Source: Phaeosaccion multiseriatum
Taxonomy: Eukaryota; Protista; Ochrophyta, other classes
Reading direction: 5' to 3'
NCBI GenBank assembly: GCA_965112735.1
Contig: OZ218959.1
Location: 2,852,001-2,916,000 of the forward strand
DNA: 64,000 bases
Part shown: piece after piece, positions 1 through 64,000 of the stretch
Layout: every line of letters begins with the position of its first letter
Position numbering within the stretch: position 1 is the first letter of the stretch
Translations under genes and position numbers: made by a program
The notes under the pieces: generated by a model
Seen by the model: only the letters and a program-made list of their open reading frames with translations
What the model was told of the DNA's origin: nothing
Database searches by the model: none

Positions 1-271
1 GAAGGCCCTCAACGTGCTGCCTGGGCGCTTCGTCCGTTTGGGCTCTCTCGGGAAGGAGCAGCTGCAAGACTTCCACCGCTTTGCCCAGCGCCACGCTCGC
101 CTGATGCAAGGCGAAGGACATGGAGGAGCTGCTCACCCTGCTGCTGGCCGTGCTGCTGGCCCTGCTGCTGGTCGCGGCCCCCATGGCAAGGGAGCGCAGC
201 CTACTCCTCTCCACCACCGTGGCCCCACGTTGGGCCTCCGCCGCCGCCGAGCCAACCGAGGAGGGGAGTGA
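1..271 (+). CDS. Probable last exon of an unidentified gene, truncated at the window edge
   Basis: Frame is open from base 2 (KALNVLPGRFVRLGSLGKEQLQDFHRFAQRHARLM...) to TGA at 269-271 and converges on the next gene; no recognisable domain. Confidence 0.35.
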   Translation, partial: KALNVLPGRFVRLGSLGKEQLQDFHRFAQRHARLMQGEGHGGAAHPAAGRAAGPAAGRGPHGKGAQPTPLHHRGPTLGLRRRRANRGGE

Positions 272-739
272 GTAGGGAGGTACACTGGATATTGATATGA
301 TCCCCTAAGGGGACTTGATTGCAGCTGTGTAGAGATATTCCTGGCTTATGAACACGGGAATCACACTCGACAGCTCTGCAGTTCTGCACTCAAGGAAAGG
401 AAAGGAAGGGAAGGGAAAATGTGAAGTTAGGGGGAGGGGTGGAGAGGGGGGGGGGGGGGGCACAGGCAACCAACGACGACACTGTTGGAGCCGTGCCACT
501 ATTCATTCAATAAAAAAAGGCCACACAGCGCGGCCACCAAAACCAAATAAAAAGGGATAAAAAGAAACACGAAAATGCCCCTGCTTTAAGTCCTTTGTCT
601 CCCACGTATATCCCTTCTTCGACCTTCTCCACAGACCACCGCTCTAAAAATCGCGGCGTAAAAGAAAACAGCACTTCCCTCCTCCTCCTCCTCCTCCTCC
701 TCCTCCTCCTCATCCTCCTCCTCCTCCTCCTCCTCCTCC

Positions 740-2988
740 TCATCCTCCTCCTCCTCCTCCTCCTCCTCCTCCTCCTCCTCCTCCTCCTCCTCCTCCTCCT
801 TGCCCCTGCCCTCCCCTCCCTCCTCGCCCTCCCCGCCCTGCCTTTCCTCCTCGCCCTCCTCGCCCTCCCCTCCCTCCCTTTCCTCCTCGCCCTCCTCGCC
901 CTCCCCGTCCTCCCTTTCCTCCTCCTCCTCCTCCTCCTCCTCCTCCTCCTCCTCCTCCTCCTCCTCCTCCTGCTGCTGCTCCTCCTCCTCCTCCTAAACC
1001 ACCGCCAAGGGGAACTGCGGCAATTGGACCCTGAGTGATCACGCCCCTCACGTTGGGAGGAGGAGAGGGAGGAGCAAGGTTTGCTCCATACTGGTGCAAC
1101 TGCTGCTGTTGCTGCTGTTGCAGGCGCATCTGCTGCTGCTGATGCTGCCGTTGCTGCTGCGGCTGTTGCTGCTGCTGCTGCTGGCCAGGTGGACGTCGCC
1201 CCCGTGCCTGCTGCTGCTTCTGCTGCTGCCCCTTCGGCTCCTGCCCCGTCCATAGTTTCCTCCCACCTGCACCTCTACCGGCCCCTCCCTCTTCCCCTCC
1301 GCCCCTTCCTCCTCCCGCTCGCCTCGCCGCCCTGTTCTGTCCTTGGCCATGGCGCTGCGGGGATAAGTTGCCTCTTCTACCACCCCTGTCCTCCTTGATT
1401 TGCACGGGGGTAAAGACCTCCTCCCAGCTCTTGGGCTCCAGGGTACCCAACAACACTGCCGCCCTCTTGAGCTCTGTATTGATTCTCTTCTGGCCTGTTC
1501 GAGGCGGGAAGGTTCAGGTTGAGGTCGATAGAAGGTTTTCACACCGTGTTTGATCGGAAGAAGATGAGGAAGGAAGGAAGGAAGGAAGGAAGGAAGGAAG
1601 GAAGGAAGGAAGGAAGGAAGGAAGGAAGGAAGGAAGGAAGGAAGGAAGGAGGAAAGGAAGGAAGAAAGGAAGGAAGGAAACGAAGGAAGAAAGGAGGGGC
1701 AAAGGGGGAGCAACGCTTTTGTTAATTCACAGCTGCCCAGGACAAGGCTTAAGAATTGATGGACAATGCTTGCTTGCACAGTACATTGAAAATTGACACG
1801 CCAGCATCGTGAACGTCAAGTGCTATTCGTCAAGTGAACTGACCTGTTCGACTGACCACCGTGCCGAGATCGTGCGGAAAGATGCTATCGACCGTCTCGA
1901 ACGGGTCCTCGATGCTGATGCGCCACAGCTGTACGAGGGGAGTCACACACACACACACATGGACACACACACATGCCCGCACACACGCACACACGCACAC
2001 AACACACACACACGGGCAGGAGCAGGGGAAGGGAAAGAGCAAGAGCAAGGGCATAGAACATCATGCCGGCAGAGAGGGCGTCAGTGACACCCATTGAGAG
2101 ACTGGGATGAGATGACAGGAAGGTGAGAGTGGGCACTGCTGTATCACCAACTGCTGCTGCAGCTGCTGCCCTCCAGCAGCCGTAGCCAGTAGCAAAAGGC
2201 CAAGAAGCACTCTTCATGAACGGAGGGATGAGGAGCAGACGTCTCTCGTACCCGTTCGTACCTTTGACTTTGCCCATACATTCCCCTTGGACAGACTGCT
2301 GGTGCCGTTGTGCCTCACCGTGGCGGAGAGGGACCAGCGGTCAAAGTGAAACGCATGGAACTCAAAAAAACCCAGCAGCAGCTCCGAAATGGAGGCGTCT
2401 GGGGAGATCTCTAAGTCAGACCCTCCTCCTCCTCCTCCTCCTCCTCCTCCTCCTCCTCCTCCTCCTCCTGTATCCTCCTGCGCGGGCTGGGGGCGACGCT
2501 GCTCTCTGTGGAGGGGCAGAGCCTCGTCTGCCTTTGCCTTGTCGGCGCAGAAGGTCACGTTTATCCCTTCGATGACCGTCCGTTGAGAGGGCACGAGGGT
2601 GGGGCACTGCAAAGAATTCCGAGGAAGCAATCCAATCATCAATCCCATCCATTGCCATCCCCATCCCCAGGCGCCATGGCACAGGGTCGGGAAAGGCAGG
2701 GAAGGGCAGGGAGGGGAGGGGAGGGGAGGGGAGGGGAGGCACAACAGGACAAGTTAGATTCATGGGAGCAGCACTTCACCCCCCTTACGTTCCCCTCAAC
2801 AACCCCCTCTCCTAGAGATACGCCGACCTTGGACTCGTTCAGTTCAGTACCTGCAGATTGGGCAGGATGCCTCTGGCCTGCAGGTAGTGAATCACCAGCA
2901 ACACATAACCGTAGGAGCTCAGGGTTCCGCCTGAGAGGGACGGGGCAAGAGAGATGAGAGGAGAGAGAGAAACAAAAGGGAGAGGGAC

Positions 2989-3029
<41 letters not shown>

Positions 3030-6000
3030 CGCCACGAGAGCATTTAGAAAGACGGTAGTATGGTGGACCAGACGACTACACTGCGTACGGTAAGCATCTG
3101 AACGTACGTCAGCAAAACACATGACGATTTCGCTACGTTTTAAGTAAGTACATACTGTTGGAACTGTTGACGCCCCTCGCCTTGGCCCACGCCTTCACGA
3201 GGTAGATCAGTTGCCGGCAGCGCGGGTCCAGACCGGCGTAGGTCCTAAGCATTGCCGTGTTGTGGACAGCAACGTTGTTGTTCACACACACGTCCACTTG
3301 CAGGGGGGGGCTCATGTTGGCGTGGGGGTCTACCACTGGGGGGGGTGGTGGATAGTATGTCAATGGGTGGGTGGGTGGGTGGGTGGGTGGGTGGAAGGGA
3401 GAGAGGGAGAGAGAAGCGGGAGGGAGGGAGGGAGGGAGGGAGGGGGGAGAAGGAGGGAGGGAGGGATTGTGAGGTGAGGTGGGGCTCAAGCAAAAAAACA
3501 CATGCTGCCCCTTCACAATTACGTAATTCTTAGGTGCATTCCAGAAGTCGATATATGCGCTGACATCGACACACACTCTCGTTCTTACTTTTGATGACAG
3601 GTACCCTCGCTCTATGTACGGCATACACTTCCTCGTAGCCGCGGCCTTCGAGCAGTCGCTTGATCACGAACACGATCTTGCGGGCCTAAATCGAAGAGAG
3701 AGGAGGAGACAAAAGGAGACGACGATGCCGAAATACACGACAGAGAAACACCCACGCACACGCACACACGCACACACACGCACACACACGCACACACGCA
3801 CACACACGCACACACACGCACACACACGCAAAAACGTGATGCGGCGTGAATATTATAGTGAGTGTGAGGAATCACTTAATGGGTGGGAAAGGTGGTAAGG
3901 CAGGGTGGTGGGCAGAAAGGAAGGGTCAGGCGTATGGACTGTTTCTACCCCAATTGACTCTACCACTCCCACTGTCGGGCCTCCTCCAATCACTGACTTA
4001 CGTTCTCCATGGCCTTGTGGAAGCGGTCCTTGCGGCGCTGTATATCAGCGACTCGATCCTCCAGCTCCTTTACCAACGCAGTAGCAGCACCACCATCACC
4101 ATCACCATCATCACCATCACCACTATTACTGCCTCCTGCGATGCTGTCCCGCATCCTGGCGGCGAAGGCATGCACAGCCGTTTGCACGGCTTTGGCTGCG
4201 ATGCGCTCTCTCTCCAATCGTCTCTCCTGCTTCTTCTCTCTCTTGTATGCGTCGTTGAGCCGATCTGTCGCAATCACAATATCCTGCTGGAGTCCTCTGC
4301 GCTTTTTCTCAATGGCCGCAGCAGCAGCCGCAGCCGCAGCGGGGGGAAAGCAGTCGTCGGAGAGCTGCGGGCGGCCCCAGTTTATAGTTTCAGTTATCGA
4401 GATTAGAATTTTTGGGGGGTAACGGGCCCGGGGGGGGCAGAGGCGAGGGAGTGAGATGGAGGGGGGCAGAAGGGAGGGGGTGAGGTGGACAGACAGGGCA
4501 ATACATGTGGCACTAATGGGCGCACGCTTGGAAGGCGAATGTGGGTGTACGTCTGTGTGTGTAGGTGGGTGGCTGTGTGCGTGTGAGTATGTATGTTTGT
4601 GTGTGTGGGTGTGGGTGGGTGTGCGCGCGTGCGTGCTTGTGTGCGTGTGTGTCTGCGAGGAGCCCCCTCCTCCTCCCCCTCCTCCTCCCCCTCCTCCTGA
4701 CTAACCTTGGCCAGCCTGTCCTCTAGGTCCTTAAGGAGGTGCTCCTTGTTCCTGATGGAGTCACAGATGGCTCGAAGGTTGTCAAGGGAGCGCAGCACCT
4801 CCCTGTCCGCCTTCTTCGCACGGCCCTCTAAAGCCTCTTTCTCCTGCGGGCAGAGAGAGGGGGGGGGGGGGTGGCAGAGGGAAGGGGGAGGAGAGGGGAA
4901 GGGTTCGGGGAAGGGTGGGGGGTTGTAAGACTCGGGGATGGAGAGAGGGAGAGGGAGGGAGACGGAAGGAGACAGAGAGAGAGACAGAGTCAGAGAGAAA
5001 GAAACAGAGAAAGAGAGGGAGCCACATAGAGCGAGAGAGAGAGAGGACAGGAAAGAAAACGATGTATGTCCAGAGAAAGTTCTCTCCTCATTCTCACCGC
5101 GACAAGCCTGAAGAATACAGGATGGGCCTCCTCCAGCTCGTCTCTGGTGGGGAAGAACAGGCGTATGGGCAGGCAAGGATAAGGGAGGGGTGGCGATGGT
5201 GATGGACAAGGAGGAGGGGGAGGAGGAGGAGAAGGAGGAGGGGGGAGGAGGAGGAGGAGGAGGAGGAGGAGGAGGAGGAGGAGGAGGAGGAGGAGGAGGA
5301 GGAGGATGACGATGATGATGATGATGAGGAGGAGGAGGAGGAGGAGGAGGAGGATGACGATGATGATGATGATGACGATGATGACGATGATGATGATGAG
5401 GAGGAGGAGGAGGAGGAGGAGGAGGAGGAGGAGGAGGAGGAGGAGGATGACGATGATGACGATGATGATGATGAGGAGGAGGAGGAGGAGGAGGAGGAGG
5501 AGGAGGAGGAGGATGACGATGATGACGATGATGATGATGAGGAGGAGGAGGAGGAGGAGGAGGAGGAGGAGGAGGAGGAGGAGGATGACGATGATGACGA
5601 TGATGATGATGAGGAGGAGGAGGAGGAGGAGGAGGAGGAGGAGGAGGAGGAGGAGGAGGAGGAGGAGGAGGAGGAGGAGGAGGAGGATGACGATGATGAT
5701 GATGAGGAGGAGGAGGAGGGGGGGGGGGGGACACTGTGCGGATGGCAAGCGGGGGGAGGGCCACGGAAAAAAGGCCACTGCCTTGTCGGGAGCACTCAGA
5801 TACAAAAGCCGCCCCTCCGCAACATAGAGAACGAGCACCGAGCCTCAGCTTCAGCTTCAGTTTCAGTTTCTGTTTCATGCTCATGCGGGCCTCCTTCACC
5901 CCCCTTTGTTCCCCTTTTCGGTCTTGGGGGTGAGGGTTGGAACCCAACCTTCCCCTTCTCCCGCTCCACCCTGCTCTTCTCCTGCCCTATCGCCCTGCCA

Positions 6001-8365
6001 TGCCCTCACCACCCAGCCCGCCACACACCCCTGCACCACTGCCGACCCCACCCACCTCTCTTGGTTGCAGAGCCTCATGTTCTCCTTGATACCAGCCATG
6101 GTAACGGCCTGGCCAGGCAGGATGAGGCTGAAGTCCGTGTCGCTGGAGGGGGTAGCCAGCTCCCCTGGTTCAGGAGGATGCAACGGAGGAGAGTGGGGAG
6201 TTGGTAATTGACTCAATGGCTGACTCACTACCTTCCTTCCTTCCTTCCTTCCTCACTCACTGGCTCCCTGACTGACTCACTGACTGTCCAACTCACTGAC
6301 TTCCTTCCTTCCTTCCTTCCTGACACCAAGTACTTACAGACTACCTGACAGATGGATGATCCAAACACCTCCACAGAGGCTGAGGACCACTTGCCACCAA
6401 GAACTGATCGTCTCACTGCCTGACTGCCTCACTGATTGACCGACTGCCTGACAGACTAACTGACTTACTGCCCAACTGACGGACTTGTTCTTCCTCCCTC
6501 CTTCCCTCCTTCCTTCTTTCTTTCCTTCCTGGCAATGCCTACTAACATGACAGACTGACCTGCGGATGATCCAAACACCTCTACAGAGGCTGTGGACCAC
6601 TTTCGCTTCACTGTGGCCTCTAAGCGCTTCCTCGCCGCCTCCACCACCTGCTGCTGCCTGGCGGGCGGACACAGAGAGGCGAATTTGGCCTCGCACAAGG
6701 CGGAGAGGATGTGCTCTGTGGCATAGGGGGGGAGGGGGGAGAGGAAGGGAAAGGGGAAGCGGGCTAAGCTTACATGACGGGATGGTGTGACTCCTCTACC
6801 CTCCTTCCCTCTCCCTCCCTCTCTCTCCCCCTCCATCCCTTGTCTCCCTCTCCTCCGCATATGTACCTGTGGCTGCGGGGATGTCTTTCGGGGCGGTGGA
6901 GTAAGCGCTCTTGGCGCCCCCTTTCACCTCTACCATTGTTCAGAGACAGAGAGAGGGGTGGGTTGGGAGGAGGGGTAGGGTGAGGGGGGAGGGGAAGGGG
7001 AGAGAATGGGCCGTGCATGACATCAGGTGACGCATACACTTCCATGGCTCCTGCTGCCACTCACCTACTTGTCCCCGTGATTCCATGGCCATAATCTCGT
7101 CCTGCATTTCCTTCTGCAGCTCTTTTAGCCTTCTCAGCCGTCGGATCAGCTGTCTAGGCGGGCTCTGCTGCTTCTTGAGGAGGCCGATTGAGGCAATGAC
7201 TTTGTCAAGAAGCTTGACGCATCTCTTCAGCAGGTGTGAGCACTCGCTGCGCTGCAGAGCCACGTCATCGCCAGCCTTCTCCATGGTGGATTCCAACACG
7301 CTGAGCGCCATGTCCCATAGTTCGCTCCCTTTGCCGCGCTCCATCGCCAAGCGCGGGGGCAGAGGACCAACGCTTGGCGCTGCTGTTTTAGTTTCAGTTC
7401 CCGCTTCTTCAGTTTCCTTCTCAGGTGCGTCGATGTGCGTGTTGGACAGTGCCTCCGCTAGTGTCGTGTCGCTCTCACTCACCCCTGCTCCCTCCTTGTC
7501 TCCTTCTCCTACTCCTCCATCAGCCCCCTTGGTGCTTCCCTTTCCTTTCCCTCCAGTCTTCTTCCCTACTGGTGGAAGTGGTAACATATCGACCATCTGT
7601 GGGTACACGAGAGGGGACGACGAAGGGTGAGCGGAGACGCCCTGATGACGATCAAAGAGGGGACAGACAAGCGCCTACCCTCTGAGGAAACGGGCCACAC
7701 GTACTAATAGCAAATTTGTGAGGGGAAGATAGACGCATTGCTCCCAGCAGTAGAAGTAATAGTAGTAGTAGAAGATGAAGAACAACAACAAGAAGAAGAA
7801 GAACAAGAAGAAGAAGAAAACAACAGAAAAATCTGAGAAAAAATCGATCTGGCTCCCTTATCCGGTTGGGCAAGTGCGGAATCGTAGCGGACGGCGCGAA
7901 TCTAGGACTGGTGGTTTCCTATTGCACCCTTACATATGGTACTCAGTCATACAGGCATGGCAACCTGACACCCACCTGGTCCAGACTGTCGATGAGTCGC
8001 GGCACCAGAGTTTGGTGGTCGGGCTTGCGATAGTCCCTATCCGACTTGTGCTCGTTAAGAAGGTCCGTCTGATACCCAATGGTCTTCAACACGGTCACTT
8101 CCATCGCTACCTCCTCTCCCCCTCCTGCAGCGTCTCCTACGCTCCCCAGCCTCCCGAGGTGCATGTCAACTTCCGCCCTCAAGACATCGATTGGGAATAT
8201 GTTCCCCTGCTCCTCGTCTTCATCGTCGTCCGAGTCTTCCTCATCTGTAGCTTTCCCCTGCTCCTCCTCCACAGGGGGGCTCGCTTCGACTTTCACAGGG
8301 GAGGCCGGCGGGAAACCTTCCTCTTCTGTCGCCGCTCCCCCACCCCTCTTTTCCACAGCCGCCAT
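740..8365 (-). CDS. Terminal uridylyltransferase / Cid1-TUT family non-canonical poly(A) polymerase, multi-exon
   Basis: Spliced motifs occur in the expected order: VEVFGSSA|GELATPSSDTDFSL (G[GS]...DxD, ~6560-6120), HRARVPVIK (~3590-3620), VDVCVNNNVAVHNTAMLRTY...LVKAWAKARGVN (3155-3335), SGTLSSYGYVLLVIHYLQ...LPNLQ (2851-2930), LLLGFFEF, ISIEDPFETVDSIFPHDLG (1845-1930). The final exon (1494-740) has polyQ and RGG/polyG tracts. The 5' exons are less certain. Confidence 0.9.
5215..5720. repeat. Compound (GAG)n/(GAT,GAC)n microsatellite with higher-order periodicity, intronic
   Basis: GATGACGATGATGACGATGATGATGAT-type blocks alternate with variable (GAG)n runs inside a TUTase intron. Confidence 0.9.
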
Positions 8366-8404
8366 TATAGAGAGAGAGATGAGGAGGGGTGAACGGATGA
8401 AATC

Positions 8405-10370
8405 ATGAAATTGAGGGCCCGAAGTAAGTCAATGAATCATCTGTTCGCGCCCTCTTGTCTTCCTCGTCCTTTCCTTTCTCTCTCCTCTATGCCGGCTTGC
8501 AGCTGGTATGGGCGTGGTCAGAGGTCACCACTGCGTGCAGCATTCGCGGCCGGAGTAACAGCAGCAGCGGCGGTGATTTCAGCGAACGGGCTGATCCTCA
8601 GGCCGGCGGGCGGCAAGTTGGCTTTGGTAACGAGAAAACATGGCCATCATCAAGATAGAGCATGGCCAGGAAGCGGGAGGAGGAGGTCGTTCACATCCAC
8701 CGCTGTGGAGGGCGGTGGCTCCCCAGTTTCAGCGTCAAGAAGGAGAGCAGGAATAGGCCTCAGCTACTACTCCACATCCAGCTACTGGGACGACTATTAT
8801 AGGTTGGCTTTTATCTCCCCGCTTTTTTCCGCTTCTCTACAACACACAGATGTAAAAGTGCTGCCCTTTCCCGGCCTTCTCTCACCCCTCTCTTCCTTTC
8901 TTCGTTTAGACCCTCAACCGCTTCTCGCCCCATGTTGGCCCCTCTCTCACCCCCAACCTTCCCCGGTCCTTCCCACCCCCCTCCCCTCCTCTGCCCCCGC
9001 CCCCAGCTCTACGGGCTCACAGGAGGAGGAGTGGCACCTGCCCTTCTCCAGCATCAAGAAGCTGCTGGAGCTACACCTCCCGGACAAGTCGGCGCCAGTG
9101 CTGCACCTCGGCACGTGAGTAGGAGCGGTAGCGTCTGCTCTGCTAATTTGCTTCTTCGCTAAGCACAGGACACTTATCTCGTGTTGTGCTACGCGCCGTA
9201 GCTCCTTGTGTGTGGTCGTATTCCTAAACTCCAGTGCAAGCCATCATCACAGCCATTCCGGCACCTTCTCAACTTACTTGCCTGCCTGTCTGCCTGCCCA
9301 CCGCGCTGCCCACCTGCCTGCCTACCTGCCGGTCCATCTCTGTGCCTGTCTGCTCCTCTGGGGTCCATTCATCAATCAATCGCAGAGGGACGAGCAAGCT
9401 GCCTTTCGACATGCAAGACGCCATGTGGACACGTCAGCACGGCGTGGACTTTAGCAGCGAGGCCGTTGAGGCCATGACACGCGTAGCTCAGGGGCGACGG
9501 CGAGAGGCGACCGCTGTACATGTAGGGGGGGGGGAAGGAGGAACAGAGAAAGGGATGGAAGCGAATGGGGGTGGGAGCGGAATAGGGCCGGCCTTTGTGG
9601 CAGCTGGAGCAGTAGAAGCAGTCGGAGGAGGAGCGGCGGGAGGAGGAGCAGCGGGAGCGGGGGTGACAGGAGCACGGGTGATAGGAGCAGGGGGAGTAGG
9701 AGAGGAACGCGGCCCAGGACAAGAGGACTCCGAGCTGACGTTCAGCGTGATGGACGTGTGTAACATGAGGGGCTTGGCGGGGGGAAGCTTCGGGGCCGCA
9801 GTGGACAAGGGTACTCTCGACGCCCTGGCCTGCTCAGAAGGCTTCGACTGGCTCATCAGGTTCGACTAGTCGAAATTTCGGATGGGTGGGGGGCTGGGAG
9901 GGGAGGTGGACTTGGGCTGGCTTACTGCCTTCTTGCCACCCAAAAAAAGGAAGCGACACAGCCCCTTCTGCTTTACCCTATGCTATAGCTTTTCTTACCC
10001 CCCCCCCCCCCCCCCCCCTTCCCTTGCTTGTTCATTGCCCCCCCCTGTTTCCGACATTGGTCACAGCCGAATGATGGGCGAAGTCATGAGGGTGTTGCAG
10101 CCTGGCGGAAAGTGGATCTGCCTCTCTCACACACCACCCAAGCAACTTCTGGACCTCCTTCAACCAGTGCCACCGCCACCACCACTACCATTGCCACTAG
10201 CAGCAGCAGCGCCTGCTTTTGACTCCTCCTCGCCCGCCACTGCTGACGCTGAAGCACCGTCGCAGGAGGGTAGAGGCAGCAACGCTTGTACCGAAGCCTG
10301 GACCGTGCAGCACGAGAGATTTCTCGACTTTCATCTCTACGTGGCTACCAAAGCACAACAGGAGGTGTGA
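8405..10370 (+). CDS. Class I SAM-dependent methyltransferase, EEF1AKMT4/METTL13-N-like
   Basis: YYSTSSYWDDYY, EEEW, VLHLGT|GTSKL, GVDFSSEAVEAM, MDVCNM, AVDKGTLDALAC and EVMRVLQPGGKWICLSH lie across GT-AG introns; stop at 10368-10370. Start codon uncertain. Confidence 0.85.
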
Positions 10371-10876
10371 GGGAATGGCGAAGGACGAAAAGGGCTCAAA
10401 GAAAAGGCATAAGTGTTCCGCGGTGTGCGTGCAACACTTCCATCTTCTCATAGAAAGAGAAGCGGCGCGGAGCTAATGACTCAGTTGCCAAACTGACTTG
10501 AGTATAGACACCGCTCCAGCGAGCGAGAGAGAAGGAGAGCAAGAGAGAGAGATAGAGGCGGAGGCGGCAGACCTTGAAAGGCTACGCCACTGGCTTGCCT
10601 ACCCAGTGCGAAGCCTTATCGTGATTTATGATAAATACGTGGGGTGTTTCTATCGCGGCAAGAAGCGGGTACCAACTGCGGTCCGACAGCCCTCTTCACA
10701 TGCACAAGGCTTGAGAGGGGAAGAGGACAGACGGGCAAGACACCACCTGGTTTGGATGGGATACACTGGGCTGGAGCAGACTGGGCTGGACCTGACTGGG
10801 CTGGCCCTCAGACACCCTCAGACCCTTGTGCGTTGCAGTTGCGTTGCAGTTGCGTTACGCTGAGGAGGGCTCTCAA

Positions 10877-13369
10877 CTATGATGATGAGGCCCTACTTTG
10901 GACGAGGCATTTGCGGACGATGTCGGAGTAATTACCCACGGCATTGAGCATCTCGTTTACTGCCATCTTCTCATGTCTGAAGCAGCGCCTCCAGCCGTCA
11001 CCGGATTGGATTGGTCGTGGGGGGAGGGAGGGAGGGAGGGAGGGAGGGAAGGTGCGCGCAGGCGGAGGAGAGCAGAGTGGCGTACGAGGGAGAGAGGGAA
11101 GAGTGAGCAGTCAGGGCTGCGGCGGAGACGTGAGGAAGTACTAAACAGACGGACGGAAGGCACCAGATGGGGGCAGGAGAATTTGTTTTGAAATGAAACA
11201 CACACAGAGAGAGGGAGAGAGATGTGGTGGAGCTCAACAGAGAGAAGCTCGCAAATGCAACGTACCGCGCGTGTGCGTCGTGAATGGAGCCTGGGCCGTA
11301 CAGCAGGGCCTTGCCCGTGAATTGAAAGTAGGCGACATCCGTGTTGTAGCTGGCCACGTCGAGCGGGAAACCCTCCAGCACGGAGAGCGTGACCGGATCG
11401 TTCTGTGTCACGGGTTGGATGGTGATCTGACCCCTGCCCAGGCGGGAGACAGTGTCTTGTACAACATCCATGACTCCCTGAGGGGCAGAGATGAGTCTGA
11501 ACATGAGGAAGGCCTCTGCTGCCTCTGCGAGTGCGTTCGCGGCTTGCCCTCCCTGTGGAGCATTGTGCATGCAAGCGCAGTTGTTGGTTGGGTGGGGCAG
11601 AGTAGAGGGAGGGCATTGATTCAGTGGGTGTATGTGTAGGAGAGGAGAGGAGGGAGGAGGAGGGAGGGAGGGAGGGAGGGAGGCACAGGCATGCCAGGCC
11701 GCCCAAGTGCGTGTGCTATTTCTCTCGGATGCCTACACTCTAGGATCCATCTCTCTCCGAACCGCTCGGTTGGTCCACTTCCACTTCCGCTGGCACTTGC
11801 CTGCAGCATTCCAACGTTGAGGGTTGTAGCTCCGAGCTCATCGTCCTTGGGCCAGGTGTGCGTGGTCAGGGCCGCGAGGACGTCCACCAAAGGGTCGATG
11901 GCACTCTTTCCGAGCTCGGGATAGCCGCTATGACATGCCACACCTGAGCTGAGTAGCTTGCACTTCAGCATGCCCTTCTGTAACCGCATCATCTGTGCTT
12001 GCGGTCATCGCAGCGAGTGGGGGTCGTACGTAGGTAGAGCGGTGATCCACAGGGGAGGGCGTTCAAGGAGGGAGATCGACTGCGGAAAGTGAGCAGCCTT
12101 TGGGAGGGGGCCCAGGGGGACATACCCCCGATCTCCCTCCAATGTCATAGACACCGAATACCCAATCACACATGCCTTCACCTCTCGACAGAAGCCCGAA
12201 TGGAGCCCCCACATGTGTTCCTTCTCTTGACGGCTCGGGGGGGGGGCCTTCGAGTGCTCTGCAATCTCCCGACTCTACTACCATACCACCATACACCAAG
12301 TTACGCCTTGACACCTACCTTGCTGTTGGTAGGCTCGCCAACGATGAGCCACTCTGGGTCCAGACCCAGCGCGTTGCTAGAGAGCATACCGCTGTGGTCT
12401 GTCTCCTCGGATACTACATAGAGCAAGCCCACGTCCTCCTCCCCCGCCTCCACCAGCCCCTGCAGACAGGTCAGCTGGGCTGCCAGGATGCCCTTGGTGT
12501 CGCATGCCCCTCTGCCGTGCAAGATGAGGTCATCTATGTGCGTGTGTGTGGAACAGAAAAGAAAAAGCGTGGCCGTGGGCGCCGAGAGGGAGGGAGGCAG
12601 GCGTGGGATGGGGTTCTTGAAAGGGAGGGAGGGAGGGAGAGAAGCAGTGAGAGAGTAGGGGTTTTGTAGAGTGCTGTATGTACTGCGAAGAGGAATAAGG
12701 TGCGGTTGCGGTTGCGTGCCCACCGGCCAACCTCGCTGGTCGCTGGGTATATACCTCTTGTGGAGCCGCTGATAGACGCCGGAAAGTAGGGTGGCACAGT
12801 GTCAATATGCGAGTTGAACAGCACAGAAGGACCCAGATCTGCTCCTCCTCCTCCTCCCTCCGCGTACCGCGGCTTTCTGCCCGGCCGAGTGGCGTAGATG
12901 TTGTGCCTGACTTGTCCCCCCGGCGCTGACTGCTGGGGGGCCACTTCTTGCCGCTGCACCTGCAAAAACCATCAAGCCCAGGTCCAAGGGAAGATTACTT
13001 AATCGTGAAAGAACAAATTAGAGCAAAGAGCGATTGTAAATTGCCTTGGCAGCCGCGTGCTGGACACTGTGACCTTCGAGCCAGGTTCTCCTCACCCTCC
13101 CCCCCTGACTTCGTCAACTCTGCCAAGACTTGCCTGCCAGCCTCTCTTCGTGAGCCACGCGTCAAGGAAGTTGGCCATTCGCATTTCGTCGGAGCTGCGT
13201 AAGATTGGGGAATGGAAGGGGAAAAAAGGATGTGAGAAATAGGTTATTTCCTCTTCCATCTATGTGCCTACCTGAGAGATTCCACATTGATGAGATCCGC
13301 AGCTAGCTGAACCACGGCCTTCTCCTCGTCTGTGAGGCAAGCAAGCGCGGCCGCAGGAAGCTCGGCCAT
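10877..13369 (-). CDS. M20 family metallopeptidase, acetylornithine deacetylase (ArgE)-like
   Basis: LINVESLS, NIYAT, LFNSHIDTVPP, HGRGACDTKG, VSEETDHSG, IVGEPT, ACHSGYPELG, TTLNVG, YGPGSIHDAHA|RHEK; ATG in ACAATGG at 13369, TAG at 10877-10879. Confidence 0.9.
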
Positions 13370-13513
13370 TGTTGCTTTGTGTGTACGAAGTATTTTTTTT
13401 CTCCTTCACATTTTCTACCTCCAATCGCCATCTGTTGATCTACGTGCCAAATTTGATTTGGCTCTTCTTTGTCCGCTTCTTCTTTGTCGGGAAGGGGAGC
13501 GGGGCAGGCTCCC

Positions 13514-16500
13514 ATGCCTATCACAAGACTGACGCCGGAGCTGATCCAGGAGATCGTTGCCAGCTATGGTCAGATTAAGAAGTTGAACCTTTCCAGCAAT
13601 GGTAAGATAACACTTATCTAGCCAGCCCCCCTGCCGTTGTATCACGCCATCCTCCCCGTCCCCTCCTTTATCTTGAGCAAGGCGCTTCGATCCATCCGTA
13701 CCAGCTTCTTTATTTTTATCTCACGTCGTAAAACACGAGTCTTTTCCATTATGGGGCGACCACTCCGCTTGTTCAGTATTAAACCCTCGCCCCCCCCCTC
13801 TGTCCTGTACGCTTTATCCTATTGCTATGTCTTTGCAGCCATTTCTCGAGTGGAGTCTTTGGATTCACTGAGCCGTCTGCAGTCGCTCAATCTCAGCGGA
13901 AATCGCCTGGGCCTGGGGGAGAGAGCAGGGGACGGATCCGACAAGCAGGGGGAGACGAGAGCTACGCTCAAGGCAGAGGAGAAGTGGTCTCCAGGCGACG
14001 ACGACGATGGCCTGGCGCGTCTCTCGGACGTGCGCAGGCTGGTGGAGCTGAACTTGTCCGGAAACGCTATCTCCAACCTTTCTGCCCTCGCACGGGCTTC
14101 CACCTGCCTCACCCGCCTCGACCTCAGCGGCAATCATGTGACCGACCTAGGCCAGCTGAGGCACCTCTCCGCCCTCCCCTCGCTGCAGCAGTTAGTACTA
14201 CGGGGCAATCCCCTGTGTCAAACTCTGCCGCGCTACCGACAAGATGTGCTGTTTATGCTTCCGCGGCTGGTGATGTTGGACCATCTGCGTGTGGAGATGG
14301 CCGATAGACCACCGGCTTCTCAGGCTACTCAGCAGTTGAGTCGCAGCAGGGAAACCTCTAATAGCACCGTGCGAGGAGAGGCGGGAGAGGCGGAGGAGGA
14401 AGCGGAGGATGCGGAAAGGGTGAGAGAGGAAGGGAAGGCTGCTGGCGGCGGCTCTTTCAGGGCAAATCTCCCTCCTCGCTACCGCTACACCGACTCTGGT
14501 ACCACTGCTGCTGCAGCTACTGCCTCTACTAGGCCTTCCACTGCTGCACCAGCCCGAGACGGCCTCTTCCACAACACATCGAGGAGACACCAGGCGACAA
14601 GGGATGACAGTAGAGCGAGTGGATCTTTGAGTGGTCATGTGAGCAGCAGCAGCAGCAGCAGCAGCAGTAGCAGCAGTAGCAGCGATAGCAGTCGCTGTAG
14701 TAGCCGCGGGCGCAGCCGCAGGCGCAGCCGTAGCCGCAGCCGTAGCCGCAGCCGCAGCCGCAGCAGTGGGAATAGTAGCGTGAGCTGGCGAGGAGGGGCT
14801 GAGAAATGGGCTCTTGGCTCGGGCTCGGCACCACCCCCCTTACCCCCACCACCACCACCCCACCGGCGGCCGTATATGGCGTCCGCTCATCTCGAGGCGG
14901 CCACAACTGCAGCTGCACATGGGGCAAAGGGGCGGGGGACAGGGGGTGCTCAATTGCTGCAATATCAACATCAGCATCAGCATCAGTACGAGCAGCAGCA
15001 TGAGCGACTGCTCGAGCCTCAACAGAAGCAGCCACAGGAAGAGGGCGAGTCTGAAGTGGTGCTGCTGAGAAGGCAGGTGAAGGCAATGAAGGCCCTGGCG
15101 GTTCTGCAGGATCAAGCCTTGGCAACGAGCGCACGTATCCCAGGGGACGGGGGGCGGAGAGGAAGATCCGCAGAGCCTCGGGGGGCGAGGGAGAGGGTGA
15201 GAGTGTGGGACAGGAGGAAGATGTGTGCGGAGAGGAAAGTGGGAGAGCTCGATCTTGAGAGGGTGGGAGGAGGAGGAGGAGGAGGAGGAGGAGGAGGAGG
15301 AGGAGGGGGAGGAGGAGGAGGAGGAGGAGAAGAAGAAGGCAAGGCGGACGAGGATGACAACACTGACAGAGGTAAGCTTGAGAAGTTGCTCACGGCATGG
15401 AGAGCACAAGTGCTTCGGCTGCTCATGCAGCGAGAGGTGGAGCAGCTACAAAGGGAGAGCGCAGAGGAGGAGGCCCGGCTGTGCTTGGCTAGGGTAGAGG
15501 CTTCTCTTCGGCAGGCGGAGGGCCGCGCGGAGCGGGCAGAGCAGCACAATGAGGCCCTGCAGGCAGAGGTTGGGTTACTGCTGGCTGGTGTGGAGCAGTC
15601 CGGGCAGCGACAGGCAGCGGCGGAGGCACGAGTGAGCGAGCTCGAGGCGCGGGTGGTGGCGGAGGGGGAGTGGCGAGCAGCCATGTGCGAGTCCGTGCAG
15701 GCGACCCAGGGGGCGGTGGAGTCGGGCTTTTACGCACGGGAGGGTGCGCTGCTGCAGGCACTGGCGAAGTTGGAGGGCTTTGAGGCTCGCCTACGGCACG
15801 CGGGTGCGCGCGCGTCGCTCGCGGCGGTGCTCTTGCAGCGTAAGGAGGTGCAGCTGCGGAACGAGAGAGCGGCCCTGACTGCGGACCGAAGGGTGTGGAC
15901 ACATGAGCGGGAGAGGAAGGAGCTGGAGGCGATTGCCGAGGCGGCGGCAGTCGCTCGCACTGCTACTGCTGCTGCTTCTGCTGGTGCTGCTGCTACTGCT
16001 GGCGGGAGCGGCAGTGGGGGATGTGTGAAGAGGAGGAGAGCTACGAAGAGCCTCGGGGCGGGACGAGGGGAGGAGGAGGAGGAGGAGGAGGAGGAGGAGG
16101 AGGAGGAGGAGGAAGAGAGCGACGACGATGCGCGAACGGGAGGTGAGAGGGAAGGTAGGAGGAGAAGGCGAACGGTGGGCGGCGTTCCGCGACGATACGC
16201 AGCTTCTGCTGTTGGTGGTGCTGCTGGCGACGACTCCTCACTCCTTCTGCTTCGAGGACTGCGACCAGAGTGTGAAGCGGTAATGCGAGCACTGTTTTGT
16301 CAGCTCGACCGCACTGGGAAGGGTGTGGTACCGCAGAGGACGTTGATTGAAGCCATGCGGTCAGATGCGGGCATCGAGCGTGTCATGAGTGGGGCGGTAG
16401 GCAAGCGGCGCTGGCAGGCCGCTCTGGATAGGATGGAACGAGAAGGAGCGGGCACGGAGGAGGAGGAGGAGGAGGAGGAGAAGGAGGACGGGAAGGGGGA

Positions 16501-18135
16501 GGAGGAGAAGGAGCGCGATGAGGGGGGAGTGGAGGGTGGAGGAGAGATGAGACCGCAGCGAGGGGTGACATGGGGGGAGTTCTTGCTCTTCTTTGTGCCC
16601 CGCCCCAGGGGGGGAGGAGGAGGGATGCAGCAGGTCCTGACCCCAGGCGCCTCGAAGGGATACTCTGTGGTGGGGAGCGACGCTGCCTTAGTGGAGGACG
16701 ACTGGGCCCTGTTGCGGATGATTGTCCCCAAGCATATGGGCAGGAAGGTGGAATCCGTGCGCCACGGCAGCGGCAGCGGTAGTGACGGCAGTGATGCAAG
16801 CGACAACGACCGCACCGATGGCAGTCTAGGTGTGGGGAGTAGCAGCATCAGGAGGAGACGGAGGAGGAGACGCAGGGAGGGAGACCGCCACCACTCTCAT
16901 CACCCCGATCACCAGGACCATCACGACCGTCATCACACAAAGTGCAACAGCAGTGGCTTGATCAGCAGCAGCTATAGCAGCAAGGGTCTCTCGGCCTTGT
17001 CTGTGGGTCAGCTCCGGAGAGAGGTTCGGCGCCTTAGCCGAGAGCGCTCCTACCTTATGCGTCTGGTGCAGCAGGACGGAGTGGTGCGACGCTCGAGGCG
17101 TAGCGAGGTACACACGTTGTACAAGTACGAGCTGGAGAAGGTGTACGCCAACTGTGAGTCCGCTCAGCTTGCGCTCAGGGGTAGCAGACGGGAGGTGGAG
17201 CGGTGGGGTACGGAGGCACACCTGCTGCGGGACCGTGTGGACTCACTGGAGAGCGAGATGAGAGACAGGGAGGAGGCATGGCAGCACCGCTTGAGCTTGG
17301 TGGAGGGGCAGGTGAGCGAGGGAGTGTGTGGGTGTGTGGGTGTGTGGGGGTTTGTGGGTGTGCGTGTGAGTGTGTGGGTGTGCGTGCGCGTAAAGTGCGC
17401 GTATTGTTGTGCATGCGTAGGGCGTCTTGTCGTGTATAACGCTTTGGCCTCACCCACCCGGTCCCGGAAGTGAGAAATGAAAACGAAAGTTGGAAACCGA
17501 AACGATAACCACCCCCCCCCCCACACACACACACACACGCACACACACATACATTCACGTAAACAGGCACGGGAAGGCCAACAGGCCGCGTCTCGGGCCT
17601 TGGAGGCGGCCCAACAGCGAGCGAGGGAAGACCTCAGCAAGAGAGAAGCCGAACACAGCCTCCTCCGAAGGGAGCACGGCAAGGCCCTCGTGGCTCAACG
17701 CGCGATGGAGAGAGAGCTGGCAAGGGTCAAAGCCGAGGTGGAGGTGGAGGGAAGGGCGGAAAGGAGCTCTCTCCAGCAGGCACTAAGGCAGCGCGAGAAG
17801 GAGCTAGCCGCAGCACGCAGAGAGCGAAACGCGCTATTGCTCACGTTGAGGGAGCAGCGCAAGGCCGCTGGGGGCTTCAAGATGGCGGCCATGACGCCGC
17901 CCGTCAGGGGCCTGCGTGCAGGGGTTGGGGTGGGGGCAGGTGGTGATGAGGACTCGCGTCAGGAGCAGCGGCAGCAGCAGTTAGAAGTGGGGCCCAATGC
18001 AGTGAAGCTTGACGGTGACGGTGACGATGCTCCTGCTGCTTCTGCGGCTGGTGCTGCTGGTGCTGCTGGTGGTGGTGGTGGTGCTTCTATTGGAGGTGCT
18101 GACAGGAGCGACATGGACAGAGGCGGCGGAGAAGG

Positions 18136-18213
<78 letters not shown>

Positions 18214-18586
18214 ACAGCCACAGCAGCAAGGACACAGTCAAGAGCAAGGGCAAGGGCACGGGCAATGGTTATTGATCAACAAGACGGACGCGGGCCAGAT
18301 CGAGGCCCTACCCCCTCCTACTCCTCCTCCTCCTGCCGCTGCTGCTGCTGCTGCTGCTCCTTCTTCTGCTGCTGCTCAACTTGGGCCGGAGGTCGACATG
18401 GCGCGCCATCTGGACCGCCTTGCTGCGATGGCCTCCCGACTTATGCGCCGCCAGACGGGCGACGAGGAGGGGGAGGGGGAAGGGGGTGGGGGAGAGGAGG
18501 AAGGGCAGCTCGAGAGGAGGGACGGCAGGGGGGGCGAGAGGAAGGAGACAGGGGCGAGGGCGGCGGCGGCGGTGAAGGGGGATTGA
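13514..18586 (+). CDS. LRR + EF-hand-like + CCHCR1/HCR-like coiled-coil rod protein (exons 13514-13601, 13839-17311, 17567-18586)
   Basis: LxxLNLSxN repeats with an LRR cap (LRGNPLC...YRQDVLFMLPRLVMLD). Coiled-coil blocks LLTAWRAQVLRLLMQ, RREHGKALVAQRAMER and RRERNALLLTLREQ resemble CCHCR1 as recalled. Confidence 0.75.
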
Positions 18587-18895
18587 CGGCGACGACTGAA
18601 TGTGTAATGTTAAGAGTGTAGGAGAGGAGAGAATGAGGACTTAAAACTAAATGGAAATTTGTGTAATCTGTGATCTGTGGTCTCCTGTACTCACTGCGAG
18701 GGAGACAGAGGAAAGACAGACGGGAAGTACTGCTTCAGTCCCATTCAGTACCCACCCAACCAACCCAACCCAACCCGCCGCCCTCTCCAGGTTTAAGCCC
18801 AAGGTGTCTGTTCATTTTCTTCATATTTTTTCTTTAGTTTGTATTGACACTCGAGGACAGCGTCCGTGCGGGCATCATGGGCCCACACGGCGGGG

Positions 18896-19555
18896 TCAGG
18901 AAATTCCGCCTCTCACCAACTTGGTGCCGTCTCCCTGCGGGGAGAAGAGGGAGACAAACATGCCCGTTTCGCAGAGCAGTGCGATGCTCGTCGGTTCCGG
19001 CAGCCCCGTCTCCATCAGGAGCCGCGTTATCTCAGCGGTGCTGTCCTACTCGGTTTGACAGCGGCCTTGCTGAGTGAAGAGTTGTCGGTGGGGCCCAGGG
19101 GAAGATGAACACTTCGCACACGTCGGGATCGTCTATACGAGGGGATACGCCCCAACAACGTGGGCATTGCAGTTCTCTGGGTCAGTGGCCGAGGTGTCCA
19201 AAGAGAGGGCATCCACGAGGATGCCCTCTAGCTCGTCGTCGCGTACAAAGATGTCAGAGGTTCCCAATATTGCTCCTATTCCGACTGCCTTAGCGCCGTC
19301 TCTTTTGCACATATACAGCCTCGTGTGAGTCTCAGTACAGCCTCAGCCTCAGCCTCAGCCTCGAGGGTACCTTGGCGAGGGGCACACGCCGTGCAGGATG
19401 TTTTTGTGCGTACCTCCCTCCAAGGGGATAATCTGCACGCCAGTTACCTCATCGCGACGCGGAATGACACACGCTCTCTCTCGCCAAATCAAGCGAAGCG
19501 AAGGCGACCCTCCACCCCACCGCGCTTCCGCTTTCGGTGTCTCATGGGGCTCCAT
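18896..19555 (-). pseudogene. Possible decayed coding remnant
   Basis: One frame reads as protein-like (TRLYMCKRDGAKAVGIGAILG...ILVDALSLDTSATDPENCNAHVVGAY...EITRLLMETGLPEP) but contains several in-frame stops; no family assigned. Confidence 0.25.
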
Positions 19556-19660
19556 CTTTCACCACTGCTGGTGGGTGGGTGAGAGAGCCACCACACTATG
19601 GTATACCTGGGCGCATCCTATTCGGTGCGGCACAACCAAACCACCACACCCTCTCTCCCC

Positions 19661-20410
19661 TCATCCCTCCGGACCGCTTGGGGGGCCTGCTGTCGCTGCG
19701 CGCAGGAGAATGGCCCTTGTGTGGGCGGCCTTGCCGACGAATTTGTCGAAATCAGACTCTCGCAGATGAAGAAGAAGCTCCTGAGAGTCAAGCTCCTCGC
19801 CGTAGCGCTAAATGCCCAGCACTGCTGCTCCCGGTAGGGCTCTGCAAGGCAACCACACCAAGCATGGGCGGCGAGAAGCAGGCACGAATGGTGCGTGACG
19901 AGGGGAATGCAAGGTTGCGGTGGTGTGGAGGAACGGGACAGAGGTTAGCGAAAGAAAGACATCACTCTCCCCAGACACGCACCTCTGCAGCCAACCTTGG
20001 ATGAAGTCCTTCGCTGCCTCCTCTTTCGAAGAAAGGGTACTCGCTTTTGTGGCATTGGGCAGGCCCCGCGTGGTGCCACCAGCAGGTGGCGCACCGCCCC
20101 CTCCAGTCCGAACCTCTGCTCTTCCAGTGAAAAGGGACGCCTTCGTTTCCTCCAGAACTCGCTCGATGTCCCCCTTCTTCCTTCCTTCGGCCTTGACCGC
20201 GAGGTAAAATGACATGGAAGAGAGTTCCTCCAGCCCATCCTGCATTCTCTGGTGATGGGTCTTCCCATTGTCGCTTCGGAAAGTAAGGCGGGCATAGTTG
20301 CACATGATGGCTCTTTGTCGATCTGTAGGTATGAACCGACTCAGGCGGAAGCAAGCACGGTAGAGGGCGCGCACATCCCTGGCCTTTAAAGCCGCCGCCG
20401 CCGCCGCCAT
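19661..20410 (-). CDS. LYR-motif protein with a C-terminal SAM-like segment interrupted by an in-frame TAG
   Basis: MAAAAAALKARDVRALYRACFRLSRFIP...YARLTFR (LYR motif). After a GTGCGT...TTGCAG intron the frame reads RALPGAAVLGI*RYGEELDSQELLLHLRESDFDKFVGKAAHTRAILLR...PEG*, with TAG at 19808-19810 and TGA at 19661-19663. Confidence 0.65.
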
Positions 20411-20780
20411 TCTGTGCTCGGGTTTAAATGGCGTAGTAAGTCAATTATTGGTCAAGCGGGGACTTCTCTTATCCGAGAGGGGAAAAAAACAAATTCCTTC
20501 CGAGAGGGGAGAGAGAGGTCATGGGTTCAGCACTGGCGCGCTTAGAGGAGGTTTTGCGACATGTATGCTGTACCATTGTGACATTGTATACCACAATAGA
20601 GAGACATTCCTCGTTTGATTAAATTCGCCTCCAGCCGAAAGTGGGACCCCCCCACGCCGGCCCCGCTTCAACACCGAAGGGGAGGGAAGTGAAAAGCAAG
20701 GGGAAGAATGCGGAAATTTCGTTCCCTGCAGGAGCTTCCCAGCAGCACTATATGTGTATCCATTATATCAAGGGAGAAGG

Positions 20781-23700
20781 ATGGAAAATCTGCTGCTCCT
20801 CCCCTTCGCCGCTCTAGTACTTGTTCAGGTGGGTTCATATTCTTGTTTGGTGGGTAGACTGGCTCTCGTCCCTTTCTTTTCAGAGTTTGCTACAGCTGGT
20901 GCCTCCTTCTTCCTCCCCCTCTCCCCCCTCCCACGCCCCCACTTAGCTGCTTAGCTGGCTGCTGCCGTGGTCTTGTTGTCCCGTTCTTCCTAACTTACTT
21001 GGTTGGCTTAGCTACTTCGTCACCTGCGGAATTTTTTCATGGGCGGAATGATGCAGATCCAGCAAGCCCACGCTCTTACCACGGGCCCACCTCGCTCCTC
21101 CCTTTCCTCCCCACTCTTTTGCTTGTGTACTGGCTGCTCTGGTCTATTCAGCCCACGTCGGCGGGTGGGGGTCCACAGCAAGTGGCACGGGTTCTCCATT
21201 ACGACAACAACGTTGACTGCGCTGCTCGCTGCCTGGACATCAACCCAATTGAGCCGTGCTTTGCGGACCCTTCGTGCGCGGATGGGGGTAAGTACTATAG
21301 CCTGACCCTGCTGAGTGATGAGTTCTTCTTGTTGCCACCAGCCCGAGGAATGGCCTTGCTTGCTTTCCTCTCTACACCAACAACACGCAATCCTCCTCTC
21401 CCCCCCTTCCCTCAGTCAGATCAGTGTGAGTTCAGTGAACTCCTCGCCGCCCATCCTCCCCGTGCTCCTGACTGCTGCTTTCCTTCTTGTTTGCCACAGG
21501 CCTGGGGTGCAATGCTGCTGGCATAAGCCAGGAATGCCGCTACTGCTCGTTCGGCGACTTTGGTCCGTGTCCAGCAGATGACAATATGCCTTCGACTGCT
21601 CCACAGACAACCAGCGCTCCAATTGCCAGCGACGATGCCTGCTCCATGCTTTGCCTGGAGATACATGCACCGTCGCCCTGCGTCGTGGATCCTTCGTGTC
21701 TGGACTGTGCCAATGACGCTACTGGCTGTGAGTCTCCCTGGCCTCCCGTCGCGCCACTCTCTCCTCCTCCTCGTCGCGCTCCTCATGACCATCTCTGGCA
21801 GAGTAGATGTTCACTTGACCCTCCTTCCTTTCTCCCCTCCCGCCTTTGACCACCCTTGCTCCTCTTCTACCGCTGCGGACTTTTCTCGAAACGCGCCACA
21901 GGCCTGGGGTGCAATGCTGCTGGCATAAGCCAGGAATGCCGCTACTGCTCGTTCGGCGACTTTGATCCGTGTCCAGCAGATGACGACTCACCACCTAGTA
22001 CCACACCTCCGACTGCTCCACAGACAACAAGCGCTCCAATTGCCAGCGACGATGCCTGCTCCATGCTTTGCCTGGAGATACATGCACCGTCGCCCTGCGT
22101 CGTGGATCCTTCGTGTCTGGACTGTGCCAATGACGCTACTGGCTGTGAGTCTCCCTGGCCTCCCGTCGCGCCACTCTCTCTTCCTCCTCGTCGCGCTCCT
22201 CATGACCATCTCTGGCAGAGTAGATGTTCACCTGACCCGCCCGCCTTTCTCCCCCCCCGCCCTTGACCACCCTTGCTCCTCTCCTACCGCTGCGGACTTA
22301 CATCGAAACGCGCCGCAGGCCTGGGGTACAATGCTGCTGGCATAAGCCAGGAATGCCGCTACTGCTCATTCGGCGACTTTGGTCCGTGCCCAGACGACGA
22401 CTCACTACCTAGTACCACACCTCCGACTGCTCCACCGACTCCGGTATGTGACGTGACCAGGGAGCCCTCTTCCGCTCTCTCGTCTGCCTCATTGCCTCTC
22501 CTCTCTGCTTGTGTCTCCACTCTAACCGGTGCTATACCATGCATGCTCCCATCACCCCCTGCTCTCCCGCTGTCCTTGCTTGCTCCATCGCCTGTCTCAG
22601 GCCCCGACCACCGCCGCTCCGACCCTCGCACCAACGACCGCTGTCCCCACGACGGCACCGAGCACCACCATGGCTCCCACCTCAGCTCCGACGACTGCTG
22701 CTCCCACTGCTGCACCCACTCCGGTATGTTGTGTGGCTGTGCGTAGGGAGCAATCCTCTGGGCTCTCCTCTGCCTCGCTTGCTTGAGTCTCGACTCTGGT
22801 GATGAGTGCTTCACTATGACCCCTGTCTCCCACTGTCCTCGCTCCGTCGTCTGTCCCAGCAGGTCCCGGCCACCGCCGCTCCGACGCTCGCACCAACGAC
22901 CGCTGTCCCCACGACGGCACCGACCACCATGGCTCCGACTTCAACTCCGACGACTGCTGCTCCCACTGCTGCGCCCACTCCGGTATGTGGTGGCTGTCCG
23001 TAGGGAGCAATCCTCTGGGCTCTCCTCTGCCTCGCTTGCGTGTGTCTCGACTCTGGTGATCAGGGCTTCATCATGACCCCTTTCTCCCCTGCTCTCCCAC
23101 TGTGCTCGCTTGCTCCATCGTCTGTCTCAGGTCCCGGCCACCGCCGCTCCGACGCTCGCACCAACGACCGCTGTCCCCACGACGGCGCCGACCACCATGG
23201 CTCCGACTTCAGCTCCGACGACTGCTGCTCCCACTGCTGCACCCACTCCGGTACGTGACGTGACTTTTGTCTCTCAACTCTGGTGACAGGCAGGTGCTTA
23301 ACTTAACCATGCCTCCATCCTCCCCTGCTCGTCCACTGTCCTCGCTCCGTCGTCTGTCCCTGCAGGTCCCGGCCACCGCCGCTCCGACCCTCGCACCAAC
23401 GACCGCTGTCCCCACGACGGCGCCGACCACCATGGCTCCGACTTCAGCTCCGACGACTGCTGCTCCCACTGCTGCACCCACTCCGGTACGTGACGTGACT
23501 TTTGTCTCTCAACTCTGGTGACAGGCAGGTGCTTAACTTAACCATGCCTCCATCCTCCCCTGCTCGTCCACTGTCCTCGCTCCGTCGTCTGTCCCTGCAG
23601 GTCCCGGCCACCGCCGCTCCGACCCTCGCACCAACGACCGCTGTCCCCACGACCGCACCGACCACCATGGCTCCGACGTCAGCTCCGACGACTGCTGCTC

Positions 23701-24608
23701 CCACTGCTGCACCCACTCCGGTATGTTGTGTGGCTGTCCGTAGGGAGCAATCCTCTGCGCTCTCCTCTGCCTCGCTTGCTTGAGTCTCCACTCCGGTGAT
23801 GAGTACACCTAACTTTGTCTCTCAACTCTGGTGACAGGTGCTTAACTTAACCATGCCTCCATCCTCCCCAGCTCGTCCACTGTCCTCGCTCCGTCGTCTG
23901 TCCCTGCAGGTCCCGGCCACCGCCTCTCCGACCCTCGCACCATCCACTGCGTCCCCTAGTGCGGATGTCTTTGAGGAGGCGTGTGACTTCACTTCCGACC
24001 AAAGGTGCGAGGAGTTGGGGTTGGTTTGCTGGCCTGACACCAACACTTGCAGGCCTGGGGGTAGCCTCGGGCAGGCCTGCGAACGTGGGTCGAGGCTTGT
24101 AAATGGATACTCTCGGCGTGCAGTCGATACCTGCGAGGAGGGGCTCTTTTGCATGAGTGACACAAGCACGTGCACCCGTCCTGGCGCTCGCGGCCAGCCC
24201 TGTGATCGCCTCTATGGTGGTGAGAGGTACTCAACAAGTGTGGCGAACACGTGCCGGGAGGGATTGTTTTGTTCGTCTGACACCAACACGTGCAGCAGTC
24301 CCGGTGTCGAAGGGAGTTTGTGCCACATAACCTACAGAGGGAACTGCTGCCGTCAACCCGTAGTCCTTGCCTCTACTTGCGGACAAGGTCTGACATGCTT
24401 TTGCGAGGGAAACGAGACTCCCTGTCGCGTAGGGGTTGGCGAGGACCGGGGGCCCTATACGTGCTCGCTGGAGGGAGCCGAGGGGGACGCATGCAGAGGG
24501 GACACAAGTCCAAATGACAGCACGTGTCGTCCAGACTTGTCCTGCTCAGGGTCAGATGATGACCCACGGGTGTGCGTGGAGGACAACTACTACAACCAGT
24601 ACTTTTAG
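20781..24608 (+). CDS. Secreted Cys-rich, mucin-like (Thr/Pro/Ala) surface protein built from duplicated exons
   Basis: Signal peptide MENLLLLPFAALVLVQ; three PCxxDPSC...LG[C/Y]NAAGISQECRYCSFGDFxPCP modules; five ~40-aa PTTAAPT exons; final exon 23910-24608 with CxxGLxCxxDTxTC repeats; consistent GT-AG sites. Confidence 0.85.
22601..23945 (+). repeat. Tandem exon-plus-intron duplications (period 235-310 bp)
   Basis: Phase-0 exons at 22601-22723, 22863-22982, 23131-23250, 23366-23485 and 23601-23720, plus a partial copy from 23910; intron sequences are also near-identical. Confidence 0.95.
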
Positions 24609-24850
24609 TACATCAAATTTTTTAGGAAAGGGAAAAAGCGATGAAAGCCGAAAAACTTAATATTAAAATGGATAGGCATCTCAAAGAGCCACACGAAGAA
24701 GCTTTTTGCTACAAGTGTCCAAAATATATCGGGGGCGATAATTTGCTATTCTAACGCAAATCGAGTGACAAAATGATTGCTTGGCATCTCCCCGTTTCCT
24801 AGTAGCCTCTTCCCACACCCATCATCTCGGCATTTGTTCAGTTGGTACCG

Positions 24851-24947
24851 CGCCTCTACCATTCATTCTGTCGGCACGTCTATTTCCCCTCCTCGCCTCT
24901 ACCATTCATTCTGTCGGCACGTCTATTTCCCCTCCTCGCCTCTACCA
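24851..24947. repeat. ~43-bp tandem repeat (about 2.3 copies) between convergent genes
   Basis: CGCCTCTACCATTCATTCTGTCGGCACGTCTATTTCCCCTCCT is repeated directly. Confidence 0.85.
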
Positions 24948-25206
24948 ATCCATTGCACTTGGCCACTTGGCATGCTTTGCTGACTTACCACTCTCGTCTT
25001 CTTGAGCTGTAGTTGTCGGGCCCTCTAACCTCTACCACCACCACCTTACTCAACCTCTGTTCATTCGCCTTCTCCCACCCATGACTCTCTCGGCACCTGA
25101 CTCACTTCTCTTCCTTCATGTTCAGCTTGACCGATCCTTCACCAACCATCCTCTACACGCGTCGCCTCTTGTGAATCCGTTCACGATTCACTTTTGTCTC
25201 ACAGAA

Positions 25207-26294
25207 TCACTTGTCCTTCTTGGCCAGAGTAGCCGCTGTAGAAGCTTTGGCCGGTGCCTTCTTTGTCTTGGCCTTGCCTGGCGGAGGCGGCACCCCCGTC
25301 ACAATGTACAGCACGTCGTGCGCCTTGGAGAAGGGGTTGAATTGGGGTCCGAAATACGTCTGTGCCCACCCAACCACAACCAGGAAGGTAACGGCAATGA
25401 GCTTGGCGTTTCGATTGTCGTACACCTCTTTCGGTAGATGGGCTTGCACGTTCGGGTCGTGGGTAGCAAAGTGGTAGAAGGTAGAGATGTAGAATGCGCT
25501 CTGTAACGGCCACACGGCGCCTGCCTTGAGGGCGGAGAGGCCTTTGTCCAGGGGGAGGAAGAGCCCCCCTGCACCGCCGATGGTGGCGAGGACGATGGGT
25601 CCGAAGATGGGCATGTGGTAGTACTTGCCGGCCTTTCGGATTCATTCACAGATGGGGAGCATGGATGGAGGCGGTGGGGGCGGGAAGGGAAGGGAGTGAG
25701 CTTCGTTTGTATGCACGCAGGGAGTGTAGGCAGTACATGTGCGCATACGCAGGGAGGGAGAAGAGAGAGGGCGCGCGAGAGAGAGCGAGAGCGAGAGAGG
25801 GAGGGATGGAGAGCGAGATGGAGAAAGTGGAGAGATGGAGAGGGATGAGAGGGACAGGGGACAGGGGGGGAAAGAGAGGGGTGGGGGGGGGGGAGAGGGA
25901 GAGCGGGAGAGGGGAGAAGAGGGAGAGCACATAGAGAGAGAAGAGAGGGAGGCCCGTTGCACCACAGTGTCAGCCGACCCAACGCCGAGCGAGGCGTCGT
26001 TTCGTTCCATCCGTGCCAATCCCCCCCCCCCCCTGGCTTGCGGAAGCTCGCGAGCTCGCTATGTACGCTCTTCCTGGGGTAAAAGGAGCAGAGCGGACTC
26101 TTCTCTCCCCTCCCCGTCCCCTCCCCTCTCCTGTACGTCCATCCTTCTCCCTCCCTGCCAGCTCGTCCTCCTCGTCCTCCTCCTCCTCTTCTTCTTCGTG
26201 CTCCTGCTCCTCCTGCTCCTCTTCCTCCTCCTCCTCCTCCTCCTCCTCCTCCTCCTCCTCCTCCTCCTCCTCCTCTTCCTCCTCCTCCTCCTCC

Positions 26295-26326
<32 letters not shown>

Positions 26327-27237
26327 CTCCTCCGCCGCCGCCTCCTCCTGCTCCTCCTTATCCACCCACTCACCTCGATGACCTTGAATGCCATGTCCAC
26401 CATCCCACATACGGCCTTCCCTCTGAACATCTCAAAGAAGGTGATGAGTACAAAGGGCATACCGGGAAGCGCTCGCACACGGCCCCACACATTGGAGGCT
26501 TGGAATACAATGAACCAGGCGGTGCAGACAAATGGCACAATGAGATCATTGGTGAGCATGACGGGAGGCTTTCCGAGGAGGAAGGGTGCAATGATGCCAC
26601 CGCCGAAGGTAAGCATGAAGGTCATGACCAGCGACAGGGCCCAGAACATGGGGTTGGCATCATCCATAGCTTTCACCTGTGTATTTTTGCGGGCAGGCAG
26701 GCAGGTGGGCAGGCAAAGGGAGGGGTGTCAGCAGGGCTGGCAGGTATCCAAGCAGGTAGGAAGGTAGTTGGGGCGGGGCAAAGAGGAGGGTGTGTGGTGT
26801 CAGCAGAAAGGTACGATTGGGCACCGAGAGGGATCAGAGAGATGGAGACAAGACCTGGGGGGGGGGGGGGGAGAAGAACGTACAAGGGACAAGCCATGCT
26901 ATTGGAGTGGCCAAAGGCTGACATCTGCACACATAGGACATCACCAGGATGTGAAAGAAAAAAGGGGGTGGAAGGAAATGTGTTCTCTTCTAGATGTGAG
27001 GGATGTCATTGCTCCTCACGTCAGCCTTCGTTCGCCTTGCACCACTTCCTCTACCCCAATCCCCTCCCTGCGCCAGCATGAACACACAGCGCCACGTTAC
27101 TACTAACCCCATACTTCTCGTTCCCTCACCTTCGAGGCCCCCACGAGGCAGAAAACGAAGAGAGTGATCAAATCCAGGTGCTCATACTCCTGTAGAAGGA
27201 ACTTGGAGGTGTAACTCCAAGCATCTCCAATCTCCAT
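25207..27237 (-). CDS. Trimeric intracellular cation channel (TRIC/TMEM38 family)
   Basis: MEIGDAW...|...SLVMTFMLTFGGGIIAPFLLGKPPVML...FEMFRGKAV...|...GPIVLATIGGAGGLFLP; two Gly-rich GGG transmembrane motifs, several hydrophobic helices and a Lys-rich tail. Confidence 0.8.
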
Positions 27238-27668
27238 GCTGAAAGGGTGGAAGCAGAGAGATGCGAAGAACGAGGGAGAGGGAAGAAAAAAGAAAAATGT
27301 CGCGCGGATCTTGATGACTGAAACTGAAACTCACACGAAATCGACCGCATCGACACCCAACATTTTTCGATTTTCACCAACTTCCTCCTCCACAGACAAA
27401 AGAGGCAAGCTTATAAAGTGTCACGTACAAAGCACACCATAGTATCCACTCGCGAAGGGTGGCAGCAGCAGCAATGTACTGAGAGGCTTCTTCCACAGAC
27501 AAAGCCAAAGAGCGAAGCAGCACCTGTGAGAGCAAAGCCAGGAGCTCAGGTCCGCACCGAGTTGCCGGTGGACAAAGGCAGGAGAGAGGAGGGGAGAGGA
27601 GGGGAGAGCTGCAGCAGCAGTGAGGACGAGAAATTGTACAGAGAATGTTTGAGAATGGGGGGAACGGG

Positions 27669-29255
27669 ATGGGGCTCCCGGAGGTGGAGACGACTCTGAA
27701 CGGGCAGAAGAGGGTGGCATCCTTCGCCTCATTGGATGATAGTGATTTGCTTCGTATGAGGTCGGCAAGCTCCTTTGGGTGGTATGATGAGTCTACGCAA
27801 TTAGACACCCCAGATACAAGGTGAGAGCCCCCCTTACTGACCGGCTTGTTAGCCCGGCTTGTTAGCCCTGCCTTCCCCTCTCTGGGACCCTACGCATAGT
27901 GAGAGCACGTGAAGGGAGGAAGCACGCCCCCCACTCTTAACCCCTTTGCACTTTGCGGCTGCTCTACCTCTGCCCCCCCCCCTATCCATCTGGTGTGATG
28001 CGCGAGCAGTAGCTTCATGCAGATCAGAGACTGGCGCGAGATCGACGGGGACGACAACAACCCAGCGCAGACGTGGAGCTGGTTTGGGAAGGGGGGCGCG
28101 GGAGGAGGGAGCTCCTTCACTCTCGACCAGGAACAGGGGCGGACGGGGAACGGGAACCACATGTCCGGTAATGACGACGGGGCAGTAGGGGCAGCAGCAG
28201 CGGCGGCAGCGGCAGCAGCGGTAGCAGCAGGAGCAGGAGCAGACAACCGGGAGGGAGACAAGGGTCAAGGCAGCAAGAAGCGCAAGGGATGGCGGGGGGT
28301 GGGGGGGGTGGCCATGCACATCAACAATGAGCAATTCGTCACCACCACCAAGACATTCTACTCCAACAAGGCCGAGCCTGTCCCTTATGCGGTGGCTATT
28401 GGCGCCATCCGAGTCCTGGATGGTCGCGGGGGAGGGCATGCTCAGTACGAGGTGGTGCTATCTACTAACACCCACATTACGCGGTGTTGGAAGAGATTTA
28501 GCAACTTCAAGCTCCTCGCAGAGTACGCAAAGGTCGGTGGGGGAGTGAAGTGAGGGTGAGGGTGAGGGAGAGAAGGGGGAGACAGAGACCCGGAGGGGAG
28601 GAGACGGAGGGGAGGGAAGGAGGCGCAAGGCCGTTATCTCCTCTCGAAGGGGCGTGAGTGGCGTGCACGGGGCGAGCGAGGTCACTCCCTCCCTTCCTCC
28701 AAGATGCTTGATGCTTGGGGGAAGGCGTTACGGATAGGGCATGTCGCGAGACAGACGGACAGACAAACAAACTCTTTTGGTTTTTATTCCTGCTTCCATT
28801 CCTGCTTATATCGCCATGAATGGCCCTCTCCCCCCCCGCCTCCCACCCGAAGGAGGGGCCTGGGTGACCAGCCACTTACGTGACCCCACCCAACCTCCCT
28901 CTCCCTCCTCCCCCTCCCTCCCTCCCTCCCTCCCTCCCTCCCTCCCTCCCTCCCTCCCTCCCTCCCTCTCCCTCCCTCCCTCCCTGCCTGCCTGCCTTCC
29001 TTCCTTCCTTCCCCCTTCCTTCCTCCCTTCCTTCCCCCCATATGCCCCCAGATGTCCGATATGGTGCGTACGGTGGACGCGTGGGCCACCATAACGGAGA
29101 AGCAGCGCTTCTTCCGCTGCCTGGAGGCGAATTACCTCCGCACCAAGTGCTACTTGCTCGAAAAGTTCCTGGCCCAGCTGCTGTTCGACTTGCCCACGCC
29201 TTCGCTGCTTCTCACCTTTGTGCAGGTGAGGGGGTACAGTGCTTTACATACATGA
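27669..29255 (+). CDS. PX (phox)-like domain protein; 3' end uncertain
   Basis: HAQYEVVL...CWKRFSNFKLLAEY...|...RCLEANYLRTKCYLLEKFLAQLL...LLTFV matches the PX pattern (Y.V, RRYS.F..L, LE.FL..LL); introns at about 27821-28010 and 28534-29051. Confidence 0.65.
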
Positions 29256-29899
29256 ATGCATATGTGTGACGGGGAGACTGGTGTAGGGTAGGGTAGGGTA
29301 TAAGGTAGGGTAAGGTATCACAGGACAGGGCGCGGTAGTTGGCGGCTTGTTTGCTCTGGCATGTCGGAGTACTGATTGGGAATATTGACTTACGAGCTTA
29401 AAGGAGGTGGGATTGATTCGAGACCAAGAGCCCCCTCGTCTCGCTGCTCTCTGGCGCTCCTCCTTGCCTCGCCCAGTTTTTTTCCGACCCTGCCTGAACT
29501 GCCGTACCACGCCAACGTCTGGGGGGGTTCCTTTTAAGGCCCTTACCCATATGCCAGGGGATACTATCCAGGGCGAATGAGCTGAAGCGAACTGTTTGCC
29601 CCCCCGTTCCCCCCTCCAACTCGATTTCCCGCGCTTTGCCCACGCCACTTGCTGCAGGCGCCGATTTCGACTTTCATGCGTGAAGCTTCGTGAATCACGA
29701 GTGGCGCAATGCACGCACGCACGCGCACACATGTACCGAGACACACATACCGAGATGGAGCTTGACAGGGAGGGAGGAAAGACAGAGAGAGGGAGAGACA
29801 GACAGACAGACAAGACAGACAGGGGGTGAGAGAGACAGATACGGAGAGATGAGCGAGAGAGACAGAGAGAGAATGAGAGAGAGAGGAAGAGAGAGAGAA

Positions 29900-29934
<35 letters not shown>

Positions 29935-30439
29935 GGGGTACAGAACCACCTCCGATCCATCGGAAGCTTTGCTTTGCTTAGCTCTCCTTCCACCAGTCGG
30001 AGAGGCGTCCATCCCGTCTCCGGTGATATACCGCAGTGAAGGGCACCGATGGAAGTGAAGAACCAACGAGGGCACTGGAAACATGCACTTCCCTCTACGC
30101 GTGCGTGCGTGCGTGCGCTGTCAGGGGTTAGGGTTAGGACGGGGAAATGGCACCTGACGGCGACGGAGGCAGGCACCCACCACCATTCCCAGTCAAGGAG
30201 GGGCGGGAGTGCCATATGGGGATCATATGGGCGTGGTTATGTGTACGCACACCATCCCGTAGACACACCAAGTTGGGCAAGTAGTAGGTCGATGGATATG
30301 GTCTTCGGATGAAGCCCTTGTCGCTCTCTGGGTCCATCCATCGATTGCCCTCTGCCTGGAGTCGAACGGGGGCACCCAGATGATGATGATGAGGATGATG
30401 ATGAGGATGATGATGAGGATGATGATGATGATAATGATG

Positions 30440-30471
<32 letters not shown>

Positions 30472-30923
30472 GATGATGACCTCGAAGCAAATGGACGGGG
30501 AAGGGGATGGGGATGCGGATGGGCAGTGCGGCACGTGAAAGGCCTTTTGTTGTTTGGTGGTTGGGTTGGACCCACACACCACCACAAGAGAGGCCACAGA
30601 GTTTGAGGCGGGGAGAGGGGGTGCGGGCTGGGGTGATTGAGAGATAACTTGACGCTGTATGGATGGCCAATACTCAATCCACAATTCATCATTATATTGG
30701 GGAAGCTGCGGTCGGGCTGCGCCACGCGTAGCGTAATGTAATTTAAGTATACGTGTTTGATTTGTTGTTGTCTTGTTCTACTCTCCTTCCCTTCTCCTCC
30801 TTACACTTCATTACTGCTACGACAAATGAAGCTTGTTCGCATAGTACCCTCATGGAAGAAGAGTGGGAGGAAAAGAGAGGAGGATGGTTGTAATGGCCTG
30901 TTCGCCTTAGTCTTGATGAATCA

Positions 30924-33802
<2,879 letters not shown>

Positions 33803-34519
33803 CTTCCAACGCCGCGTGCTCTACAGTGTAGAGCTTTCCCCACGAAGGGGGGAACTTTACCACGAAGGGGGGGGAGGACACAGTTTCAGAATTTAATCGC
33901 CAATTGTGAGCGGGGTGAAATACCAACCGACCCAATGGTCATATAGTACAGCGGGGGAGGTAGGGCGCCACAGATGAGGTGAGGATTAGGATGAACATGA
34001 TATCCCCGTGCCGGGGAGGAGGGGAGGGTGGGTGGATAGTAACTTGCTTGTGGGGTGAAAGTGACTTACACTGTGCGGCTGGCTGCTGGCTGGCCGGGAG
34101 GGAGGGAGGGTGGTTGGGGGTGGGCTGTATACGGAGCGATTCTCTCCGCTGCTTTTCACGAGTCAAACATGCGAAGTCACTTTATATGTATTGATTAAGG
34201 TTCATTCAGTAGGTAACGGTAGTGTGTCATACGTTCGTAAGTGTACACGTACCAGTACAAGCCAAATATAAATATAGCGTCCTTTGTTCTGAGCTCCGGA
34301 CGACGGCGTAGCTACTTAACATCATCACATAGCCGATGGTATCGTATGGTGGTTTACGTTGGTTCTGACCACCAGCTAGGCGTGGCAGCTCGCTCTGTGT
34401 GGCAGTGCGAGGCAGCCAGTCCAGCAGCCGCCCAACTGTCCCGAGGGGGGGGGGGGTGCGTGCGGAGGGCATCACATATCAAGACAGAGTTCTAGACATA
34501 AAACACCAAGCAAGCAGCG

Positions 34520-34553
<34 letters not shown>

Positions 34554-34697
34554 CTATAATGCAATGGTGTGCAGCACCAAGAGGCAGAGCCAGCAGTGCC
34601 CAGGGCGTGGTGCGTCGAGATGGAGCGAGGCTGCGAGCAAAGCAAGTCGATTCGACTCGAGGAGACTTGCCTTGCCTTGCCTTGCCTGCTTCCTCCA

Positions 34698-35560
34698 TCA
34701 CATAAGGGGTCCCCAGGTAGCCGCCCCAGCAGCAATACTCGCAGGACCAGGCCCGCCGAGAGCGGCCTCGTAGGCCAGTGTCTCCTCGTATGTGGCCACG
34801 AGCCGGGGTTTTGTCGGGTGCTGCTGGTGGTGTGCGGTGGCCGTAACGGCGGTGGTGGTGTCAGTGGTGCTGGAAGAGCACAAGGAAGAAGGAAACCGAG
34901 TAGCTATCATCCCCCACGAGCCTGTGGTCGTGGCAATTCCTCCTCCGACGAGTGAGAAGTAGTTGTTGTTGATGTTGTTGTTGGTGTTGACGTTGTTGTT
35001 GGTGTCGTTGGTGTTAATAATATTGTTGTTGCTGTCTCGGCCGTGCAGGAGTGGCCCACATGCTGTTCCGCTCGCACCACAGCGAAGGGGAGGAACTGCC
35101 AAGGATGGACCTGCTGCCCCTGCTCCTGCTCCCGGTGCGGCCAAGGCGGACGGACCGGATAGTAACAGCGATACCGCCCTCGACGGTGACAGTGCCATGG
35201 ACGGCGAGACCGGAGCCCCGCCACCGGAAGTGAGAAGATTGGACGTACTACCTCTTGTTCCAGGACGAAGCGGTCCAAGAAAGGGGGAGTAGTAGGGCAC
35301 CGAGTCGTGGTGGTGGTGGTGGTGGTGGTGGTGGTGATGGTGGGGGTGAGGGCCAGCAGCATCGGGGCCTCCGAATCTGGAGCCTGCGACTGGCAGGGTC
35401 CCTGCTATCCTCTGCTGGCCCTGGTCCTGTTGGTGCTGCTGGCATCCGTCCTCCTCGCGTCCGTAGAACGAGGCGTCGCTCTCCCCCCCTTCGCGATGAA
35501 CAAGGCCGCCCTCCTGAAGACGCTGCTCTGTGCGCGGGCTTGGGAGCGAGAGCGGAATGT

Positions 35561-35617
<57 letters not shown>

Positions 35618-36376
35618 TGCTACTGAGGGGGACGATCAATTCGACGCCGGAGTCCATCAAGTCCGCGCCCACGCCCGCCGCGCCCGCCGCTGCCATTGCT
35701 GCTCCTGCTCGTGCTCCTGCAGCTGCGGCTGCCGCGCCATCGTTGGTCGCCCCATTGCGCCCCCCGCGCTGCACCCCGACTCCGCTGCTGCACCCCCCCA
35801 AGCCGACAAGCGATGAGATCGAGGGGGCTCCATCGGGCGCAGACTGAGGGCTACTGTTGTGGTCGAAACCGATGCTAAAGTCCAGCAGAACGCGCTCCTC
35901 CTGCGACCCAATTGAGCCGCGCCGCTGCTGCTGTTCCAAGCGCTGCTGCCGCTCCTGCTGCCTCGATAGTCTTGATGTTGAAGAAAGCCCCTCAAAGAGG
36001 CCATGTTCCTCCGTGGGCTGCCTCTGCCCCTGCTGGTGATGCTGCGGGCCTTCCTCGTCAATGACGTTCACGGTCGGAAGAAAAAGGGGGCTGGTGCTGG
36101 TGTTGGTGCTGGCCGTGCCGTCGTTCTTTGCAAGGGCGGCAGTTGATTCGGCCTCCGACGAGAAGGGAAAGGCGAAGGACAACACATCCGGCGAGGAGGG
36201 CTCCTCCCCCCCCTCCGCGCTGCCGCCGGTGCTGGGGCCAGAGAAGAGGCCGAGGGTCAAGTACTTGTGGGCCTCTCCGGGCGGCGTTGAAAGGCCAAAC
36301 GAGGGCACCGGAAAGAAGGAGAGGAGGGGCGGGGGGAGCTGGTGCTGGTGCTGTTGTTGCTGGAGAAGAGATGAAA

Positions 36377-36410
<34 letters not shown>

Positions 36411-36977
36411 GTGGTGGAGCAGTGAACCCTTGGCAGGAGCCTGCTGCCGTTGACTTCGCAAACGGGCCGCCATCGTCCGAGTGGCGGGGCGGTCGCTCAC
36501 CCTCACTCCTCCTTTCTTCTTGGCGCTCGCCGCGCCTCCTTCGCCGCCCACCGCGCCCACCGCCGGTCTTGCGAGAGCGGCCCTACTCGTTGTGGGCCTG
36601 GTGGCCGTTCTTGTTGTGCCGGCGGCTTTCACAGCACTAGGAACAGCAGCAGCAGAAGCAGCAAAAGCAGCAGCATCTGGGGGTTGCGACCGTTCACCGG
36701 CGACCGGCACGATCACGCAAGGCAGACCGCCACTGGCACGGGCGGCAGTAGCAGCCCTCCTCCGCGTACTACTACTGCCCGCTGCCCTCGGCAGGAAGTG
36801 GTAACCACAAGAGAGGCAGTCTTTGGCGGCACTCTTTTCGACAGACCTGCACGACGGGCATTGCTTTCTTCCCTTGCCCACCTTGACCCTTGCGCCGCGC
36901 TTCTTGCCACGGTACCGCTTCTTCGCAGGCCCTGCTGACACTACTGCTGCTGCTGCTACTCGCACCTCGGTGCCCAT
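34698..36977 (-). CDS. Low-complexity protein with an N-terminal basic C4 zinc ribbon
   Basis: 759-aa ORF; KRGARVKVGKGRKQCPSCRSVEKSAAKDCLSCGYHF is followed by polyQ/S/H/N tracts. Confidence 0.65.
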
Positions 36978-37613
36978 CTTGGCTTCCTGCTTTGCTAGCT
37001 GCCGCCGTTCTTCTTGCTGCTGCTTGCTGCACTGGCTTCAACTTCCTCTCCCCTCAGGTCTGGGCCGGTAAGTAAGTGGATGGGACTAAAAAAACGTGCA
37101 ATCTTCTCTACTTCCTCTCCTTTTGCCTCGAGCGACGTCCAGCCATGCCCCCTTTTTTTCTCTGCTGCTACTAGCTCGTTACACTACTCTACGAGCGATA
37201 TCACTCTACTAAGGGTCGATGGATTACCTTCTGGGTATGTGTACACAGTAAGGAGGGTGGGGGGATTAAAATAAACCAGGAGTTGCTCTAACCGAACGAC
37301 GTGTCCTCGAAGCACACTCCACGGAAGGGGGAAACGAAAGAAAGGGGGCATTTATGAATTCCCCCTGCATTTTGGAGGCAGTAGCGGTTACAGAAAATAA
37401 AAAATACCCCCCCCCCCCCTCCTCTTGTGTAAGTCGATACTTAACTGCCCAGCCCCCCCCGTCAGAAGAAGTCAACAGTTCTCAGCAGGCAGGGACCCGC
37501 TCAGATGCTCAGCCACGCTCACATGAGCTCCCGGCCGACCTCAGCCTGACTGCTGCCTCCTCCTATACGTCCTCTCCCCCCCTCTCTCTCCCTCTATCGA
37601 CGCATCGAGCAAC

Positions 37614-37843
37614 GGTTACAGTGTGCGCCGGCCAGGTTACAGTGTGCGCCGGCCAGCCGGCCATAATCAGTAATCAGGACGACTGGCGCCGGCCGTAATC
37701 AGTAATCAGGCCGGCTGGCGCCGGGCCGTAATCCGTAATCGGCTCAGGCCGGCTGCTGGCGCCGGCCATAGTCAGTTATCAGGCCGGGGTGGCCGGAATC
37801 AGTAATCAGGCCGGCTGGCTGATCGGCTGGCGGCGCACAGGCG
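37614..37843. mobile_element. MITE-like or transposon-end repeat array bounded by inverted repeats
   Basis: Left CAGTGTGCGCCGGCCAGCCG (37640-37659, preceded by a 21-bp tandem copy) pairs with right CGGCTGGCGGCGCACAG (37824-37840); about five internal GCCGGCC-rTAATCAGTAATCAG-GCCGGCTGG units. Confidence 0.55.
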
Positions 37844-38054
37844 TACTCTAGCTACGGCCGCTCGACTACTCATCGATGTGCGTGCTTTGCCAGTAGCCCC
37901 TTTCATACCCTTGAACCCTTTGCGCATAGCCATATAGCCATGCCGCCCATCGGCCAGTACTGGACAGCCTCAGCCGCGAAGCAAGCAACATGATGCCGAA
38001 TGGAGATTGGAAAGCTACTAATAGATGTCTCGATTCGATGTGGCTCTTAGGATC

Positions 38055-38070
38055 TTAGGGTTAGGGTTAG
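38055..38070 (+). repeat. Short interstitial telomere-like (TTAGGG)n
   Basis: TTAGGGTTAGGGTTAG, preceded by a degenerate CTTAGGAT. Confidence 0.55.
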
Positions 38071-38112
38071 ATGCAAACTATGTGATCACGTGACGTGGGC
38101 AAGATGCTGCCC

Positions 38113-41100
38113 TCACATGGCGCTCTGACCCGACCCGATGCAGCCTGGGCATAACCAATCTCCCTGTGGCACCTCCGTAAGAGGGGGCTTGAGGCACCCG
38201 AGGTGGTACTCTGCACCGCAGTACAGCCTTCGCCATCACAGAGTATCGTTGTCTGTCCTGCCACCTGGTCGAGATGGCAGACGGTGCACGCTGTGCCAAC
38301 CCTTCGCTTCTTGCCCTTGTGCATGTCTGCGTAGCTCCCACGACCCCCGGCAGTTGATGGGATGATGTCGTGGTCACCACGGCTCCCACCCTCTGTTGGT
38401 GTAGCGTGGTTCCTTCTTCGTCATCGCTTTCTGAGGACGGCGCTTCTTCTTCGTCTCCCTCTTGTTCCGCGTCTTCGTCTGAGCGTAGGCCTCTACTCTC
38501 CCTGTCGATCCTCTCCCTGCTTGCTGGATTCACGGCATCGCCCATGGCTACATACTCCTCGTCAGTAACGGTAAAGCCCATCAAGCGCCTGGTCAGAAGC
38601 GACTGGCTGGTGCTCACATTTCTGGCGCTGTCTTTCTTGCTGCTGCCTGCTGCCTGCGCCGCCCTCTTTCTTTTTTGCGAGCGCCCTTCCTTTCCGACAG
38701 AAAACTCGACGAAGCTATATACCGCGCTGCTGAACGATGACAGCTCCCCGTGAATGGCTTCTGCGCTCACGTTTGCATCGTGGGTGTGGCGATACACTAC
38801 CCCACTGCTGTCATTGACGACGTCGTGAGCCATGTCGAAGTACCCCACCCTGGGGGTGGCAGGCGTGATGGTCTTCACTGCCTTCACGCGCTTTCCACCG
38901 CTTCTGCGGACCTTCTCGAACACCTGCTTTATGTCTTGCTGCAGTTGGCAAAGGAAAAAAAGCTCACCACCGCCCTGCGCCGCTTTGATGAAGACCACGT
39001 CCCCCTCCCTGTACATGAGCTCTGTGTACCTGCTGTGCTGCATCGTCCCTGCCCCTAGCCCCCGGCGCTGCTTGAGTTCTTGATAGAAGGCTCGAAGCCG
39101 GTGTCCTCGTTACCTCGGCCCTCGTTCTTGTCAAAAGCAATCGCCAACGGTAGGCAGGGCCCCGACCTCGGCCTTTCCCTTGTCTGTCACCCGCTTCGAG
39201 CGAGGCGGCTTCAGGAGTCGAGCGGCGCGGCGTAGGAGCTCGAGGTCAGCTGCTCGCGCTGCCTGCTGCGCCCGGGTCTGGAAGCCTAGCGGGATCTTCC
39301 TCCTCACGAAGATAGGGTCCGCGACGCGCCGACAGTTGTTGTAGGAATGGTGGTAGTGACCACGGTGCTTTCGCTGGCCGCTGGATGCGCTGTCTCTTCG
39401 CTGCCTCAAGCGACACTCTTTGTCGTCCTCGCAGGAACTGAAGCGCGTCTGGAACGATGCAGTCCTTTCGAGGTGGGTGAAGCTGGTCTCTACATTTAAC
39501 GTGAGGACCGACTTGGCCTGGACCATGGCCGTCTTCTCGCCTGGCACACCCTGTTAACATTCCAAGGAGCAAGCAATGAGTGAGGAAGTATCCAAAGGGT
39601 CAACGACGAGCGTGCACAAGGTAGTCATTGCTGATGGGAGTCGGAGGCGGGGGGGGGAGATGGGTGGAGTGCATGAGGCATGCATGCGGGCAAGGGTCTC
39701 CACTCCAGCACCAGCTGCCTCGGCTTTGCTTCACTCACCATTCCCTCCAGCCTCTTGTACGTTTTGGATATGGCGGTGCCCGCGCACCTCAGGCTCTTCC
39801 TAACCGAGGGAGAGAGGGCCCCCTCTGGCCCCTGCACGGATGCGACACTCTTCCCTGTCTGCTTTGCAGCCTGCTCCGCCATGTCCTTAAAATGCATGTT
39901 CGCAGAGGCCAGCTTGACCGCCGTCTCACTCAGCGACTTCGCATTCCTGTGCATGTCAACGCCATTGACAAGGTAGGGCTCGAGAAGCTGGGCCGCCTTG
40001 GCCACGCAGCGGATCGCAGGCAGTAGTCGTTCCGCAGTAGGGTACATGTCCGTGAGAAGCCTGAGGCATTGCCCACCGGTGTCCGAGAAGGCAAAAGATT
40101 TGCTCCCACCGAGGAAGGTGCCAAAAGTAGGCATGTACGGTGCGACCGCCGTGGCTGTCCCGCTTGCGCTGCTCTTGCCCGCGTGGTCATTGCCCAAGCC
40201 GCCTGCCAACACCCGAGAAGACCACTGCCCAGTGTATTCATTCTTCCACACAGCCTTGATCGAGTTGTGACCTTGATCAGTCATGAACATAAGCTCTTTC
40301 GCCGACACGCCTGGTAGCACACCATGCGGCGCTACATACAAGCCACAGGGCTTGTCACCCACGTTCTCCATCACAAGCTGAAGAGGCGCTGGACGAGCTG
40401 CAGGCTCGCTGTGCTCCTCCACTAGACCCCTCGCTTCCCCTCCTCCCCCCGCCCCCCCCTCCTCATCCTCCTCCTCCTCCTCGTCGTCTTCCTCCTCCTC
40501 CGCCTCCTCCTCCTCATGCCCCTTCCCCCCCTCCTTCTCCTCGTCATGCCCTTGCTCAACGACCGGTCGACAAGGACTGCTGTGCGAGAGGGCAAGAGAG
40601 CCGTCGCGCCTGACACGTTCCCGGGTAGCTGCTCACACAAAAGCGTGTACAGGGCGGAAGCGGGATCGCTCGCTCGGAAGGAAAGCAGACCGAGCCCCCC
40701 CCCCAGACTTCGTGAGCTGCTGAGAGATGATGAGGTCGTAGTCCCGACATGATCCCAAGCCAATACACACAGAAATTGGGCATCGGAGGTGGGCGACGTG
40801 CTTAACTAGACTCCCTGAGGCGCTGTCTCGACTCTGCTGGTGAGCACAGACTGCCTTGAGGGCAATGACCCCCTTTTCCCCCGCGGAACGCCCCTGTCGA
40901 TCATCATCGTCCACACCATCCACCCCGCCCCCCTCTCCAGTCCGTGTGCGAGAGCCTGGTAGAACGGGCTTAATGCTAGCCACGTAAAGCTCGTTGTTCG
41001 TGCTGCTGCACACGTAGACGCAGTCATTCACCACTACCACCCCGCCCGTGCTCTTCAGACGATCATCTCGGAGTACGATGGTGCAATCCGCCGGCACATG

Positions 41101-41900
41101 CTGGGTTTTGATCATCACCATAGTACCACACACGGAGTCAATCAAACGTATCACACCTGACCCTTGGTGGTACCCTATCCCCATGGGGTTCTGGAAAAAA
41201 TCCTTGTTGTTTTCCCGCCACCACCTGTCCGGCCAATGGTTGTGAGGATGAAGGCACACTTGGCCTGGCGTTCTTCGTCAGTCAGTAGCGATTGGTTGCT
41301 GGGTACGTCACGAGCGCCAGCGCTGTCTCGATAGAAAACTTGTTCTTGTTCTTCACAGCCTCCAAGGGAAATGGCTTCTTGTACCGCCTCTCGCACCTTT
41401 TCATCGGCGTCGTGCCGGCGCGCGAGGATGCAACGCATTCCAGCAAAGTGCCCGACCTCAAACAAGAACCAGTGTGTACATCGAAGACCTTATGCTCTTG
41501 ACGACGTGAACGAGATCGGCGATGACCTCAAAGTCCTGATCCTTCTGTGCAACGCACTGTCACAGCATGTTGAGACCCGCAGCTGTCATGCGAGACGAAT
41601 ATGACGTAAAGGCTCTTGCAGACTCGACCCCACCTCTTTCAGCTCGTGCACACACGCTGGGGTAGTCCTCAGCTCCACATGGTTCCACCCCACAGCTGCC
41701 GCACCCCCTATGGCAGTCACAAAGGTCCTGTGCGTCTTCCCAAGTCACATCCTCGCCTGCTTGCACTCTGGTCCACACGTCTTTCAAGCACCCCATGCAG
41801 ACGCGAAGGCATCTCAACATAGTCCTGATGTGGGCCAACTCCTCCCCGCCCCCCCCCCCCCTTCCCCATCGGAAGCCAAGCTAAACTCGCCCCTCCTCCA
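38113..41900 (-). mobile_element. Decayed, 5'-truncated DDE transposase-like polyprotein (DxxH type) with NHL-like propeller insert, BAH/Tudor-like domain and PHD finger
   Basis: Frameshift-joined reading: Cys-rich block, YVIFVSHDSCGSQ (D 41585-41587), EVIADLVHVVKSIR (DxxH 41517-41506), NHL-like blades (LMFMTDQGHNSIKAV, FAFSDTGGQCLRLLT), intron 39738-39551, VLTLNVETSF (E 39488-39490), YREGDVVFIK...FFLCQL, acidic linker, and PHD C..C...[33 protein letters not shown]. The region has many frameshifts and few microsatellites. Confidence 0.7.
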
Positions 41901-42203
41901 GTCGTCGCCATTTGCGGCATACGTACGCGTCAATGTAAAAACGTACGCGTTTGGAAAGGAACCAAAAAGGGAGCAAAGCTTGACACCTCACCAGAGTGAG
42001 GGGCAGTGAGTGGGAGAAGAGAGAAGAGAGAGCAAGAGAGCAAGACCCGCGTCAGTCCAGGCGAGGGAGAAGAGAGGGGGAGAGGAGACCAGCGAAAGTC
42101 CGAGCGAGAGTCGAGAGACAGGGAGATCAATCACTGACACGTAGCAGACGAGCGCGGAAGAGAGAGGGACACACACACACAGATATATAAGCTCAGCTAG
42201 AGT

Positions 42204-42554
42204 ATGCAATGCCCGCTGATAGGAGGAGCGCAAGTACTGGGAGACCAGAGCAGCGCCATGGTGCCTTGTCCGGACCCGCGGCTGGAGAAGGTTGGTGGAA
42301 GAAATCAGCAGGACCAGCACAACCAGCACAATCAGCACGAGGCTGCATCGCTGTTAGAAAGCAGTATGATCGTTGACATGGCAGTGGCCGCGGCGGAGGA
42401 AATGGCTGAGGCTGAAGCCTACGGCTTTACTCAGCAAGGCCTTCAGGACATGACTGCGCCCGCTTTGCCCGCGGGCTTCAGGCAGCAACAGCAGCTTGTC
42501 TACAGTCAACAGCAGCAACAGCAACATCAGCACCAGCAGCATCAGCAACAACAA

Positions 42555-42590
<36 letters not shown>

Positions 42591-43484
42591 ATGGTGGCGC
42601 AGATGCATCACCCTGCACTACCTACAGTCCCATGCAAGCGTGGCCATGGAGAGATGGATCGCGGACGGCTAGTCTCCACGGACCCCACGGACTCACAAAA
42701 ACGTCGCAAGCGGCTCGATCTAAACAAGAAAGCGGCCAAGGAGTCCAGAATGAGAAAGAAGATCCAGCTGGAAGAGCTTCAGAGGAGCGTCGTGGTGCTC
42801 AGGGCAGAGAACACGGAGCTGAGAGGGGAGAATGTGCTTCTTCAGATGATGCTGCAAGCCTCGAAGTCCGCGACGGAACAGGTCGCGAAAGACGCCGCGC
42901 CAGCCGCCTCAGGCTTGGACGAGGATGCCAGTGAGTGTGTTGTTGGTGTGCAAACGGGGCCCACCGCCGAGGTGAGCGGCAGCAGTGTCTGCGGCGGCGA
43001 CCCGCAGAAGAGGCAAATACGAAAAGAGGAGGAGGGGGCAAAGGGAGAGCAGCCGCCGCCGCCGCAGCCAGAGCAAATATTCTTAAATCAATTGCTTTTA
43101 AATACGATCGACGACGGCAGGAGCACTCGCAGCAATAGCAGCAGCAGCAGCAGCGGCAGTGGCAACACAACGGTTGTCAGCACCACCCTCAACAGCAGTA
43201 GGAGCAATAGTATCATCGACTCCGGCGGCAGGAGCAGTCGCTGCGACAGCAACAGCAGCCTGAGCACCATCGATGGCGGCGGCAGGAGCCTTCGCAGCGA
43301 TAGTAGCAGCAGCTTCAGCGCCATCGAATGCAGTGGCAGGAGCTTGCGCAGCGATAGCAGCAGCAGCATCAGCAGCGGCGACCACCGAGGCGCCAGCAGC
43401 ACTGTGGACATTAAACTCGAGTCTTGCTCCGATCTAGGGTACAACTTCTTGTTCAACGTGGATGAGGATGCGGGCTGCCTATGA
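42204..43484 (+). CDS. bZIP transcription factor (intronless ORF)
   Basis: RRKRLDLNKKAAKESRMRKKIQLEELQRSVVVLRAENTELRGENVLL; polyQ tract; 18-aa Ser-rich repeats. Confidence 0.85.
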
Positions 43485-44003
43485 TGGGGTGGTGTATACT
43501 TCACTTTGCAACACACACACACACACACACAAATCTGTATTGATTGTACATACGACTCGAGGCTGAAGTAGGAGACACATTAGTAGACTCGTACCTTTTC
43601 CTTTTTTTTACTGGACAAAGTACCCATTCATCCATTGTCCTGTCCTGCACGCGTCTTCGCCGCCGTGAAGCAGAGCATTCCCTTGACTCGGCTTCTCTTG
43701 TTCGCTTGTTCCAAAGGAGGTGAGGGATACAGGCAGAGATAGGATGACAAATGCAATTTGCGCCCAGTGGGGGACTTGGATCGGTCGGACGACGACGTGC
43801 CAATTCCTTTTTTTGCTTATTATTAGTATTAGTAGTGCACATAAGTAATTATCTGCAGCCTACAATCTAATTATTGTTACAGTTCTTGCACCGTGTCAAA
43901 TTCCCGGACTGAGCGGGGTGCAAGTCGTTCGTATTGGTGTGCCCACAGAGGGCCCTCAACTCAACGCAACGACGTGATCGTCTTTCAGTCCACCTCCAAG
44001 TAT

Positions 44004-44299
44004 TGTGCGCATGTGTTTGTGTGTGCTGGGTGCGTACTCCCAAGTAAGACCGGGGTCCGGTAGTGTTCGTCCGGCCCCTTTCAGCAACCAAAAATACATT
44101 TGGAGGTGGAAGGGTGGGCGTGGGAGTACCCCTCCCCCTAAACCCCCTCCTCTCCTCTCCTCCCTCCTCTCCCCTCTCTCCCGGCCAGACAAATCATGTG
44201 GTGTGTGTGTGCATGTGTTTGTGTGTGCTGGTACGTACTCCCAAGTAAGACCGGGGTCGGGTAGTGTTCGTCCGGCCCCTTTCAGCAACCAAAAATACA
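44004..44299. repeat. ~95-bp direct repeat (44004-44098 and 44206-44299)
   Basis: Near-identical copies of ...GTACTCCCAAGTAAGACCGGGGTC[C/G]GGTAGTGTTCGTCCGGCCCCTTTCAGCAACCAAAAATACA. Confidence 0.9.
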
Positions 44300-44421
44300 A
44301 TGCTTGGTAGGAGGTGGTGGGTGAGAGGGCAGTAAATGCCCCCCCGCCCCTTCCCTCTCTCCTCTCCTCCCCTCGCGAAGGCTCACACGACACTCGGGCT
44401 ACTGCTTCGCCACGCCGAGGC

Positions 44422-44804
44422 TCACGTTGGCACAGCTCGACCACCGTCTCCGCTGCTACCAAGCCTCTGACCCGCTTCAGCTCCAGCGCTGCCCCCCCTC
44501 CCTTCCTCGTACTCTTCTGCACCTGCCACTCTTGCGACTGCTCCTGGTGCGGCCCCCACTGTCGCAGTTGCTTTCCCCGTCCCGCCCTCTCCTCCTCCTC
44601 CTCCTCCTCCTCTTTGCAAGCTGAGCTGGTGTTGCAGGAGCTCGGGGGGTGGATAATTCATTGAAGCGAAATATTGGTGTGGGTCATGCAGTTGCTGCTG
44701 CGGCACAGCGTGGGGACGGGCATGTGTGTGGCACGCCCCCGCCACATAGACCGCTCCTCCTGCTCCTCCTGCTGCTGCTGCTCCTCCTCCTCCTCCTGCT
44801 CCTC

Positions 44805-44847
<43 letters not shown>

Positions 44848-45322
44848 TACTGCTGGTGCCCCATCCTCCGGGGATACCACTTGAGCGGCCACAAGCGTTT
44901 TCAGCACTTCGTTTTGCGCCCGGAGCTCCTCGTTCTCTCGAGTAAGTATCACCACACTGTGCTGCAAGTCGTCGAATTTCATCTTCTTTCGCCTTCTCGA
45001 TTCCTTGGCTGCGAGCCGATTCATCTCCAGGCGCTTCTTCCTTCTCTCCTCGACCATCTGAATATCTTCAGTAACCGCCTCCCCAGTCCCTCCGTCCTCC
45101 TCAGAGTGTACAGACGAAGAGAGAGGCGACCCCTGCCCCGACGCTTCTGCCCCCCCCACACCACTCGCACTCCCCTGTGGCATACCCTCTCCGAGGCTCT
45201 TTGGGGCCGAGATGTGGGTGGGATGAAGGGCCGCCGGAATGTGCTGAAGAAATTGTTGTTGTTGTTGCTGTTGTTGCTGTTGTTGTTGTTGTTGTTGTTG
45301 CTGTTGTTGTTGTTGTTGTTGC

Positions 45323-45353
<31 letters not shown>

Positions 45354-45358
45354 GCTGC

Positions 45359-45433
<75 letters not shown>

Positions 45434-45912
45434 ATGGGCTCAAAGGACATGCCCTGATGCAGGTACTGACTCTCCATCTCTCCTTCTCTTGTTCCCCCGC
45501 CCACCTCCAGAGGCAGAGGCACAGGTAGGGCCACGTGCTGCGAAGGCCCCGGCCTCAACACCACTGCCGACATGGACACGCCTGCCAGGGCTCTTACCGC
45601 TGCCACCGCTGCTGTTTCTCCAAGTGCGTCTGATGGTGGTGATGGCCGTGGGGCGGAGAAGTGGTGGTGGTGCTGCTGCTGCTGCTGCGGCTGCTCCAGA
45701 ATGGCGCCGAACTGCTGCTGTTCGAGCTGGTGCTGCTGGTGCTTCTGGTCCCGGAGCTCGGCCGAGCCGCTTCCCTTGAACGATGCGACGTTGCCTGTGG
45801 CTGCCACCAAGGAGGACGAGCGGTTGGCGGCGCGGGACTGAGAATCGGTGGATTCCGCGGTGGAGCACGAATCTGTGGACAAGTCGCTGGAAACGCTGGT
45901 CCTGATTTTCAT
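44422..45912 (-). CDS. bZIP transcription factor, paralogue of 42204-43484; both ends uncertain
   Basis: RRKKRLEMNRLAAKESRRRKKMKFDDLQHSVVILTRENEELRAQNEVL; ~60-residue polyQ. First ATG at 45912, frame open to 46188; possible splice donor at about 44425. Confidence 0.85.
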
Positions 45913-46777
45913 CGCGTCGTTGGACACGCTGGTGTCATAGAGATGCCCTCTTCCCACATGCACTGTTCGAGAGGTTCCTATAGTCCTTTCTGTACAGAAC
46001 GGCCTCGCCTCTGCCCCTCCTTCTTCCCCGACCTCCAACTCCGGAGCCCACCCTAGCGACTGAAAGCGCCTGAAATTGAGATATGGACAGGGAGGAGGTT
46101 GATGAGACGAAGGGAGAGGGGAGTTTTCGGGTTTGTCTCGAGGGGGAGGCCACACGCCACCAGAAAAGGTGCACCAGACAAAAGCCAATCAAGTCTGCCC
46201 ACCCCTCCTCCTCCGCAAGGCACGGGACCATTTCGACGCGCCTGAGACGCAGCTAGAGCCAAGCGTGGCAACGCTGCTGCTGCGGCTGCGGCTTGGGAAA
46301 ACTCTCGCGTCAAAAACAAACCGAAGAGAGTTTCTATGGTTTGCGCGGCTACGAAGTCGGGAACAAACGTCCTTCCGCAACAAGCTTAGATGCGGACATA
46401 ATGACATCCATCTTCTCCTCACCTTGTGTTGTGTGTGGGCGGCGGAAATAGTTGGCCTGTCAAAGAGACGAGAAAGGGAGGAAAGGGGAGGAGAAGAAGA
46501 AAGGAAACGGGGAAGGAGTCAGGGAAATTTCTTAGCCCCCTTTGGAGGTAGTGGAAAGGCGCTGGAGCGGGAGAGAGCGGGATTACATCTGTCCACCAAG
46601 CAATCACCTACGAAGAGAACTTTAGCATCGGCGCTGTGTGGATAGAGGGGAAAAAAATTCCTGGGTTGTTGGATGATTCACCACCCCCGGGGAAAGTCGG
46701 GCGATTTTTTCTTCCCACCCCCCCCTTTTTCATTTTTTAGGTGAGTGCACAGTATTTTTCTCCTCTCCTCTCCTCTA

Positions 46778-47502
46778 CTACATCCTCAAGTCAATCACCA
46801 CCACTGCGCTAGTGGAGAAGCAGGCGGCTATTCGGTCCTCTCGATGGTTCCACGCTACTTCAAAAATGTCTCCATCCCCCTGATAGCTCTTAACCAGGGT
46901 GCCGTCCTTCACACTCCAAATGTACAAATGGCCCGCGAAGCTCCCGCTCGCTAGATAGTCGCCAGAAGGGCTGGTCGCCGCCATGGTCATTGGTGTGATT
47001 GATTGAATGATTGAGGGGGGGGGGGGGGGCAGGCGAGGCGAGGCGAGGCGAGGAGGGAGTGTGTGTGTGTGTGTGTGTGCATGGCGTGAGATGAGGTGAG
47101 CAGAAGATGGGGGGGATGGGGTTGCTACTACTAGACCCAAAAAAGTCCTTCCTATCCCGCACTGGTGGATCGATACGGTGATGACGTGGATGGATGCCAA
47201 TGCTCAAAGCCAAGAAGGGACGGAAAGGCAGGAGGAAGGTAAGCCTATTCTCGGTCTCTGTCTCCACACCTCCCTTCCCCTTGTGCTTCTTCTCACCTAA
47301 ACGCAACGCTGTACACCGGATCCTCATGTCTTGACAGCGTCGACACCACAGAGCCCACATCCACATCCCACAGTTTCACTGTTGCGTCAAACGAGGCGCT
47401 GTGGTGCAGTAGTGCAGCAAAGGCGATGAGAGAGGAAGGGGGAGGGGAGGACAAGAAAGACGCAGGTAGATGTGTGGTGTTTGATCGCACACACACACAC
47501 AG

Positions 47503-47549
<47 letters not shown>

Positions 47550-48775
47550 GGGAGAGGGAGAGAGAGAAGAGACGAGAAAGGAGAAATGGTTAGTGAATAC
47601 GCAGTGAGGTAAGGCTATTCGGTATTCAACCCAAATGAAGACATACAAAAGTAATCAAAAGATAACACAAGATGGCGTAAGTCCACGCATTCATTCAGCA
47701 TACATGTACGTGTACTACCTGGCGAGCATGAGCTTCTTGTCTGGGTTGGGGGACCACTTGATGGTGTAGATCTCCTTCTTGTGCTCCTTGAGATCGTGCA
47801 CACACTTGGAGGTGGAGGGCTGCCAGATCTTGGCCGTGCTGTCGTCACTGCGCTCACCACACCACGCCGCATCATACCACACCACACCATACCACACCAT
47901 ACCACGAGGAGGGAAGAGGAGGGGAGGGAAGGGGGGGGGGGGGAGGGAGTGAGTGGAACATCGCCAAGACTTTCATTTCTGCAAGGCAGTGGTAGAGGAG
48001 GGGTTCAGCCGGAAATGACAAGCAACTTACACCCCTGGTGAACGTACACGGTGTACAAAGCAAGTCCCGTATGAAGTGTACATACACAGGAGCGCACACG
48101 GGCACGTGCTGAGGAAGGAAGGAAGGAAGGAAGGAAGGAGATGTGATCTGTCTGCGTACCTGCACGACGCCAACATCATCCCTGAGGGGTCCCACTTGAT
48201 GGCGTTGACCTAATTATGTCACGGAAGGAAGGATGCGGTAGAGTTAAAGAGCAGCGTATTTGGTACAAAAAACGTTTAGTAAATCGAAAACGAGCCAAGC
48301 GAAGAGAGAGATAGTAAGCCCACCGGGGAGAGGATCTAGTTCCGCGTTGCGCTTCGGCGCCTTCTCAGAGCCTTCTCTCCCTCCCTCCCTCCCCCCCCCT
48401 TCCCTTCCTACCTGCCTTCCCCCCTCCATCCCTCCCTCCCTCCCTGCCTCCCTCCCTCCCTCACCTCGTCCGTATGGCCCGTGAAGGTCTGCAGGGGGTA
48501 CTTCTCGCCCACTGCGAGTATGTGAATGTACTTGTCCGTGGAGCAAGTTGCAAAGGTAATGTCGTCTTTCCAATCCACGTCAAGGGTGGGGGCCTCGTGA
48601 AACTCAAATCGCTGCTTCACGTCCCCTGTTTGCGAGTCCCTGTTGTGTTGCGCATATGTGTGCACGTGCAGTGGCGGGAATCAACAAGAAGGGAGGGACG
48701 GATTGAGTGAGTGAGTGAGGGGGGGGGGGGGTTGGAGAAAGGGGAGGGACGAAGGGAGCGAGGGTAATTAGTCGC

Positions 48776-48812
<37 letters not shown>

Positions 48813-51800
48813 CAGTAGCAGCAGCAGGCACACTGCAAGGGACAAAGGAAAAAGAAGACACCCTCCCCCCCGCCTCACCATAAAGCAAAACTGAAACTTA
48901 CCAAACGATGGCGGTCTTGTCTGAGCTGCCGCTGAGGAGGTAATTGCCTTGTGCGTTCCACTTGAGGGAGAATATGGGCCCCTCGTGCGCTTCGAGCTCG
49001 TGCTGAAGCTTGCCCTGCACATTGCAGACGGACAATGCCGAAAGAGAAAGAGAGTGAGTGAGTGAGTGAGTGAGTGAGAAGGGAAGGGAGAGCAGCAAAG
49101 ACTGGGGAGGGGAGAGTGGTCAAGTGCATTTGCACACGTGTATGTATGCCCTACGTCCGTGTTCATCCATCTCTCCACAGTTCCTCCACATTCCCACCAC
49201 AGTAGACAGTTCACTTGTCTCGCTCTCGCCTCTCCCACGGACATCCATAGTACGTACCTCCTTGCCCCATATCCTTGCCACACCATCGTAAGACCCCGTG
49301 GCCAGCAAGCTCCCCTCTCTATTCCACTCGAGCGTGGTTACGTCCTTGTTCTTGTCGCCGATCTCAGAGCTGAGGATGATGAAGTGGGAGAGGGGGGAAG
49401 GGAGGGTGGGAGGGAGACGGGGGGGGAAGGAAGTAGCGTGTGGGTAAAGGCAGGGGCCAGACCTCTACACGCACTCACACAGATAGCCACACCCACACCC
49501 AAAGCCGACGTCTATCGAAAATCGATGTCGAATGTGAATGTATCCCCTCTCCTCATTCCTCACCTATGCCGCAGCACCACGCTGTTTTGGCTCGCAAAGC
49601 TCTCCACCTGAGAGCCCCGCATATCCGGTGGTATCTCCCAAATGCGTGCCGTGCTGTCGCCGCTGCCTGAGGCAAGGAGGTCGCAGCGGGGGTTCCATGC
49701 ACACATGAACACCTCGCTGCTGTGATTGGCGAGCACTGCCACCTGAGCTAGGCTAATCTCCTTCTCGTCTCTCGGTGCGGATGATGTCTGGCCGTCCTGG
49801 AGGGGGTGGAGGAGAGAGACGAAAGGGGTTACGGGGGGGGGGGGGGAGGCAGGAGGAGAGACAGAAGGGGGGGGAGGACAGACAGACGGACAGACAGACA
49901 GACAAGACAGACAGACAAGACAGACAAGACGGACAGACAGAACAGACAGCGGACAGACAGAACGACAGACAAGACGGATAGACAGACAGACAGACAGAAA
50001 GACAGACAAGACGGACCGGCAGAAAGACAGACAAGACGGATAGACAGACGGACAGACAGAAAGACAGACAAGATGGATAGACAGACGGACCGGCAGAAAG
50101 ACAGACAAGACGGATAGACAGACGGACCGGCAGAAAGACAGACAAGAGGATAGACAGACGGACCGGCAGAAAGACAGAAGAGACACACAGACAGAAAGAC
50201 AGACAAGACGGATAGACAGACAGACAGACAGAAAGACAGACAAGATGGATAGACAGACGGACCGGCAGAAAGACAGACAAGACGGATAGACAGACGGACC
50301 GGCAGAAAGACAGACAAGGCGGATAGACAGACGGACAGACAGAAAGACAGACAAGACGGATAGACAGACGGACAGACAGAAAGACAGAAGAGACACACAG
50401 ACAGAAAGACAGACAAGACGGACGATAGACGGACAGGGATGATCATCAACCCTCGCACTTCAGCCAAACACTTCAGCCAAACAAACGGACAACACGTACC
50501 GCAGCTACCTTGTCCTTGCCGCTTTGCCCGCCAGCGTCCCCGTTGCTACCCCCGTCCACATCCATAGCACTGGCATTGGCGCCTGATGCGCTCCCCTCCT
50601 CCCCACCCGCCTTCTCTGCTGCTGCCGCCGCCGCTGCTGCAGCTGCTGCGGTGGCTTTGCTATCGCTGTTGCCGTTACTACTACTCGCCAAGAGAGTGGA
50701 AAGAGAGCGACAAGGGGAGAAAGGTGAACACCCATCCGAAATGGGCCCAATAAAGGAGGCATATGGGCCCGAAGACAACAGAATATGTATGGCTCAAAGG
50801 AAAGTGGAAGAGCTTCAGTGCCTTCACCAAAAACGCGCCCACACACTCACACACATATACATACGTATGTGTACACAGGAGTGTCACACATGCCATGCGA
50901 CGTCGAAGGCCAAGTCGGAAACCGATGAGAACCCCCCCCCCCCCACTTTGGATTCGCTTACCTGCTGTTGTCGTTATTGCTACTACTATTATTGTTGCTG
51001 CTACTGCCCTTCTTCCCTCGTTTGCTCCCCCCCCCCCGACTACTCTTCTCCGACGTTGAAGACGCCTGCACAAGCACATGAGTCAAGAGAGAGAGAGAGG
51101 GAGTGAGTGAGAGTGAAGAGAAAAGTCAATGAGATCCGGACAGAGAGAGGCAAAAATGAGACGAGGGAACGAGACAGAGAGCGAGCGCGGAGAGAGAGAG
51201 GGAGAGAGACAGCAATCTCGAGCCATAGACAGTCAGTCCGTCGATCAGGCCAAGCCAACTGGACAGGGAGTAGTGAGAAAAGGAGAGTGAAAGAAGTTGA
51301 TCACTCAAGCACAATCAATACACACATGATATACACAAGAAACAGGAGAGATGAGTCGGTCACTCCCTCCCTCCTTTTCATACCTGACAAACGTGGGCAG
51401 TGAGCAGGGAAAACTCGGACTCGCATTGCCGCTCCGTGCCGTCCTCATTCAAATGCTCCTCTATCCCCACGTACTGAGGTAAACAGAGGGGTTGACAGAC
51501 GCAAGCGCAAATGCTCAGGCGTGAGGTGAGCACGTGTGCGTGTGAGCGAATAAGCAAGTCCAGAGAAAGATGAGGAGGAGAGTGAGGGAGTGAGGGAGTG
51601 AGTGGTAAGTGGTACGTGTATATCTATATATATACCTGCAGTCCCTTCTGCAGGAAGGTGATGAGTGCCCCTGGAGGCACATCGGCGTTGGCGACACCGC
51701 TTTTGGTAATCAGAGACTCGTAGGCAAAGGTGAAGGCCGAGTGTGTGAAGCCTATTCGTCGCCGCAAAGAGAGGGAGAGGGAGAGAGGGAGAGAGAGAGG

Positions 51801-52192
51801 ACACGGTAAGGAAGACATGAAGACACAGCACGACATATGAGGTTCAGCATCATCGGTCAGCCGAGACACAGAGATAGCACGGGCCAAGCACTGGTGCGTA
51901 CGGCTTCTCAAGAAGCATAGGCAGCGAGGAATGCGACAAAAGAGACCTCCAGATCAAGAGAGTAGGCAGAAGAAGGACAGCGGACGACGACAGGTGCATA
52001 CTGTGCTCAACTGCTCTACCGCTCAGCCCTCCTGCTCGCGCAGCCCGCCCGCCAGGCCTGTCGCACTTGATCATACGATTACCAGCCTGGCAAGCACACC
52101 CTGCTAGGATAGTGACCCTCTCCTTCTTACTCACCCGACTCTTGCAGGTATCTGTACACGAGGTAGTTGACCTCCTCGGCAGATATCGCCAT
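46778..52192 (-). CDS. TBL1: TBL1/TBL1XR1-like LisH + WD40 co-repressor subunit
   Basis: [19 protein letters not shown]|GFTHSAFTF...[15 protein letters not shown]; [96 protein letters not shown]; ends VIDLRM*. Confidence 0.95.
49861..50435. repeat. Degenerate (GACA)n-based minisatellite in a TBL1 intron
   Basis: Recurring ~35-43-bp units such as GACAAGACGGATAGACAGACGGACCGGCAGAAAGACA. Confidence 0.9.
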
Positions 52193-53135
52193 GGCTGCCC
52201 TCTGCTCTCACCCACTCACTCCCACGCAAAGACGAACGGCCCCAGGGGCCCAGAGGCAGGGCAAACCTCCGCCGCCGCGATACCCTGCTCTCGGTTGGCG
52301 GTCTCCTGGCCTCCAATCGCCTGTGATTGAGCCTTCAACCCTTGCGGCGTACTTCGGCTGCTGCGCTGCTCCTACTTCTGCTGCTGCTGGCTGCCCACGG
52401 CCCGAGTGCCTTGTTAGCTGCTTGGGGTTGGTGTATGCAAGGTCCGCGGAAAGACGGCCTCAGTAGGCATGTGCGGCGGCCCCGCGCATCACAGCGCTAG
52501 TCTCTTCCTGGGGAGACGAATGGAAAGGCGTCCTCTCTGCCCCAGTATGGAGGAGGGGGGGGGGGGCGAGAGAAGATGTGGCTCCGGTAAATAATCAGCT
52601 TGGCGCCCTCTGGGCACGACTGGTTTTCCTGGTGAAATCAGGCAGGGGATGTAGCAATAACAGAGGCACAACGCGAGGAAGCAGCGAAAGCAGAGGGGAG
52701 GGGGTTGGGGAGAAGACACGGAGGGTCGACCAACCAAAGTGTGCGCAGTTGGACACGAAAAGGCCATCCCCACCAGTGGCAAGATCCACGCCTATCAATA
52801 ATGACTCACGTGCGGGGGCTTATTCTTCGCTGTCTGAAGAGCGAGCAGGGCAGTGAGGAAAGGGGGGGGGGGGGGCGATGATCTTCTGGGCCGATGGGGA
52901 GGCTAAAGGTGGAAGAAAACAAACCAGAATTACAAGGGCGCCCACAGACTTGCTGACGCAAGTAATACAATGACAATAAACCTGTTAATCACCACTCTCT
53001 CTTTACTACAGGGACAACTTATCAACAATCTTCTCCCTCTACTAGCCTCCCCCCTGGGAATCCTATAATCCTGCGGGCAAGATCCACCCCTGCCCCTCCC
53101 TGCCCCACATCGAAGCACTTTGGGAAACGGGGCAC

Positions 53136-53309
53136 ATGAAGCTTGTTGGAACAACGGGGGCAGCGACGGCAGCCATCGCGCTGCTGGTCCTGCAGCAGCA
53201 GCAGGAGCATCAGTTCGCGGGTGCCGCCCTCCTCTCTCCTACGCTCCTTCCAAGAGTGTGGAGTGGTGGCAGCCGTCAACCAAACCCCAGCAGGCAAAGG
53301 ACGCAAGCG

Positions 53310-53344
<35 letters not shown>

Positions 53345-55003
53345 TCAGCAAAGAGCGCATGTCGGCATGGTGGGGATACCGTTTAGGCGAAAACGCGGGG
53401 CCGAGCAGGATGCAGAGGCAGCAGCAGCAGCAGCAGCAGCAGCAACGCAAGTAGCAGAGCAAGTACCAGAGGTTTCGGAGGCGCAAGAGGCTTCAATCGA
53501 GGAGAGCTCGAAGGAGGCCGAGAAAGGCGCGGTGGCGAGAATGCCAGGCGTGGTAGTAAAGTACGTCCGCGACTTCTTCCGGAACACCAAGGTGCTGGGC
53601 GCAGAGTGGAAGGAGGGCATGGCATTGAAGCGGAAGGTCAAGAAGGAGGGACATGTGCTCACTTACCCAGAGTATGACTTCCTCAAGAGGGGGGAGAGAG
53701 ACCGCAGAGATGTGTTCTCGTTCTTTGCCGTGTACGCGCTCGTCCCAGAGCTCATCACCATGTACTTTTACCTCGGTTTCCACTCGCCGAGTGTGTACGA
53801 GAGGCCAGAGTCGGCGCTGGAGCGAGTGCAGAAGAAGAAGCTCAAATACATGAGTGTCGCTGTGAGGCACCTCATTCGCCTACAAGACGTGAGTGGGTGG
53901 GACAACCAGATGCCGAGGGGCGGCGACATGTCGAACAGTTTCAGTTCTTGCTTTCCCGTAGCCACTTTTTCTCCCCTCCCTCTCTCCCTTCGTTCCTTCC
54001 TCCTCCCCCTTGCTAACGTTCCGTATTCGTCCACCACAATGAATCCCTCCCTCTCTCTCTCCGCTGGCATGCTATGCTGTATCACCAACTACTGTCCTAC
54101 CACAGAACCGTCTCAAGGCTGGCAAGGCCCGTAAGCCCGCACCAGAAGCCTTGCACGAGAGCGCCGAGCGTCTCCTTCTCCTCCCCGACAAGGAGACAGC
54201 CTTCCGCTCCTTACAACAGCACTTCTACGTCGCACCCAAGGGCCCCAAGGTGAGGCGACTGACCACACTGCGAACCACGACGCGAACCGAATGCAGTAGT
54301 GAATTTACACACACACACACACATATGTATAAACACATATGCACACCTTACTGAACCTCGTCCACTGCGGCTGGGCTGTATGCCCTGTGCATTCGCTCTC
54401 ATGCTGCATGTAGTGGTTTCCGCGGTTGTCGTGGTCGTGATATGGGTGGTTATATTCCACCTGTCTCACTCTCTCCCCTCCACCACCTGTGATTTCCCCC
54501 TCCCACCCCTGAACCACCACCACCATCACGCACACACAACGCAGGGTGAGGGCCCCTCGCCCTACACAGTGGTACCCAACGACGCTACGGCGTGCATTTG
54601 CCAGGGGCTAGGTTTGACCAAGCGTTTCATGCCAGCCATGTTCGTGCGAACGAGGCTGTCCATGCACGTCAAGGACCTCACAGAAGGCGACGACATTCTC
54701 GCCCGCACCCCCTTGGAAGACATTCCGGACAAGGTGCTGAGAGAGGCGTGTGTGGTGAGGGGCATAGACGTAGCCTCCGGGAGAATGGAGATGGAGAAGG
54801 ACCTGCAGGCATGGCTCAAGCTTACCTCCCCAGCAGACGGAGAGGCCCACACTCTGGGCCAAGCCAAAGCAGCGGAGGGCCTGGTGTTCTCTCCAGAGGT
54901 GGCCAAGACTGCGCTCCTGGGGCTCAACATGGTTGCCGCCGTCAGGGACTCGGAGAATATGGGCGCCTTGGGCCTTCTCGGCAGCAAATCGTGGCGAGGA
55001 TAG
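53136..55003 (+). CDS. LETM1/LETMD1-like domain protein
   Basis: FFRNTKVLGAEWKE...LTYPEYDFLKRGERDRRDVF, one TM helix, RLSMHVKDLTEGDDIL...VLREACVVRGID...LQAWLKLT; introns near 53890-54106 and 54250-54545. Confidence 0.75.
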
Positions 55004-56702
55004 ATGGATAGAACGATAGATGGATGGGCTGGGTGGGTCCGTGGGTCCGTGGGTCTGTCTGTGAGTATACCTGGGGCCTCCTCAGCGAACACATCATGGG
55101 TGGCAATGGCGTGGAACGGGTTGATGGACTGGGTGGATGGCATTCGATGGCGGATCTTGCCTGTGGGCATGCAAGGAGACCCAACGAGGTCCAGTGGGTG
55201 GGGTACCGCCCTTGGGTGCCGTGGGTGCGTGCGTGCGCCTTGATGCTCAAGACCTTTGTCCTGAGGCTCAGGGGATGGATGATTGTGTGTCTATACATGT
55301 ATCTGAACCCACTCTGAACGGGCGGACCGAGGCGGAGGCGGCAAAGGGGCGTGGGCAGAAGCAGAGGCCAGACCGGACTCCGACGAGGGGTTGCGACGAG
55401 TTCGACTCGTCGAGCGTGGGTTCGTGCATGGAGATCCTTTGGAGAGCTGCAGCAGCCTGGCTTTGGGGGGGAGGGGGGGGGGCGGGGGGTGACGCTTGCT
55501 CATTTCTCTCTCTAGCTCAAATCATGGGCGAGCTGTGGCTACACTGTGACACTGTGGCGGAAGTGCAAAGGGAGCTCTGGAGTTGATCAAGAGAAACAAG
55601 GGAGGACCGACCGCGGAGAGGGGCAAGAGCTTGCTTACCGCACCCGCACTCGACTTTGCTGCTCCCTCCCCCCTTCGCTCAGGCAGCTCTTTTGAAGTCA
55701 GAGTGTACGCACTGAGGATGGGCGGGCGGTGGCGGAGGCCGCGACGGCTTGTCATCCCATACCAGCTCACGCAATTTCAGCAGAGGGCAGCTTACTCTGG
55801 AGAGAGACACGGTTGGGTTTCGGTTCCCACTCTACCGTCTTGCCCGTTGTGGATGTGGTGTATGGTGTATCTATGGACAGTTACAGCGTCGACAGGAGAG
55901 GAGGCATTCTATCGAGAGCGAGTTATCGGATGCTGAAGCGGCTCGGAGAGGAGAAGGAAGAGCAGAGCATGTGATCTGCGAGGAAGGGCTGGAGGCACAT
56001 CACCGTCATAACTGCCTCAACACCGACCACACCCCGACCCCTCCTGGTACGGTGCAAACAAACGCATGTGTGTTGTGTGGTCTATTGGGAAATAAGACGT
56101 GTTGGGGTTCACAGGTGAGGAGGCTTTTAGGCGGAGGAGGCGTTTCTTCCCCGACCACAGCCTGCAGATAGAAGTGGAATGCTTGCTTGCACGAGGAGAA
56201 GGTGGAATAGAATCACAGCATCAGCTGGTGCCCTGCCGTTCATCATTCACTCGCCAGTCAACAGTCCAAGTCGCAGCGGGAGATGCCTTTGAGTATCAAG
56301 ACCTTTCGGAGGAGTGAGTGTGAGGAGGAGACACACGCGCCTTCATTGAGGTTTACGTATCTTTGCAGGAAGGAATCGTCGAAAAGAACAGTAAAAGAAA
56401 TGCAAGCCCCCCTCTTTCTTACTTTATTGGGAGCACAACTTAAGGCTTCCAACTTCGACCTGTCCAATTAGTAAGTACACCCCATATACATCCATACATA
56501 CATAACGTGCGAACTCTTTGATGTGCCCTTCCCCCAAAAGCCGAAGTCTGATGCAAGGCGGCGGCTGCTACCCCACACGATGGCTGTTCGTCCCGCCTGC
56601 AGGGGGAGAAAGGGTTCTGGGGAGAACAGGAACAAGAGCCCCGAGAGGCCGTCGCAAGTATCTCCCTTCCCTCCCTCCCTCCCTCCCTCCCTCCCTTCAC
56701 GC

Positions 56703-58448
56703 CTACTCTGCTGCCCCATCGTAATCTGTCGACGAGAGCAGAAGAGTAACCACACGACAGCGGCGACGGCGACGGGCTCTGCCAGGGTCCCCGCCCGTGT
56801 GCGGCTGCTGCTCAACGGCTGAGATGCCCTGGGTGGAAAGGCAGCGGATGACCTCACGTACCTCCTCCTCCTCCTCCTCCTCCTCCTCCTCCTCCTCCTC
56901 CTCCTCCTCCTCCTCCTCCTCTTCTTCCTCCTCCTCCTCCTCCTCCTCCTCCTCACTACCATCACCACCACCACCACCACCACCACCGGCCGTCCAAGTG
57001 GAAGCAGCACCGAGTCGGAGGCGGTGCACATAACCCCTTCGAAGAAGAGTCCGTGCCAGCGGAGCGCTGACATCCCACAGAACAGAACAGAGCCCCTCCT
57101 GGTACAGAAACTTGTCCAAGGCGAGCAGGAAGTCTGCCCCTCTCACACGCGCCCCCGCCTCCTCCTCCTCCTCCCCCTCCTCCTCCTCCTCCTCCTCCCC
57201 TCTCCCAGCGCAAGACAAGTTGACCACTCGGACACCCCTCTCCCGGAGGAATCTTCGCATCACAGTCGCGCGAGGGTCCTCACAATCATCGTCCTCCTCC
57301 TCCTGCCCTTGGTCCTTCTCCTCCTCCTTCCCCGCATTCCGGGTCCTCTCCTCCCCCCCACCTAGAGTCTTCCCAGCCGCCACCGCCACCACCACCACCA
57401 CCTCCTCCTTCAGCCCCTCTCCCTCGCTGCTATCGAGGTGCCTCCATAGCTTGCTCTCCCGAGTGCTCTCCAGAACGTGCAAGCTATCCACGAGGACTGC
57501 CTTAAGCAGCATTGACGACACTCGTCGGCCCTCCTCCGAAAGAAGCTCCAGCGCTCTCACGCCCCTCTCCCCCTCCACCACCACGGCGTCGCATACACGC
57601 AAGTCCCTACAGTCCGGTGGAAGCGTCGAAGGTGGTGATAACGAATGTGATGGTGGTGGTGGTGCTCCTCTCTCTTCTGTGTTTCCTCTCTCGCCGTTGT
57701 TGACGCTGGTGCTCTGATCGCCCCGCCGCAGCAGCTGCTGCAGCATGCGGGAGTCTCGGTAGTGCATGACTCCTAAGGGCGTCTTTGCGGATATGCGGTG
57801 CAAAAAGGCTTCATTGAGCCGTTCGCACCTGGCGCCCTCTACCCCGACCATCACCTCCACTCCTCCCTCCGCCAGACGCCTCAGACCGCCACCCGCAGTC
57901 CTCGGGTCCGGGTCCACCATCCCTGCCACCACCCTCTTAATTCCAGCCTCGAGCAGTGACTTCGTGCACGGAGGCGTGAGTCCGAAGTGGTTACAGGGCT
58001 CGAGGGTGATGTACGCCGTGCCTCCCCTCGCCTTTTCTCCCGCCTGTCGGAGAGCCCACACCTCGGCATGGGGCTCGCCGGCGCGCGGGTGGAAACCTTC
58101 GCCCACCACTACTCCGTTAGAGTCTACAATGACGCAGCCCACAGCGGGGTTGGGTCTCGTGTGTCCGAGTCCGTTGGCGGCAAGCTGCAGAGCCTTGAGC
58201 ATGTGACGCCTATCGCTCTCCATGGCGGGGGAGAGCGTAGAGAAAGAGGACAACAAGCCATTGCGACGCCGCTGTCGCCATCTCCGCCGCTGCTGCTGCC
58301 CCTGCCCCTCCTCCTGCTGGTGGTGGTGGTACTGCTGCTGGTGCGTCTCTGGGCACGTGTCCGTCTGAATGAGACTGGAGTGGCCCGCGTTGGAGTAGCC
58401 CAAGGCGGAGAGAAGCTGCACCAAGAGGAGGGGCAGAAGAACCCACAT
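56703..58448 (-). CDS. ribD: Riboflavin biosynthesis pyrimidine deaminase (RibD/PyrD) with a degenerate reductase domain and an N-terminal signal peptide
   Basis: GHTRPNPAVGCVIV, GEPHAEVWAL, TLEPCNHFGLTPPC, GMVDPDPR; single 581-aa ORF with hydrophobic N-terminus MWVLLPLLLVQLLSALG. Confidence 0.92.
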   Translation of the reverse strand: MWVLLPLLLVQLLSALGYSNAGHSSLIQTDTCPETHQQQYHHHQQEEGQGQQQRRRWRQRRRNGLLSSFSTLSPAMESDRRHMLKALQLAANGLGHTRPNPAVGCVIVDSNGVVVGEGFHPRAGEPHAEVWALRQAGEKARGGTAYITLEPCNHFGLTPPCTKSLLEAGIKRVVAGMVDPDPRTAGGGLRRLAEGGVEVMVGVEGARCERLNEAFLHRISAKTPLGVMHYRDSRMLQQLLRRGDQSTSVNNGERGNTEERGAPPPPSHSLSPPSTLPPDCRDLRVCDAVVVEGERGVRALELLSEEGRRVSSMLLKAVLVDSLHVLESTRESKLWRHLDSSEGEGLKEEVVVVVAVAAGKTLGGGEERTRNAGKEEEKDQGQEEEDDDCEDPRATVMRRFLRERGVRVVNLSCAGRGEEEEEEEGEEEEEAGARVRGADFLLALDKFLYQEGLCSVLWDVSAPLARTLLRRGYVHRLRLGAASTWTAGGGGGGGGDGSEEEEEEEEEEEEEEEEEEEEEEEEEEEEEEEVREVIRCLSTQGISAVEQQPHTGGDPGRARRRRRCRVVTLLLSSTDYDGAAE

Positions 58449-58592
58449 CCTCCCTAATTCACCTCACTTCTTGGCACTCCTGCACATCGCGTGCTCTCCT
58501 CTCTTGTGCAGTCGTTCTTCCAGGAGGGACTAAAAGTAACGAATCCATCAAAAGCGCGTGGAGGATTCGATGATGATTCAAAGAAAAGGAGG

Positions 58593-59961
58593 ATGGAGAA
58601 TCAGGTGAGGAGGCGGAGACGGGAAAGCAGCAGCAGTAGCAGGAAGCAAGAGTCGCAGCAGCAGGATGTGGGGTGGGGGAGAGGAGCAGTAGCCGCAGTA
58701 GGAGGAGAAGGACGAGAAGGCGGAGGAGGGGGAGAGACAGCAAGCACGAGTCCAGCTCTTCGAAGGGGAAGCGAGGGAAGGGGAGGAGAGAGAGGAGGAG
58801 TGCAACTTGACGAGCATGGTACGCATTGGAGGGGAGGGGGAAGGAAAGATGGAGAGGAACCGCTGGCTGCTGGAGGAGGGTTGCCAGGTGGGACGGAGCG
58901 AAGGAACAGTGCCGCGGCCGCGACTACTGCCGTCGCCGCCCAAGCAAGCCTTGGGGGCGGGCAGGCAGAGGTGTACGGCTTCGTCTGCTGGATGGCCACA
59001 CTACTGGCGTACTTTATCTTCTTGGTCTGGGCCTACTTGCCCGATCAAGTGCTGTTCGACATGGGCATCACCTACTTTCCCAGCAAGTACGTCACATGCA
59101 AGCTTCTTTAAGCTATTTCCGTCCTCCTCCTCACCATCCTCCTCCTCGTCCTTCATCCCGTCCTCCCCCCCGCCCCTTCTTCTCTCTCCTCTTTCCGCCT
59201 CTCGAACAAGCTGCTTGACTATTTCCAGCCCTGGCTGATCCCCACCCCCCGCCTGCCTCCTCTCTCCCGCCTGTTGGCTGGCAGGTCTTGGGCGGTGGGC
59301 ATTCCTGCCTACTTGGTGATGACATGGTTGTTCGCCTCCATCGTGTGCTTTGCCCAGATGCTAGTCAGCACCCCGCCCCTGCATTCCTTCCTCACCGTCA
59401 CCGACCATGAAGCCACTGCCAGCAGGTGAGGAGTGTAATCATCCATTGAATTGCTTACGTTGAATGGAACGCAAGGATTGACAGATTCAACACAAGCAAA
59501 CCATAAACCTCCCACCCTTCATATGTGAAGGTCTCTCCGCTTCTCCTTCTCGCCAGCCCTCTTCTCCTGTCTCAGCATATTACGCGTTTCTCCACCCCCC
59601 CTTGCCCCATTGCGGTGGACTTACCACCTGATTGCGATTGTCTACTTGTGTGGGTCAGAGCTGACTGGATGCAGGAAAGCAGCGGTGGAAGCGGTGTGCC
59701 AGACTGCTCTGACATGAACATTGCCGAAGGTAAGCAAAAGGAAGGAACAATCTCTCCTCCCGTGGCTTGCCGTGCTTGCCCTGTGTGTCCACATCGACCG
59801 CATACAATGTACAGAACATTAATGACCGCTCCCGGATGGGAATATGAGCACCGAACTGAATTGAGATGCCCGTTCTTGTCCTTTCCTTTCTTGACTCCCG
59901 TCTTTCCCTTCCCGCAGTCAATCGCATCCTCTATCAGACGCCGGCTCAGGGCATGAGGTAG
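58593..59961 (+). CDS. PIGP: GPI-GlcNAc transferase subunit P
   Basis: EVYGFVCW...FLVWAYLPDQVLFDMGITYFPSK|SWAVGIPAYL...STPPL...VTD...|...VPDCSDMNIAE|VNRILY; TAG at 59959-59961. Confidence 0.9.
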
Positions 59962-60875
59962 TAGTGAGCGGGGGGGGGGGGGCTTCCTTCTGGAGTACGA
60001 AGGCCTGGCGCCCCATCATTGAAAGAAAGCTTCAAGATGGCACCGTTTTGATTAAACGTTCTTTAGAAGGAGCCGTGAGAGCGTACAAGCTCAAGGCTCC
60101 CTGTCACGGAGCGAACGTGGTGCGGAGCGGTGAGGACATTGGGTACTACAGCCTCGTCGGGGGGGGGGGGGGGGCTTTATCGACGCTCTCTACTCCACAA
60201 CGCCCACATCACTCCACCGTCGGCGATAAGCAGGGCGTCGAGCGGCTGGTGTTGAAGACCCACCCACCCACGAGCGGGTGGACGAGCAAGCGGTTTAGCC
60301 CCGCTATGGACACGGACGCCGCTCGCTCTGGACTTTTCATCATGGGAGTGTGTGGCTGATGGGTTTGCACGCCAGCAGTCATCCTGCCCCAGTGCGCGAT
60401 CTAACACATGACATCATGGATAGATGGATTCTCGCAGAGGACCACAGCAGCCTTCAGTCGGAATTGCTTCGGGATGCACACACATACGCACGCACGCACA
60501 CACACTTGTGTCCATTTGACGTCGATCGCGGCGTAGCGGTCGCTGTGGCGATGGCCCCCCTTCCGGCGGGTCCCCTCCAGCGTGTGTACACAAACGCAAG
60601 CACGGCGAATCCACGCACGCGCACAGACCTGCAGCTCGCTTCTTCCACAGCGCCTTGGCAACTCTCTCTTGCCGTGAGGGGCACATAGGCAGCGCTACAT
60701 GGCATCAGATGGCACCAGGGCGGGAAGCAGGGCGGCGCTGCTATAGCTGGTGGGGCTCTTCACTCTCTCTAGTTGGCGTGCGTGCGTGCGTGAGTGATGT
60801 GGCCATCTCGTGCCAGCGCCGGGGCTTCGAGGAATACAAATACATGCGCTTTCCGCTTTCCTCTCTCTCCTCCCT

Positions 60876-62007
60876 TCAGGCAGGCATCGAAAGAACCCTT
60901 TGTAGAACCGCATCGATCTGCTCAACGTCAGCGCACCACTTGCCAAATATGGGGCACGCGGCTGAAGAGTCCTCCGCGCCGCTCCCCAAAGTAGCTTGAG
61001 AAGTGAAAGGTGGAGGAGCCTCAGTGCTGTCGAACAAGGGCGCATTGGCGACGGGAAATAGAGGCGTGGGGGCGACCACAGGAGTACGCTGCAGCTCACG
61101 AAGAAGCATCCGCGCCTGCTCTTGCTGGCCCTGCTGCTTCTGCTTCTGCTGTTTCTGCTTCTGCTTCTTCTGCTGTGCATCAGCCTTGCCCCCTTCAAGG
61201 CGATGGTGCGGTATGGGACTGGGCACCGCGCCGCCCTCGTTTCCGCACTCTTCCTCCCCCAACTGCCGCTGATACTCGCGCTGGCGCTGCTCCCTTTGCT
61301 GCTTCAACAGCTCCTCGCCGGGAGGGTTCACCTTCCTAAACACGCCAAACTTGGCAGCCTCTCCCTTGTACTCAAAAGTCTGCCCAGTAATGGCCTCGTT
61401 GGCCTTCATCATAGCCTCGAAATCAAAGCCTGACCCGGCCTCCAACACTTCGTGCTGTCCCATCTGTTCTTCCCCCTGCCATAGCTTCCCCAAAGGTCTC
61501 TCTCCCAGGACTGCCTGCTGTGGCACCAACTGCTGCCGTTGCTCCTCCACCTGTTCGTGCTGCCCTCGTCGGCCCGCGCTGACATCTCTCCCCGAAGATT
61601 TCGAACGAAGCTTACCCTTCTTCTTGAGCCACTTTTTGAGCTGTTTGATGAAGGGCTCCACACCGTACACACCCTTTGGCAAATTGTCAATGGGGAAGAA
61701 ATTCACTGCGCTAATCTCCTTCCGCGTCTGTGGCTCAAAGGGAAAGTCGAGCGGCACCCCCTGAATCACAAACATGGTGATCCTTTGGCCATTGTTCACC
61801 TGAGAAAAGCAGTCCTCCTTTACTATTCGGTCCGTGACATCGAAGCCTGTCTCCTCCAAGACCTCTCGTGCCGCGCACACCATTGGCTCCTCATTCTGGT
61901 TGATCTTTCCCTTTGGGAGCGATCGGCTGTTACCCTTCCAGTTGCGCACCAGCACCACCTGCGAGTAATCTGGGCTGAGCAGCAAGCATCCAGCCGTAGG
62001 GATTTGT

Positions 62008-62041
<34 letters not shown>

Positions 62042-62616
62042 GGTGTGCGTGGGAGGTCGGGCGGGGGGTGGGTTGGATGATGCAAACATAGGCAGCGAGC
62101 GACGGTGCTTGTTCCCACATCTCTCCCCTCCCTCCTCGCCTCTCCTCCTTACCTTTCCAAGTCTTGAACTGGTTGCGCATGGCCTCGAACTGCGGCACCA
62201 TTGGCTGCAGGAGCGGGCAGTGAATGAAGAGCCGCAGCCCAAAGTCTTTCTCCGTGAGGTGTGGCAACCCGTGGAAGTGGTCCGCTAGGAAGTCCTCGTA
62301 AAACCAGTGCGCCTGCTCGATCTGCATGGGGAAAGAGCAGCAGCGGCAACCAGTTTGCAAGGTCACAACACGGTGGAGCGGGCCTTCCAGAGGGGCGGAG
62401 CGGAAATGGGAAGATGTATCGTGCATGGCGGGACTACAAAGAAAAGAGCGAGAGAGACTGTCCCCGTCACCTCGGCGGAACCAACATCTCTACCTGAAAG
62501 AAGAGCCTGTGCGCTGTCTCCCTCTCCTCCGCTGGTAGATTCAGGATGAACCTCGCCTGCACATCGTCAAGGGCGTCTGGCAGCGTCATTGAGCGCCCCA
62601 TCTTCGGGGCGGCCAT
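60876..62616 (-). CDS. DCP2: mRNA decapping enzyme catalytic subunit (exons 62616-62494, 62321-62153, 62008-60876)
   Basis: Box A LDDVQARFILNLP...RLFFQ|IEQAHWFYEDF; Nudix box PKGKINQNEEPMVCAAREVLEETGFD; FEPQTRKEIS. Confidence 0.95.
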
Positions 62617-63069
62617 GATAAATTGCAGTCAGTATTAGCTAGAGCTTCTTTTGCTATTGGTATTGTACACTTCTTCTCACTCCCTCTCTCGCTTTACAAT
62701 GTGTTTGGTGTATTTGGTTGGAAAGCTGAAACGCAAACGGATGGCACCCAAAGGACCGTCTCGTGCAATCTATTGATCTTCATTCCGTCCCACCCCCACT
62801 CCCTCAACACACATCCATACCAAACAAACACACACACAACACCCCCTCCCTTCTCACCTACACTGCTGACGCCTATCACGCGGCTGTGGCTGGCTAGATC
62901 GGCGTTACCGTATTTTGAAAAGGAGCTTTGGGGGAGAAAGACTGCACTGCACGGCTTTGCAGGAGGAGGAGAGGGAGGGAGGGTGGGAGAGAGGGTGAGG
63001 GGGGGGGGGACGGAGGGAGGGGGGAAAGGAGAGGAATTCGCGCTGCGCCTGGCACTTTCTTTGACTGAG

Positions 63070-63855
63070 ATGACTGAGACAAGCGGCATGAGCGCCGGGG
63101 GGGGGGAAGACAAGTTGGGGAGATGCGCGAGCAGCGATAGCAACAGCAGCACCGGCAGCATCAGCAGAAGCGTACGAAAGAGGAGCGGGGGTGGGGGTAC
63201 CAAAACCTCGACCCCATTTCCAGCAAACACGTTGGGCTCGGTGGATGTGTCGATGAGGAGGGTCAATTCCCCCGAAGAGGACTTGGCGGTAATAGTACCA
63301 GGAGGAGGCGGCGGAGCGGCTGCCAGAACTTCGAAAGAGTCAGCAGAGGAGGGTGGAAGAAGCGGATCGCAGGGTAGCCCAACGACAGACATGTTCCTTC
63401 CTCCTCCAGAGACGCCAGAAGAGGACGATGAGGGCGGCTCGCTGTCGTCCTCGTCCTATGGTTGCTCCTCTTCCTCGGCTTCACCATCCTCGAACTTCTC
63501 CCTTGGGAAGGTCGATCCAGCGCTGCACCCAGCAGCAGCGGCTTCCACTCCAACTAAACCACCCCCAGTTAAAACAAATACCCCCCAATCAGTTGCTGCG
63601 GCGGCCGTACTGAGCCCTCGGAGTAAGGGAATTGCAGCGGCGAAGGCAATCGAAGCAGAGGCGCTCCGAGAGAGGAACGCGAGGGAGGAGAGCATGGCCA
63701 GGGAGGCCAGGGAGGCCAGGGAGGCCCGGCATGCTGCAGGGGAGCGAAGGGCCAAGGGCGCAGGAGGCTCCACGTTGTCGTACCTAACTGGGATGAGCTT
63801 GGGCGAGCCGGAGATACGCAAGAGCTCGACCAAGCCGCCTGCCTGCTGGCCGAGG
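63070..63855 (+). CDS. First exon of an unidentified gene, continuing beyond the window
   Basis: Long Ser/Gly/Pro-rich frame from ATG 63070 ending at a CCGAG|GTGAGT donor; divergent from DCP2. Confidence 0.5.
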
Positions 63856-64000
63856 TGAGTGGGTGGCTGCTGCTGCTGTGTCTATGAGCCGCTTTGCTTG
63901 GGAAATCCTCTCACCCCTGCTGCTGCTGCTGCCGCTGTGTGTGCGTGCTGCGTGCGTACCTGCCTGTCTGCCCTCCTGTCTGCCCACCCTGCCTGTCTAC

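Follow-up and report, generated by a model that had tools for sequence, protein, structure and literature searches.

A single protein can be traced on the minus strand of the window (the whole stretch of 64,000 nucleotides of Phaeosaccion multiseriatum DNA that was analysed), from about 41877 to 38131, across approximately 13-15 frameshifts, two or three stops, and one GT-AG intron (Table 1). Its parts follow in the order Cys-rich block, second Asp, DxxH motif, helices, propeller, helices, Glu motif, BAH-like stretch, and PHD finger. An earlier note on this DNA had placed the protein at 39131-41900; it does lie there, but the lower limit has to be revised, as the element extends beyond the PHD finger, as far as about 37597. 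The minus-strand peptides listed in that note were all located at the positions given for them. The neighbours are a bZIP host gene starting at 42204 and, on the other flank, an unnamed host ORF.

Table 1. Features of the element, listed in the direction of the coding strand
Feature	Positions	Strand	Basis
Start of homology: end of third strand and first helix of the presumed core (GFRWGRGGGGG, ELAHIRTML)	41803..41877	-	alignment to relatives
Cys-rich block, CMGC...CDCHRGCGSC...C	41650..41802	-	aligns with the Cys blocks of P0007, L003, and L008
Second-Asp strand SHDSCGSQ (Asp codon 41587-41585) and DxxH motif ADLVH (41520-41506)	41506..41611	-	family HMM, alignments
Helical segment from DxxH to propeller (HWFLFEVGHFAGMR, VKNKNKFSIETA, LLTDEERQAK)	41233..41505	-	model helices 160-243
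Six-bladed NHL-type propeller	40048..41190	-	aligns to L003 model residues 245-597
Helical segment past the propeller (MYPTAERLL...QGPEG...KRLEGM)	39739..40047	-	model helices 596-710
GT-AG intron, GTGAGT...AG, 188 nt, phase 0	39551..39738	-	sequence and donors of relatives
Exon with catalytic-Glu motif VLTLNVETSF	39146..39550	-	family HMM, alignments
BAH-like and acidic linker region	38366..39037	-	collinear with P0003, P0008, L004, and L006
PHD finger	38131..38321	-	family HMM, E 1.4e-8; alignment to P0008
Subterminal tandem array, 21-bp and ~32-bp units with TAATCAGTAATCAGGCCGG core	37614..37830	-	arrays at the matching place in relatives
Putative degenerate 3′ terminus, reading TCGACGCATCGAG... 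on the plus strand	37597..37613	-	inferred from position

Decay and truncation of the copy

The reading frame is broken near 41621 after the Cys-rich block, near 41557 between the second-Asp strand and DxxH, near 41475, 41366, 41301, and 41233 in the following helical segment, near 40700 and at 40560-40430 in the propeller, near 39459 and 39392-39422 in the Glu exon, and near 38295-38337, and a further frameshift near 38220 splits the PHD finger. Stops stand at 39131 and 39110, just past the Glu exon, while the stop at 40633 is not read, as the coding frame shifts round it. These breaks are true frameshifts: in the family alignments, the ORFs of the relatives are continuous at the same sites, in agreement with the decay that had been claimed. 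They are not assembly errors, because independently assembled contigs from the runs holding the sequence agree with the window without gaps, and the adjacent host genes retain long open frames. The copy is unable to encode a protein or to move autonomously, and its mobilization in trans is improbable, because one end only remains. A GAG/GGA microsatellite has expanded within one loop of the propeller; microsatellites also dominate a repeat search of the whole window.

The first Asp had been supposed to be missing, and this is borne out by the comparison with the relatives. Their conserved N-terminal region, which carries this residue, has no match in the whole window (best E 0.26-0.36), and the copy is therefore 5′-truncated. 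The truncation point adjoins a poly-C/G tract, and no family-like sequence occurs upstream of about 41877.

The GT-AG intron of the earlier note is real, and is placed exactly 32 codons past QGP (QGPEG at 39834, minus strand). A GT donor is kept at the same position and in the same phase in L001, L006, and L007, while L003 and P0008 read through openly at this site, where the intron is absent.

Relatives and element termini

The traced protein does not arise by chance, because metagenome proteins match the window collinearly in tblastn from 41799 down to 38119 (P0015, E 9e-39; P0003, E 3e-21), and the family HMM links the window pieces in order through the changing frames. The family is sparsely represented: among 1.84 billion representatives, only 14 matches were found, and all are unnamed metagenome proteins. 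Homologue searches with the family alignment and with a region of P0007 recovered the query alone, and a search of metagenome contigs gave 130 pattern matches, with none confirmed. The resemblance to NHL-containing marine-invertebrate proteins that the earlier note suggested found no support, the relatives being metagenomic throughout. Besides this protist genome, the family is represented in metagenomes of freshwater or soil (JGI) and in marine ones of Tara Oceans. From this occurrence, together with the conserved TCGGCCCC ends and the conserved intron, it follows that the lineage is old, widespread, and so far unnamed.

In relatives, the gene lies in elements with TCGGCCCC termini, one of which shows a pair of terminal inverted repeats (TIRs). 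This element, L001, is bounded by two perfect 23-bp copies of the TIR TCGGCCCCGGACACGACTTTTCA, which stand 10.7 kb from each other; L006 and L008 each share the TCGGCCCC end on one side. L001, L003, and L006 also have arrays of 31-33-bp units at the corresponding site, on the downstream side of the PHD exon, so that, with the window copy included, four elements have subterminal arrays. In the run contigs, the array of the window has about 250 times the depth of the sequence next to it. The putative 3′ terminus lies 17 nt outside the array, as in L001 and L006; it begins with TCG, is two bases off TCGRCCCC, and is unique in the window. TCGRCCCC itself occurs four times in the window against 6.45 expected, with none at the expected place, and the window contains no second terminus and no second copy of the array. 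The flanks of L001 differ and thus show no target-site duplication; that of the P superfamily is 8 bp.

The propeller in the proposed insertion domain

The beta-rich part, for which an NHL-like propeller had been proposed, forms an NHL-type propeller of six blades. NHL propellers were what Foldseek, VIA, and atlas searches all returned, the six four-stranded blades can be superposed on solved NHL domains, and P0007 matches Pfam NHL with 21.5 bits against a cutoff of 20. In the window, the minus-strand peptides that the earlier note assigned to the beta-rich blades stand at 41199 (FFQNPMGIGY), 40353 (KPCGLYV), 40293 (LMFMTDQGHNSIKAV), and 40089 (FSDTGGQCLRLLTD); the 265-residue window piece gave no usable match in the ESM Atlas. 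The site of the propeller is also as proposed, between the invariant DxxH and the invariant Glu motif. The insertion domain, measured in P0003, comprises 557 residues and consists of helices, the six-bladed NHL propeller, and helices again. The helices past the propeller, with the last blades included, are the most conserved part of the family (HMM E 8e-54), and language-model features give a weak TNP-like_GBD lead for the first helical part.

The presumed catalytic core

The Cys-rich block, whose CMGC...CDCHRGCGSC stretch is placed at 41802-41692, corresponds to no Pfam family and presumably binds zinc. It is followed by YVIFVSHDSCGSQ at 41608-41570, which includes the second-Asp codon, and by EVIADLVHVVKSIRSSMY at 41529-41476, continued by HWFL at 41474. 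VLTLNVETSF lies at 39508-39479, with its Glu codon at 39490-39488. All relatives keep D, CG[AS]Q, and D..H..K unchanged, and the acidic and His residues (D, D, DxxH, E) remain invariant at an identity of only 25-40%. Past the Glu motif, the family has a (N)P[TS]..Q[FYW] stretch, which P and THAP9 may share. The model places the second Asp after a strand; DxxH closes the next strand and opens a helix, and the Glu lies within a helix, which in this second model is of low confidence. The P element transposase has been described with the same layout.

A Pfam scan of all window pieces, the relatives, and the cut-out core segments, up to E 10, returned PHD and one NHL only; the PHD matches include those of the relatives, and the P-family models did not match the family. 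The BAH-like and acidic linker region likewise had no Pfam match. Sequence and profile searches of the PDB gave weak NHLRC2 and PHD matches and no transposase. Language-model features, for which the scores of part-proteins are uncalibrated, placed residues 30-300 of P0007 with TNP-like_RNaseH_N/GBD (0.75) and the Glu segment of P0003 with TNP-like_RNaseH_C and THAP9_C (0.95, with 204 of 256 features shared). The two clusters thereby indicated correspond to the N-terminal and C-terminal halves of the RNase H domain of P/THAP9, and their order is correct.

The claim that this is a DxxH-type DDE transposase is thus supported in part, by the motif order, the invariant residues, and the TIR context of the relatives, but not by profile hits or by a model of the core fold. 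The earlier note would have counted an RNase H fold that brings Asp and Glu together as support. Modelling recovered the propeller; for the N-terminal core, the AlphaFold model of the L008:245-1822 ORF, which contains D1, the Cys block, D2, and DxxH, had a pLDDT of 46.8, was unusable, and was left out of the fold search. From the TIR context of the relatives, the invariant D, D, DxxH, and E, and the language-model features, we infer a transposase with an RNase H core; its link to P and THAP9 rests on the motif order and the same features.

We conclude that the element at 37597-41877 on the minus strand is probably an old, inert, 5′-truncated copy of a cut-and-paste DNA transposon with TIRs, and that the DDE transposase of the family is closest to the P element and THAP9.

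Comparison with known systems

The insertion domain of the P element transposase is located between beta5 and alpha4 and begins at D(2)H (PMC8230255, PMC7776569). The window family resembles the P element and THAP9 in the order D ... D ... D(2)H ... large insertion ... E, in the site of the insertion, which begins at the DxxH Asp, past the fifth strand and ahead of the Glu helix, and in having TIRs plus subterminal repeats. It differs in that its insertion of about 557 residues contains the NHL propeller, whereas that of P is a helical GTP-binding domain of about 190 residues. Moreover, the family has an additional Cys-rich block ahead of the second Asp, and a BAH-like stretch and PHD finger in place of the P-type C-terminal domain.

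The propeller shares only 10-16% identity with those of NHLRC2, TRIM71/LIN-41, SOQ1, and PknD, in which it is a terminal, free-standing binding module rather than an insert in an enzyme core. In RAG1-RAG2 and Transib-ProtoRAG, a DDE core has as its partners a propeller of six blades and a histone-tail-reading PHD finger. The parts list of RAG1-RAG2 (DDE core, six-bladed propeller, PHD finger) is the same as that of the family, but the RAG propeller is of the Kelch type and resides, with the PHD finger, on the separate RAG2, outside the catalytic domain, and no sequence or feature link between the family and RAG/Transib was seen.

Alternative explanations

The P-like features might instead reflect ancestry shared by the whole group of DxxH enzymes, with the transposase belonging in or nearer to Dada, Kolobok, hAT, or MULE. 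hAT, Kolobok, P, MuDR, and Dada all have DxxH or CxxH (PMC3706591), and Dada in particular invites comparison: these elements have DxxH-type DDE enzymes and are present in protists, measure 4.7-11 kb, encode long multi-exon transposases, and make 6-7-bp target-site duplications, and some members hold an entire foreign domain (an exonuclease) inside the core, ahead of DxxH (PMC3706591). Nor was a THAP domain, which is reportedly restricted to animals (PMC7776569), found in the N-terminal ORFs of L001, L003, L004, L006, L007, or L008. However, Dada elements have no TIRs, insert in small RNA genes, and have a D2-to-E spacing of about 176 residues (PMC3706591), whereas L001 has its 23-bp TIR and the window copy lies between a host ORF and the bZIP gene; the zinc fingers are also placed differently. 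Both language-model searches gave TNP-like/THAP9 clusters only, with the halves in the right order. We regard membership of another superfamily as unlikely.

It is still less likely, indeed quite improbable, that the protein is no transposase at all, but a cellular or captured NHL-PHD chromatin protein within TIR elements moved by another enzyme, its D, D, and E being coincidental. The lack of a transposase match by HMMER in Pfam or the PDB and the unfolded core of the model would suit this explanation, as would the further large ORFs of unknown function that the L001 TIRs enclose. These extra ORFs of L001, L003, and L004, however, show no conservation between the elements, while the propeller-bearing gene is conserved, and in L008 only 190 bp separate the start of this gene from the TCGGCCCC end, leaving no space for a second gene. 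The invariance of the acidic and His residues and the match of the Glu segment to TNP-like_RNaseH_C argue against coincidence. Finally, a live multi-exon host gene, such as a domesticated transposase with introns at the frame changes, would account for the one break that is a true intron and for the presence of D2, DxxH, and E in the window. We consider this very improbable: the roughly 13-15 frame changes fall where the relatives are continuous, often only 60-100 nt apart, without space for introns, and the linker contains stops, the first-Asp region is missing, and the PHD finger is broken mid-domain.

Proposed architecture and its implications

For a P/THAP9-like transposase, we propose the following arrangement. 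The N-terminal region of the intact enzyme is helical; this region and the first Asp are lost in the window copy. The Cys-rich block comes after the first helix and ahead of the fourth strand, followed by the second Asp; DxxH opens the insertion domain, and the catalytic Glu helix comes next, with the BAH-like stretch and the PHD finger last. D, D, and E would be assembled on an RNase H fold, cutting and joining DNA like the P element transposase. The propeller may replace, or supplement, the GTP-binding insertion domain, and the PHD tail may direct the enzyme to chromatin.

The insertion domains of DDE transposases (Tn5, Hermes, RAG1, and P) are small and mostly helical, with roles such as hairpin formation and GTP binding. 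A six-bladed propeller at this site, together with the Cys cluster and the PHD tail, would be a new transposase design and would offer a natural single-chain counterpart of the RAG1-RAG2 parts list. The propeller-in-core architecture, for which the earlier note named no known family, is absent from the family libraries and the searched literature. There is some chance, though a rather small one, that the family forms a separate, undescribed branch of DxxH transposases at the superfamily level, uniting DDE core, six-bladed propeller, and PHD finger in one chain. If so, the propeller and PHD finger might read chromatin or a partner protein and thereby choose the landing site, and the family would represent either a separate case of RAG2-like modules joining a transposase or a distant echo of that event.

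The copy itself has value only as a dated fossil and as an annotation warning, its fragments otherwise being called as several short genes. Among the sequencing data, the X5 run of a second sample covered the left flank and little else. A joint from 37707 to 42159 in the run contigs was considered as a deletion-derivative element and rejected, since it has 22 nt only on one side, in low-complexity sequence. Other contigs of the host's runs resemble parts of the copy with 82-95% identity.

Architecture of the propeller-bearing family

An exhaustive HMMER search of 1.84 billion representative proteins with a 265-residue piece of the window copy (39628-40422) matched 14 proteins, all of which are unnamed and derive from JGI or ENA metagenomes; the likeness to NHL proteins of marine invertebrates, suggested in the earlier note, is thus unsupported. 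The six long relatives (P0003, P0004, P0007, P0008, P0015, and P0017) share 27-40% mutual identity and are collinear with the window copy over the span between the Cys-rich block and the PHD finger (lowest tblastn E 9e-39; HMM chain). P0003 and P0008 each form one intact ORF (1072 and 1064 residues, respectively), extending from the second presumed catalytic Asp (D2) to a PHD finger recognised by Pfam. In the relatives' contigs, a conserved region of ~210 residues also lies upstream, and its final strand holds an invariant Asp (MDGAAI, TDEMML, WDGAAI, RDGMAI, or SDGMMI). In a distant relative (L008/L009, one Tara Oceans contig of the ENA marine metagenome; GC 61%), the gene is nearly intron-free: a single 572-residue ORF contains the upstream region, the Cys block, D2, and DxxH, while the next ORF (643 residues), 14 bp away in a different frame, contains most of the propeller and the Glu motif.

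The family members are organised in the following manner. A helical N-terminal region leads to the first presumed catalytic Asp (D1), followed by a strand like the third strand of the core, a helix, and the Cys-rich block of ~65 residues. D2 then lies in xDCCG[SA]Q, and is followed by PDxxHVxKSxRN, ~85 helical residues with NKNK[FY]SxE[TS]A, and the propeller. Next, ~115 helical residues, the last part of which is QQGPxGNFSRS, precede the Glu motif [LV]ExxFxxxR and (N)P[TS]..Q[FYW]. Finally, a linker and a BAH-like stretch connect to the PHD finger. Among the members that cover each position, there is no variation at D1, D2, the Asp and His of DxxH, or the Glu.

The AlphaFold model of a relative (contig L003:3171-5702; 844 residues, 23-row alignment) has a pLDDT of 71 and a pTM of 0.70; most of residues 155-710 exceed a pLDDT of 85, and ~25 strands lie within residues 247-595. 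The top Foldseek matches in the PDB are the six-bladed NHL-type propellers Pizza6, PknD, TRIM71, and NHLRC2 (TM by target 0.70-0.76), and a search of the ESM Atlas returned NHL and SGL propellers. Consistently, P0007 scores above the Pfam NHL cutoff. In the model, D2 follows a strand, DxxH ends the next strand and starts a helix, and the Glu lies within a low-confidence helix. This arrangement places the propeller within a 557-residue insert, from DxxH (D35 of P0003) to the Glu (E592), and the earlier proposal of an NHL-like propeller inserted between these motifs agrees with the six-bladed fold of the model. In the P element transposase, the insertion domain begins at the D of D(2)H, between beta5 and alpha4 (PMC8230255, PMC7776569).

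Probable transposase identity

Is this family a group of transposases? No transposase was matched in Pfam at any threshold or in PDB sequence and profile searches, and the model of the N-terminal core has a pLDDT of 46.8, too low for use. On the other hand, the element on contig L001 has perfect 23-bp inverted repeats at its two ends (TCGGCCCCGGACACGACTTTTCA; 87-109 and 10813-10791). The same TCGGCCCC end occurs immediately after the array of contig L006, and 190 bp upstream of the gene in L008. A private tandem array of 31-33-bp units is found a few hundred bases past the PHD exon in each of L001, L003, L006, and the window, and the propeller-bearing gene is the sole ORF conserved across the elements. 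In language-model features, for which the scores are uncalibrated and refer to parts of proteins, the nearest named clusters of P0007 residues 30-300 are only TNP-like_RNaseH_N/GBD (0.75, a lead), and those of the P0003 Glu segment are only TNP-like_RNaseH_C and THAP9_C (0.95; 204/256 features shared). The two separate pieces therefore point, in the correct order, to the two corresponding halves of a single domain. Moreover, the host genome contains diverged look-alike contigs matching parts of the window copy. These lines of evidence (repeats and arrays, conservation, language-model features, and look-alike contigs) are consistent, albeit indirect. The earlier assignment to the DDE transposases is retained as a likely P-like reading, with a presumed catalytic fold.

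Within the inverted repeats of the 10.7-kb L001 element, two more ORFs (243 and 712 residues) lie on the minus strand at 1399-4549. Neither has a Pfam match or a conserved counterpart in L003 or the related contig L004; they may therefore represent cargo, or a second gene specific to this lineage.

Comparison with known families

The closest functional match is P/THAP9; however, no THAP domain was found in the present family, the P-family models do not recognise it, and its insertion domain and C-terminus are different. Dada shares the DxxH, the long multi-exon genes, the protist hosts, and a foreign domain carried in the core, but has no TIRs and inserts into small RNA genes (PMC3706591). RAG1-RAG2 likewise combines a DDE core, a six-bladed propeller, and a PHD finger, but splits them over two proteins, and its propeller is a Kelch. 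Full-text literature searches returned nothing relevant on transposases whose insertion domain contains a propeller, or on transposases combining NHL with PHD. The main lines of the earlier interpretation are right: the family probably consists of DxxH/P-like transposases of an unusual, new make-up, for which we infer the catalytic fold. Its environmental distribution, including Tara Oceans, is new here, as are the conserved intron, the single D1-to-DxxH ORF, and the anatomy of the decayed window copy.

Decay of the window copy

All of the peptides quoted in the earlier note are present where it placed them, in three frames of the minus strand (41877-38131); pieces of the window copy matched no Pfam families and no PDB sequences. 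The frame changes were placed by frameshift-aware alignment to P0015, P0007, L006, and P0008, together with the HMM chain, and the relatives have an open frame at every one of these sites, as expected for the decayed copy originally described. The window sequence agrees without gaps with independently assembled contigs of the runs holding it, and the frameshifts are therefore real. The GT-AG intron is also genuine, as its donor occupies exactly the same position and phase in L001, L006, and the related contig L007; L003 and P0008 lack it.

Features of the window copy and the adjoining genes
Feature	Position	Strand	Remarks
Frame changes	near 41621, 41557, 41475, 41366, 41301, 41233	minus	
Frame changes	near ~40700 and 40560-40430	minus	40560-40430 within expanded GAG/GGA microsatellite
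Intron GTGAGT...AG	39738-39551	minus	phase 0; 32 codons past QGP
Frame changes	near 39459 and 39392-39422	minus	
Frame changes, one or two	near 39150-39065	minus	stops at 39131, 39110
Frame changes	near 38295-38337 and 38220	minus	38220 within PHD finger
bZIP transcription-factor ORF	42204-43484	plus	Pfam bZIP_1; long poly-Q or CAG runs
bZIP transcription-factor ORF	44422-46188	minus	Pfam bZIP_1; long poly-Q or CAG runs

The family homology starts at ~41877, next to a poly-C/G tract. Nowhere in the window is there a match to the D1 region (the best E values are 0.26 for tblastn and 0.36 for the HMM), and a bZIP gene begins at 42204. Therefore, the copy is 5′-truncated and lacks the first Asp, as had been proposed. 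The locus itself is a dead fragment.

Downstream, the copy runs past the PHD finger up to a tandem array at 37614-37830, and a degenerate terminus at 37597 (TCGACGCA, as compared to TCGRCCCC) is its probable end. The array consists of units of 21 bp and ~32 bp (GGTTACAGTGTGCGCCGGCCA; TAATCAGTAATCAGGCCGG...), and its depth in the host-run contigs is ~250x that of the neighbouring sequence, indicating that the motif is highly repeated in the genome. Many non-autonomous elements probably carry these repeats as their subterminal arrays. Between the post-PHD stop codon and the subterminal array of the window copy, there are 2.5 units of a telomere-like TTAGGG repeat (38055-38071).

Genomic setting

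The window DNA is eukaryotic, with a GC content of ~58%, and is rich in microsatellites. Its host genes with long open frames encode an LRR protein, two bZIP factors, a deaminase, and Dcp2. Both bZIP ORFs (bZIP_1, E 5e-8 and 1e-9 in Pfam) adjoin the truncated end of the window copy, on its upstream side. Very long GGA/TCC-type trinucleotide arrays occupy 600-1050, 5130-5950, 26090-26400, and 31100-31550; some of them sit within ORFs on either strand, and they swamp repeat searches of the window. Another array, at 49850-50470, consists of GACAGACAGA-type units with spacings of 12, 25, and 37 bp, and spans the minus-strand ORFs 49560-50396 and 49829-50467.
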